This document shows, one piece after another, positions 1-64,000 of a stretch of DNA of 64,000 bases. The stretch is from Chrysemys picta bellii (lineage: Eukaryota): assembly GCF_011386835.1 (NCBI RefSeq), contig NC_088791.1, positions 90,954,001 through 91,018,000 on the forward strand, written 5' to 3'. The notes under the pieces were generated by a model. The model worked only from the letters and a program-made list of their open reading frames with translations, searched no databases and was not told where the DNA came from. The position numbers and the translations under genes are program-made. Positions within the stretch are counted from its first letter, which is position 1. Each line of letters begins with the position of its first letter.

Positions 1-1212
1 ATTTTACTTTTACACTTGATAACCAAGTTTATGGTCCGTTCTATTTTCCTCACTAGGATTTGACATCCACTTTTTAAAGAATGCCTTTTTGCCTTTAACC
101 ATCTCTTTTTTTGCTCTGCTGTTTAGCCATGGTGGTATTTATTTTGTCTTCCTACTGTTTTTGTGGGTATCTATTTAGTTTGAGTCTCTATTATGGTGTT
201 TTTAAACAGTCTCCATGCAGTTTGCGTGCATTTCACCCTTGTGTCTGTTCCTTCTAATGTCCATTTAACTAGCTTCTGAATTTTTGTGTAGTTCCCTCTT
301 TCTGAAGTTAAATGCTGCTGTGGTAGGGTTTTTTAGCATTTCCCCCCTGACGCAGATGTTAATTCTAATTACATTATGGTTGCTATCACCAAATGGTTCA
401 GTTATATTCACCTCTTGGACCAGAATCTTCATTCCATTTAGGACAAAATCAAGAATTGCCTTTCTCCTTGTGGGTTCCAGGAGAACTGCTCCAAGAAGCA
501 GCCATTTAATGTGCCTAGAAATGTTATCTCTGCATCCTTTCTTTAGGTTACATATACAGAGTCAATATGAGGATAGTTGAAAACCCCCATTATTATTACG
601 TTTTCTGCCTTTTGCAGCTTCTCTAATCTTCCTGAGCATTTCACAATCACTGTTACCATCCAGTCAACTGATCAGCAGTATATTCCAACTGCTGTACTCT
701 TATTGTTCAAGCATGGAATTTCCATTCATAGACATTCTCTGGTACAGATTGATTCATTTAAGATTTTTACTCTATTTGACTCTATGCTTTCTTTCCCAAA
801 TAGTGCCACTCCTCCACCAGTGTGGCCTACTCTGTTATGAATATATATTTTGCACCCTGGTATTACTGCGTCCCATTGGTTATCCTCATTACACCAAGTT
901 TTCACAATGCCTAGTATGTCAATATCCTCATTTAATGCCAGGCACTCTAGTTCACCCATTTTAGTATATAAACTTCTAGCATTTGCGCATAAGCAAATTG
1001 ACATTTTGTCAAAATTCAGGTGCTTGCCTTCATGTGTTATATTTAAATGGGACTCCTTTTACGTTTGACTGTTCCTCACTAGCTCCTGTACTTCACCAAC
1101 TTCTTTCCTATCCTCTTTACTAGAATCTAGAGTTCCCCCTTTAATAAATTCATCCCTAAGGGATGTCTCCATCCAAACCCTGTGCACCTCTGCACTAGTT
1201 GGCTTTCCCCTG
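1..1212 (-). mobile_element. CR1 LINE fragment (ORF1-ORF2 spacer and APE endonuclease), degenerate; runs off the window start
   Basis: ORF 726..1004(-) reads CLCANARSLYTKMGELE...DIDILGIVKTWCNEDNQW...GGGVAL, the CR1 ORF2 endonuclease N-terminus. The reverse complement of 1081-1212 aligns by eye with the CR1 spacer at 61930-62080. Confidence 0.85.
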
Positions 1213-2404
1213 AAAGGCCATTTGGAACAGCATAGTAATGGTAGGGATATACAGCAGATTGTCCTATTCCTAAATCATAGCCCCTACTACTAGAGATAGG
1301 AGGGGTTCTCTCCCCCCCCCCATTGCAGCCCATTTAACACTGCACTGGCATACAGGGGTCATAAGAGACCCACTGCCAGCAGGGGAAGAATTTCCTCATG
1401 ACAAAGACCATGCCTGGAATGGGAGTTGAGAGTTCCTGCAGTAAACACTGCTACAGGGATTCTGGGTTGTTGCAAGATGTGGAGCAGCCTACAGACGGTA
1501 CTCTAGAAGCTCCCATAAGTGAGAGCAGCTTCTGGGTTGGAAGGGGCTACACCAGTCTCCATGACAGTCTAGAATTCTAGGGGTGTATAAGTTACCCTAT
1601 AAGTTACCTTTATGCCCCCTTCTCCTGGGCTACACCTTTCTGTGCTGTTAGCAGTACAGGTCCTAAGGAGATAGTTGAGTAGTTTAGATTCCATTCCATA
1701 TTGGTCAGTGGTGAATATACCCACAACCTGGGGATTGTTTCTCTTCCACTTCCTATTCCATGCACTGATCTTCCTCCTCCCCACTGAAGCGTGGGAGGGA
1801 TTTGTTATACTTTTTATATTGTCTGTGTATTCCCCTTGTAAACACTGTCACTTTTGTTCTAACAGCACAGGAGAAACTTTAACGTTCTTCCAGGGAGGGT
1901 CAGACAATTCTACAGCAGTATCTTTTCTTCCCCCCACCCATTTCCCCTCCACACCTTGTGGAATGTGCTCTGGAGGTCTGAGCTGGAGAAGGGGTGGAGA
2001 CTGTAGGCTGGGCAAATAAATGGGCAGGTCAAGAGGCGGGTATATATTGTCCCTCCTCTGGCCCTGCAGAGATGCTCCAAAAGAAGATAATACAGCCTGG
2101 AAGTATATTATTTTTTCCACAAGGACCCCAGGGGCATCTGCAGGCAAAGGGAATCCCTGGTTGCATGGCTCTAGAGTCAAGAAGCAGGGGAGGGCTGCTA
2201 GGTTCCAGATATGGTACGGAAGGACATGGCTTCTGTACCCCTGACTGGGATGTACTCCACAGGCTATTCCATGAGAGACAATCTTCTGCTCCTCTGCAAA
2301 ATGGAAGAGGGGACACTGAGACTCACCCTGGACTGTCTTGGACAACATTTTTTTTTTAAATGTCCTTACCTGTTTACAAACCCATTTTTATTATTTAAAG
2401 TCAA

Positions 2405-2504
2405 AGATCTGAAGAAGAGCTCTATGCTGCTCAAAAACTTCTCTTTCACCAACAGAAGGTGGTCCATTAAAGGATCTTACCTCACCCACCTTGTCTTTCT
2501 CTAA
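2405..2504 (+). mobile_element. Old Penelope-like element terminal fragment with decayed hammerhead core
   Basis: CTGAAGA-AGAGC...GCTC-AAAA followed by CACCAACAGAAGGTGGTCCATTAAAGGATCTTACCTCACCCACCTTGTCT. This is homologous to the right arm of the fold-back element at 17.5-17.7 kb. Confidence 0.55.
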
Positions 2505-2987
2505 GAATTTTATAGTGATTGCTGTTTAATTTTTGCATTTCACGTGGCTCCAACAGTGATTCCAAACTAGTCTCTTTAATCTCTTGGTAATCATGCATTA
2601 GCCCATTGTGGGTGAGATTGGGTTTCCTATGCTGGAGGAGAAGGCTTACATTTAAAACACAAATATAGCAAAACAACTTATACATATTTTTTTTGGTTCC
2701 TGAAAATATCAGAAATCATACTAAGTTTTGACCTTTTATTACTGACTTGGTAAGCAACTCTTGAAAACTTCCATGCTTCTACCTCTGTTTTACAGCTAGT
2801 TTTGGTGCCACTTGGTGCTTGGATAGTTCATGAATGTGATTTTATAAAAGTGTATATGCTAAAGCTGCTTGCCCTTTCTAATCTCAGTTGCATCCCCTCC
2901 ACCTACCCCTCAAGCAGGGAACAAGAGCCTCTTCTGGCACTATTACTGGCTTCTCACAGGCCTAACCCCACATACAACTGTGTGGAT

Positions 2988-3346
2988 GCATCTCAATCCT
3001 GACCTGCAGCACCCCCTGTATTCCAGTTAATAAGAGTAAAGTGAGTCAGCTCTTCAATGGAAGAAGCTAAACATGCTAATTAATATTATTCCAGGCTGAA
3101 ACAATAGCCCACTCCTACAACATCTTTGCCATTACACTTTCAATCCTAACCTGCAGTAGCCTCTGTTAGACCATTGCTAGGACCCTGCCTGCTCTGCCAA
3201 TGCACCTCAGTCCTGACCTGCAGTATCCCCTGCCATTCCAATCTTACGCTTTTCCCCAGAATTCCCCCCTCTGAATTCCAGCCCTGAGCTTTCACTACCC
3301 CCAGTGCACCTTGATCTTGATTTATAGCACTTTCCTCCTAATCCAG
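2988..3346 (+). repeat. Cluster of a degenerate satellite-like motif (GCACCTCAGTCCTGACCTGCAGCACCCC...TATTCC)
   Basis: Recognisable copies start at about 2988, 3134, 3201 and 3305. Confidence 0.55.
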
Positions 3347-5002
3347 ACTTGGTACCCCACAAGCAGTTCTGTCAATTTACTTCAGTCCTAAGAGGGTTTC
3401 CAGGGTGGGTACATGGCACAGGAAGATCACCTTTGGTTCAACCACCCTACTACTTCCAGTTTTTCTCTCCCCCACTCAAACCACCTTGAAAAGATATTTT
3501 CATTGTGGAGCAAACTTTATTTCACAAACAAAAAAAGAGCACATTTGATACAAGTGATTTCCAGGGCCAGCCATTTCGTCTGTTCCCTTTGTTACTATAG
3601 CAGATATGTGTAATGAATAAGAGCCTTTTCCCCTCCCCTCTCATATTCCTCCCTGTTCTAGCCTGCAGTGAAGTCACAATCCAGTGTTTGTAGACTCCAT
3701 GTGATGTCACAGACTCAGCCTTGTGACTTCACTTGCAGGATCAGGCAGAAGGTGCAGACGGGGCTGAGAGAAGAGAAAAAAGCCCCCTCCTCTTTACTCC
3801 CACCCTCTTGGTTTATAAAACCAGTAGCTGAGATAAATCGGAAGGGGGTGGGGAGAAGCAGCAGGGAAAGCTGAGAATCATGCCAGAAAGGTACAGTAAA
3901 TTGGCTTTATTTCTCTTCTTCTTGAAAGTTTAGAGTGTAAAATTGCCCTGCAGAGGCCAGATCTTGCAGACCACACGCGTGTGTGCCACCCAGTGACGCT
4001 CTGGCTGTACGGTGCATTCTCTGATAGCGTGTGTGGGGAGGGAGGCAGTGAGGGATGCAGGGTAGGGGCAGGGAAATCGCTTAATACCATTTCTCAGAGG
4101 AACGCAGCTGGAGTCCTATTTGGCTGGTCACAGTGAGCCTCTTTCTTGTCCATTTCAAAGGCCCCAGCTGCTGGCTGTTCCTTGCATTCTGTCTCTAGCT
4201 TTGAAACCGACATAAATGGGTTATTGGGTTTGTGGCTGTCGTGGCTTTTTTTTTTTTGGTTGTTGTGTGCGTGTGCTTTGCAGGTTCAGAGTGGTACCGG
4301 AGAAGAAGGGGGGGGGGCTGGTATTTGAATGTGGTTGGTGTATACATAAGGAGGGAGAAGGGCAGGGCCTCAGGGTCACATTTTCAAGAACTGTGATACA
4401 TGATTCCTACTTTTTAATATCTCCATCTTTTTAACTGATGACAGCAAAATAGCATGTAGGTGCATCAGCAAAGAACTGCCTCAAAATGACAAGTGGGGGG
4501 GGAGGGGGCTGGTTAACTTGCAGTTCCCTTTAGCAGTTTTTTCTGTGTCCAATTTGCCATTCATTTGAGATTTTGGACAAAGAAGGGGCAGTGGGTGGGC
4601 TGCTTTGAGTTTTGTGATATAATATGACTGGAGCGAGAGAGTAGAATGCAGACAATTAAGAAAGGAGCGAGGTCTTTGCTCATTCAGTCTGTTCAGGAAG
4701 CCGTCATTTTGTGTTAGTCTATGTGTCTGGAGGAGGAAGGATGGGGAGAGAGTGACAGTGAAAAGCTGTATGACACTGCGTTGTTTCTGTATTTATTAAA
4801 TATACACTCAAGGGAAAAGGGACTTCCAAGGAAATCAGCAGAGAAGGGTGTCTGTCTAAAAATGACCCTGCACTGACTCACATTCAACTGGACTCTTATT
4901 GACAGTGATGTAGTGTTTTTGTTCTATTTTTAAAACGAAGCGCTGGAGACAGAAGATGCACGAAGGTGCTGTGCAAGTGCCTCTCTACCACAGCGCTGCC
5001 AA

Positions 5003-5230
5003 TGCACCTCATTCTGATGACCAGCAGCATTTCTGCTATTCCATTCCTAGACCCTGATTGGCAGAGCTGTGTTCATCTCGTCCTGACAGTCTGCAGCATC
5101 CCTGCTATTCCATTTTCTGGTCCCCAGTGTGCTTCAGTCCTAATGACCTACAGCACCCCTTGCTTTTTTACAGTTGGACCCTCATGCACTTCTGCCAATA
5201 AATCTCAGTCTTGATGAACAGCACCCCCTT
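5003..5230 (+). repeat. Second cluster of the same degenerate motif
   Basis: Copies start at about 5003, 5073, 5130 and 5200. CTGCCAATGCACCTCA is shared between ~4996 and ~3194. Confidence 0.5.
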
Positions 5231-6794
5231 GCACTTACAGATTTGGTCTTTTGTAGCAGAGATGTATAATTAATTGTGCAGCATTCTTGCAGTCTAAACA
5301 GACAGCTGGATTATCAGAAGAGATGCACCTACTGCATGGTTCTGAAAATATTTAATTCTGCAGATGTCTAGGAAAGGCTCTGCAGACCACAGTTTGAGAA
5401 CCTCTGTGCTAATGTAACTTCAGAGGTTATCAGAGACAGGATTTGAATCCAGGTCTTCAGTGATGAAAAGCTATTGCACTGACCCCTCTGCATAACTAAA
5501 TTTCATCTTCTCTTCCCCCCCCCCCGGATTGCTGATATAACCCCTCGTATTTCTTTTCATCTCTTCTCCTTCCCCTGGCATTCAAAGGGTCTTACTGGCC
5601 TCTCAGCGGAGTTGTGAAGATTTGTTAGTTAGATAGCAAAAGTGTTTTTACAAAGTGTTGTGTTGGTTCCTCTGAGCCATGACCAGTTATTAGCTCCGAA
5701 GTGGAGCCTAGAATCATACCTCACCACTCCGAGAACGAAGTCAAATGACCCGTCACTCCCCCAGGAAATCCACAGCTCTCTCATTTCTGCTGTTTTCCCT
5801 AAACGACAGAAGACTGATGCGTGGCAAAATCTAGGTGGGGCTGACTAGTGTATCTGCTGTAATCTATGTGTGGAGCCACAATGTGATTTGAGGAAAGAGA
5901 ATATTGGAGGATGTGACCTAGCAGAGATTAGATATGGAAAAGAGTTAAACCTTGTCCTCTCCTCCGGGCAGTGCAGGATTGTTCCCCCCGTATATTCCTC
6001 TGGGCATTGTCCAAACCTGTTTCAAATGAGTGAAGTCATAAGGCTTCCACCACTCTTTTTTGCTTTTCTCTGAATTCCCTTCAGTATGCTGACAGACATT
6101 CCTTGATATTGTACCCAGGGGTTATCCCCATCCCCTATTGGAAAATCAGAGGATTCAATCCCTTTCCTACGCAAAGGAAGGTTGCCAGGTGTCTTCTCTC
6201 ACATTCATACACTGCTGTGAGGGAAGGAGGCAGGCTCCAGCTGGGCAGGAGATCTCAGTAAGAGGCTAAAAGCATTTGAGGTAAGGGAATTTCCCTCTTT
6301 CTGAGGAGGGGAAGTAATCCGGGAGCACATGCAAGGAGCTCTCTGAGAGCCAGAGAGAGCCCTGGGCAGGAGATGCCTGAATCCCCTGGAGAGCCTCCAG
6401 TGGCCGGTAAAGGGAAACTGAACAGATTTTCCCCCCCTTATTATGAGAGGCCCTCTTGCTGCTGCTGCTGCCACCACCATCACCCATTCCCCCGCCCCTT
6501 CAATCCTGAAGAAAAAGACTTAGGCATTAAAGAAACCCCATTTCCTCGAGATACAATGCTAACTAATTCCTGAGGTGGTGACTACCTCTTTTCAGAAATG
6601 TTAGCAGAGCAAGACAGAACCTTGATCACCTGAATAAATGAATTAATTTTATCATAAGTTGTGAAGCAGAGCCATCATCAGGAAAGAACAATTCCCCCCT
6701 CTCTCAGTTCTTTTTCCCCACTGGTGGACTGGCTGGCTGCATCATGGGCTAGAATTCTGTGTTATAAGCATCGTCCTTGGGGAATATGCCTTCT

Positions 6795-8500
6795 CATAAG
6801 AACGGCCATACTGGGTCAGACCAAAGGCCCATCTAGCCCAGTATCCTGTCTTCCAACAGTGACCAATGCCAGGTGCCCCAGAGGGAATGAACAGAACAGG
6901 TAATCATCAAGTGAATCCATTCCCTGTCACACATTCCCAGCCTCTGGCAAACAGAAGCTAGGGACACCATTCCTGGCTTTTAGCCAGGATGGGCAGGGAT
7001 GGTGTCCCTATTATAGTCTTGGCCTTCACAACATCCTCTGGCAAGGAGTTCCACAGGTTGACTGTGCACTCTGTGGAAAAAATACTTCATTTTGTTTGTT
7101 TTAAACCTGCTGTCAATTTCATTTGGTGACCCCCTAGTTCTTATGTTATGATAAGGAGTAAATAACACTTCCTTATTAACTTTTTCCATACCAGTCATGA
7201 TTTTATAGATCTCAATCATATTACCACTTAGTAGTCTCTTTTCCAAGCTGAAAAGTCCCAATATTATTATTCTCTCCTCATATGGAAGCCGTTCCATACC
7301 CCTAATAATTTTTGTTACCCTTTTCTGAACCTTTTCCAATTCCAATATAGCTTTTTTGAGATGGGGCGACTACATCTGTACACAGTATTCAAGATGTGGG
7401 CATACCATAGGTTTATATAGAGGCAATATGATATTTTCTGTCTTATTATCTATCCCTTTCCTAATGATTCGCAACATTCTGTTTGTTTTTTTGAATGCCA
7501 CTGCACATTGAGTGGATGTTTTCAGAGATCTATCCACAATGACTCCCAAGATCTCTTTCTTGAGTGGTAACAGCTAATTTAGACCCCATCATTTTATACG
7601 TATAGTTGGGATTATGTTTTCCAATGTGCATTACTTTGCATTTATCAACATTGAATTTCATCTGCCATTTTGTTGCCCAGTCACCTAGTTTTGAGAGATC
7701 CTTTTGTAGCTCTTCGCAGCCTGCCTGGGTCTTAACTATCTTGAGTAGTTTTGTATCATCTGCAAATTTTGCCACCTCACTGTTTACCCCTTTTTCCAGA
7801 TCATTTATGAATATGTTGAATAGGACTGGTCCCTGTACAGACCCCTGGGGGACACCACTATTTACCTCTCTCCATTCTGAAAACTGCCCGTTTATTCCTA
7901 CACTTTGTTTCCTAACTTTTAACCAGTTACCAATCCATGAGAGGACCTTCCCTCTTATTCCATGACAGTTTACTTTGCTTAAGAGCCTTTAGTGAGGGAC
8001 CTTGTCAAAGGTTTTCTGAAAATCTAAGTACACTATAACCACTGGATCCCCCTTGTCCACATGCTTGTTGACCCCCTCAAAAAATTCCAGTAGATTGGTG
8101 AAGCATGATTTCCCTTTACTAAAACCATGTTGACTCTTCCCCAATAAATTATGTTCATCTTTGTGTCTGACAATTTTGTTCTTTACTATAGTTTCAACCA
8201 ATTTGCCCGGTACTGAAGTCAGGCTTACTGGCCTGTAATTAGCAGGATCACCTCTGGAGCCCTTTTTAAAAATTGGCGTCACATTAGCTATCCTCCAGTC
8301 ATTTGGTATAGAAGCTGATATAAATGATAGGTTACAGACTACAGTTAGTAGTTCTGCGATTTCACATTTGAGTTCCTTCAGAACTCTTGGGTAAATACCA
8401 TCTGTTCCTGGTGACTTATTACTGTTTAGTTTATCAATTTGTTCCAAAACCTCTTCTAATGACACCTCAGTCTGGGACAGTTCCTCAGATTTGTCACCTA
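6795..8500 (-). mobile_element. 5'-truncated CR1 LINE (RT domain and 3' UTR)
   Basis: ORFs 7989..8564, 7530..7775 and 6980..7345 give KSPGTDGIYPRVLKEL, NYRPVSLTSVPGK, YLDFQKTFDKVPH, KFADDTKL and LEKVQKR. The 3' end reads CTGACCCAGTATGGCCGTTCTTATG on the minus strand, the same as the copy ending at 33015. Confidence 0.95.
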
Positions 8501-11500
8501 TATCATCCTCCAGGGATGATATATGCTTTCTCCCCACCCTGACATTCACAAAGGTCAGGTTCATATATATATATATATAATGAGTGTGAGTGCTGGGTTC
8601 AGGTCAGTGGTGCTGGTGGTTGTTCCTAGGACTGAATTTTTATTATTTCTGATCACTGGTCATGAAATCATTTGTGCTGCAGTGTTTTTTTTCTACCCTG
8701 GCAAATATGGAATTCTGGACCTTAAACTTGGCTAAGACACGTGCAAACTCACTGAGGGCTTAATTTGAACTGTAGCTCCTCTTTTACTGGTGAAGATGCG
8801 TAAGATGGAAAGACCCCCGCTCAACATTCAGAACCTTGACCAAAAACTGCAGTACTGGCAATTTTAAACAAAACAAGAAACCCAACATTTTTCTTGTAGA
8901 CAAAGTCTAATTGTTTCATAAACCTTTAAAGAAAAGTTAAATATCTGTCCCTCAGCTGAGACTACCTCTTCTGTCAAACTTTGCTCAGTCATTAGAGTCC
9001 CATGCACCTAGAAAAATAATTAGTTCCTATTTTCATCTCCAAGAGAAACAGTAATGACTATAGAAGCAAAGATTTATTATCTTAAAAATTAAGTCCAGTT
9101 AACTTAATTGGACTGTTTGTAGATCCTCTTGAACCTGGAAGTAGGAACTTCCCATGATGTTACTAACAGCATGGGACTCTGATCTATGTGTAGGCAATGC
9201 TCCTAGGATAGTAGGTAATACTCATATTTTAAAATCAGGTCATTCTGATTACTGTTTTGCTCCATGTTCCTACTTCAGTTCCAGCATGATTTTAGAAGAC
9301 TTTGCTGCTTAACTCTTAAGAGTCAGGGATTAATGGTTTTTGCAAATTGAGATTAGTGGCTTCAATACTGCATTGTTTCTAGCTCTTGCAGTTCTTGATG
9401 TAGCAGATATTAAAGTCAGTTGAATTTGAAGTTGTTGGGTTTGGGGTTTCTTGTGAAGGGTGGGGAAGATAAGGCATAAGGGAAATCAGAATATGATTTT
9501 TTTTTTTTTTTGGTCCAGTGTTTCATGAGTTACCGGAGTTACAAAATCCTGCTATATGTCATAACAAAACTGAAATTCATTGGAGCGTAACATTAGTTTC
9601 TGTCCCTGGAGGTTCCTGAGATTTATTGTATATCTAAATGGTCCTTCAGACTAGGCATAAGTATGGGTCACTTACTAGACAAGCCAAGGATACACAGCAT
9701 CCAACAATCCTGGTCCAGTCCTATCCACCTTGCTTACCCTCCACCTCCTGCCATAAGCCTGTCTCAAATGCTTTGTAATGTACCTAAACTTCTGTAATTA
9801 CATAGAAGTGGGGAGTCTGTTAAATACTAAGAGATCAGTGATGTGGAGAACCAACCCTAACCCTTCTTATAGAAAAAATACCCCCAAGGAAGTTTTTGAT
9901 CATCTGATATTCAAAACAACTCTTGCATACATGTTGGAAGAAACCAGTGAGGGAATGGAAGTAAGAATCTAATCTCAACTGTCTCTAAAACTTGAGATCA
10001 TATGTTACGGGGATTTAAAAATGAGGCGAGCCTGTCAAGTCTGGAAATTGCCACTCCCCTGTGGGCAGAAAAAAATCAACAAAGAAAACGCCTGTTAAAG
10101 GCAAACACATTTAAAAATCCCCTTCTATAAAACGTGCTCTGGCAAGGCAGAGTTGGTTTTCATAAGACTGTTTTAAGAGATGAGTGGTTCTTCTAATATT
10201 TTCTTCTTTTACTATTTTGATATGTTTAGTGATTCAGATAATGAGGATTTATTGATATAATGGTCTCTTCTGCCTCGCTGGAGAATGTCTTGCCAGTGAG
10301 CCATATATTTTGTATGGCTTACTATTTTAAATTCACACACTTAAAACATCTTCATGGACATGGGATCATTTTTCCTCAAAAGTTCAGCTCCTTTTGCTGG
10401 AGTCAGATTCCTTTGTCTGCGACATCAAAACCACTTCCACAGCAACCGAATTCTGATATTGCAAATGGAGGTTTCTGACAAGAAGTGAAGGGAATAAGCA
10501 GCAGAAGCTGAACAGATCTGAAGGAGGAAAAAAAAATCTTATTTTCATATGCTAGTTCCTTGTAAAAGCGAAAGATGGGGAGAGAGGAGTATTGAAATAT
10601 AAAGCGATAGAAGCAGAATTGTTTTCTATATTTCAGTTTTTGACTTTTTTTCCTCCCATGACACCCACAATCAGCCACTTGCATCAGTTTCTCCTTAGGT
10701 ATGCCCCAGAATTCTTCACTCTGGCTGATTTGATGTTGCAGCGATTGGACTGCAGGCCTCAGCACTGTGGCTTATGGTGTCTGGTGTCTGAAGGAGAGCC
10801 ATTTCCAAGTGATGGACCAAGTCATGACCACCAGGTTGAGAGACTCTGCTCTACATAAAATATTTCCATGAAGAAGCTAGACTTTTTGATTTGTATCTTA
10901 CGGGGAATCTAATGCCAGTGAATTAATGAGGGAGGAGCCCTCCAGGCTCTTACCAGAGTCCTGAGAGAGATTGAATACTGGTCTTCCCTCCAGTGGGTCA
11001 GATATAAGATGTTTTAGCTGAGTCACTGTGAAGGGAGTAGAAAGAAGGAATGGGAATAGTGCCAGAAAATACTAATGAATGCAGCCATACTGATGTCTCT
11101 CTCATTTCAAGACAGATGAACTGCTGTTGCTTTGAACTTGCCTAAAGAATTAGCTGTCCCACAACTACTGTAAGTTTCAGTCCATGGTAGTGTGGTCTAT
11201 ATGTGACTAATCTTGCTGGCCTCTTTTGTATTCTATATCTAGCTTTTTCTCTGGTGCCCATCCCCATAGCATCTAAGTGCTATAGATAAAAGTTGTACCA
11301 GTGACGGAGAGAGCATGTATACTACATGAAATAGAATGAAAGGGGAAATAATTTGATGGGATAAGGATGCTATTTTGGGGAGGTAATACAGTTTATGTGC
11401 CTGGGAGAAACCTGGCACAGCCACCTTTAATGTAGAAGTGTGTTAAACACCATTGTTTCAATCCTTTTTCTTCCCATAGATCGATACCCATGACTTTTGC

Positions 11501-13639
11501 GTGTGATTGTGACACCCCCTTCCCCAGCTCTTAATATATGTTACTGGAGTGTGGACATAACTGAATAACTACTGACCCATGGCTAGATCAGAATTGGTGA
11601 CCTCAATGTCTAAGGGAGCCTATCCCATCTGCAGTTGTCAGTCCTCTCAGGGTAAGAAGGAATTTTCAAATCCCCATGGGAACTTGTGTCCTGTGAGAGA
11701 CAGGAATGGGATTTGCAAGGTAAACCTGATGCTAAAGCTGACCAGTGCTATTTACCCTGTGAACTTTGATGGCTGCAGTAGTAGGAGCAGGGAGAAATTT
11801 ACTTGAGCCTTCAATGACTACTTAAATGCCTTTACTTTTCCCAGGATTCTTTGAGTCTCCATGCTAAAGGGTTCAAATGTTAGCTGTCATTTTGCCTCTC
11901 ATCCCACCCTCATTTATATATAAGTATTCTCACACTGAGACTTCCTGATGGGGATGAAGAAAAAGGAATGTAAGGGGAAAGAGGCAGGATTTGGAGGGTA
12001 ATAAATGGAGGGAAAGGGAGATGCCATTGTTGTCTATAGTTGATGTTGTGTAGACATTTGCACTAAAAGCAGGGACTTATGTCTTTCTTATGTATGTATA
12101 ATATAATATATCCTCTCTGTGTACAGCACTTATTGTTGGAGTACAGAATGAATTTTCTGAGAATTTACAAGCAAATCTGTTGATTAGTTTGTTATATTAA
12201 TTTTAAGATGCCCCTTTCAGAATTTTTTTTTTGGTGAGTAACAATTTTTTGGCTCCACCTAACAAATCTTTTTGTTTTGGTTTTTGTTTTAAACTTTGAA
12301 AAGTGACTCGCTTCAAGTATAGATGGCCTTGATCCTGCAGTTAGATCTGCACAGGTGTAGGGTTTCAGCCACATGGATCTGATTACAGGACTCGGACCTA
12401 AGTGTCTTAATGGGTTTAATTTTTAATTATCTCTATTAGTCATAATTATTTCTATATTGAAATGATTGTAGTCAAATGGTTGTCATTCAGTGGATTCTGC
12501 AGAATCTAAGATTTCTTTCCTCTAAAGAAACAAAATTGTAGCTCTCAGTTGTGAAGAAAAACTTTATACACATCAACCAAATGTAAACTGATGCATGGTT
12601 ATCTTCCTGAGTATGCAGGCAGCCTAAAACAATATCACTGAGGAGTGAACTGCCCCATTCAGCTCACTAGGATCGTTAACTCTGAAACCTAAAGATAACC
12701 ATTTAGAAGTCAATGTTGTTAACTACTTAATTGCTGATTATTTTAGCAGAAACAACCTGCTGATGTGATAAATGAGGCTTTGACACTTGTTATGAAATCT
12801 CTCATGGATGAGCAGCATAGTGCAAGTAGTTCTTGGACATAGCAAGTACTTGCCATATCACCTTGGTAACTTTAATTAGCATAATTACAATGGATACTTA
12901 TTCTAATACTTTACTATAAACCAACCCAGGTATCACCAGTGGCACATGTACCATAGTTTGAGTACTGCTGACAGTGTATCATCCCCAAATTTACAGCACA
13001 TACTCTTTCTAAGCACAAAATGAATTTTATAAGAATAAGTAAATGTGTTGATTAGTTTGAGTTGCAAATGTTTAAAAATTACTCCTCCTTGTTTCTTTTG
13101 AAGCATCTGGTAATGGCCATTGCTGGAGAAAGGAATTCCCATATGGAATAAGATCAGTGTCCTCTAGTGCAGTATCATATGTTCCTAATTATTTTTTTCA
13201 GTGTAACTTTTTTTGCATCTTTAACAAAGAAATTCCTGATTTTTTTAGAAGATGACTCATAGATTGTTTATATGTTCAAAAATCAAAAATATGCAGACCA
13301 TATATAACTTTCTATTGAGGCTGATTTCTTGTAAAATTAATACATCTTAAACATCATGGCCTATAAATGGCTTTGTATTTTATGTATTTTAATATCTATA
13401 AAAAAAATCCATCCTGTACTCTAAACTTTCAATCCAATTAATACCCCTCCCTCAAGATAACAGCCCTTATCATGGTCTTCCATCTCCAACAGGTTTTTAG
13501 CATCCTCTGAAAGGTCAACAAGATTTGGGCTATATCATACCAGGGAAAGGTAGGTTCCAAAGTGGAGTGTTCCTCATGGTGAAAACACTACCAGAAGCTG
13601 TATCACAGGAGCTCCACTAACCCCCTTGTGTCAGTATCA

Positions 13640-13920
13640 CTGGGAGAGAGGCATTTCTCATGGCATTTTTTCCCAAACCATTCAGGGGTTTATAGGTGAA
13701 GTCATTAAACTTTACCTAGAAACCAATGCAGATCAGAGCACTGGTGTAATGTGCTTCTGGAGAGATCCTGCTTCGTAAAATGGCTCCTGCCTTCTGAACA
13801 AACTGCAGTTTCCAGGTAGTTCATGTAGAGAGCATTGCAGTAATTTAATCTGAGGGAGATAAGGCATATATCTCAGTAGAAGGTTTGCATCAGAAAGAAA
13901 CAGTTGCATGCTCCTGGCAA
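13640..13920 (-). mobile_element. Ancient L2-type LINE RT C-terminal fragment
   Basis: The reverse complement of 13825-13851 translates to a decayed RLDYCNALY-like motif, followed by a KLQFVQ-like motif typical of the L2 RT end. Confidence 0.45.
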
Positions 13921-16539
13921 GTCAAAGATTGTGGGGAGAGACACTTTACCAAAAACTTTTGCTATATGATTAGGCATGGGAGAATTAGATTTTTATTTTG
14001 TATATAATTTTGATGGATAATATCAGTATTTGTTTTTAAGCATTTCTTATTATTTCACCCCCTATTTAAATTTTCACTGTTGGAAGAAATTTTGGGGGGA
14101 GGGAGGCAGACAATAATTATTTAATGACAGTACATGTTGAGTTTCAAAAAGTTAGATTTATAACTGTTAAATCACAAACTGTCAACATCATATGTCAAAA
14201 CATACAAAGTAAATATCCTTAAATCCCACTCCAATAAGTTCTCAAGCCGCATTTCTTACTTTGCCTACCTGTAAATTTTTATTATTAATGGAAATACTTT
14301 CCATCAGTTTGTGTATGTGTACAGTTAAATTTACTTTGCTGACTTTTACCAATAAAAAGCTAATTCTTCCAACCCTATACATGGTAGTCTAACAGCAGCT
14401 GTGGATTCAGTAATACCCCCCAAATTGCTAACTCGAGTGACAAATGGTAGGCACTTATAATCAATAAAGTGGAGTAGATATTATATTGTCTGGTTGCCTC
14501 CCCCAATCTATTGCCACGACCTCAGTCTTACTTAGACTGCACTTCTGCCAGTTCCACCTATGCCCCAGTCTCACCCATAATCACTTGACAAGAGAATGCA
14601 TTGTACAGTGTAATTTTGAAATTTGTACTGGCTGAGCTATAAGCAAGGGCCTACTTCCAGAGTAAGGCCTACAACAAGGGATGAAGACGGGCTAAGGTTC
14701 TTGGGAGCAGAGATTGGGGAAACTTAACTGAAACCATCATATCTGCTCTGTTAAACTCCTTCTAGAGAGATTAAATGATTGTATTTTCTTTGCTTAGCAC
14801 TTAAAGATTTTCAGCCTGCCACTATCCTGCATTTTCACATGAAAAGCTATGAGTGGCAGATGGAGGAAGCTAGAGTGTCTCATAAAGCTTCCTTCACTGA
14901 CATGCAAATTCTAAATGGAGAAGATGATTATCTGACAGGCTTTGCATCCCCGCTTCCCAGCTGGCCCCTCCAAGCTCCATGTTTCAGTCCCCTATACTAG
15001 CATGCTAATTTTTTGTAAACTAGGAAATACCCGCACAAAACCTTCAACTTACTGCTCAAGGGGGGAAGTGCACTTAAGGACCCTTAAATTAAAGATTTGT
15101 GTAGGATATTACAAGAGCATTTAAAAACTGTTTATTTCAAATTGGTTCTGAAAATAGTATAGCACTTCTGAAAGGGAAGAGCTGATACTACAGACTGAAG
15201 TCATGTATAAAGCAGATAGGCTTTATGTACATTTTCCTCCTCCTCCCCTTTCAGGTCTGGTGGTGTACCTTAAATCTGAATTACACCCTCCTTAGTGCTT
15301 CCTGGGCTCTCTACAGCTCTACCACTGTACCCGCAATGTAGCTCTGCAGTACCTTGCTCATTAAAAAAGCACTGTACTTTAGGCCAAAATTTAGGGGTTA
15401 ATGTATAATGCCTTAACTAGAAAATGTTATTGACCACTTTTGATTCCAATGAAAATGCACAGAAGTGAGCAATGTAGCTTTCATGTTACAGCTGAGTGAG
15501 GTACAAAAAGTGATCAAACAGCATCAGTCAGATTCTAAAGTAACTCAGAAAAATCAGAGCTTTAAAAATTCCATAGTAATGTCACCTTAGCACAACTTAC
15601 AAATGGAAACTTAGTTTTTTTTGTCAGGTAAAGGGGCAGCAGGAGCATGGCTGAAGGGCCTAGACCAGGCCCAGCCCGCATCCTCTTTTCATTTGGGGTT
15701 AGCGCTGGGAGCTCAGGAGGAATTTGCAGCAGCCTCCAGTCCCGAGTTTTACTGCGGACCTGTAAGGTAGGCCAGAACCACTGCTCCTACGAGTAAAGGC
15801 GGCTTAAAAGATCATTCTCACATGGTTCCCCAGCCTGTGCACGGCCTCGGGAACCGAGTGTTAGCAAAGGGGCAGAGCCTTGGGAATACAGGGACGTGGG
15901 AACTGCTTGAAGAGCGCTGAAATGTGAGGGCCCGGGCTTCCTCCTAGCCCTGATTTCCTCTGCTAGGGCCCTGCACTAGTAATATTATGCGGCCCTGCCC
16001 GGCCACAACACACCCCCTTTCCCCCAGGAGCTCCCAGCGATTAGCGCCCCTGCTGCCGCCGGGCCACGTGGGTCTCGTTTTCCACCGAGCCACCTGCCTC
16101 GCCCAGGGCAGAGCTAGAGTCCAGGATCCCAGACTGGGCTGCGACTCCACTTGGGGCCGCTGCACCTAGCGTGAAAAGCACCAGCCGCCTCTGCCCCGGG
16201 GCTACCTAGGCACAGCGGTGGGGGCAAGGGGGTAGAGAGAGGAATCTGGCGCCGAGCTGCGCTACAGCCGCCGTCTGCTGGAGTCCCTCACCCACGGGGA
16301 AGTGGCACTAGCTGCCCCGAGCCAGTGGTGCGCCCGCCGGGTACTGGGTGGCGCGGCCCCTTTAAACGAGCGCGTGGTGGGGAAGGAGGTGTCTGCAGCC
16401 CCTACGCCCAGCACACACCTCGAGAGCGCGCGCGCACGCGCCGTCCTCCTCCTTGCCTCCCTGCCCGGGACCTGCCGCCGCCGCCTCGCGCTGCTCCCGC
16501 TGGCGCGCGCTGTTCCATCACCTCCCCATTGGCTGGGCG

Positions 16540-16712
16540 GGGTCAGCTGATCCTGTGTTATTTCCTGTGTGTGAGGGGAGAATGGAGCGAGAAACCCCCG
16601 AACCGCCGCCGCCGCGGAGCCCCCCCCGGCCTGGAGCGGGGCCCCGCCGCCTGCGCCACTGAGAGACCCCGCCCCGCGCTCCCCCCTCCGCGCGGGAGAG
16701 GGAGGGTCGCAG
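16540..16712 (+). other. TCF20: Putative 5'-UTR first exon of TCF20 (start approximate)
   Basis: Canonical donor CAG|GTAACG at 16712/16713 just downstream of the promoter motifs. The coding exon has an acceptor only 36 nt before its ATG, so an upstream non-coding exon is required. Confidence 0.55.
16582..16662 (+). other. Upstream ORF (26 aa, MERETPEPPPPRSPPRPGAGPRRLRH) in the putative exon 1
   Basis: ATG at 16582 has A at -3 and G at +4. TGA at 16660-16662 lies before the donor at 16713. Confidence 0.4.
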
Positions 16713-17475
16713 GTAACGGATCCCTTAGTTGCTCTGAGGGGACCCTGCCCCGGAGGTGGGGGAGGGGGCGTGTGCGCGCGGGGGAGGGCGGTGGCGGGGC
16801 CCGGGGGGGATGATTCACAGCGTGCGGCCCAGTGGCTGTTAGCAGGGCCCGCCCCGCCCCCAGCGCCCCTTGACTGACGATAAAACCCCTGTTATACATA
16901 GTGGTGCCCAGGGACTCGGATGCGGGGGGGGGGGTAGGTTGAGGGGAAGGGGGGATGAGATGGGGCGTTGAGGGGGGATGGGAGGGGATAGGAAGGTTCT
17001 TCTGGTCTCACGCTCTTCAATTTTCTTTTTGAACGAAGAAGCCATTCTACTAAATCTGAAGTGCCCCGCACCTCTTTGCCTTCCGACCCCACAATAATGT
17101 TTTCTTTTAAGGCCAGTGAAGTTTGACGTGGGGGTGAATGTGGTGGGGTGGGGTGTTAATGATAAAAAAGAAGAGAGAGATGCACACTATATGCAAAGTG
17201 GAGGAGATGGGCTGTATTATGAATACATGAAGCATGTAGTTAGCAGCACCTTGTTGTTTTCTGGATGGGCAATCTAGAACCGATCACTCTCACAAGGTCT
17301 CATCAAAACAATGGGAAGGGGCTTTTATGAGGAATGGAGAGCATACTTCCTGAGTGTGTTGTGTTGATGCCCCTCCTTTTAGCTAGAAGTTGTATTTATG
17401 ATCTTTTTTTCACAGAAAGTGCCTTATTCTATACCCACCATGGGAAAGAGAAAGTTATAATGTATTAAATATGCA

Positions 17476-17725
17476 AGAGAGAAGGTAGGGGAAGATATAT
17501 CTTTTATTGGACCAACTTTGTTACTGAAAGTTACAAGGATTTGAGCTACACCAAGCTCTTTCTCAAGTTTGGAGAAGATCTGCTTCATTTCCCAGACCTT
17601 AAGAAGAACTTGGTGTAGCTCAAAACCATGTAGCTTCCATCAACAAAGTTGGTCCAATAAAAGAGATTTCATCACCAACCAACATTGTATTTTTCATATC
17701 CTGGGATCATCGTGGCTACCACACT
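17476..17725. mobile_element. Old fold-back Penelope-like element remnant
   Basis: Inverted arms ATCTTTTATTGGACCAACTTTGTT (17499) / AACAAAGTTGGTCCAATAAAAGAGAT (17642) and TTTGAGCTACACCAAG (17540) / CTTGGTGTAGCTCAAA (17609). It ends ATCCTGGGATCATCGTGGCTAC. Confidence 0.65.
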
Positions 17726-20362
17726 GCAAACATTAACTATGCAAGTTAAGTAGGTAGGTTGTACTGGGATTCTGTTATTAAAAGGGTGGGGTGTGAATCA
17801 ACAAGTGATCCATTGTGACAGAGTCAGGGGAAACTTTTCATCCAGGCAGCTTTCCCCAATGCCATCCTGATTGTTCTCCATCCTTTTCCATACTCAGCAC
17901 AACACTGGTGTCATGCCATGTTTAAGTGTAAATTGGAAGTGGCTTCTTATAGGCCCTGGGGGGTGCTCAACCCTCTGCTTTGCCCTGCCCCCTTCCCTCA
18001 AGCCCCTGCCCTGCCTCTTCCCAGCCCTGCTGTGCCCCAGGCCCTGCCCCACCCTGCCTCTTCCCACCCAGTCCCTCCCCCAAGCGCATCCTGTCCCCGC
18101 TCCTCCCCTTCCCTTCCAGCACCTCCACAGCATACAGAAGGCGCTGGAAGGGAGGAGGAGGAGTTGATCAGTGGGGCTGGCAGGAGGTGCTGGAGGGGAG
18201 CTTCGCTACCTGTGATTGCTAAGCAGCCTCTAATGTTTTATGAACTGGCCTCATCTTTAGCCCTTGACATGACATCCCTTCCAGTAGGGGTGCTGGGGGG
18301 GTGCAGTTTGACTAGGCCACACCTTTGCTCTTTTTCTGATGTATCCTTACTTGCTCTTTTATTTAAAAAGAGTTTGGGGGGGCTTAGAGATTTGGGAGTG
18401 GTATGCTCATATCCTTAGCAATTGAAACATGTTACAATCTGCTGACTCATCAGTGGATAACTGTAATGAGTTGTTGGTTCTTAGTACGTTTCCTAGTGGG
18501 CAGGTGCCCACACCACAGTCAGCTCTTTTGGCCAGTCTCAGTCAAGACTGAGTGGGCTAATGGAGGCTGAACTCCTTTCAAGTTAGGGTTCTGATGCATT
18601 AGCTGGGCCTTGTGTGAGAGAAGTTGTCTTCTTTTGGGGACTTTCAATATGGCACCTTTCACCATCACTGTGTTTTGGTTTTTTTTTTGTTTAAAGGGTG
18701 GTTTTGAATTTTTCCTATTATTAAAGAGCTTATTGTACCTACCTTCTTTTTGGTTGAAGAGTTCTCTGAACCCAGCACCTTAAATGGGATTTCATATTTT
18801 TCTAACACAACTTGGATTATATGTATCTGTATTTTTGTTTACTGTATCTCCTCAGTGAGGTCACTTGGCATGACAAAAGAGGAGCAGTGACAGCCCTGTT
18901 GCTCTGTAGAGGGACTGTGATGAGAAGAGGGTGTTTGGCTGGCAGGCTAGTCATGTATTCCTTGATTGATAAACTTTTGTAAAAGGTCTGAGGAAAGCAG
19001 AACAGCATTCAGCCATTTCAGTAAACTCCAGGCCTTCAGAAAATGGATCACTTGTTTACCCATGACAGTGATTTGCAAATCTGATGTTACTTCTGAATAG
19101 TATTTTGACACCACCACTTAGATCAGAGTGCGTGACTCACAGCTATATAATCCCAGTAGGTGAGGACCACATTTACGTGTCAGCCCTCTTCCACATGATC
19201 TTGGAGAATCTGGTAGCCTTGTGTACCTGCTGTACTCTCAAACTCAGGTATCTGTGAGAAACCTTTGGATATTCTGACAAATTAGGTTCTCCCCAAACTG
19301 CCTGCTTATACATCCTGATGGTGCCCCATTGCATTTATTTATCTGGTAGAAAGAGTTAAGTCTCTCTTTAACAAAATGTAAATTTGGACTTTGATCTTTA
19401 AATCAGGTTCCAGGGGCTTTAGGAATGATGGAACCTTTGTTTGTGCTAAAACCTGCACTTAAATGAACCTTTATGGTCCCTGGGCAGATCATAAAGGAAA
19501 GTCCCCAATGTGAAGAGACCAATCCCCTGCACTGGAGCACCTGAAGAGAGATTCTTTTTAAGGCGACCTAAAAAACAGAAAAATAATTAGGTTTGTGCTT
19601 TTCTTGGTGCTTTGATACATAAGGAGAGCCTGCGGGGTGTTTGTAAGCAGGGTTTAAAATAAATTTTAGCTAAGGATTATTAGTAATGTCAAGTCTTACC
19701 TCCAATGGCATACTCATTGGAGGTCTTATGTGTGTGGGGAGCTTTCTCAGCCCTTCATTGGCTAGGTGAAGTTACCCAACTTTTCTTCCAGCTCTTTGAA
19801 AAGATGTTCATGTTTGTTTAATCTATTTAAAAGTAACTTTATCAGTTAATTCAATTTCACCCATGATGTCTTGGTTCTGTTAGTTCTCCAGATATCTAGT
19901 CTTCAAGAAAAACAGATGGATAAGACCTGTTTTTTTCCTAAAGCAGAAACAAATCCTTTCATGCCTTTATACATTATTAAAAAGAAAAGCCGTGCATGGT
20001 CCTATTGTTTTTTTTTTTTTTCCCTTTGTAGGTCATCTTTAACTAAAGCCCTTGCAGAACTAAACGACAATGGGTGCTCTTCCTGGAAGGCCCATACGTA
20101 GAATTTGTACTACACAATTCCTATTGCTACTATTGCAGCTTGAAAGGTTACTATTTGAAATGAGGGTATAATATGTAATCACCTCAAACAGTTTTGCTTG
20201 ACTTCCCTATAATGTGAGACACTTGGCTGGGGTATATCTAGGCAGTGATAGCTGGCTCATGCATATCTCTAGGGTGGCTATTTAATTAGAATGTATATTT
20301 TAGAAGAAAAAATCTAAAACTAGTTCAAGTAAACTTGATGTTTATGAAAAGCACTGGACTAA

Positions 20363-20576
20363 GGCCTTGGCTACAGTCGCCGATTCACAGCGCTGCAAGT
20401 ACTCCACCTCTCCGAGGGGAATAGCTTGCAGTGCTGTGAGCGAGCGTGCAGCGCTGCAGGCGCTGATTACACTGGCACTTTACAGCGCTGCACTCGCGCT
20501 CGGGGGGGGGTTGTGTTTTTTCACACCCCTGAGCGCAGCAAGTGCAGCGCTGTGAATTGCCAGTGTAGCCAAGGCC
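20363..20576. mobile_element. PIF/Harbinger-type MITE
   Basis: Perfect 13-bp TIR GGCCTTGGCTACA/TGTAGCCAAGGCC, TAA on both sides (20360-62, 20577-79), and multiple internal CAGCGCTG palindromes. Confidence 0.85.
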
Positions 20577-21217
20577 TAAGTTTTAGAGCCTGAAGGTTTT
20601 TAGATAAACACAGCAACCCTCCCTTTCCACCACCACCATCACAGAACAGAGTCAGCAGTGCTAGTTGTGCTTCTGACCTGGTAATGAGAGGATTTATTTT
20701 TATGCTGTTTAGTCCTATGTTTGGCCTTTCCAAACGCTGAAATGTTAGATAGGGGCCATGCAAGGATCTAAATAGACTGTTGACTACTGCCAGTTGCAGT
20801 AGTGGCTTTTGAGATTTAGACTTTATCCACAAGTAGTTACTGAATTGAGATCAACCAGCTCTTCTTGTTCAAGTCAATTCATCAGTGGCAGTATTTTAAT
20901 CACAATTATTCCATGTTGGATTTAACAGTCTCTTTGAAAATTTTACTGTTTTAGATGTGGACTTTTTTGTAATACTTTGGTAAATATGGCTTAAAACAAT
21001 CTAAAATATTTTAGAACAGTTTTGTTTTGGTATCCCTTTTCAAGAGAACTTTTATATAATGGTCTTATGAAGTAAAGAGTTAATATGGGGAGCTAAGCAG
21101 AATCTAAACAGTGGGCTGTGCACGTATCCCTCTTAAACAGTGTTGCTACTGTGAAGAATAAGCACAACGTTCCCTACTTTTGACATCTTGAATGGCTGTG
21201 TACAACTTAGCTAACTT

Positions 21218-21330
21218 TTCTCAACCCTAAACTGCAGTACCCCTTACTCTCCTAGACCTGGGTTCCCTTGCAGCCCTCCTGTTGGACCACAGTCTTGACC
21301 TATAGCATCCTGTGCTGTTCTGACCCTAAA
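21218..21330 (+). repeat. Third cluster of the degenerate CTCAGTCCTGACC-GCAGCACCCC motif
   Basis: TCTCAACCCTAAACTGCAGTACCCC and CACAGTCTTGACCTATAGCATCCTGTGCTGTTC. Confidence 0.35.
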
Positions 21331-22480
21331 CTTCCATGGACAATTTGCCAGTACATCTCCATGCTAGTTTGCAGAGCCTGGCTGTTCCACTCCTTGCTCT
21401 CTTGAGCTGATCTTGTTAATTATATTAATTTGCTGTAGTTTTGTAACATCCAGGGTTGGGTACTAAGTTGAAACTTGCCAAGTTGCCATGAGTGATCTAA
21501 ACACAAACCCAATGTGTACTTGAGCCTCATCCTCAACTCCCTTCACTCCTATCACCAACTCCCTTTGCAAACCAAAAGGCCATTACCTTTTAAAATCACA
21601 ATGTGAAACATCAGGTACGCAAGGGTAAAGCAAGATATTCAGAACAACTTATGTTGATATATCAGTGCACTTGTGGAAACTGTCCAATCTTAAGGTGCGT
21701 GAATTAGGTGCCTTGGTTAGGAAATTGGTTACACAGGAGGTCCTGAAGCATTTTTCAGGAGCTATTGCCATCTGTGGTTTCAACCAGATGCTTCTGTGGG
21801 AATGTTTTTCTACACTGAAAACCCTTTATCCCAGCCCTCTCATAGTTTGGAGATCTGCCTGAATAGTTTGGCTTTGAACTAGGAAGGTGGAACATGGACT
21901 CAGTGACTCTTTCAAGAATTTTTCCCCCTGCACTTGAAAAAAATAGAGGAGTGCTGCAGGGACAGTATGCTAAACTCTGAGGATGCAGTGTTCCTTGTGT
22001 CTGCGTGGTGAGTGTTGGTATAGAAAGTAGAAAAGCTTGTGGTCTCAGAGGACCTTTTCCAGGGAGAATAGTGTCTGCAATTCAGACTTTAGAGTTGGGT
22101 GGTGCTCATTGGGGATGTGTGGGAGAGTTTATGGAATGTGAACAATTTATTATTAATCTAAATCAAGAAATACTTTAGCATGAGAGCATTACATTACCAC
22201 ATTATTTTATGTAGTCTTGTCTTGGTATAGTTGCAAATGCATTGTTTCCTATGTAAGTTGATTTTCTTCTTGTTTTCCTCTTTCTGTGTAGTGTGTTTTT
22301 ACAGTTACCAAAATAATTTTAAAAATCTGTGTAAATAAAGCCATGAAGACTAGGCTAAGGCTGACCTCTCATCCTAAATTCATTCTGTTTTTCTTGATTC
22401 TATGGGGCAAAAATTCTGTGATTCTGTGGGGGAAAAATACCACTGCTCATCTTAACTTGCTCTCCCTCAAACCGGAGTTA

Positions 22481-22771
22481 GGCTAGGTCTACACTACCCG
22501 CCTGAATCGGCGGGTAGAAATCGATCTCTCAGGGATCGAATTATAGCGTCTCGTCGGGACACGACAATCAATCCCCGAATCGACGCTCTTACTCCACCAG
22601 CGGAGGTGGGAGTAAGCGCCGTCGACGGGGAGCTGCGGAGGTAGATTTTTGCCGCCGTCCTCACAGCGGGGTAAGTCGGCTCCGATACGCAAATTCAGCT
22701 ACGCGAATAGCGTAGCTGAATTCGACCTATCTTAAATCGACCCCCCCCGCCCCCGTAGTGAAGACCTGCCC
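22481..22771. mobile_element. PIF/Harbinger-type MITE, CpG-rich (young)
   Basis: TIR GGCTAGGTCTACACT / AGTGAAGACCTGCCC with TTA/TAA flanks. Internal 13-bp stem AATTCAGCTACGC-GAATA-GCGTAGCTGAATT (22692-22722). Confidence 0.8.
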
Positions 22772-23070
22772 TAAGAAATGCTAGAGGGACTGGCAAGCAC
22801 CTGCTTATGAGATCGTTTAATGGCAGTAAATATGGGACACTTTCCCTTCACTTTTGTTCCACTAGGTTAGTGGGGAGGTGAGGAAAGAGTTGCAAGGTTC
22901 TTCTTCTCCGTAAGGGCTTGGTTTGAAATCTTTGAAGACTCACTCTGTCCTAGAATAGTTGTTCCATTTGAAAAACAGTGCTTTTTACTTGGCTGTGTTT
23001 CGAATACAGCAAGTGGAAAGAAAGAAGTAAGATGACTCTTTTCTTCTCTCCATTCTGTCCACATGGGGTT

Positions 23071-23082
23071 TGTGTGTGTGTA

Positions 23083-23132
<50 letters not shown>
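23071..23132. repeat. Compound (TG)n(TA)n microsatellite
   Basis: Directly visible. Confidence 0.95.
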
Positions 23133-23137
<5 letters not shown>

Positions 23138-23802
23138 CGTCACGCACAAATGGAATAAATGATTACTTGATATAAGGGTTTTATCTTCATGGATTAAGGT
23201 GTCGAATTACTGCTGTGTGTCAAATCCACTATACAGGCCCTCAAGATGAGTGTCGATAATACCTATGTACGACACCAGAATGTACTCTGTTTTCTGCAAC
23301 TGCTTTCCCTTTCTCTCTCATCCCCTATATTTTTTTTCTTGTCCCACTTCCCCATACAAAATAATTTTCATTACTCTCCAGATTCTCCTCACTGCTTTGA
23401 CTGTGGGTAGGGATTATTTTACCCCTCCTTTTTTAGCATCCTGGCTGCTGCAGTTTTGGAGTAAGCGTGGGAGCTGTGCCCTTCTGCTCCTTCCTCCACC
23501 TCTTTTTTTTTTTTGCGGGGTGGGGGGGGAGAGTTCCCCTAATCTGTAACTCCAGGGCTTCCTCTGCTCACACATTCTAAGCCACAGAGAGAAATTGACA
23601 TGATTCCTGTCAGTTTCATTTAGAAACCTGTGGACAGCTATGAAACTGACCAGAATCTGCTCAGTCTTACTCTGGTGCACTTTGGGCTTACAAACTCCAA
23701 TTTTGTTTTGTTGGCCTTGCTGAGGAAGTAAAACTTCTTTTTTTGATAGGGGAGCGTTTGGTGGAAAAGCAAAGATGTATAACATGAACAGGTGTATGTA
23801 TC

Positions 23803-24941
23803 TGTAGTAGGTCCGGGGTGGGGCTCGTCCCTTCCTGGGGTGCCTGAAAGCCAGGCCGCCCCGCTACAAAGCGAATAACAGTTAGGGCCCCGACCTTTGG
23901 GTAGGGGCTAAGCACCCAATTAGCAGTTCAGGGCTCAGGCCCCTATGCAGGGACTGAGCACCCAATTAGCAGTTCAGGGCTCAGGCCCCTATGCAGGGAC
24001 TGAGCACCCAATTAGCAGTTCAGGGCTCAGGCCCCTATGCAGGGACTGAGCACACAATTAGCAGTTCAGGGCTCAGGCCCCTATGCAGGGACTGAGCACA
24101 CAATTAGCAGTTCAGGGCTCAGGCCCCTATGCGGGGACTGAGCACACAATTAGCAGTTCAGGGCTCAGGCCCTTATGCGGGGACTGAGCACACAATTAAC
24201 AGTTCCGGCCCTGGGTCAGGGCGGGGCAGCACACCAATAGTCAGTCAGTGGCCCAGGCCTTGTAGCAGGGGCTGGGTCAGTTTGGGTTAGCCCAGGCCCT
24301 AGGTCAGGGCAGGGCAGCCAATGGATAGTCTGTCAGGGGCCCAGGCCCCTTGGACAAGGAGGAGGAGAGACTGCCACCCGGCGCGGGGTGGCAGGGGGGG
24401 AACACAGGCCCACCCACTCCACTGTGTTCCAGCCCGGGGCCCTATCCGCAGCAGTCCGCCTGCCGCGCGGTCAGTGGGGATCCTGACCGCAACACACTGA
24501 CATGGGTTCGGGGTCTGCTATCCCCAGGCCACTTCCCATCTCCTCCATGGGTACCTGCTCCTCCTGAGTTCCGTCTGCTGGGTCGCAGATCATGGGCTCC
24601 TCCGGGCCCCGAGCACCAGGTAGGTCTGTCGCTCCCTCTGGGCCCTCGGCGGGGGGAAGCTCAGACCGCTCCTCAGGATACCAGGCTCTCGGCAGGCTCG
24701 GCCAGTCCTCCTCAGGATACCGGGCTCTCGGTAGGCTCAGGTCCGCGGGAGCTCGGGCACCAGCATCTGTCCTCTCCCGCTGCCGGCCAGCTACTGAGCG
24801 CTGGGGCCTGGCCTTTATACTTCCTGTCCCGCCCCTTGACTTCCGGAGGGCGGGGACAGGCCGCGGTGGCTCCGCCCACTCTGGCGGCTTTTCTGGCTCA
24901 TCGCTTCCTGGGGCGCCTGGAAGCCAGGCCGCCCCGCTACA
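23803..24941 (-). mobile_element. Solo-LTR-like element (Gypsy/ERV type) with 5-bp TSD
   Basis: TGTAG...CTACA termini and GTATC duplicated at 23798-23802 and 24942-24946. A TATA-like AGTATAAAG on the minus strand near 24810 suggests the orientation. Confidence 0.85.
23911..24206. repeat. 46-bp minisatellite, 6 full units plus 1 partial, inside the LTR
   Basis: Unit AGCAC(C/A)CAATTAGCAGTTCAGGGCTCAGGCCCCTATGC(A/G)GGGACTG starting at 23911, 23957, 24003, 24049, 24095, 24141 and 24187. Confidence 0.97.
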
Positions 24942-25122
24942 GTATCCAACACTAAAATAGACAGTAAAGAGGTTAACTAGAAGCTCCTCAGAGCAGGAAT
25001 AAGTCAGTGAAAAGATGCCCATTGACTTAAGTGGGCGTTGAATCAGGCTCACAAAGAGAAGGCAGGGGGAAGAAGCTTGCTCTCTCTGCAGCTCAGTGAG
25101 AAAGGAGGATCCGGAAGCTCAT

Positions 25123-25392
25123 AGGCTATGGTTATATTAGTGAGCGTACAGCAGTGCAGCTGCACGGATGCAGCTGTGCCACTGTAAGTTCTCTTGTGTA
25201 GCCGCTCTAAGTTGACTGGAGAGAGATTTCTCCTGTTGACTTAATTAATCTACCCCCAATGAGGGTTCTCCTGACGACATAGCACTGTCCACACCAGCGC
25301 TTAGGTCAGTGCAATTTATGTCACTTGATGGCTTATTCACACCTCTGGGCAACATAAGTTACACCAACATAAGTGGTAGTGTATACATACCC
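25123..25392. mobile_element. Degenerate Harbinger-type MITE
   Basis: Ends GGCTATGGTTATATT / AGTGTATACATACCC resemble the GGGCTNNGTCTACACT TIR family seen elsewhere in the window. Confidence 0.5.
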
Positions 25393-25473
25393 CTAGTCAG
25401 AAAGGAGGAATTGGGAAATTAATTATCTTGCTTACACACAAGGAATATTACTGCTAACCAAGCGACTTTATTA

Positions 25474-25596
25474 GGGCTTGTCTACACATAGTTATTCCCA
25501 ATTCCATGGATGGACACCCTTATTCTAGAATTAGAGTCTACGCATGGAGTTAATTAGGAATAGCTAATCAGGAATAACTCCATGTGTAGACCAGCC
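25474..25596. mobile_element. Short Harbinger-type MITE
   Basis: GGGCTTGTCTACACA...TGTGTAGACCAGCC, flanked by TTA on both sides. Confidence 0.7.
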
Positions 25597-25650
25597 TTAG
25601 ATAAGGGCTGGTTATTTTTGTTTTTATCTTCTTGCCACCACCTCTCACTT

Positions 25651-25780
25651 GAATTTAGGCTTCTAGATAAGAGATTGAAGTGCATGACGTCCATGGTCGC
25701 ATTCTTTGAAATGCTTCCCCTTCCACACGCAGGGTCAGTTAGACAGAACTGCAGGGTATCAATGCATGGACTTGAGCTCT
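25651..25780 (+). mobile_element. Isolated internal fragment of CR1 ORF1 (esterase domain)
   Basis: FRLLDKRLKCMTSMVAFFEMLPLPHAGSVRQ matches 61655-61770 of the CR1 ORF1 in this window. Confidence 0.8.
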
Positions 25781-26469
25781 GAGAGTCATTCATTCAATAC
25801 ATTGGGGGAAAAAATAGAGGGACCCATTCGTGAGGACTAGGGCTTTTTTCAGCCTAGTCCAAAAAGCAAATATGAAAAGTGTGGATAAGGAGGATACCCT
25901 CATTATGATGTAGGCCAGTGTTTCCCAACTGATGCCCCATCATGCCCGAACAGGTGTGCCGCAGAATTTTTTTAAAAACTAAAATAGGGGAAAGCCACCT
26001 TCTGATTGGCTGTCTGCCTCACTGGCCCGCCTTCTCAATGGATGGAGCAACCAATCAGAACTCAGTCTCCCTCTCTTCCCCCATCCCCTCCTGTGAGAGC
26101 AAGCTGTCCGCTCCCTTGCCCCTTCCCTGCCCTTCTGCAGCTGCCGGCCAGGAGGTGGTGGGGGAGAGCCCCTGGAGCTCCAGGTGGGCTACAGCAGAGA
26201 AAAGGTTGGGAACCAGTGATGTAGGCACAGTGGAAGATCCTAGGGGCTTGTTAGAGCTGGGAACATGAAGAGGTAGCAGTGCTTCTCCCCACTTTCTTCT
26301 ACAGCCCCTAACTTGCCTCAACACAAGAACATAAGTGGCTCCTGTTGATTGCATGTAAAGTCTTAAGTATCTGGCACTTCTGAAAATCATGCCCGATGAG
26401 CACAGTCTCTCCCATTCTCATTTCCTTTCCGCTTACTTATCCAATTTATCATTCCTCTCCATTGACTGA

Positions 26470-26735
26470 GGCTTGGAATACATTTACAACTAATATTGGT
26501 GTAGATGTGTTGGTCAGGGGTGTGAAAAATCCACATCCTTGACTTGCATAGCTATGTTGACAGAACCCCCAGTGTAGATGCAGCTCTGGCAACAGAAGAG
26601 TGCTTCTTTCAGCATAGCTAATGTTTTTTGGTGAGGTGGTGTTGCTACACTGACAGAAAAAAAGCCTTCTATCCGTGTACGCTCGTTTATATTAGGGGGC
26701 TATGCTGATGTAGGGTTTATGGTGTGGACCTAGCT
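26470..26735. mobile_element. Degenerate Harbinger-type MITE
   Basis: Decayed ends GGCTTGGAATACAT / GTGTGGACCTAGCT and internal GTGTAGAT repeats. Confidence 0.4.
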
Positions 26736-28042
26736 TGTCTCATTCTCCCTCTTCTTGTTTTCCATACCTCGGATTATTACCTCCCCTCTACCACTCACTC
26801 TTTCACTGTCTTCTTTGACAGATCTTCTGTTGAGAGAGAGAAAATGGGTATACTGCTCATGGGGAAACCTGCAGCATGAGTTTGGCATGGTCAAATTACT
26901 GTTGTCACTCCTTATACATTGGACCAGGGCAAAGAAACCTCTGTGCAGGGGTGTGTTTTTTTTTTTAAAGTGGGCAGGATACAGTATTTTGTTCTTGGTG
27001 CCCTTGTTTTTTCCTCTCATTCCTGTTACCTGAAGCCACAGCCTGGGTTACGCTATTATGGAGCTTCTTTCGGGTGTAAGTTGTGCAGTATTTACAATGT
27101 GTATAAACAGACCTGCTCTAGCTTCTGATTGAGCAGTGGACTTAGATAGTGGAGTGAGATAGGAAGCCAGAAGAATGATGGCATGTGGGAGAGCACAGAG
27201 AACTGGAGGATGCATGTGGAAAGCAGAGGTGCAGAGGAAAAACTGAGGGAAACGTGGCTGGTAGAGAAAGATGGAGTCTTTTTTTTATTAATGTTTAAAA
27301 TATTTTAAACATTTAATTTTTGAGATAAAACTTTTAATCAGTTATTTTTCCATGTATTTAAAACCCTCCATCCTTTGTTCTCCAAATATTCTTTTCCCCA
27401 CCATCCTTTCCACGTGCCTCCTCTGGGTGTGCTAAAGTCGCCTATTAAGATCTGTCAGGACCAGGATATCCTCCTGTTGACTTTATATGCCAACCAGCTT
27501 TTAAACTTTTAGTGCTGTTTGGGTGAGATGAGAGAGAAGAATGCCAAATGTAGCTAGTGAAATTTGAAAGCTTTCACTGGTGTATAGTTAACTAACACCT
27601 CTTACATTTTCTTTATTTTTAACGGCGCATACTTAAAAAAAAGAGAAGAAATGAACAGTTTGTCCTGCCAATTTCCAATTGATGTATAAGTCTTCAACAC
27701 TCGTTCTCACCCCACTCAACCTTTAATTCTGTCCCCTGTAACTCTCAACCAAATTAGGTAATAAAATCCCATTTCCTATTCAAGGAATCCAATTCTAATA
27801 TACAACACCTAACCTATACTGCAACATTAATATAGAAAAACTGTATTAGTTACTGCATAACTTAGTTTAGTAGTTCTCAACTTTATTTGTATTATAGTGG
27901 CTAGAAGGAGTCGCAGTATTGTGGCAGCATGTAGGACTCCTAGTCATGAACCAGGCAAGGCACTATATACACAGAGAACAAAGACTTGATGCCACAGATC
28001 ACTCTTGAAAAGAAAAATAAAAGGTGGACCACTGATCATATA

Positions 28043-28597
28043 TTAATAGATTAATAGATTCTAGGACTGGAAGGGACCTCGAGAGGTCATCGAGTCTAGT
28101 CTCCTGCCCGCATGGCAGGACCAAATACTGTCTAGACCATCCCTGATAGACATTTATCATAACCTACTCTTAAATATCTCCAGAGATGGAGATTCCACAA
28201 CCTCCCTAGGCAATTTATTCCAGTGTTTAACCACCCTGACAGTTAGGAACTTTTTCCTAATGTCCAACCTAGACCTCCCTTGCTGCAGTTTAAGCCCATT
28301 GCTTCTTGTTCGATCCTTAGAGGCTAAGGTGACCAAGTTTTCTCCCTCCTCCTTAGGACACCTTTTTAGATACCTGAAAACTGCTATCATGTCCCCTCTC
28401 AGTCTTCTCTTTTCCAAACTAAACAAACCCAATTCTTTCAGCCTTCCTTCATAGGTCATGTTCTCAAGACCTTTAATCATTCTTGTTGCTCTTCTCTGCA
28501 CGCTCTCCAATTTCGCCACATCTTTCTTGAAATGGGTGCCCAGAACTGGACACAATACTCCAGCTGAGGCCTAACCAGCGCAGAGTAGAGCGGAAGT
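28043..28597 (-). mobile_element. 5'-truncated CR1 LINE 3' end (different subfamily from the 6.8 kb and 31.5 kb copies)
   Basis: ORF 28157..28555(-) [23 protein letters not shown]...[12 protein letters not shown]...RTRSNGLKL. It has an 8-bp tandem tail (TTAATAGA)2 at 28043-28058. Confidence 0.95.
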
Positions 28598-28839
28598 ATG
28601 TAACTTTATATCAGTTTATTCCATTAACAATTAAATTTAAAGTGGTTATGCATTTAGATTTTAAAATACAATGGCCACCATGTAATGTGATCAATATGGT
28701 GCATGAGATAACTGATGGTACAAGTTCTTCAAGTATGTATCAGTGTGGACTGCACTGTGTGCATGATCAGATTTTACCTAACTATCAGTGTCTGTCAGTG
28801 GTACCTGTCTGTGTGCATTGTGTTGTTGTATGAGGATAT

Positions 28840-31150
28840 AATCAGTTTCCTCTGATGGCCTGTGGCAGTGAGACACTGTGGCTAGTGTCTGACCTGTTAG
28901 TTCTTAGTGCAGGTTAGATTCCTTAAAAAAATCCTCAAAACCACTTTTGATCTTCTGTGAACTGATTGACTATTGTACTGAACTTCCCTTGTCAGACTGC
29001 CCTGTACACCCCCTGGTATACACACCCTTGTACAGGGTTTCTGTAATGGCACATTCAAAATCTGCAGGCTTCAAGCCCTGTCCATTCTGCAATGGACTAC
29101 TTCCCCTTAAAAATGAACACAGTAGGTCTGCTTCTGTCTGGGAGAATCCCATGTTCAGAGCAGATGTTTGGTATGCTTATTCTCTGCGAGGAATCATAAG
29201 TTGCAGGATGTGAGGCTGAAGTTCCAGTTTCTGGAACAGTCCATGAAAGTCTTGTCAGACCCAGAGAAAGAGAGCTCCAAAGTCGTCCTAATGAACAAGG
29301 CCCATGTCCCCTAGTACCCCATTGAGCAGACAGGTGACTAACTCCACCATGGAGAAGTAGGTACCAAGGAAGAACTAACACTGACCTTAGCATTGGGATC
29401 TGCATCAGCACAGTCCAAATCCTGATAGACAGCACATTGGTGTTGCACCATGTAAAAGCCTTGCAGGCGCTCTATTATACTCTTGATACCTGGAAGCTAT
29501 CATGTTCTGGGAATGGTGTCATCAGTGTGGGCAGACTCCAATAGCTGTACACCTTCCAGAAGTCAGCAATGACTGAACAGACTTTCTAAGCAAAAATGTG
29601 GGAGACTCCCACTATAGACTTGTTTGCTGACACCAAGTGCCAGAACTTAGGTTCCAGAGGAGGAGTGAGCCCACGCTCCCTGTCAGATGCCTTCCTCCTT
29701 TGATGGTCTTGAAGCCTCCTGTGTGCTTTACCATTTGTTCCTCTGAGTGCTGAGATACTAGTCAAAATCAGATGGGACAAGACCTCAGTCAGCATGATAG
29801 CCAAAACTGGCTTGGCCAGTATGGGGCTATTTGATCCGCTGCAGATGTCCGAATGGCCTGCCATACATCTTCCAGCTTACTGGAAATAACATCTCAGAAC
29901 CACCGTAAAATGCTTCACCTGGACCCACAGTTATTGCATCTGACAGTCTTGATATTGGCTGGTTGAGCAACAGCAACAGACTGTTCCCTGTAGGTTCAGG
30001 AAGCCCTTATACAAAGCAGAAAACCTTCCAGCAGGAAAACATACTCAAAACTGAGAAGATTCTTCATTTAGGGAACTTGGAGTATTAATCCAGTGGAGGC
30101 CCCAATACCAAAGTTCCTGGACTATATCCTCCTCCTGCAACATGCAGGACTAGCGTTTAACTCTTTTAGAATCCTCACTGCAATATTATGTCACACTAGC
30201 ACAGTTGCACTCTATTCTCACACTTCACAGTATCAAAATTCTTCAAGAGCCTTCTTCACACTTACCTTCCAGTCAGAGACCCAACTCTCATGGTACCTCC
30301 GTGTCCGTCTCAAGTTTATGGAGCCTCTTCTAAAATTGTTGTCTGAGTGCTCAATACGTTACCTTACCATCAGATCAGCATGGAGGGTCACTTCACTCCA
30401 AGCTCTTCTGGCTGGGCTGCCTTATACATATTTTCACAGAGACAAAGTAGTGACGAAACCATACCTCAAATTCCACCCTAAGGTGGTCTCAGAATTCCAC
30501 CTGAACCAGTCTATTACCCTGATAGTATTCATCTCAAAGCAGCACTCAATGCTGGGAGAAGACAAGCTCCATACTCTGGAGGTTTCCAGAGCCTTCCTTA
30601 GGCCTGTTGAGATAATAGAGCTTTTTAGGCTCTCTTCCCACCTATTTGTGGCCATATTAGGCACATTAAAAGGTCAGATTACCTCATTGCAGAGAGTCTC
30701 TTGCTGTGTGGAAATATAGTGGATTACTGATATCAGCTGGCTGTTGAGACTCCCCCTCCGAATGTCAAGGCACACTTCCCCAGGGCACAGGCCTAATCTT
30801 CTGCCTGCTTCAGAAATGTGCGTGTCTTTGAAATATGCAAGGCAGTTACATGAAGCAACCTGCTAACTGTGCACTTGACAGGGTAGCCAGGATAGGTGCT
30901 AAGCTCAGGAGAGTGGTAGTTCAATCCTTTGATATAGCTATAACTCTTCACTCCTATCGTCCAGGGAGGATATTGCTTGCCAGTCATCTACAGTGGGATC
31001 CACACTGACACCTAAGGACAGAGAACAGTTTACTTTCTGGTAAATTGGTTCTTTGAGATGTTGTCATTCATGTGACTCCCACAATGCACCCTATATTTCT
31101 GCTTTTTGGTGGTCTCAGCAATATGGATTTAGAGTTGCGAGGGAACTGAG
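28840..31150 (+). mobile_element. Old, internally deleted DIRS-like element (ORF1 N-terminus, RNase H end / methyltransferase-like region, tyrosine recombinase, 3' terminal region)
   Basis: GFKPCPFC at ~29065 resembles the DIRS ORF1 start. PTIDLFA...DAFLL...KI-DK at 29610-29800 resembles the MT-like domain. ORF 30093..30719 (KFHPKVVSEFHLNQSI...KLHTLEVSRA...LFV) and AHFPRAQA at 30770 are decayed YR motifs. Confidence 0.75.
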
Positions 31151-32090
31151 ACTGGTTGCTTTGCACACATTCTTTTAATAAAGTAAGAGTGACCATCATA
31201 TTTTAAAGATTAGTGTAGATGATTTTCAGCCAACCAATTGGGTGGACCACTAATAACTTGACTATGGACCGCTAGTGGTCTCCATCTCATGGATTGAGAG
31301 TCATTGACCACCAATATGGTTACAGGTATAAATTTGCAAAAATCTGCATAGGCTTACATAAACCTACAATCAATAGACATATTACAGGTCAATCATTGCA
31401 GTTAATATACTTTTTTCTCTCTAACATATCACTGTGTGAGAACTGATAGAATTCTGTCCCTAATGTATGCTTGTACTCTGTTCCTTTCATTGGGATAAGA
31501 GGCAAGGTTCTCTTATGGATTGGTAATTGGCTAAAAGATAGGAAACAAAGGGTAGGGATAAATGGGCAGTTTTCAGAATGGAGAGAGGTACTTAGTGGTG
31601 TCCCCCAGGGATCTGTACTGGGCCCAGTCCCATTTAACATATTCATAAACGATCTGGAAAAAGGGGTAAACAATGAGGTGGTAAAATTTGCAGATGATAC
31701 AAAACTACTCAAGATAGGTAAGTCCCAGGCGGACTGTGAAGAGCTACAAAAGGATCTCACAAAACTGGGTGACTGGGCAACAAAATGGCAGATGAAATTT
31801 CATGTTGATAAATGCAAAGTAATGCACATTGGAAAACATAATCCTAACTATACATATACAGTGATGGGGCCTAAATTAGCTGTTACCACTCAAGAAAGAG
31901 ATGTTGGAGTCATTGTGGATAGTTCTCTGAAAACATCCACTCAATGTGCAGCAGCAGTCAAAAAAAGCAAACAATGTTGGGAATCATTAGCCAAAGGGTC
32001 AAGTATCAGAGGGGTAGCCGTGTTAGTCTGAATCTGTAAAAAGCAACAGAGGGTCCTGTGGCACCTTTGAGACTAACAGAAGTACTGGGA

Positions 32091-32131
32091 GCATAAGCTT
32101 TCGTGGGTAAGAACCTCACTTCTTCAGATGC
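32091..32131 (-). ncRNA. Mirror-image minimal hammerhead ribozyme motif in the left arm
   Basis: Exact reverse complement of 32231-32271. Confidence 0.7.
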
Positions 32132-32230
32132 AAGTAATGGAAATCTCCAGAGGCAGGTATATATCAGTGTGGAGATAACCTCGTTATCTCCACACTGATA
32201 TATACCTGCCTCTGGAGATTTCCATTACTT

Positions 32231-32271
32231 GCATCTGAAGAAGTGAGGTTCTTACCCACGAAAGCTTATGC
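32231..32271 (+). ncRNA. Minimal hammerhead ribozyme motif (Penelope-associated)
   Basis: Stem I GCAU/AUGC, core CUGAAGA (32235-41), stem II GUG-A-GGU-UCUU-ACC-CAC, GAAA (32260-63), and a short palindromic stem III AGCU. Confidence 0.7.
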
Positions 32272-34244
32272 TCCCAGTACTTCTGTTAGTCTCAAAGGTG
32301 CCACAGGACCCTCTGTTGCTATTAGCAAAGGGATGGATAAAGACAGAAAATATCATATTGCCTCTATATAAATCCATTGTACGCCCACATCTTGAATACT
32401 GTGTGCAAATGTGGTCGCCCCATCTCAAAAAAGCTATATTGGAATTGGAAAAGGTTCAGAAAAGGGCAACAAAAATGATTAGGGGTATAGAACGGCTTCC
32501 GTACGAGGAGAGAGTAATAAAACTGAGACTTTTCAGTTTGGAAAAGAGGTGACTAAGGGGGGATAAAATCATGAGTGGTATAGAGAAAGTAAATAAGGAA
32601 GTGTTATTTACTCTCTCTCATAATACAAGAACAAGGGGCCACCAAATGAAATTAATAGGTAGCAGGTTTAAAACAAACACAAGAAAGTATTTTTTCGCAC
32701 AACACACTGTCAGCCTCTGGAACTCCTTGTCAGAGGGCGTTGTGAAGGCCAATACTATAACGGGGTTCCAAAGGGACCTAGATAGATTCATAGAAGATAG
32801 GTCCATCAATGGCTATTAGCCAGGATGGGCAGGAATGGTGTCCCTAGCCTGTGTTTGCCAGAAACTGGGATTGGGTGACAGGGCATGGATCACTTGATGA
32901 TAACCTGTCTGTTCAATCCCTTTGGGGAACCTGCCATTGGCCACCGTCAGAGGACGGGATACTGGGCTTGATGGACCTTTGGTCTGACCCAGTATGGCCG
33001 TTCTTATGTTCTTATTGCATTTAATATGCAAAATCAACAGTATACATGGAACAATACACTTCCTTTGCAGAATAAAGCAAGGGGGCAAATCTAAGGTTGG
33101 GTGTAATTTCGCTCAGGGTGACAGTGAGTAATAAAGGAACATGTAGCAATAAGGGTACTGGTTGGATCATTTAATTCATTGTTACCCAAATTTTTGAAAG
33201 CTGAGGCCCACCCCCGCAGGAAAATGAAACTAGTTGTCACCTTGCCCACCTCATTGTGTTCTTAAAGGCCTACTAATATTTTAGAAAATTTAAATTGTAT
33301 TTTAAGATGTATTCTTAAATTCTCACTTTAAGGAATTGTGTTTTCAGTATTGGATGTTAAGAAATAGTTGAATACAAGTCATTTTTTAAAAATTAAAAGT
33401 GTTATATTTCAAGCTTACAACGATATTACTTTACTAAATAATTACCATTCAAAATGTTATGTTCTTTCTAACAAAACCTCTCACACGGGTTGGCTCTAGT
33501 GTGGTCCTTTGTCTTGTCTTCCCTTCAGTGGGGCTCAGATGCCATGCTGGGATTCTTGAGCTGGAGCTGCTTCTTGACTTGAGGGCAAAAAATAAGTGGT
33601 CGTGTTTCCCAAACTCACCTACTTGTGGCACCAAAACGAGCAGTCACAGAGTAAACTGTGTAGAATTTCATTCATATTTTGAGCAATGAAATAATTAACA
33701 AAGTTGACATGAATGGGGCAGTTCACACCTCAGCTGTTGTTTCAAATTCTGCAAACCTAGCCAGACAGAACCGGTGCATCTTGTCTTCATGAGTCTGCAA
33801 ATATTCTGTATCAGTAGCAGTTAGCCGTGAACTATGCCATTTATTCAAATGAGATGTTAACTCTAAGGATGATAATTAAAGTCAACATTAACTGAAAAGT
33901 CACCATAAATAATATATTCTTCACTTGCTGCCTACTGTGTTCTTGTACAAATGAGTCACAATAGTCAGAGTCCATAGTTTAAAGAAAAGTTGAATGCAAA
34001 AAAAAGTCTTCCTTACATTACACATACAGTTGTGTTAAATGTAACTAGCCTCTGATATGCTCCCTCTTGAATTCTCCTTTGACATAGTTACAGCTAATGC
34101 AAGTCAGAGCATCCCCATACCACCATTTTTAGCACAGCTGTCTTGGGCTGTGCTTACATCAACATATTCTGGGAAAATCTGGGCAACTACCCTATACTAG
34201 TGCAGTAATTGATAAGTAGAGCAGAGAGGTGTCTGGCTGTATGT

Positions 34245-34531
34245 GACCTTGCCCCCACTGGCGCTGTACAGCGCTGCAACTTGCTGCGCTCAGGGGTGTG
34301 AAAACGCCCTCCCCCCCCCCCAGCGCAGCGAGTACAGCGCTGTAAAGCGCCAGTGTAATCAGAGCCTGCAGTGCTGCACGCTCACTCGCAGCGCTGCAAG
34401 CTATTCCCCTCGGAGAGGTGGAGCTCTCGCAGCGCTGCGAGAGAGCTCTCGGAGCACTGGCGGTGCGACTGCACTCGCGCTTCACAGCACTGCTGCGGCA
34501 GCGCTGGGAAGTCCTGAATGTAGCCAAGGCC
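34245..34531. mobile_element. Harbinger-type MITE, same family as 20363-20576, in opposite orientation
   Basis: Right TIR TGTAGCCAAGGCC intact and left TIR decayed (GACCTTGCCCCCACTG). Internal GCAAGCTATTCCCCTCGGAGAGGTGGAG is the reverse complement of the 20.4 kb copy. TGT flanks both ends. Confidence 0.8.
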
Positions 34532-34768
34532 TGTGTTCTTTTTTTTTTTTTTTTTTTTTGGTTTGTTCTTAAATACAGTACCTTTTGGGATGTTCTTTCA
34601 CATACTGACCTTGGCAGTAAAAGGGCTGACTAACTTAGGTAATGAGAGATGGTTGGCCAGTCTCATCTACACAGCAGAATTGTTAGAACATGGTTAAATC
34701 CTGTATATTACAGCCATGATCACAGGCAAGGTCAAAACATGGTACTTCCATGTATCTGAGCTCATGTG

Positions 34769-35131
34769 TAAGGCTACGATGTAGTCATGGGTATTTTTAA
34801 TAAAAGTCACGGACAGGTCATGGGCAATAAACAAAAATTCACAGCCCGTGAAGTGAGCAGTCCGTGACTTGTATTAAAAATACCTGTGATTAAATTGGGG
34901 GGTGGGTGGGAGAGGGGAGCACGTCTGGGACCAGCGGCATCAGTTGCTGGGGGCTTCCGGCTGCCCCATGACCGTTGCCGGGGAAGCCTCTGGGGAGAGG
35001 GGGGGTCCAGGGCCAGTGGCATCAGCTTCCAGGGACCGCTGGAGCAGCTGGCCCCTGCAGAATTCACAGAGGTTGCAGAAAGTCACAGAATCCGTGACTT
35101 CTGCGACCTCCATGACAGACAAGGAGCCCTA
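34769..35131. mobile_element. hAT-like MITE
   Basis: TAAGGCTAC...GGAGCCCTA ends, subterminal TCACGGA/TCCGTGA repeats and a GC-rich core. No clean TSD seen. Confidence 0.55.
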
Positions 35132-36084
35132 CTTGTGTTAATATGTTGTATGTAGGATAAGTATTACCATTTGTTTATAAACTTCAGTAAACCAAACCAG
35201 ACCCATAGTGTAGATGAGCTCTAAGACACATTTTGGATCGTCTCATATCCCATACTCCCCTGGGCTACCTTTTGGAGCAGGGTTCAGATAGTAGCTTGGG
35301 TCACTCTACATCTTACAGCAAATAATTTAGTAGTATTGATAATGGGGCAAGTTGCTTCTCTGCACATAAATAATGAGTATGAAGACAGTATGCTTTCATA
35401 AATTATTCACTGATCACCCACCACAGTTAGTGGTTTTCTTTTCTTTTCCTTTGTTCCTACCACTCTGAATTTTGGCTACTGGATATCGGGGGAGTGTATT
35501 GAGGAGAGGAGGGAAGTGAGGTTAACTCGTTGAAGGTAGTCTGTCATGTCACTTTTGATTTCCCTGGATGAGTGTGATGCTGGGGACTATAATCACATAT
35601 GGCAAATGGTGAGCCTGTAGTGACAGGGCTGGATGCACCTGGGGATGAAGGTGTATGTTTAACAGTGGATAGAGAGCTGTACTGAGGATTGGTTTCTCAC
35701 TGTGAATAAAGATAAATGGGCAGGGTAGGTATATAACACTACAGGTATGTATGTATGTGTGCTGGCAGTCAGAATACGAGTAAGGGTGGATTTGGTGGGA
35801 CATATGTGGCTGCTGGTAGAGGTGGTCATATCAAAAAGGGGTGTAGCTTGTTTGTGTGGGATGGAAGGCTGAGAGTCCCTGCTGGATACAGATTGGGGCA
35901 GGAGTGCAGATCTGGGGCAATGGATGTGCAGATGGATGTGAGCTGTGTGGGAGTGTATTTGATTGTGTGGGAGTCTGCAGTCAGAAACTGGTATGTCATC
36001 CTTTTTGACCTCCTGTAAATAGAGAAGGAAGTGGTAGCTGAGACTTATGTAATAAGTAAAGCTGGAACTGCTGAACAGGTGTAA

Positions 36085-36260
36085 TGATATGAGTATAGAT
36101 TATTGTACCAGGTGTATGTTTTGGCTTTTTAAAATGGTTCCAGTTAGGTTTTATCCAAGCCAGTATAACCCACCCTGTAGCGGGGGGAACAAAAAAAGGA
36201 ATTTATAAGCCTCTACTTATATAGAGGTGGATAGCTGCAGTCTACCTGGACATGTCTTCT
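36085..36260 (+). repeat. Copy 1 of an unclassified ~175-bp duplicated block
   Basis: Shares TTTTGGCTTTTTAAAA-ATGGT, TTTATCCAAGCCA-TATAA and an identical 30-mer with 45075-45255. Confidence 0.8.
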
Positions 36261-37914
36261 CTAAAAGATTCACCTGTGAAATAATCCTTTGGCCTATACT
36301 TTGTCAGCACAGCATTTAGTCTAAGAATAGTGGTATCATATTACAAGAATAACAGGAACAGGTAGTATGTTTCAATTAAAGTATTGTTATGTAGTAATTA
36401 TTATTTATTTGTATTACCATAGCTCAGAGGTAGTCAGGCAGACTGTGGGTCAAATCCGGACCGCCAGACGATTTTGAATGGACTACTTAATTTATTTACT
36501 ACTACTTATTGTTGTTGTGCTGTGAAAAATGTTTCTGCAGTCTGGACCTTGACCAGGAAATTTGGAACTTGACAAAAATAATAGATGCTACAGCAGGGGT
36601 AATCAAAGGAACTCTAGCCCTGGACAGGACCAGTTGTGCTCAGCGCTGAACAACCACAAAACAAAAAGATGGTCCCTGCTCCAAATTCATGGGATTAAGA
36701 CTTCTTCCACATATCCTTACCCATTCCTAAATAAAAACCATTATAGTGCTGTTCAGTTTCATAATTCTGCTAATTGTATGGATCAGTCAAATAATTCTGT
36801 GAGAAATGCAGGATGGGTTTTCTGCAGAGGCACAGAGGATTCTGTTTAAAAGAACACCAGACTCTTCAGTCTGAATTTTTTATGTCCTGTTGTTGGTAAG
36901 ATCCAACTTTTGTTTGCTTTGTTCATTTGACATTACCTTGTATGTAGTTTTTCACTGTTTCTCTCCTATAGTCTGTTCACTGACAAAACTTGCCTGGTGG
37001 CATTGAGTTTATTCTAGAAGGGCACACAAACTTGTGAAAACCTGGAAATGAAGAATGAAGGTACACTCCCAAACAACCTTAACTGGGGCTGCCAGTAGCC
37101 ACTAGGAATTATCTGCATGCACTCCAGCAGGATTCACTGTGTTTGGTGTAATTGTGCTGAATGGCAGAGGGGTTAGTTGGAGCAGCTTGGCAGAGCTGTG
37201 ATTGTGATGTGAGGCAATCTGTGGGGTCCATGCCTCTTTGTGAGGTATGAGCCCCTCTGTCTGATCCCCACATGTGTGATCAAAGGAAAGAGGTGCATGT
37301 GTATCATGAGATCCACTGTGTTTCATTTCAGTATTGTGGATTGTGTCAGCAGGGCACAAGGTGGTCTTCTTGCCAGGAAGTGTGTCAGCAGTTATGGGGG
37401 ATATGAGGTATGGACTCTGGGTTTAGTGATGGGTAAGTGACTTGTTTGTTAGATGGCATAGTGTGCATAAGAGTGAAGGGGTTGTAAAATTTGTTAGATA
37501 TGGTGATTTTTCTGTGGAGCAGTGTCAGGCTGATGTAAGTAGCTCCTGTTCAGTATAGTGCAAAGGCAGAGTGCAAGCGTGTGTGTGTGTGTGTGTTAGG
37601 GGCATATTGGGGCATCACTCAGAGGGCAGAGTTACAGTTGCATGGGTGTGTACACTTTTATTCTACCTGGTTTTCAGACATTTTAGTTTTGTGAAATTTG
37701 TTTGAAAGGGTGGGAGGTACCACCGGGCAACCTTAATTTTGAGCTAACAAGATTTTTTTGATAAATTTCCTGGAGTTTTATAACATGTTCTTGGAGTTAG
37801 TGGTCATTAAAGTAGTGGTTGTTGTGTAGGATTGCAGTTAAGATAACCTCTGTGGCCAGATGAAGATGGTATTTACATAACATGTTTCATCAGTCGTAAG
37901 GGGGGAAACGATCT

Positions 37915-37975
37915 TCCCATTGTACAAATGTGGAAATTGAAGCACAGAAGTGAAGTGACGTAGTAGGGGCTCGAT
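37915..37975 (-). mobile_element. MIR/CORE-SINE core fragment
   Basis: CCCATTGTACAAATGTGGAAATTGAAGCACAGAAGTGAAGTGAC resembles the CORE consensus CCCATTTTACAGATGGGGAAACTGAGGCACAGAG. Confidence 0.45.
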
Positions 37976-38114
37976 ACATCCATCTGGAGCAGTGGTTTTC
38001 AAACTTTTTAGGCTGTATATCTCTTTCCAAATAATGTAGTCTTCCACGTACCCCCATCTGAGATAGGCAGAAGTGACAAGTGCAGATTTCTGCCTTCCAT
38101 TTTGCAACAGCTTC

Positions 38115-38441
38115 TAGAGGTTTTCAAACTGTGGGTCATGCCCCCCTAGGGGGTCACAGAAGAGTGTTCAGGAGGGTGAGTGGTGACACCAGCTGGCTTG
38201 GGCCATCCCAGCATGGCATCTCCACTCCTTGACTCACCTCAGTGGGCCACCCAGCCTGTCCGGGTTGGTGGGGTGCAACCAAAAACTGTAACTCAAAAGG
38301 GGACTCAGCTAAAAAGTTTGAAAATTGGAGGTGGCATTCTCTCCGTGAGCTGAGCCCCACCTTGCATTGCCAGCATGAGCCCCCCTGAACGTTCCTGCAT
38401 GCTCCCTTTGTGGGGTATGCCCCTCAGTTTGAAAACCTCTG
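38115..38441. mobile_element. hAT (Charlie-like) MITE
   Basis: TIR TAGAGGTTTTCAAACTG / CAGTTTGAAAACCTCTG. TSD not evident. Confidence 0.65.
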
Positions 38442-39163
38442 ATTCTGAGTCACACAGCAGAAAGGAAACATACTGATCTGGAGCATAGGAGGCTCAATGA
38501 GGTGTGAAGTGACAATTCATCTCAATGGGATGTTCTCAGCTGAATGAGAACACCCCATGGAGATGAATACAGTCTGGAACTATAGCTTTGAGATGTGTGA
38601 ACTGCTCCATTTATCACAGTAGGTGTCAATATATCCCAGCCTGCCTCCCCTCCCCCCCACTCCAATGCTTGAGAATCTGATATGCATCAATCATGCCTGT
38701 GTCAACTCTCACCCTAGTCTCAGCAGTGTGATCTTGGTGCATGCTCCCAGAGTCCCAGCATGTCTGTTTACAGCTTCCAACCCTGAGGAGCAGGCATTCT
38801 CCAGATGTGATCTCACAAATGAGGGCAGGAAGATGGACTCCAAGCCATTCAGAGGAGCAATGCTTCCCCAGATGCCAGCTCACATGGGGGGTTGTAAGGG
38901 AGAGGAGATCAGACCTCTCCAGAGTGGTCCCTCATATCCCAGGTCATATGATGGCCAGAGAGGGGCATGGGCCCCTCCAGGTCCTGGCACATGCACATGG
39001 GGTAAGGAGAGGAGCTCAGACCTTCTCCTGAAGGCGAGGTCACCCCAGATCCCAGCAAACATCTGGGAATGCTGGAAGAGGTTCGCAGACACCCACAGAT
39101 CTTGCAGATGCACAGGGACAGGGGCTTTGATTTCTTCTGCCACCCCAACCAATGGGCAAGAGC

Positions 39164-39651
39164 TAGGGTTGCCAGGAGTCTGTTTTTTGACTGGAATGCC
39201 CGGTCAAAAATGGACTCTGGCGGCTCCGGTCAGCACTGCTGACCGGGCCGTTAAAAGTCCATTCAGTGGCACAACGGGCCTAAGGCAGGCTCTCTGCCTG
39301 CCCTGACGCCGCATGGCTCCCTAAGCGGCCGACATGTCCCTCTGGCTCCTAGGTGCAGGGGCGGCCAAGGAGGCTCCACACACTGCCCCCGCCCTGAGTG
39401 CTGGGAACCATGGCCAATGGGAGCTGCGGGGGCAGCGCCTGCAGGGACATGCTGGCCGCTTCTGGGAGCTGCCTGAGGTAAGCGCTGCCCAGAGCCTGTA
39501 CCCTGAACTCCCTTCCGCACCCCAATCTCCTGCCCCAGCCTGGTGAAAGTGAGCGAGGGTGGGGGAGAGTGAATGATGGGGGTGTGTGTGGAGTGAGCTA
39601 GGGGGTGGGGCCAGGGTGTTCGATTTTCTGCAGTCAAATCCTGGCTCCCTC
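39164..39651. mobile_element. hAT-like MITE
   Basis: TAGGGTTGCCAGG start, decayed CCTGGCTCCCT end and GC-rich core. Confidence 0.6.
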
Positions 39652-39836
39652 TTGGGGGACAGGAAGAGGAGCTCAGATGCCCCTCACATGAGGGTGGTGG
39701 CAAGGAGAGGGGCTAAAACTTCCTTCCATAAGCAGGGCTCTCATGGATCCTGGTGCATACACAAGAGGGGAGAATGTGGGACTGACAGGTCCCCCCCTGA
39801 CCTGAGTGCTACCTCTCCTCCCCTTAAATCCCCTAA

Positions 39837-42800
39837 TTCTTCTTTGAGTGCTTGCTCATATCGATTCCAATTAGATGTGTGCATGCCACGTGCACAGTTG
39901 TAGGAAAGTTTTTCCCCTAGCAGCACCCGTCGGGTTGGCTGTGGAGCCCCCTGGAGTGGCACCTTTGTGGTGCTCAATATATGACCCTGCTGACCTGGTA
40001 CCTCCTCAGTTCCTTCTCATCGCCAGTGACGGTCGCTGGAACTGTGGCATGTTGCTTTGCAAGCTGTCCACATTTCCCTAGCTTCTGTTTGGACTTTTTG
40101 TATTTTGTAGTTGTTTAGTTCTTGGTTAGTTCTTAGTTGTTATAGTTAGTAGTTAGCTAGCTGTTGGCCTGGGGGGTTTACCCTCTACCCCGACTGAATT
40201 CTCCTTGCGGGACTTACGTGCCTAAGTCCCAGTGGTTCAAGCCCTGCAAGTCCTACGAGAAGCCCATCCCAACGGGTGACCCCCCACAGCGCTTGCTTAA
40301 AGTGTCTGGGGGAAGCACATCAAGCAGACAAGTGCAGGATTTATAAAGGGTTTCACCCCAGAACAAAAAAGGAGCAAGACTTTCGCCTCAACAGCGCCTT
40401 GTGGAGATGGCACTCAGACCGCAACCTTCATCGGCGCTGCAAGGCCCGGTACCGAGCTCATTGGTGCACAGTGCCCCAGCAGCAGTGGTAGAAGCAGCAC
40501 TGCGGAAGGACTCTGGGAGACACCCATGGCACTGTTGCTCCCCAGCGCCAAAACCAGCAGGATCAACCCGGCATCGGTGCCATTCACCAATGCAGAAGCG
40601 GCGGAAGCAGGGGAGAAGTGGATCTCAGACTCAGAGACCCATCCCTTTGGAGCTGGCCAGTGGGGCACGTCCTCGAGAGGTGCACCCAGTGCCGAAGTCT
40701 TTGGAGCCGGCACCGTTGACTTCGGCTCTGCAAGGAGTTGAGTCCGGTGCTGTTGGACTCCCCCCGAGCCAGGTCATCAAGGAGGTGGAATTGCCCTCCA
40801 CCCCGGACACCTTTGAGGCCGCAAGGCACCTCATTGCCATGACAGCACCGCGGTCCCTGGTCCTTTGCGCCAAGCCCCTGGTACTGCATCGTGTGGCACC
40901 GTCTCGGGGCAAACTGGTGATGCTCTGTCTCTCAGCACTGCTGCTCCCAATAGTGATGCCGATCCTCGCATCGATCTCTGTTGTGCAGCAGGTCCCGCTC
41001 CTGGCACCGGTCAGCGTCCCCGCACAGATCCCAATCTCGACACTGCTCCCCTAGCCTCGCAACACTGCTCATTAATCCAGGTCCACTTGGCACTGCCCTG
41101 GCCATCACAGTCCCGGTCCCCATCTTCGGACTTGGAGACAGGGTCTAGATACTCAGAGCGGGACCAGCAGAACAACAAGCCCCAGCGCCTAAGTCAAAGG
41201 ACGCCAAGCACCTAGATTTATTTGGGCGTAAAGTGTATTCTATAGGGGGGTTGCAACTCAGGATTGCCAACCAGCACACAATTCTGAGTCGAAACAGCTT
41301 CAACTCCTTGAACTCGATGCCCAAGTTTAAGGAGCTGGTGCCAACAGAGTCTGGGGAGGAGTTTAGAGCGATAGTGGAGGAGGGCAAGGTGGTGGCACGG
41401 ACCTCTTTACAGGCCTCACTGGATGCTGCGGACTCAGTGGTGCGCACCTTGTCCTCCCAAATCGCTATGAGGCGTAGCTCATGGCTGCAGGCTTCTGGAC
41501 TCTTTCCCCCCCTGCCCCCTCCCCAGGTTCAACAGACCATGCAGGATCTGCCTTTTGATGGGGCAGGTCTGTTTGCAGAGCAAACTGACTCTAGGCTGCA
41601 TAGCCTAAAGGACTCCAGGGCTACCATGAAATCCTTGGGTATGCACACCCCGGCAACCCAACGCAAACATTTCAAGCCTCAGCAGCAGTGCTCCTATCCT
41701 CCTCGGCCAAGGCAGGACTTTTATAGGAGAAGGGGCAGGAATGGCAGATGAAAGCCTTCCAACCCCTCGGGCAGGGCCAGGGTCCGACTAAACCATCGTC
41801 GGGTTCCAAGGAGTCCTTTTGAAGGTGTGCTCGAGGACGGCGCACCAGCCTCAATTCCGGATCCTTCCCCATCTTTCTTGAATGTCCCACTTCTATCATG
41901 CTTGGTCCCAAATAACTTCGGACCGCTGGGTTCTCCATATGGTAGAAGTGGGATATTTTCTCTCCAGTTCTGCTCCTGCCCTCCCTCCCGCCCTCCTTTC
42001 CCATCCCTTTTCTCACGAGCAACTCCTTATCCAGGAGGTGCAGGCGCTCCTTGCCATGGACGTGGTGGAGGAGGTTCCTCAGCGGCAAGGGATTCTGTAC
42101 CTGATACTTCCTAATCCCCAAAGCCAAAGGGGAGGGAGGGGGTCTCGGACCCATTCTAGATTTGCGAGGACTCAACAAGTTCATGGTAAAGTTGAAGTTC
42201 TGCATGGTCTCCGTGGGCACAATTATCCCTTCTCTGGATCGGAGAGACTGGTACGCCGCCCTCGACATGAAAGACACGTACTTCCATATAGCTATTCGGC
42301 CTGTACACAGGCGATTCCTACTCCTCGTGGTCAACCACAAACATCAATTCACAGTCCTTCCATTTGGCCTCTCAACAGCCCCCCAAGTGTTCACCAAGTG
42401 CATGTTGGTTGTGGCCGCTTTCCCGTTGGAGGCAGGTGCAGGTATACCCCTACCTCAATGACTGGCTGCTAAGGGGCCATACCAGGGGGCAGGTGGAGTC
42501 TCAAATCCAATTGGTCAGGTCCACATTCGAGAGACTAGGTGTTCTCCTCAACTCAAGGAAGTCAACCTTGGAACCGACCCAAAGAATTGAATTCATTGGG
42601 GCCGTGTTGGACTCGGTTCAGGCAAGGACATTTTTGCCAGGGTCCCGATTCCAAGCCATCACAGAGATCGTTCAAGACCTCCAGCAATACCTGACCACTT
42701 CAGCATGGGGATGCCTGAGTCTCCTTGGCCACATGGCAGCCTGCACTTACATCACCCGGCACTCCAAATGAAGCTCAGGCCTCTACAGGCTTGGCTCGCT

Positions 42801-43305
42801 TCAGCCTACCACCTGGGATGCGACAGCCTGAATTCAGTGTTCACAGTGCCGGGACAGGTGCTCGAGTCCCTTCAGTGGTGGCTCAACCCTCAGTCTGTAG
42901 GCGAAGGAGTCCCCTTCAACAGCCCTCAGCCCTCCTTGTCCCTGGTAATGGACGCGTCGGCTTTGGGATGGGGTGCGCATTTGGGAGACCGCCAAACGTG
43001 GGGCCTTTGGTCACAGGATGAGCTCTTCCTTCATATCAACGTCAAGGAGCTGAGGGCAGTGCGACTAGCATGTCAGATCTTTCAGGCCTGACTACAAGGT
43101 CAGTGTGTAGCAGTTCTGATGGACAACACCAGGGCCATGTTTTACATCAAGAAGCAGAGTGGAGCCCGGTCCTCTCCCCTATGTTGGGAAGCCCTCCGGC
43201 TGTGGGAGTTCTGCATAGCCCACTCCATTCACCTGGAAGCATCCTATCTACCAGGAGTTCAGAATGCACTGGCGGACCACCTCAGCAGGTCCTTCTGCAA
43301 TCACG
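39837..43305 (+). mobile_element. DIRS-like tyrosine-recombinase retrotransposon, 3'-truncated (left terminus, gag-like ORF1, RT, RNase H), frameshifted
   Basis: DPHSACLKCLGEAH (ORF 40276). The gag-like block 41233..41751 reads EEGKVVARTSLQASLDAAD...QDLPFDG. RT motifs are ILDLRGLN, ALDMKDTYFH, LPFGLSTAPQVFTK and YPYLNDW. RNase H motifs are MDASALGWGAH, HINVKELRAV, DNTRAM and NALADHLSR. No YR domain follows. Confidence 0.92.
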
Positions 43306-44135
43306 TGTGGCCAGATGTCCTGGCATGGAGGACCATGTAAGTAAACACTGCCATGTGGCCCACAGGCACAGGCAGACCTTGGCTGTAGTCAGAAGGAACA
43401 CAGAGACTTCTGCAATGAGGTTCGCTATCGTGTGGAACCTTTCCAGCTGCAGGACGCTCTGACGCAGATAGAGTTGAGGACCGCTCCAATGAACTCTATC
43501 CTCTGCACTGGCACCAACGTCAACCACAGCAGGCCCAGAGAGCAGCACGTGGCTTGAAGTACCGCAACATCCCTTCAAACTTGAGACCTGGAGCCACGCT
43601 TGATGAGCCAGTCATCGAGGTACAGGTAGATCTGGATACTTCAGTGCCTGAGGTAAGCCGCCACCACCAACATGCACTTGGTAAACACCCTCGGTGCTGT
43701 CGCCAGGCCGAACAGGAGGACGGTAAATTGGTAGTGGTGGGGCCCCACCATAAACCAGAGGAAGCATCTGTGTCCTTGAAAGATCGCTATGTGGAAGTAT
43801 GCATCCTTCTAGTTGAGGGTAGCATACCTGTCTCCCGGATCCAGAGAGGGGATAATAGAAGCCAGAGAGACCACTTTAGCTTCTATAGGTACTTGTTGAA
43901 GTCTCCTTAGGCGCCGATTCTGCGGGGCTGGAGTGGTGCAAGCACACACGGGGCAGAGGGGAAGTCGGTGCCTATCGAGGTCTCGCAGGTCCAGGATAGT
44001 CCGTATACCGCCCTTGGCCTTTGGGATTAAAAAGTACCGGGAATAGAACCCTTTGTTCTTACACTCGAGAGGAACTTCTTCCACCACACCCAGCTGTAGT
44101 AATTCCTTTAACTTGGGGAGGGGCCAGGGAGGGGC
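43306..44135 (-). mobile_element. Second, diverged DIRS RT fragment in opposite orientation
   Basis: ORF 43809..44138(-) LLQLGVVEEVP...FYSRYFLIPKAKGGIRTILDLRDL, then IIPSLDPGD and GHMA. Confidence 0.88.
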
Positions 44136-44162
44136 CACTGACAGGAGATGTCCTGTTTCTCA

Positions 44163-44735
44163 AGCCTGATCTACACTAAAGAGTTAAGTTGATGTAAGGT
44201 AGTCAACCTAATTGTGTAAGCGTCTACACTACAAAGTTCCTCCTGCTGATTTAATTTGCCAGCTATGCCAAGCTTCACCTTTGCGAGAGGCATAGCACTT
44301 GGGTCGATGTACACCTCTACCCTAATATAATGCTGTCTTATCGCGTTATAGGTGAAACCGCATTATATTGAACTTGCTTTGATCGCTGGAGTGCGCAGCC
44401 CTGCCCCCCGGAGCACCGCTTTACCACGTTATATCCGAATTCATGTTATATTGGGTCGCGTTATATCGGGGTAGAGGTGTAGTTAGTTGATGTAGTGTTA
44501 GTATAGACACTGCATTGCTTATGTTGCCTGTTGCTGCCTTTGATGGCCGGAGACCCAGGCTGGTGGGGCTCTGTCCATCAATGCCTCACTCAACTCAGTG
44601 CAAGTGCTCATGGGGGGGGACATGCACCACCGACAGAAGGAGCATAATGTGGACACAAACAGCTGATTTAATTACTGCAGTGCCTGTAGGTTGACCCAAC
44701 TTAAATCATTTAATTGTTGTAGTGTAGACATGCCC
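44163..44735. mobile_element. Harbinger-type MITE containing a nested insertion
   Basis: AGCCTGATCTACACT...AGTGTAGACATGCCC ends. Confidence 0.65.
44312..44479. mobile_element. Tc1/mariner (Tigger-like) MITE nested in the Harbinger MITE
   Basis: TIR CACCTCTACCC-ATATAA / TTATATCGGGGTAGAGGTG, with TA duplicated at 44310-11 and 44480-81. Confidence 0.85.
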
Positions 44736-45074
44736 TTCATTTCCTTTGTGTCTGTGTGCCTTACTCTAAAGCCTGAGGATGGGTTGGATAAGTTTGTCTC
44801 CATGTTGCCTCCCCCATTTGCGCACTGGTGGAGGGTAGCTAGGATGTCAGAAGCAATAGGCCCTTATGTAGATTGCATGTTCATTTTTAATTCTGAAAAG
44901 GACAATACACACAAACTTGTTCAGCTAGCAACAAATGTCAGGCTTCTGCTGAAATATAAGACTGAATTCCATACCAGTTCTGCGGTTAGATCTCATGACT
45001 CCTTCTCAAGGACTGAGAGATGAATACTGAGATATATAGGGAAACTTCCTTGAAATGTAACTTCATGGGATGGT

Positions 45075-45255
45075 GATGTGAATATAGGTGGTTTATACCA
45101 GGTATTTAAGAAGTATATTTTTGGCTTTTTAAAAAAATGGTCTGTTAACTTTATCCAAGCCAATATAAAACATCTTTTTCTTGGTATGCGGTGAAGCTGT
45201 AGGCTGCTGCTCAAGTAGAGGTGGATAGCTGCAGTCTACCTGGACGTGACTTTCC
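45075..45255 (+). repeat. Copy 2 of the unclassified ~175-bp duplicated block
   Basis: TAGAGGTGGATAGCTGCAGTCTACCTGGAC at 45216-45245 is identical to 36222-36251. Confidence 0.8.
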
Positions 45256-46050
45256 ATCTATTAGAACCAAGCAAGCTTTGGCTGGGAGTCTAGGTTGGGG
45301 AATACAGTTATTTTCTTGGAGTGCTGCTTCTCATTCATGCGTCATCATAGGGATGCTTGGGTATAGTGAACAGAGATGTATTTGGGTGAGTTGTTGACTG
45401 TTCCTCTGCAGTTTCCCAGATAATTTTGATTTTAGGGCCCTTTTTGATCTTATCTCATTTACATCTGGACTGACTTCTAACAGAGGATGTTTGGAGGGAG
45501 GCTTCTGGGTCTCCGGATATTTTTTCTTACTATAGGTCTCAATAATTTAAGATAATTTATATAATTTTTGCCATTAGTTCAGACTTCCACAATAGTAACA
45601 AAATACAGTTACTCCACTCTGAGCGTCTCCTGGCCTGTAGGGGATAATTTAGGGGTGGGAGTCAGTGTTACTGAAATAGGAGTCGTTCTCCCACTTGAAT
45701 TGGTTTAGCGAAATGTTTAGCCCTTCTGGGGGGCACAACCCAATTGCTGACAGTTGGAAGGAGCCTTTATAAAATGCATTAATGTTGGAATGCTGCTGTA
45801 ACTGCGTAGGGAGTGATGAACACTTTTGACTTCTCAGCACAAATGGGAATCCTGTTTCCTCAGTTACCGGGGTGGCTAAGGTGTTAAGCATTAATAGAGC
45901 TGGATGGTAGGAGAGGTGTTAAATTTGAATTACTGCTAAATATTATAGTTTAATTTTACTGATGATATGACTGGGAGACGTAAATTTGCTAACTTTTTTT
46001 CCCTTTTTTTCCAGGAGGGCTATCGAGGGGTCACTCTGGTGCTGAACAGC

Positions 46051-49000
46051 ATGCAGTCCTTTCGGGAGCAAAGCAGTTACCACGGAAACCAGCAGAGCTA
46101 CCCACAGGAAGTGCACGGGGCATCCCGGCTAGAAGAATTTAGCCCCCGTCAGCAGACCCAGATGTTCCAGAGCTTTGGAGGAGGTGCTGGCAGTGGGCGC
46201 CGGGGAGCAACAGGAGCATCTGCAGCAATGGCTGGTGAGAGCTCTGGGCACCAGAGCTACCAAGGTTTTAGAAAAGAAGCAGGAGAGTTTTACTACATGG
46301 CCTCCAACAAGGATACAGTGGCAGCAGGTGGGCAGCAGCCACCTCAGCGCAGGCCGTCTGGACCAGTGCAGAGCTATGGGCCACCCCAAGGAAGCAATTT
46401 TGGGAGCCAGTACGGGAGCGAGGGACATGTGGGCCAGTTCCAAACACAGCATTCAGCCCTTGGAGGTGTATCTCACTATCAGCAGGATTATACTGGTCCC
46501 TTCTCTCCAGGGAGTGCCCAGTATCAGCAGCAGGCTTCCAGCCAGCAGCAGCAGGTGCAACAGCTGAGACAGCAGCTCTATCAATCCCATCAGCCTTTAC
46601 CACAGGCATCCAGCCAGCCTGCGTCTAGCACCTCCCACTTGCAGCCAATGCAGCGTCCATCTGCCCTGCCTTCCTCTGCTTCTGGGTACCAGTTACGAGT
46701 GGGTCAATTCAGCCAACACTATCAACCCCCTGCTTCTTCCTCTTCCTCTTTCCCCTCCCCACAGCGTTTTGGGCAGTCTGGGCAGAACTATGATGGCAGT
46801 TACAGTGTGAATTCTGGTTCACAGTATGAAAGCCATGCTGTAGGTTCTAATTCACAGGGATATGGGACTCAATCTAATTACAACTTTCAGACTCAGCCAA
46901 TAAAAAGTTTTGACCAGTCTAAGATGCCCCAGGGTGGGCAGCAGGGGCAGCAGCAACAGCACCCCTCACAGCATGTAATGCAGTACTCAAATGCTGCCAC
47001 CAAGCTATCTCTTCAAAGTCAAGTGGGACAGTACAGCCAAGCTGAAGTCCCTGTGAGATCACCCATGCAGTTCCATCAGAACTTCAGTCCTATATCCAAC
47101 CCATCTCCAGCTGCCTCAGTGGTCCAGTCTCCAAGCTGCAGCTCTACCCCATCACCCCTCATGCCAAGTGGGGAAAACCTCCAGTGTGGGCAAGGCAATA
47201 TGTCGATAGGCTCTAGAAATCGAATTTTACAGATGATGCCTCAGCTTAGCCCAACACCATCCATGATGCCGAGCCCCAATGCTCATGGTGGAGGATTCAA
47301 GGGATTTGGGCTGGAAGGACTTCAGGAGAAGAGACTTACAGATCCAGGGCTGAGCAGCCTAAGTGCTTTAAGCTCTCAAGTGGCCAACCTTCCTAACACA
47401 GTCCAGCACATGTTACTTTCAGATGCCTTGGCACCTCAGAAAAAAAGTTCCAAAAGGTCATCGTCGTCTAAAAAAGCTGACAGTTGCACCAACTCAGAAG
47501 GCTCCTCCCAAGCAGAGGAGCAGCTTAAGTCTCCCCTGGCAGAGTCCCTCGATGGCGGCTGCTCTAGCAGTTCAGAGGACCATGGAGAGAGGGTCAGACA
47601 ACTGAGTGGCCAGAGCACTAGTTCTGACACTATCTACAATCGGGGTAACTTAGAGAGATCCAACTTGTCACCAGCACAAGGCTCTCAGAATGAGCCAGCC
47701 AAACTCAGTACCAGCCCTACAGTTAGGGAAGATGTGGGTTCCCCGGGTGAAAAGGAAGTCCTGATAGCAGTGGATGCCACCCCAAAAGTGAACGAAAAGA
47801 CAGTTGGGGTGATAGTCTCTCGGGAGGCCATGACAGGCCGAGTAGAAAAATCAGGCGGGCAGGATAAATCCTCACAAGACGATGCTCCTCCAGCTACCCA
47901 AGCGCCTCCTGGTGCCAGTGGAATAAAAGAAACTGGGCAGGTGTTACCACAGTCAGAGCCTCAAGGAGGGAGCAAAGGGAGTAAGAGTGGGGAAAACAAT
48001 ACTAACCACAATGGAGAGGGAAACAGCCAGCCTGGCCATGCAATCATTGGCTCAAGTTTTCCTGGCAGAACAGAACCTTCCAAATCGCCTGGCAGTTTGA
48101 GGTACAGCTATAAGGACAACCTTGGGGCTGGCATGCAGAGAAATATTGGTGGCTTTCCTCAGTATCCTTCAGAAAAAGGGGATTTTCCAGGGCATAGTGA
48201 GCGAAAGGGCAGGAATGAGAAGTTTCCCAGTCTTCTGCAGGAGGTCTTGCAGGGTTATCACCACCACCCAGACAGAAGATATGCTAGGAATGCACAAGAA
48301 CATCCAGGCATGGCTGGAAGCCTGGAAGGAGCCATGAGGCCCAACATTCTAATTAGTCAAACCAATGAATTAACCAATAGGAGTCTCCTAAATAAAAGCA
48401 TAGGGTCTCTCCTGGAAAGTCCTCACTGGGGCCCCTGGGATAGGAAATCCAGTGGCACAGCTCCGGAGATAAAACAGATCAATCTGGCTGACTATCCTAT
48501 CCCTAGAAAGTTTGAGATAGAGTCACAGTCTTCAGCCCATGAAGGGGGAACACTCTCAGAGAGAAGATCCGTGATCTGTGACATATCTCCATTAAGGCAG
48601 CTTGTCAGAGATCCTGGGCCTCACCCAATGGGTCACATAGGTGCTGAGGCCAGAAGTGGGAGGAGTGAACGTCTCACTCCTGGTTTAGGCCAGTCAGTCA
48701 TCCTCCCTGGTGGCCTGGTGTCCATGGAAACCAAGTTGAAGTCTCATAGTGGGCAAATAAAAGAGGAAGATTTTGAACAGGCCAAGACCTCAGTCAATCT
48801 CAACAGTAAAAAATCAGGAGACCATTGTCATCCTGCCAATGTTAAGCATGAGTCTTTCCGAGGCAGTGCCAACCCTGGAGCTGCAGCCCCTGATTCTACT
48901 CCAGACTACGTCTCCCAGCAGGACAGCAGATCAACACAGCTAAGACGAGCACCTGGAAGAATGGGAAGCAGCAGAGAGGGCATGAGGGGTAAATCACCTT

Positions 49001-51657
49001 CTCAATATCAGGATCTGGCTGACAAACTGAAGATGTCACCAGGCAGGAGCAGAGGCCCAGGAACGGACTTCCACCACATGAATCCACACATGACACTGTC
49101 TGAGAGGGTCAGCAGGGGTTCTTTGCATTCTCCCTTCCCTCAGAACTCTGAAGGCTCATCTTTGGCTTCGGCATATCACACAAACACTAGGTCTCATGCT
49201 TTTGGTGACCCTAACCAAAGTTTGAATTCCCAGTATCATTACAAAAGGCAGATATACCACCAGCAGCAAGAAGAATACAAAGATTGGAGCAGCAGTTCTG
49301 CACAGGGTGTGATTGCTGCAGCTCAGCACAGGCAGGAAGGGGCAAGGAAGAGTCCAAGACAACAGCAGTTCCTTGAGAGAGTAAGGAGTCCCTTGAAAAA
49401 TGACAAGGAAGCAATGATGTACATCCAGGCTAGCTCTTACCATGATACTGGAAGCCAAGAAGCTGGGCGCTGTCTCATAGGGAGTGATGGTACACAAAAC
49501 AAATGCACCGAATTAAAACATGGTGTCCAGAAGATGCAGCAACAGGAATCTGGTTGGGATCTCTCCCGACAGATCTCTCCTGCCAAGAACAGTGGGCCTC
49601 TAGGAGCAACCAATCAGAAAAGGTTTTGCTCTCAAGATAGTGATGGGCATAGGCGGGAGGAATCTGCGGATTTGCCCAAACCTAGTAATGCGATGCTGAG
49701 GCTCCCTAGCCAAGAAGACCAGTCTCCTCAAAACCCCTTAATTATGAGGAGGAGGGTCCGTTCTTTCATTTCTCCTATTCCCAGCAAAAGACAGTCGCAG
49801 GATATGAAGAACAGTGGCACAGAAGATAAAGGGCGACTGCTTCTCCCCTCAAAGGAAGGAACTGACAAAGCATTCAACTCCTATGCACATTCATCTCTAA
49901 GCCAAGATGCTGGCAAGCCACTCCCAAAGGGAGACTCCTCCAAGGATCTCCAAAGTCCTGACAACAGGAATTGCCCTGCTGTTTCCCTCACAAGCCCGGC
50001 TAAGACCAAAATATTGCCGCCACGGAAGGGGCGGGGATTGAAACTGGAAGCTATTGTTCAAAAGATTACATCCCCCAACATCAGGAGAAGTGTTTCCTCC
50101 AACAGTGCTGAAACTGGTGCAGATGCAGTCACCCTTGACGACATCCTGTCCCTCAAATGTGGACCACCTGAAGGTGGGAGTTTGGTAAGTCATGGACCAG
50201 AGACAGAAAAGAGAAAAGGGGAGACTGTGTCAGATCCAGTGGGGCAAGTGAGCCAGGAATTGACTAGTGAAACATCTCTGCCAAGATCTTCAGAAGAGTG
50301 GCACAGCAGTGGGGATGACAAAGTCAAGAAGGAGACGCCTGAAGTTGCTAGTGTCAGTAAAGAGGTATCTGGGGCCAATGTTGCCACACCACCTTCACAG
50401 AAGTCTGGTAGTCAAGGACGATTAGATGGATCCTTAAGTGGAGCTGGAACTCTGATGTTTCCTGACTCAAAAACAGTTTCTCCTTCCAGTATGTTGATTT
50501 CTGAACCAAACCCAAAGTCTGAAGAAAAAGATGGAGATATGACAAATATTTCACCTAAGCCAGATGGCTTCCCTCCAAAGGGATACTTCCCCTCTGGAAA
50601 GAAAAAAGGGAGGCCTATTGGTAGCGTAAACAAGCAGAAGAAGCAGCAGCAGCAGCAGCCGCCACCACCACCACCTCCTCCACCAGTGCCACTACCACCA
50701 CAGCCATCAGAAGGGACAAGAGGTGGAGAACCAAAACCTAAGAGACAAAGGAGGGAGAGGAGGAAACCTGCAGCACAACCACGAAAGCGGAAAACTAGAC
50801 GGGCCACTCCAATTGTGGAACCTCAAGAACCAGAGATCAAGCTGAAGTATGCCACCCAGTCGCTGGATAAAACTGACACCAAGAACAAGTCCTTTTTCCC
50901 GTACATTCATGTGATAAACAAGTGTGAGATAGGCGCTGTGTGCACAATCATCAATGCAGAGGAAGAAGAGCAGAACAAGTTGGTGAGGGGCCGAAAGGGA
51001 CAAAGGTCACTGACACCCCCTCCTAGCAACACTGAGAGCAAAGTTCTGCCCACCTCAACTTTCATGCTGCAGGGCCCCGTGATAACTGAGTCTTCTGTCT
51101 TGGGGCATCTGGTTTGCTGCCTGTGTGGAAAGTGGGCCAGTTACCGCAACATGGGAGACCTCTTTGGGCCTTTCTATCCCCAGGATTATGCAGCTACGCT
51201 GCCCAAAAACCCGCCTCCCAAGAGGGCCTCAGAAATGCAAAGCAAGGTCAAGGTACGACACAAAAGTGCTTCTAATGGCTCCAAGACCGATACAGAAGAG
51301 GAAGAAGAACAGCAACAACAGAAAGAACAGAGAAGCCTGGCTGCCCACCCCCGCTTTAAGAGGCGGCATCGCTCTGAGGATTGTGGTGGGGCCTCTCGGT
51401 CACTTTCAAGGGGAGCTGCTTGTAAGAAAGCAACCACTGAGGGTGGCAGTGGCAGTGAAAAGACTCCCTTGGACTTAANNNNNNNNNNNNNNNNNNNNNN
51501 NNNNNNNNNNNNNNNNNNNNNNNNNNNNNNNNNNNNNNNNNNNNNNNNNNNNNNNNNNNNNNNNNNNNNNNNNNNNNNNNNNNNNNNNNNNNNNNNNNNN
51601 NNNNNNNNNNNNNNNNNNTATGGGCTGCAGGAAGCTGTGGAAATAGCAAGAGAGATG
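46051..51657 (+). CDS. TCF20: Transcription factor 20 (SPBP), giant first coding exon; CDS partial and continues in exons not found in this window
   Basis: Starts [23 protein letters not shown], the TCF20 N-terminus. It contains Q/S-rich regions, an AT-hook KKKGRPIGS (50599-50625), basic NLS clusters, [21 protein letters not shown] and [13 protein letters not shown]. Acceptor: branch GCTAAC, polypyrimidine tract, CAG| at 46014, so the exon starts at 46015 with 36 nt of UTR. Phase-0 donor ATG|GTGAGT at 51657. The frame is open across the N gap. Confidence 0.98.
51479..51618. other. Assembly gap (140 N) inside the TCF20 exon
   Basis: N run directly visible. The reading frame is preserved across it. 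Confidence 0.99.
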
Positions 51658-52185
51658 GTGAGTACCAGAATTTACTATGTATTGATGGATGAAAGGTTTT
51701 TCCTTTTGCAACCATAGAATTTTTCCTTCCCTGTAATATCCTTTTTTTCTTTCTGCTATACCTCAAGCATCCATGTTTCCTCTATATAAATCTTCAGTAG
51801 TTCCCTTTTGATAAAGGGTAAAAATCCTACTTTAGGTGGTCACCTAGTGAAATTTAGTTTGGGCTGAGATTTTTAAAGCCACCTGAAGGATTTCGATGCT
51901 CTAGTACCTATTAATTTTAATGAGAATTAGTTGTCTGAGGGATTTGTATATCCATGAAGATCTCAGCCTTGTTCTTTATCCAGTTTCTATTAAATACTGA
52001 TTCATATCCTACAACCACAAAAGTGTAGGTGTGGCCTTTGTAGTAGGGAGGCCATTTAGACTAGCTAGTGGTGCTGCAAGCCTGGATCAAGGTGTATTGT
52101 GTGTGTTGATGAGCTTCAAAAAGAGTACTGTCTAGTCCTTATTGGCCAGAAAGATAGTTGCCAGGATGTGAGGACTTGGGGATGT

Positions 52186-54300
52186 CTATATAGATTCCCA
52201 GGCCAGAAAGAGCCATTGTGATCATCTTGCTTGACCTCATGTGTAACACAGGCCATAGATCTTCTTTGAAATAATTCCGAAAGTATATCTTTTTAGAAAA
52301 ACATCCAATCTTGATTTAAAATCTGCCAGTGATGGAGAATCCACCAAGAACTTGGATAAACTGTTCCAGTGGTTAATTACTCTCACTGTTAAAACTTATG
52401 CCTTATTGCCAGTCTGAATTTGTCTGTCTTCAACTTCCAGCCACTGGATTGTGTTATAGCTTTCTCTGCTAAATCGAAGAGCCTGTTATTTAATAACTGT
52501 TCCCCAGGTAGGTACTTAAGGACTATAATCAAGTTCCCCCATAACCTTTTCTTTCTTAAGCTAAACAGATTCAGCTCCTTATGTCTGTCTTTACAGGGCA
52601 TGTTTTCTAATCCTTTAATCATTCTTGTGGTTCTTCTCTGAACCCTCTTCAATTTATCAACATCCTTCTTGAATTATGAACACCAGAACTGGACACACTA
52701 TTCCAGAAGTGGTCGTACCAGTGCCAAATACAGAGGCGAAATAACCTTTCTACTCCTACTCAAGATTCGTCTGTTTATGCATCCAAGGATTACAGTAGCC
52801 CTTTTAGCCACAGCGTCACACTGGGAGCTCATGTTCAGCTGATTATCCACCCCGACCCCCAGTTCTCTTTCAGAGTCACTGCTTCCCTCAGTATTCACCC
52901 ATCCTGTAAGTATGGCCTGCATTTTTTGCTCCTAGATGTATACATTTACATTTAGTTATATTAAAGCATGCATTGTTTGCTTGCACCCAGTTTACCAAGC
53001 AATCAAGATCACTCTGAATCAGTGACCTGAACTCTTCATTATTTATCACTCCCCCAATTTTGCATCGTCTGCAAACTATCATTGATTATTTTGTTTTCTT
53101 CCAAGTCATTGATACAAATGTTAAATAGCATAGGGCCAAGAACCAATCCCTGCAGGACTCCATTAGAAACATATCTGCTCGATGATGATTCCTCAATTAC
53201 ATTTAGAGACGGATCAGCCAGTTTTTAATCCATTTAGTGCGTGTCATGTTAATTGTATATCATTCTAATTTTTAATCAAAATGTTATGTGGTACCAAGTT
53301 AAATGCCTGACAGAAGTCTAAGTATATTACATCAGTACTATTACCTTTATCAACCAAACTTGTAATCTCATCTAAAAAGAGTACCAAGTTAGTTTGGCAG
53401 GATCTATTTTCCATAAACCCTTGTTGAGTGACATTTAATTATATTACTCTCCTTTAATTCTTTATTAATGGAGTCCCATATTATCCACTCCATTATTTTG
53501 CCTGGAATAGATGTTAGACTGATAGTCCTATAATTACCTGGGTCATCCCATTTACCCTTTATAATATTGGCACAACATTAGCTTTCTTCCATTCTTCTGA
53601 ACTTTCCTGGTGCTCTAAAATTTATTGAAAATCAATGTTAACTGTCCAGGAGCTCCTCAGCCCGCTCTTTTAAAACTCTCAGATACAAGTTATCTGGACC
53701 TGCTGACTTCAAAAAATGTCTAACTTTAGTAGCTGCTATTTCACATCCATCTGCGATACTGAAAGTGTTCTCATCTAATTATGAGACTATATCATCTGTT
53801 TTTTTCCAAATATAAAACAAATACTTATTGAACACTTCTGCCTTTTCTTCATTATTATTATTGATTCTACCGTTTCCATATAGCAATGGGCCAGTGCCAT
53901 TGTCAGGATTCTTTTTTTCCTAATATACTTAAAAACTCCTTATTGTCCTTAACTCTGCTGACTATAGATTTCTGTGTTCCTTTGCTTTCCTTAGCAATTG
54001 TCTTCAATTCCTAATTTGTTATTTATATTTATTAATCTCAACTTCCCTTTCTTCCATATGTCATGTTTTTTTTTTGTTTTTTGTTTTTGTTTTTTTTTGT
54101 TTTTTTTTAATAGCTGCCTTCCCTTCCCCTCTAAATCAGGTCAGATTTTAATCATCATGGGCTTCCTCCATTGTGGCTCGTTGGACATATAGTAAATTCT
54201 CAGTTATTCGCTTTTTTTCTGAGTTGGTTCTTCCTCCCAGCTGCTTTGGCTCATAATTGTTTTCAGCTTTGTGAAATTGGCCCTTTTAAAACACCCAAGA

Positions 54301-54366
<66 letters not shown>

Positions 54367-55560
54367 TATTTTACATATTACTGGTTTGGACTTTTATTCT
54401 GCTTGCACAATATAAATGTCAGATACCTAAACTGTCATTAATTTTTAGTTTTGCAATCAGTTCCTCTTGAGGAGGTCTAATATAGAATTCTCCTATGTTG
54501 GTTGCAACACTTTTAAAGTTAGGAAATTGTCATCTAGAATATTTAGAGTTCCAAGGATGTCTTAGTAGTGACAGCATGAGACCTCCAGCATGTCATTCAA
54601 ATTGAAGTCCCTCATGATCATGCAGCTTTTTTTCCTATGTATTTATAGGTAGGTGTGTAAAGTGTTGGTCATTCTGTTCCCTAGCATGATTTGGTGGTAT
54701 GTAGCAGACACCAGCATTAAACCCCCAGTTTGTGCTTTATCTGTTAGGGTGCTGAACCATAGGCATTCAAGGTCATTTTCTTCTGAGTTATCAGTGACTC
54801 GGAAACAGGTAATGTCCATTTTGATATAAAGTGCCACTTCCCCTCCCCTTTTGTCCACTCAATCATTCCTAAATAGGTTATAACAATAGATTATCAACAT
54901 TCCAATTGTGTGACTCATCCCACCAGCTTTCAGTAATACCAGCTATATTGAATTTATGCTCATAAATGAGCAATTCTAATTCTTCTTGTTTGCTACCCAG
55001 GCTCCTAGTATTGGTGTATAGGCAATTAAAGAATTTATCTTCATGTCCTTTGGATCCTTAATTAATTTGGTTCTCAGTATCTGTATTCTTTGCTAAATGA
55101 GTGCTCAAATCTTTCCTAATTTTTACCTTCCCCTTTTATTAGTTTGACGCCTGCCTGACTCTTCCAGCGAGTCTGCCCCAAGGAGATTGGTTTCCCTTAT
55201 ACTGAGGTGGAGACCATTCAAACTGTGCTGTCTCCTCTGATCACAAAAGGTGGACCAATGTTCCACAAAACAAAAGCACTCAAACCTACTTCACTTAGCT
55301 CTAACCACTAGTTAACTTCCAGAATCTTCTGCCTTCTGTCTTCCTTCACTCATGGGACACGAAGGATCACAGAGAAAATTGCTTGGACGTTCTTCAGCAT
55401 GCTTCCAAGTTCCCTGAAGTAATCTTTTATCTGTTGGATATCCTGCAACGCTATGCCATTAGTGCAGATATGAACCATCGCAAATAGATTTTTGCCTGTT
55501 GACTTCAGAAACCTGTCCAATCTTAAAGTGGTGTCTTATGTCTTGGCTCTGGGAAGGGTG
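52186..55560 (-). mobile_element. Old, long CR1 LINE (3' UTR, RT, endonuclease and part of ORF1), heavily decayed
   Basis: ORFs 52389..52652 ([15 protein letters not shown]), 52698..52922, 52888..53082 and 54643..54858 (RGGEVALYIK). DGLHL- and VHICTND-like ORF1 motifs lie on the minus strand near 55200-55480. Confidence 0.85.
54301..54369. repeat. Compound (GT)n(AT)n microsatellite inside the CR1
   Basis: Directly visible. Confidence 0.95.
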
Positions 55561-57731
55561 TAGCATGCCAGTTCTAGGAAAAACAAGTTACAGGATCCCC
55601 TGGTTGTAGATAATGATGTGTATTGCTAGGAGTGGGAGGTTGACACTTGAAACAACTGGAATTGCAGTAGTACAGGGGCAGGCTTCCCTCCTCCTTCATA
55701 CCCGTCACGATTCTCAAAACTTTTTCATATCTCCCTCCATCCAGGTCCTGGCTCTTGCAGAGACCTGGGTCCTTTTGGCTGACACTGCCTCTGCAGCTAC
55801 CTTCTGTTATGGAGGCCTCTCCTTTCCTCAGGCCATGTCTAATGCTATGGGGACTATACCAGAATAACTATGGCTCTGTACATATGCTGGTATTACCCTG
55901 TATTCTAAACACAGCCCACACCAATGGAAGGGGTTTTTCCATCAGTGTAGGAACACTGTCTCCTTGAGTGATGGTAGCTAGGTCGATGGAAGCATCTATG
56001 CTGGAGGTTTGATTGGCAAAGCTATGTTTCTGTGGGGTGAGGATTTTCCATACCTCTGAGTACCATAGCTATGCTGACCTAAATTTTAAGTTTAGACCAG
56101 GCTTTATTCCTTTGACCCTGAATCAGACCATTGCAGAGGAGGCTGTGGATGTTGGGCTTCTTTCTCATTCCTGCTGTGTCCAACTCCACCCTGCTCCTTC
56201 CCATTCTTTTTATTCTTTTGAATAATACTACCTCTGACTCTCATTTCCACTTCCCTCCTTGTTGCTATCATCTACTGTCCACCCAACTCTTTCCCAGTCA
56301 GACTTCCTCTCTGATTTTGACTCTTGGCTGTCTCTCTCATCTGCTCTTTACAATCTCCCACTCTCTCGTCCTGGGTGACTGACCCCTACTTCCATGTTGA
56401 TAACTACTCAACCCTTTTCCTTGCCCTCACCTCCTTTCATTCAGCCTGCAGCCCTGGTTCAGCTCTCCCGCTCATCAAAAGGGCTGTTCACTGGACTTCG
56501 TCTTCACTAAGCACTGCATGCTCGTGTGCATGCACACTCTCTCTCTCTTTATTGCTGAATTCCCCCTCTGATCCCTTTCAGTATCGCCCAAGTGCCCCAC
56601 CCATATCCCTTGTCACTTGGCTTTTCTGTGACTTCTAGTTCATGAGCATTGGTGACTTCTCATCTGCTTTGAGCTATCTCCTACCTACCCTCTCTTCCCT
56701 TTCTTCTACTGATACGGTGGCTGATTCTCTATGCTTCATTCTCCTCTGTTCTTTACTCTTTTGCTCTCTCTCCCATTGTAAGGTCCACCCTGCCATCTTC
56801 CAGTCCTGTCTGACTCCCAGCATCACACTGCGATGGATGTCTGAGAAATCCCATGACTAGGCTGTCTTCCTCCACTACAGGTTCCTTTTCTGCTTCTGTT
56901 CTGCCATCATCTTAGCTAAACAACTCTACTTCTTCACCTTAATTGAATGCCACACCTGCAGTCCCAGCCACCTTTGTTTTGCTCTTCAAGTTTCCCATCT
57001 CCCGCCTTCCCTTATCTCTCTGCACAGGATTTCGCTGATTTCTTCTGGATATATATTTGACAAAATACATTGTGATTTTTTTCCCCCTCCTCTCAGCTGT
57101 GCTGCCTTCCCTGCCTACAACTCTCTCTCCTTTGTCACAGTCCCAGAAGTTTCTCATCTGTTCTTCTCCTTTAACCCCTCCACTTGCTCCAATGATCCTT
57201 TCCCATCCTATCTCCTGATCTTCCACTCACTGACTTTCATCCCTCTCCCTTACTCTTCCCTTTTAACATCTGATCTCTGGTTCTTCTCCTTCACAATACA
57301 AGCATGCTTTAGTCTCTCCCATCTTAAAAAAACCACTCTTGATCCACTTGCATCTCCAACTACCTCCCCATCATTTCTAAGTCTGCTGAACGTGCTGTCC
57401 TACAGTTGCTATCTGGAGTTCCTCTCCTCCAGTTATTTTCTAAACCTCTCCAACTGGTCTGCGCCTTGCACTCCACTGAAACCGCTCTTGCGAAAGTTTA
57501 TAATCCCTTTTTAGCCAAAGCTCAGAACTAGTACTCTATCAGTCTCCTTGACCTCTCAGATGACTTTGATATTCCCTACCATGCTCTTTTTTTTGAAATC
57601 TTGTCCTCCCTTGGCTTCTGTGATTGTCCTCTCCTGGCTCTCCTCCTACCTCTCTCATTGCTCCTTCAGTGGATCCTTTTTCATCCCCCTTCCAACTTTG
57701 TGGAGGCTCCACAGGACCTGTCTTTGGTCCC

Positions 57732-58894
57732 TGTGATGGGTTGGAACCCCCCTGGTCCGAGATGTCACTTGATGAGCTGGGGTCCCACTGGTTCCGCCCA
57801 TTCCACCAGCCTGGGTTTCCTCACCCTGTCCTAGTGGTGCCAGTCCCTCAAGCCTTCTTCAGCGTGCGCGCACACACCCACACCCCAGCTGGACACAGAG
57901 ACACTATCAGTTCTGCATGGGAGAAATCTGCTCAGGGATTCACCCAGCATTCATGTGCACACCTTCTTTGAGGAGTAAACCCAAAATAATATTGTCTTGT
58001 GCAGATCTTTCTATACAGCGCAGTGCAAGCTCATAAAAATTCGCACTCTCCCATGGGTGGAGAGGGATATCCACAGCTTTTTGCCCCCCCCAGATATGAA
58101 TTGCACAAACAGGGTTTTGAACTGAGCAAGAAATAAGTTGATTAACTACAGAAAGTAAATTTTAGGTGATTGTAAGGGATAGCAAACAGAACAAAGCAGA
58201 TTACTGAGCAAATAAAACAAAACATGCAAACTAAGCTTAATACACTCAAGAAACAAGTTACAAAATGTAATTTCTCACCCTAAATGTTGTTTTAGGCAAG
58301 TTGCAGAGTTTCTGTAGCTTAGAGTTCCAGTTATTTCTCTTTATAGACTGGACCCCTGTCTCAGCGTGGACTCAACCCTGCCTTTTCCTTCAGGTGTTTT
58401 TAGCAGTCTTCCTTCCTGGGCAGGCAATGGAGGAGAGTCCTGATTGCCTTCCTTCCCAGACTTAAGTAGGATTTACATAAGACAGGAACCCTTTGTTTCC
58501 AATGGAAAAATACCAGCAGTGTCCAAAGTGGTACTCTGTACCAGGTGACATCAGATGACCCTACAGTGTCAAAGCAACATCCCAGGAAGCTTCTCAGGAA
58601 GGTGGGAGATTAGTGTCTTCAAAGTTCTATTGTCCTTCTTAATGGCCCAATCCAGGCTGGTTGCCTACTATCTGGTGGGCATTCCCCCAAATACACACCC
58701 AGTTGCAATTGTTATATAGTCAATATTCCTAACTTCAGATACAGAAATGTTACAGGCATATAAATACATTCAGTAGGTCGTAACCTTTCCAATGATATCT
58801 CACATGACCCATCTTGCATAAAACATACCTTAGTTATGCCATATTCATTTCATATAACAATATTTCTATGAAAAATATGGGGTGTAGCATCACA
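57732..58894 (-). mobile_element. Solo LTR with 5-bp TSD inserted in the L2
   Basis: TGTGATG...CATCACA termini and GTCCC at 57727-31 and 58895-99. The orientation is a best guess. Confidence 0.85.
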
Positions 58895-59811
58895 GTCCCC
58901 ATCTCTTCTCTTCTTTCTCCCTCTCTACATGTTATCTCTGGGTAATATAATCCACAAACACAACTACTACCATCACTATGCTGATTACTTAGAACTAAAT
59001 CAGTCTCGTATCCAGATAAAATCTTGTTCTGTCTGGCCTCTTCTCATGGATGTCTAGCCATCAGTTCAAGCTCAATGTGGCTAAAACAGAGCTCCTAATT
59101 CCCTGCTACCTCCTTTCTCTGTTACTGTCCACCTGGCCCTCAGTTCTGTAGCTGGAATGTGATCTTCAACTCAGACCTCTCAGTAGGTCCTCACATTCAG
59201 GCTATGTCTAAATCTTGCTGATTTCTTCTGCATAACATCTTGAACATATGACCTTTCCTATTCACAGCTAAATCTCTCATCTAGGCTCTCCTTATCTCGC
59301 ATCTTGACTACTGCAACATCATTTTCTCTGGCTTTGACAAATGCATTATTGCCCCATAGGCATTCAGAATGCTGCTGCAAAGGTTCTTTTTCTAGCCCAT
59401 CACTTTGCATCCCTTCACTGGTTCCCTCTTCTCTTTCACATCAAACAATAAACTGCTCACTTTCAAGGCCTCCTCTTCACAACGTATTCCCATGCTACTG
59501 ATCATCCCTCCTTCACAATAAAAATGTGGACTCCTACATCAGATTGGTCTAAGATTCAAGTCTCCAGTTTCCTCTTAAGGGTTTTGGTTTTTTTTCCTCA
59601 AACAAGCACCTTTGTGCTGTATTCCGTGCTCCCCCTCATGCTTGAGAGTTGCTCCCTGTAAACATCTGCAAAGTTACCTCATTATCCTCCTCAAAACTCT
59701 CCTCTAAACTCTCTTTCACTGTGATGCCTACAGAAAACATGACAACGGTTGGGCTGCTGGTGTGCTAAAACTGCTGCCTATCATGCTGACCAATATTGTC
59801 TCATTGTTTCC

Positions 59812-60860
59812 ATGTAGAGTCAGAGTTTAAGGGCAGAAGGTGCCACTAGATCATCTAGTCAGGTGATACTCAGGCCTCAGTGGTTCAGGAGCCAAATTTG
59901 CGTTTCGCATTACCCAAAAGAACCATAGTAGTATGAATTCATTGTTTCATTCATTCTCTCTCTCTCTCTCTCTAACATAGTAAAAGCATCCTGATTGGTT
60001 AATAATTAAATCACGCAGTGTTTTAATATCATGTGCTGCAAAGAGCTGCAGGAGACGCATTAAAAAGCCACTTGCAGCTCTGGAGCCTCAGTCTGTCACT
60101 GATCTAGTCTGACCTCCTGTATGTCACAGGCTATCAACACCACCACCAGCAGCACCTGCACAGCCAAAATTAGACCAAAGTATTGCACCCACGGGAGACT
60201 AGATTTCATGCCACACAGAGAATAGGAGGGACCGAGGTGTGCCAGTGCCTGAGGGTCCCTGCACTGGTAGAGAAATCATTACGTGAGAGAGACCCAGATA
60301 ATTCTTACAAATGACCTGCATTCATGCTGCAGGGGAAGGCTAAACTCACCTGAGGTCAATGCCAGTCTGACCTGGGAGAAAATTCCTTCCTGACCCCACA
60401 TATGAGCAAAAGCAGCCAGCCAAGCACCTGATAGAGAAAATGTTTAGTGCCACCTGAGAGCCCTGGCTCGCTCTGTCCAATGTCCTGTCTCCAGCTGTGA
60501 CTATACCTGATGCATCAGAGGAAGGAGTTTAAAAAAACAAAAACAAAAAACTGACCCCTGCTGGTGACCGGCTGAAACCCTTATGTAGAAGCTTCTAGAA
60601 ACATAAAACATAAACCGGCATTGAGCCTGGGGCAATTGAGCCTGCTCCTACAATCCCAAGCAACATAGTCGTACGATTGCACTCATAAATTTGTCCATCT
60701 CATTCTCAAAACTAACTAAGTTGTTCGCCCCACAACTCCTATTAGGAGGTGGTGCCATCATCGCATCCCTCTGATGGTTAGGAATCTTTTAATTTCCAGC
60801 TTGAGTTTGTTCATGTCCAGTTTATATTCATTGTGTCAACATTGTCCTTTAGCTCTTAAC
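59812..60860 (-). mobile_element. CR1 3'-end remnant inserted in the L2
   Basis: AGAGTTTAAGGGCAGAAGGTGCCACTAGATCATCTAGTCTGACCTCCTG is the reverse complement of a CR1 3' UTR. Later sequence resembles the CR1 RT tail. Confidence 0.6.
59861..60101. mobile_element. hAT MITE nested in the CR1 remnant
   Basis: 8-bp duplication ATCTAGTC at 59853-60 and 60102-09, with imperfect TIRs GTGATACTCAG / CTCAGTCTGTCACTG. Confidence 0.7.
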
Positions 60861-61419
60861 CCTTCTCTGTCTGTCTATATCCATCTGTTGTCTCTTGTCT
60901 TATGTTCAAATTGTAAGTTCTCGGGGGCAGAGGCAGTCATTTTGCAGTGTGTTTTGTATGGCATCTAGTACAACGGGGGTCCTGGTCTGTGACTAGCACT
61001 CTTAGATGTTCTAGGTAGTACAGATGATATCAACTGCCCTTTCCCCTTCAGCACCATTGCAACCACTAGGACAGTTACTTTTCCTTAGCAGTTTTTTTTA
61101 ACCTGTTGTCCTATTGCAGTAAAATTGTAATGCCAAACTCTTTCAAGGAAGCAGTACATCGTCTCCCATTCAGTATGGAGAGGGTTACACTCAATATGAA
61201 GATCGGAAGGAGAGGATTGAGAAGTGTAGGAGCCACAGGGCATCCTCAGGCATTGGAAAGGCTCAGTTGAACTAGGCTCTGTTATCTTGCTGCCTGAGGA
61301 CAGCCTCCTGGCTCAAACAACCCTTATCTATCTTCCTATGGCTGGTGTGTATATTCTTTCACTCTTCCCTATTCTACTAGTGCATTTTCTTTCTCACCTC
61401 TGACATGCAGTTCATTATT

Positions 61420-62480
61420 CTTATAGTATCGAAGAGAAGAGACCGGTAATAGTAATGGGGGATTTGATTAGAAATATAGATAGTTGGGTTTGCGATGACT
61501 GGGAAAACCTCATGGTGAATTGCCTGCTGGGTTCGAAGGTTGCAGACCTCTTGAGACATCTAGATAGACTTATGTGCAGTGCTGCAGAATAGCCAGTGGT
61601 AGTGGTACATGTAGGTGACATAGGGAAAGGTAGGAGAGAGGTCTTGGAGGCCAAATTTAGGCTGCTAGGTAAGAGCTTAAAGTCCAGGACCTCCATGGTA
61701 CCATTCTTTGAAATGCTTCCCTTTCCACATGCAGGGCTGGTTAGACAGGCAGAATTGCAGGGTCTCAATGTGTAGGTGAGATGGTGTTTGGAGGAGGGAT
61801 TCAGATTTATTAGGAAGTGGGGAACCTTTGGGGAAATGAGGCGCCTATATAGGAAGGATGGGCTCCACCTAACCAAAAACAGAACCAGATTGCTGGCATG
61901 TAAAATTAAAAAGGTCATAGAGGAGTTCGTAAGCTAAGGGCTGCAGGAAAGTCAACAGGTGCAGAGGAGTGCATGGTTTGGACAGACACTGCCTTTAGGG
62001 GAGGTTTTATTAAAAGGGGATACTATATATCCTACTAAAGAGGAAAGGAGAGAAGTTAACAAAGTACACATAGGAACTGAAGAAAAATAGTCAAATGAGT
62101 CCCACTCAGTTACATCACAATGAAGGCAGATAACTAAGTATTGACAAATTTTAATCGGTGCTTTTATACAAATGAAAGAACTCTAAATATGAAGATGGGT
62201 GAACTTGAGTGTCTGGAATTAAAAAAGGACAGTGATGTAATTGGCATCACAAAAACTTGGTGCAATGATGATAATCAATGGGACCCAGTAATATCAGGGT
62301 ACAAAATATACAGGAGTGACAACATAGGTCATGCGGGGTCGGGAAGTGGCACTATATGTGAAAGAAACCATAGAGTCATAGTAAAAATCTTAAGTGAATC
62401 AAACAATACTATGGAATCTCTATGGTTAGAAATTCCATGCTTGAATAATTAGAGTATGGCAGTAGGAATATAACACTGAT
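61420..62480 (+). mobile_element. CR1 5' portion (ORF1 SGNH esterase, spacer and ORF2 endonuclease start) lacking RT and 3' end
   Basis: RPVIVMGD...VVVVHVG...FRLLGK...RKDGLHL (ORF1), and ORF 62141..62452 CFYTNERTLNMKMGELE...GITKTW...GYKIYRSD. Confidence 0.9.
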
Positions 62481-62813
62481 CACATCTTTTGTCGATTTCA
62501 CTCTTGATTAGTTGGTGGCTCCCTGTGCAAATAAACTTACATTATGAGATACACAGTGACCAGACAGATAAGCAGGAATGCTAGAAATCTGTTTGGCTCA
62601 GAGAAATGCAAAATTTGTGTTTTTACAGAGAATCTTTAGTTTTTACATTTTGTGAAAAAAAAATATATATATTTACTATTAACTAAATTTTACTGTAAGT
62701 ACCTCTGTCACTTATTCAATATGCGCAGCTTCCCCCTCTTGTGGTTGATTTTTGATTGTGCTTTAAATTTACATAGCTAAACATACTCCAGTAAACTGCT
62801 TCTGGTGATAAAG

Positions 62814-62882
62814 TATCGGGGGTAGCCGTGTTAGTCTGTATCTACAAAAACAACAAGGAGTCTGGTGGCACCTTAAAGACTA
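62814..62882. mobile_element. 69-bp Penelope-like terminal insertion
   Basis: TATCGGGGGTAGCCGTGTTAGTCTGTATC...GGTGGCACCTTAAAGACTA is homologous to 32004-32074. It is flanked by TCTGGTGATAAAG (62801-13) and TCTAGTGATAAAG (62883-95). Confidence 0.8.
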
Positions 62883-63069
62883 TCTAGTGATAAAGGTTAC
62901 TCAATGGCATATAGGGGTTTGTGTTTTAATGCATCTCAAATTTCACTTCAGCCTCCACACATGAATAATTAAAGCTATGAAAAGATGCTGAAAACTAAAA
63001 AGCACACCTAAAAACCATGTCATTGAGTTTGGCAAGGACAAATTTCACATTGATGGTAATGTGCTGTTC

Positions 63070-63376
63070 CAGGGAATCGGCAACCTTTGGCATGCGGCTC
63101 GCCAGGGTAAGCATCCTGGCGGGCCGGGCCAGTTTGTTTATCTGCCACGTCCGCAGGTTCGGCCGCTCGCGGCTCCCACTGGCCACGGTTCGCTCCAGGC
63201 CAATGGGGGCTGTGGGAAGCGGCGCGGGCTGAGGGATGTGCTGGCTGCCGCTTCCCACCGCCCCCATTGGCCTGGAGTGGTGAACCATGGCCAGTGGGAG
63301 CCGCGATCGGCCGAACCTGCAGACATGGCAGGTAAACAAACTGGCCCAGCCCACGCCAAAGGTTTGCCGATCCCTG
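63070..63376. mobile_element. hAT MITE with a long internal inverted repeat
   Basis: TIR CAGGGAATCGGCAA / TTGCCGATCCCTG, degenerate 8-bp TSD TGCTGTTC/TGCTCTAC, and imperfect internal arms at ~63127-63222 and ~63246-63346. Confidence 0.85.
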
Positions 63377-64000
63377 TGCTCTACTATATGCAGCAAGGCT
63401 GTAGATTACATTTGGAGGCAGACAATTGTAGAACACATGAAAAGTGTTAAAACATAAACTGAATGAAAGGAAATGAAAACAAGAGGCTGAAACAGCAGGG
63501 CCCTCTGCAACAGTAAAGAAACAATGCATCGTGACTGGATCATTCCAGCATTTTACAAATGTAAGTTTATCCATAAAACATTGTGTTCAACTGATACCTG
63601 TATATATTGTGGCTAGGGAAACTAAAGTTCAGTGTTTCTTTTTAATTGTGGAAAAATGTGGATTTTTATGGAGGGGTTTATTGGAGAATTCTGTTTTTTA
63701 TCATGGAAAACTAGGATCCCTGTAGGTAAGCGTCTCCAACCCCTGCCTGAACAGAATCTTTTCGAGGCATGTCACCTTGTGGTGACTGCATTCAACTTCA
63801 AGACTTTAAGAACATAATTTCCAGTATAGATACATAACTTAAATATTATCTACACACATTTCATAATGATTAGGATGACCAGTGGGTTGTTGGCACTCGA
63901 TAGAGATCTTACATTCCACCCTTTGAACTATTGTGCATATATTGACCCATAGGATCCCTGTAAAGCTCTGTGCCCTTTGCCACTTTTTACAGAGGTTGGA

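What the first reader, a model, noticed from the sequence alone, without database searches (positions are those of the whole stretch)
32091..32271. Back-to-back intact minimal hammerhead ribozyme motifs, one per strand, inside TCF20 intron 1
Seen: on the + strand, 32231-32271 reads GCAU-CUGAAGA-A-GUG(A)GGU[UCUU]ACC CAC-GAAA-GC-UU-AUGC. This has the hammerhead core CUGANGA...GAAA, a closable stem II, stem I GCAU/AUGC and only a 4-nt palindromic stem III (AGCU), with a predicted cleavage triplet CUU at 32265-67. An exact copy lies on the minus strand at 32091-32131. Established: Penelope-like retroelements carry such minimal type I hammerheads, whose palindromic stem III allows cleavage as dimers. 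Inference: one copy is in the sense direction of TCF20 pre-mRNA, so it could act as an intronic self-cleaving site. Alternatively it is silenced because the upstream arm base-pairs with it, forming a built-in antisense switch. Transcription from either strand would include one ribozyme.
Basis: partly seen in the sequence, partly recalled or inferred. Interest (0 to 1): 0.85.

Follow-up and report, generated by a model that had tools for sequence, protein, structure and literature searches.

The report
Fold-back Penelope retroelement with hammerhead motifs
The two mirror-image hammerhead ribozyme motifs are real, but they are the two arms of one young fold-back insertion of a very abundant turtle Penelope-like retrotransposon, a known kind of element, and here each ribozyme is locked against its own antisense copy.

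Summary
The 41-nt motif lies exactly at 32231-32271 (+) and 32131-32091 (-).

What it is:
- The genome is the painted turtle, Chrysemys picta bellii.
- The motifs sit in the two 138-nt, 100% identical arms of a 322-bp head-to-head insertion (31999-32320).
- The insertion has a 12/13-bp target-site duplication, a 43-nt "tail" on one side only and no poly(A). It landed inside a CR1 LINE fragment, 13.7 kb upstream of the TCF20 start codon.

Evidence for the ribozyme class:
- The motif has every published hallmark of the Penelope-like-element (PLE) minimal type-I hammerhead.
- Copies from four turtle species show compensatory changes in helices I and II.
- In loggerhead turtle the homologous segment lies 256 nt downstream of a reverse-transcriptase plus GIY-YIG open reading frame (ORF).
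- More than 32,000 short-read contigs per DNA run lie on the 551-bp stretch laid (the element plus its CR1 flanks).
- Rfam models give no hit, but they also miss a canonical-core relative.

Function at this locus:
- A role in TCF20 pre-mRNA is unlikely. There is one sense motif per transcript, always made after its perfect antisense, and forming it costs about 71 kcal/mol.
- Published monomers of this class are inactive.

The kind is already known (Cervera & de la Peña 2014). This scan holds 53 similar notes on this genome.

The parts
31986..31998 (.). Left target-site duplication, ATTAGCCAAAGGG, which is CR1 sequence
   Evidence: Read directly. Uninterrupted CR1 copies in short-read contigs read ...CCATTAGGAAAGGGAT... 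once (loose ends).
31999..32041 (-). 43-nt 3'-terminal 'tail' of the Penelope-like element. It is present on this side only and contains the conserved GGGTAGCCGTGTTAGTCTG block (sense strand: CAGACTAACACGGCTACCC).
   Evidence: The same end is seen in a second copy at 62811-62882. Depth is highest here. A one-sided 30-40 bp tail is a PLE hallmark (PMC8557442, PMC11167929).
32042..32179 (-). Left arm: the sense copy of the PLE 3' segment on the minus strand, continuous with the tail. This is the primary 5'-truncated copy.
   Evidence: 138 nt, 100% identical to the right arm as a reverse complement.
32091..32131 (-). Minimal type-I hammerhead motif on the minus strand. The predicted cut lies between 32095 and 32094.
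   Evidence: The family covariance model R1 scores it 60.2 bits, E 2.4e-13 (the + strand arm copy was a seed).
32180..32182 (.). 3-nt spacer (CTC) at the centre of the palindrome
32183..32320 (+). Right arm: the inverted 5' duplicate of the same PLE segment, without the tail
32231..32271 (+). Minimal type-I hammerhead motif on the TCF20 sense strand. Helix I is GCAU/AUGC and the core is CUGAAGA plus an extra A. Helix II is GUG(A)GGU-UCUU-ACCCAC. The motif continues with GAA, helix III AGCU and H17 = U. The predicted cut lies between 32267 and 32268.
32321..32332 (.). Right target-site duplication, ATTAGCAAAGGG
31471..32031 (+). Host CR1-type LINE reverse-transcriptase ORF, interrupted by the insertion
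   Evidence: ORF. Pfam RVT_1 at E 9.5e-16.
62811..62882 (-). A second, independent, strongly 5'-truncated copy of the same PLE 3' end. It has the tail plus about 35 nt and no hammerhead, and is flanked by its own duplication, (C)TGGTGATAAAG / (C)TAGTGATAAAG.

Best explanation
The feature is a young, 322-bp head-to-head ('fold-back') insertion of the 3'-terminal (pseudo-LTR) segment of a high-copy Penelope-like retrotransposon (PLE) of the painted turtle. It landed in a CR1 LINE fragment 13.7 kb upstream of the TCF20 start codon.

How the pair arose. PLE insertions are made by target-primed reverse transcription that starts inside the 3' region of the RNA. They are usually 5'-truncated and often carry an inverted 5'-truncated copy next to them. 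Here the sense copy (minus strand, 32179 to 31999, with the 43-nt tail) and its inverted duplicate (32183-32320) were created in one event. This is inferred from the perfect arm identity, the single target-site duplication and the 3-nt centre.

Why there are two motifs. Every PLE 3' segment carries the family's minimal type-I hammerhead, so the fold-back automatically places one motif on each strand. The motif is a genuine member of the PLE minimal-hammerhead class. Whatever role it has belongs to the retroelement's own RNA, not to the host gene. Its published activity is weak: it depends on dimers or protein assistance, and it is dispensable for insertion in vitro.

What happens in a TCF20 pre-mRNA. 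The insert would form a 138-bp perfect hairpin that locks the ribozyme. The monomer also lacks a closable helix III and has no sense partner nearby. Self-cleavage at this locus is therefore not expected (inferred, not assayed).
For: Anatomy:
- Exact arms, 3-nt centre, one-sided 43-nt tail, 12/13-bp duplication of a CR1 target and no poly(A).
- A second 5'-truncated copy shares the same 3' end and has its own duplication.

Family size and truncation:
- More than 32,000 contigs per DNA run lie on the 551-bp stretch laid (element plus CR1 flanks).
- Depth rises towards the tail end.
- Many other copies are fold-backs with different turning points.

Link to PLEs:
- In Caretta, locus L003 64670-67115 has inverted 132-nt arms.
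- These arms enclose an RVT_1 ORF (E 9.7e-11) and a GIY-YIG ORF (E 1.7e-4).
- A homologous hammerhead follows 256 nt after the stop, in the same orientation.

Ribozyme class:
- An unpaired A lies between A9 and G10.1, and the G10.1-C11.1 pair is present.
- Helix II is long, with 6 bp. Helix I is short, with 4 bp.
- AGCU is palindromic and H17 = U. These are exactly the features listed in PMC4209133.

Covariation:
- In 14 copies from four turtle species, 94.6% of cells are paired and 5 pairs change on both sides.
- 0 of 500 shuffles reach this, and slid controls pair only 18-47%.
- A second family replaces helix I GCAU/AUGC with AGAC/GUCU and has a different, fully paired helix II.

Lock:
- The palindrome's minimum free energy (MFE) is -303 kcal/mol.
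- Hammerhead pair probabilities are 1e-15 or less.
- Enforcing helices I and II costs 71 kcal/mol.

Literature:
- Inverted 5'-truncated copies and a one-sided 30-40 bp tail are typical of PLEs (PMC8557442).
- The anole PLE protein cuts and extends both DNA strands and initiates internally. Its hammerhead mutants still insert, and no RNA-seq reads end at the cut site (PMC11167929).
- Single minimal hammerheads show no cleavage, and dimers cleave only weakly (PMC4209133).
Against: - No Rfam hammerhead model matches, even at E <= 10. The same is true for a CUGAUGA-core relative, so this reflects the models rather than the motif.
- No cleavage assay or RNA end mapping was possible. All available runs are assembled contigs, and no listed holder is on record as RNA.
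- The reverse-transcriptase/endonuclease link was shown in another turtle (72.9-76% identity over the terminal segment), not for the identical Chrysemys subfamily.
- The covariation rests on a few subfamily-level changes, not on many independent events.
- The GIY-YIG score (22.2 bits) is just under Pfam's cut-off (22.6).
Confidence: 0.88

Rival explanations
1. The right-arm hammerhead acts as a self-cleaving site in TCF20 pre-mRNA, or the palindrome acts as an antisense switch that regulates such cleavage.
For: The catalytic core is intact and CpG sites are undecayed. The motif lies on the TCF20 sense strand, 13.7 kb upstream of the ATG. Intronic hammerheads conserved in amniotes exist (HH9/HH10; established knowledge, cited in PMC4209133).
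Against: - There is one sense motif per transcript, and no other motif in the 64 kb.
- Single motifs of this class are inactive in vitro.
- The sense motif is always transcribed after its perfect complement.
- Pair probabilities are 1e-15 or less and the penalty is 71 kcal/mol.
- The pair is a by-product of a mechanism that made many similar fold-backs.
- Ancient orthologous fold-backs near TCF20 have mutated cores.
- The arms are identical, so the insertion is too young to have been shaped by host selection.
Confidence: 0.03
2. The insert matters to the host as a long double-stranded RNA rather than as a ribozyme. The 138-bp perfect intronic hairpin would be a substrate for ADAR editing or Dicer-type processing, giving small RNAs against the PLE family.
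For: The hairpin is perfect, with a predicted energy of about -290 to -303 kcal/mol. The palindrome scores on many microRNA-precursor models on structure alone. The family is very abundant, so hairpin-derived small RNAs would have many targets.
Against: All microRNA matches are far below their gathering scores, except mir-16 by 0.9 bit in the lax mode only, and the gathering-mode scan of the window is empty. No small-RNA or editing data could be examined. Transcription through this site is itself unverified.
Confidence: 0.06
3. The palindrome is an artefact, either an assembly or long-read fold-back chimera, or a fold-back DNA transposon or MITE rather than a retroelement.
For: Perfect palindromes with tiny spacers are a known artefact of some library preparations (general knowledge). 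The arms are 100% identical.
Against: - A target-site duplication of CR1 sequence flanks the insert.
- One short-read run holds 100% of the sampled 31-mers of the element (X7).
- Fold-backs of the same family with variable turning points occur in short-read contigs and in independent assemblies of other turtles, some of them orthologous across four species.
- Variable arm length, a one-sided tail, the 5'-truncation gradient and the linked reverse-transcriptase/GIY-YIG ORF argue against a DNA transposon.
Confidence: 0.03

Closest known systems
Minimal hammerhead ribozymes (min-HHRs) of metazoan Penelope-like elements (Cervera & de la Peña 2014, PMC4209133)
   Same: It is a type-I motif with no real helix III, only a palindromic A-G-C-U. 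It has an unpaired nucleotide between A9 and G10.1, a G10.1-C11.1 pair, a long helix II and a 4-bp helix I. It lies in the terminal repeat of a reverse-transcriptase/GIY-YIG element. It occurs mostly as solo or opposite-strand pairs 100-700 bp apart. The paper already reports such motifs in 'turtle and snakes'.
   Different: Nothing essential differs. This copy has a bulged A in helix II, also described for the Drosophila virilis variant, and N7 = A. The two motifs are only 99 nt apart, in a perfect palindrome.
Poseidon PLE of Anolis carolinensis (PAc; Frangieh et al. 2024, PMC11167929)
   Same: It is a reptile PLE. The hammerhead lies roughly 90 nt upstream of the internal reverse-transcription start. 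There is an optional 30-40-nt tail between two start sites. The protein nicks and extends both DNA strands, which can explain head-to-head copies, and it prefers to cut at ATT. The duplication here starts with ATT.
   Different: In PAc the ORF starts inside the hammerhead (the AUG of CUGAUGA). Here N7 = A, so no AUG lies there. Clade membership of the turtle element was not determined.
Rfam Hammerhead_1 (RF00163) and the conserved intronic hammerheads HH9 and HH10 (RF02275, RF02277)
   Same: They share the catalytic core and type-I topology. HH9 and HH10 are intronic and thought to derive from retroelements.
   Different: No match to any Rfam hammerhead model at E <= 10. There is no helix III hairpin. 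The insertion is a young copy of a very abundant repeat family (identical arms), which is the opposite of an ultraconserved single-copy element.
Dimeric satellite hammerheads and non-LTR retrozymes (newt satellite 2, Schistosoma Sm-alpha; PMC7229834; bioRxiv 10.64898/2026.07.22.740005)
   Same: They have a short palindromic helix III that needs two tandem sense copies to form the active dimer, and they are related to PLE terminal repeats.
   Different: Those are head-to-tail tandem repeats that yield circular RNAs. Here the two copies are head-to-head, so a transcript has one sense and one antisense copy and cannot form the dimer.

Membership tests
Hammerhead ribozyme, PLE minimal type-I class | Conserved core C3-U4-G5-A6-N7-G8-A9 ... 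G12-A13-A14, A15.1-U16.1, and H17 not G | tested here: met
   CUGAAGA at 32235-41, GAA at 32260-62, A15.1 at 32263, U16.1 at 32266 and U17 at 32267. In alignment A1, most other core positions are invariant across 14 copies. N7 and H17 vary only within permitted bases, U4 is C in a subfamily, and single copies show CpG decay at G12.
Hammerhead ribozyme, PLE minimal type-I class | Unpaired nucleotide between A9 and G10.1, plus a G10.1-C11.1 pair | tested here: met
   A at 32242. G32243 pairs with C32259. The extra A is invariant in all 14 aligned copies. The feature is listed in PMC4209133.
Hammerhead ribozyme, PLE minimal type-I class | Helices I and II supported by compensatory change | tested here: met
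   A1: 94.6% of cells paired, 5 pairs with changes on both sides, 0 of 500 shuffles as high, slid controls 18-47%. A2 includes a second family (AGAC/GUCU; GAGCU/AGCUC): 91.2% paired, covariation score 0.535 against 0.214. Caveat: the changes are few and at subfamily level, and A2 is fitted to the model.
Hammerhead ribozyme, PLE minimal type-I class | Palindromic 15.2-16.2 / minimal helix III that permits a dimeric active form | tested here: met
   AGCU at 32263-66, invariant in A1. It cannot close as a hairpin in a monomer.
Hammerhead ribozyme, PLE minimal type-I class | Self-cleavage 3' of H17 | not testable with these tools
   Only assembled contigs were available. Published relatives: the monomer is inactive and dimers are weak; the anole PLE hammerhead is protein-assisted and no in vivo ends were seen.
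Rfam hammerhead families (RF00163, RF00008, RF02275-7) | Covariance-model match at or near the gathering score | tested here: not met
   No hammerhead hit at E <= 10 on 551 nt or 96 nt, or in the gathering scan. There is also none for a CUGAUGA-core relative in Caretta.
Penelope-like retroelement (EN+ PLE) | Reverse transcriptase plus C-terminal GIY-YIG endonuclease ORF linked to the repeat | tested here: met
   Shown in a related Caretta copy, not at this locus. L003 ORFs: 65288-65944 hits RVT_1 at E 9.7e-11, and 66290-66769 hits GIY-YIG at E 1.7e-4 (22.2 bits against a 22.6 cut-off). The hammerhead at 67025-67064 follows 256 nt after the stop. The terminal segment is 72.9-76% identical to the window's arm.
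Penelope-like retroelement (EN+ PLE) | 5'-truncated insertions, an adjacent inverted 5'-truncated copy, a one-sided 30-40-bp tail, a target-site duplication and no poly(A) | tested here: met
   Arms 32042-32179 / 32183-32320, tail 31999-32041, and a 12/13-bp duplication. There is a truncation gradient, and fold-back joints occur in other copies. The features are as described in PMC8557442.
microRNA precursor (mir-16, mir-1756, mir-26 and others) | Match above the gathering score with sequence conservation of the mature arm | tested here: not met
   The hits are symmetric on both strands and driven by the perfect hairpin. All are far below gathering except mir-16 (37.4 against 36.5) in the lax mode only. 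The gathering-mode scan returned nothing.

The most novel reading that the evidence does not exclude
The perfect 138-bp hairpin, transcribed within a TCF20 5' intron, might be processed into small RNAs, or occasionally opened (for example by ADAR editing or helicases) so that the sense hammerhead cleaves the pre-mRNA. That would give the host a PLE-derived regulatory or anti-PLE small-RNA locus. Separately, many fold-back copies in this genome turn 0-4 nt upstream of the hammerhead. This may mark a discrete 5' end of the PLE template RNA, a mechanistic clue that I did not find in the PLE papers read here.
Probability: 0.05. Interest if true: 0.55.

Novelty: already known. Interest (0 to 1): 0.15.

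Why it matters
This explains a striking pattern as an ordinary product of Penelope-like retrotransposition, so it should not be counted as a candidate host ribozyme. The same applies to the 53 similar notes this scan holds on the same genome.

Three practical lessons follow:
- Rfam hammerhead models are blind to this class. A family-specific model (R1 here) or a descriptor search is needed.
- A back-to-back motif pair is diagnostic of a PLE fold-back insertion, not of two-strand function.
- The turtle copies give clean covariation support for the PLE minimal hammerhead fold.

They also add hints that catalysis is not needed for PLE spread. A U4-to-C core variant sits in both arms of several insertions, and cores have decayed in old copies.

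Tried and rejected
- Rfam scans gave no hammerhead family hit. The only hits were spurious microRNA-precursor matches to the palindrome, rejected as structure-only matches below threshold.
- An exact-pattern scan of metagenome contigs for the conserved 3' block GGGTAGCCGTGTTAGTCTG found nothing.
- The supplement of PMC4209133, which might show the published turtle motif, is not held.
- I tried to date the insertion through orthologous loci. The TCF20 loci fetched from Gopherus, Caretta and Chelydra start 10 kb upstream of the coding start and do not reach the site, which is 14 kb upstream. Two look-ups (Malaclemys, Pelodiscus) were not on record.
- RNA evidence was inconclusive. No listed holder is on record as RNA, and all runs laid were contigs, so ends and strand cannot be read. 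In one run guessed to be RNA, exact 74-77-nt contigs run unbroken across both predicted cut sites, but its nature is unknown.
- I first read BLAST alignments that start at the hammerhead edge in other species as true 5' ends. The alignment shows those copies continue upstream, so only the joints support a turning-point hot spot.
- A short ORF starts at the AUG just after the cut site. It stops after 23 codons and was not pursued.

Full report
**1. The observation**

GCATCTGAAGAAGTGAGGTTCTTACCCACGAAAGCTTATGC lies at 32231-32271 on the + strand, and its exact copy lies on the - strand at 32131-32091.

In standard hammerhead numbering:
- The core C3-A9 is 32235-32241, and an extra A follows at 32242.
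- Helix II is GUG(A)GGU / ACCCAC with loop UCUU, and G12-A14 is 32260-32262.
- Helix III is only the palindrome A-G-C-U (32263-32266), and H17 is U32267.

A minimal-hammerhead descriptor of my own finds only these two sites in the 64 kb and none in 200 shuffles.

The two motifs are not independent. They are mirror images within one palindrome, whose arms 32042-32179 and 32183-32320 are 100% identical.

**2. Where it is**

The 1916-residue ORF at 45967-51717 (+) is TCF20. It is 100% identical over residues 30-500 to Chrysemys picta bellii TCF20. The window is 100% identical to the painted-turtle chromosome record fetched as L001.

The coding start maps to window 46051, so the element is 13.7 kb upstream, with + as the sense strand. 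A position in a 5'-UTR intron is plausible, because GC-rich islands lie at 16-18 kb and 24-26 kb. It could not be checked without an exon annotation. The masked N run inside the exon was left alone.

**3. Anatomy of the insert**

The palindrome interrupts a CR1-type LINE reverse-transcriptase ORF (31471-32031; Pfam RVT_1, E 9.5e-16). The CR1 target ATTAG(G/C)AAAGGG occurs once in uninterrupted CR1 copies (loose ends). Here it is duplicated as ATTAGCCAAAGGG (31986-31998) and ATTAGCAAAGGG (32321-32332).

The insert is therefore 31999-32320, 322 bp:
- a 43-nt segment present only on the left (31999-32041);
- the left arm, a 3-nt centre and the right arm;
- no poly(A).

A second, independent copy at 62811-62882 has the same terminal 43 nt plus about 35 nt and its own target duplication. 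This shows that the left end is the constant end, the 3' end of a retroelement read on the minus strand. That orientation is also the sense orientation of the hammerhead.

**4. It is one of very many**

I laid short-read contigs of four runs on 31900-32450. More than 32,000 contigs per DNA run lie on this stretch, which includes the CR1 flanks. Summed depth is highest over the tail end and falls towards the palindrome centre, as expected for 5' truncation.

Hundreds of joints show other genomic copies that are also fold-backs with different turning points. The best supported cluster at 32130-32135 joined to 32227-32231, with 0-4 extra letters. That is 0-4 nt upstream of the hammerhead.

The element's 31-mers are also held nearly complete by runs of many other coded organisms. 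This scan holds 53 notes with the same theme in this genome.

**5. Link to Penelope-like elements (PLEs)**

TCF20 loci from Gopherus, Caretta (two assemblies) and Chelydra contain a dozen homologous segments, and Chrysemys L001 contains three more.

In Caretta, L003 64670-67115 has two inverted 132-nt arms. These enclose an ORF with RVT_1 (E 9.7e-11) and an ORF with GIY-YIG (E 1.7e-4, 22.2 bits against a cut-off of 22.6). The hammerhead at 67025-67064 lies 256 nt after the stop, in the same orientation. Reverse transcriptase plus a C-terminal GIY-YIG endonuclease is the signature of EN+ PLEs.

The anatomy at our locus matches the published description of PLE insertions: strong 5' truncation, an adjacent inverted 5'-truncated copy, and a 30-40-bp tail at one end only (PMC8557442).

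It also matches the biochemistry of the anole PLE (PMC11167929):
- The protein cuts and extends both DNA strands.
- Reverse transcription starts internally at two sites, and the interval between them is the tail.
- The start site lies roughly 85-92 nt downstream of the hammerhead cut.
- The protein prefers to cut at ATT.

Here the insert ends about 95 nt after the predicted cut, and the duplication begins with ATT.

**6. Is the motif a hammerhead?**

Rfam gives no hammerhead hit at E <= 10, even on 96 nt. However, a relative with the canonical CUGAUGA core in a Caretta fold-back copy is also missed. The models, which expect a helix III hairpin, are blind to this class.

Cervera & de la Peña (PMC4209133) needed a dedicated descriptor for the same reason. 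[quoted passage not shown] All of these are present here. They also report such motifs in turtle and snakes, and note pairs on opposite strands 100-700 bp apart.

Independent support comes from covariation. In 14 copies from four turtle species (alignment A1):
- Most core positions, the extra A and AGCU are invariant.
- N7 (A/C/U) and H17 (U/C) vary only where the rules allow.
- The distal helix II pairs switch G-C to A-U and U-A to C-G.
- 94.6% of cells are paired, five pairs change on both sides, 0 of 500 shuffles reach this, and slid controls pair only 18-47%.

A family model built from A1 found further copies. These include a second family in which helix I is AGAC/GUCU instead of GCAU/AUGC, and helix II is GAGCU/AGCUC.

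The caveat is that these are few, subfamily-level changes.

**7. What it does at this locus**

A transcript of either strand contains one sense motif and its perfect complement. By symmetry, the sense motif is always in the downstream arm, so the antisense is made first.

- The predicted hairpin energy is about -290 to -303 kcal/mol.
- The hammerhead fold alone is worth -8.5 kcal/mol.
- Hammerhead pair probabilities in context are 1e-15 or less.
- Forcing helices I and II costs 71 kcal/mol.

There is no second sense copy in the 64 kb to form the dimer. Published single motifs of this class show no cleavage.

An ancient fold-back of the second family lies about 4 kb downstream of the TCF20 coding range. 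It is orthologous in Chrysemys, Gopherus, Caretta and Chelydra. Its cores have decayed differently in each arm, for example GCAA in one and AAAA in the other in place of GAAA. Inserted copies therefore drift neutrally.

I conclude that the motif is a passenger of the retroelement and is locked here. This is inference, because no cleavage or RNA-end data could be obtained.

**8. Age**

There are zero differences between the two 138-nt arms, intact CpGs and a single 1-nt difference between the duplications. This indicates a recent insertion. I could not date it through orthologous sites.

**9. Verdict**

The attribution to Penelope-like minimal hammerheads is correct. The functional inference about TCF20 is not supported. 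The kind is already described in the literature, including for turtles, and the locus is one of very many. Interest is low. The by-products listed under 'noticed in passing' are the more useful leads.

Noticed in passing
window 32119-32135 joined to 32227-32249 (other genomic copies laid on this locus): The best-supported joints in short-read contigs are fold-back copies that turn 0-4 nt upstream of the hammerhead, with 0-4 extra letters, rather than at the predicted cleavage site. This suggests a discrete 5' end of the PLE template RNA, or a strong stop, at the hammerhead's 5' edge. It gives no sign that hammerhead-cleaved RNA is the template.
   Followed up: partly
L003:21833-21872, 42044-42083/42473-42512, 64721-64760/67025-67064; L001:69576-69615: A core variant, CCGAUGA / CCGAAGA (U4 to C), is present in both arms of at least two Caretta fold-backs, including the copy that carries the reverse-transcriptase and GIY-YIG ORFs. 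It is also in one further solo Caretta copy and one Chrysemys copy. Where both arms carry it, the change was already in the template RNA, which hints that hammerhead catalysis is dispensable for PLE spread.
   Followed up: partly
L004:48980-49592, against L003:48974-48986: A 5'-truncated PLE copy of about 612 bp, with a 13-bp target duplication, is present in one Caretta caretta assembly and absent from the other. This may be an insertion polymorphism and so a sign of recent PLE activity in loggerhead turtles.
   Followed up: partly
L001:86759-87059; L003:88527-88821; L005:76485-76740; L002 about 93600-93870: An ancient fold-back insertion of a second PLE hammerhead family (helix I AGAC/GUCU) lies about 4 kb downstream of the TCF20 coding range. 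It is orthologous in Chrysemys, Caretta, Chelydra and Gopherus, and its catalytic cores have mutated differently in the two arms.
   Followed up: partly
window 62811-62882 (-): A second, about 70-bp, strongly 5'-truncated copy of the same PLE 3' end, with its own target-site duplication. It has no hammerhead.
   Followed up: yes
window 32138-32224, both strands: The palindrome gives symmetric, structure-only matches to many Rfam microRNA-precursor models (mir-1756, mir-26 and others; mir-16 is 0.9 bit above gathering in the lax mode only). Perfect fold-backs of this family will generate false microRNA calls.
   Followed up: yes
window 41233-42771 (+): Several overlapping ORFs look like a degraded DIRS-type retroelement, for example ...RIEFIGAVLDS.... 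This was judged by eye only and not searched.
   Followed up: no
window 32259-32260 (C11.1-G12 CpG): Across family copies the only variable sites at 5% or more inside the hammerhead are the CpG transitions C>T (about 15%) and G>A (about 11%). These destroy C11.1 or the catalytic G12, which is ordinary methyl-CpG decay of inserted copies.
   Followed up: partly
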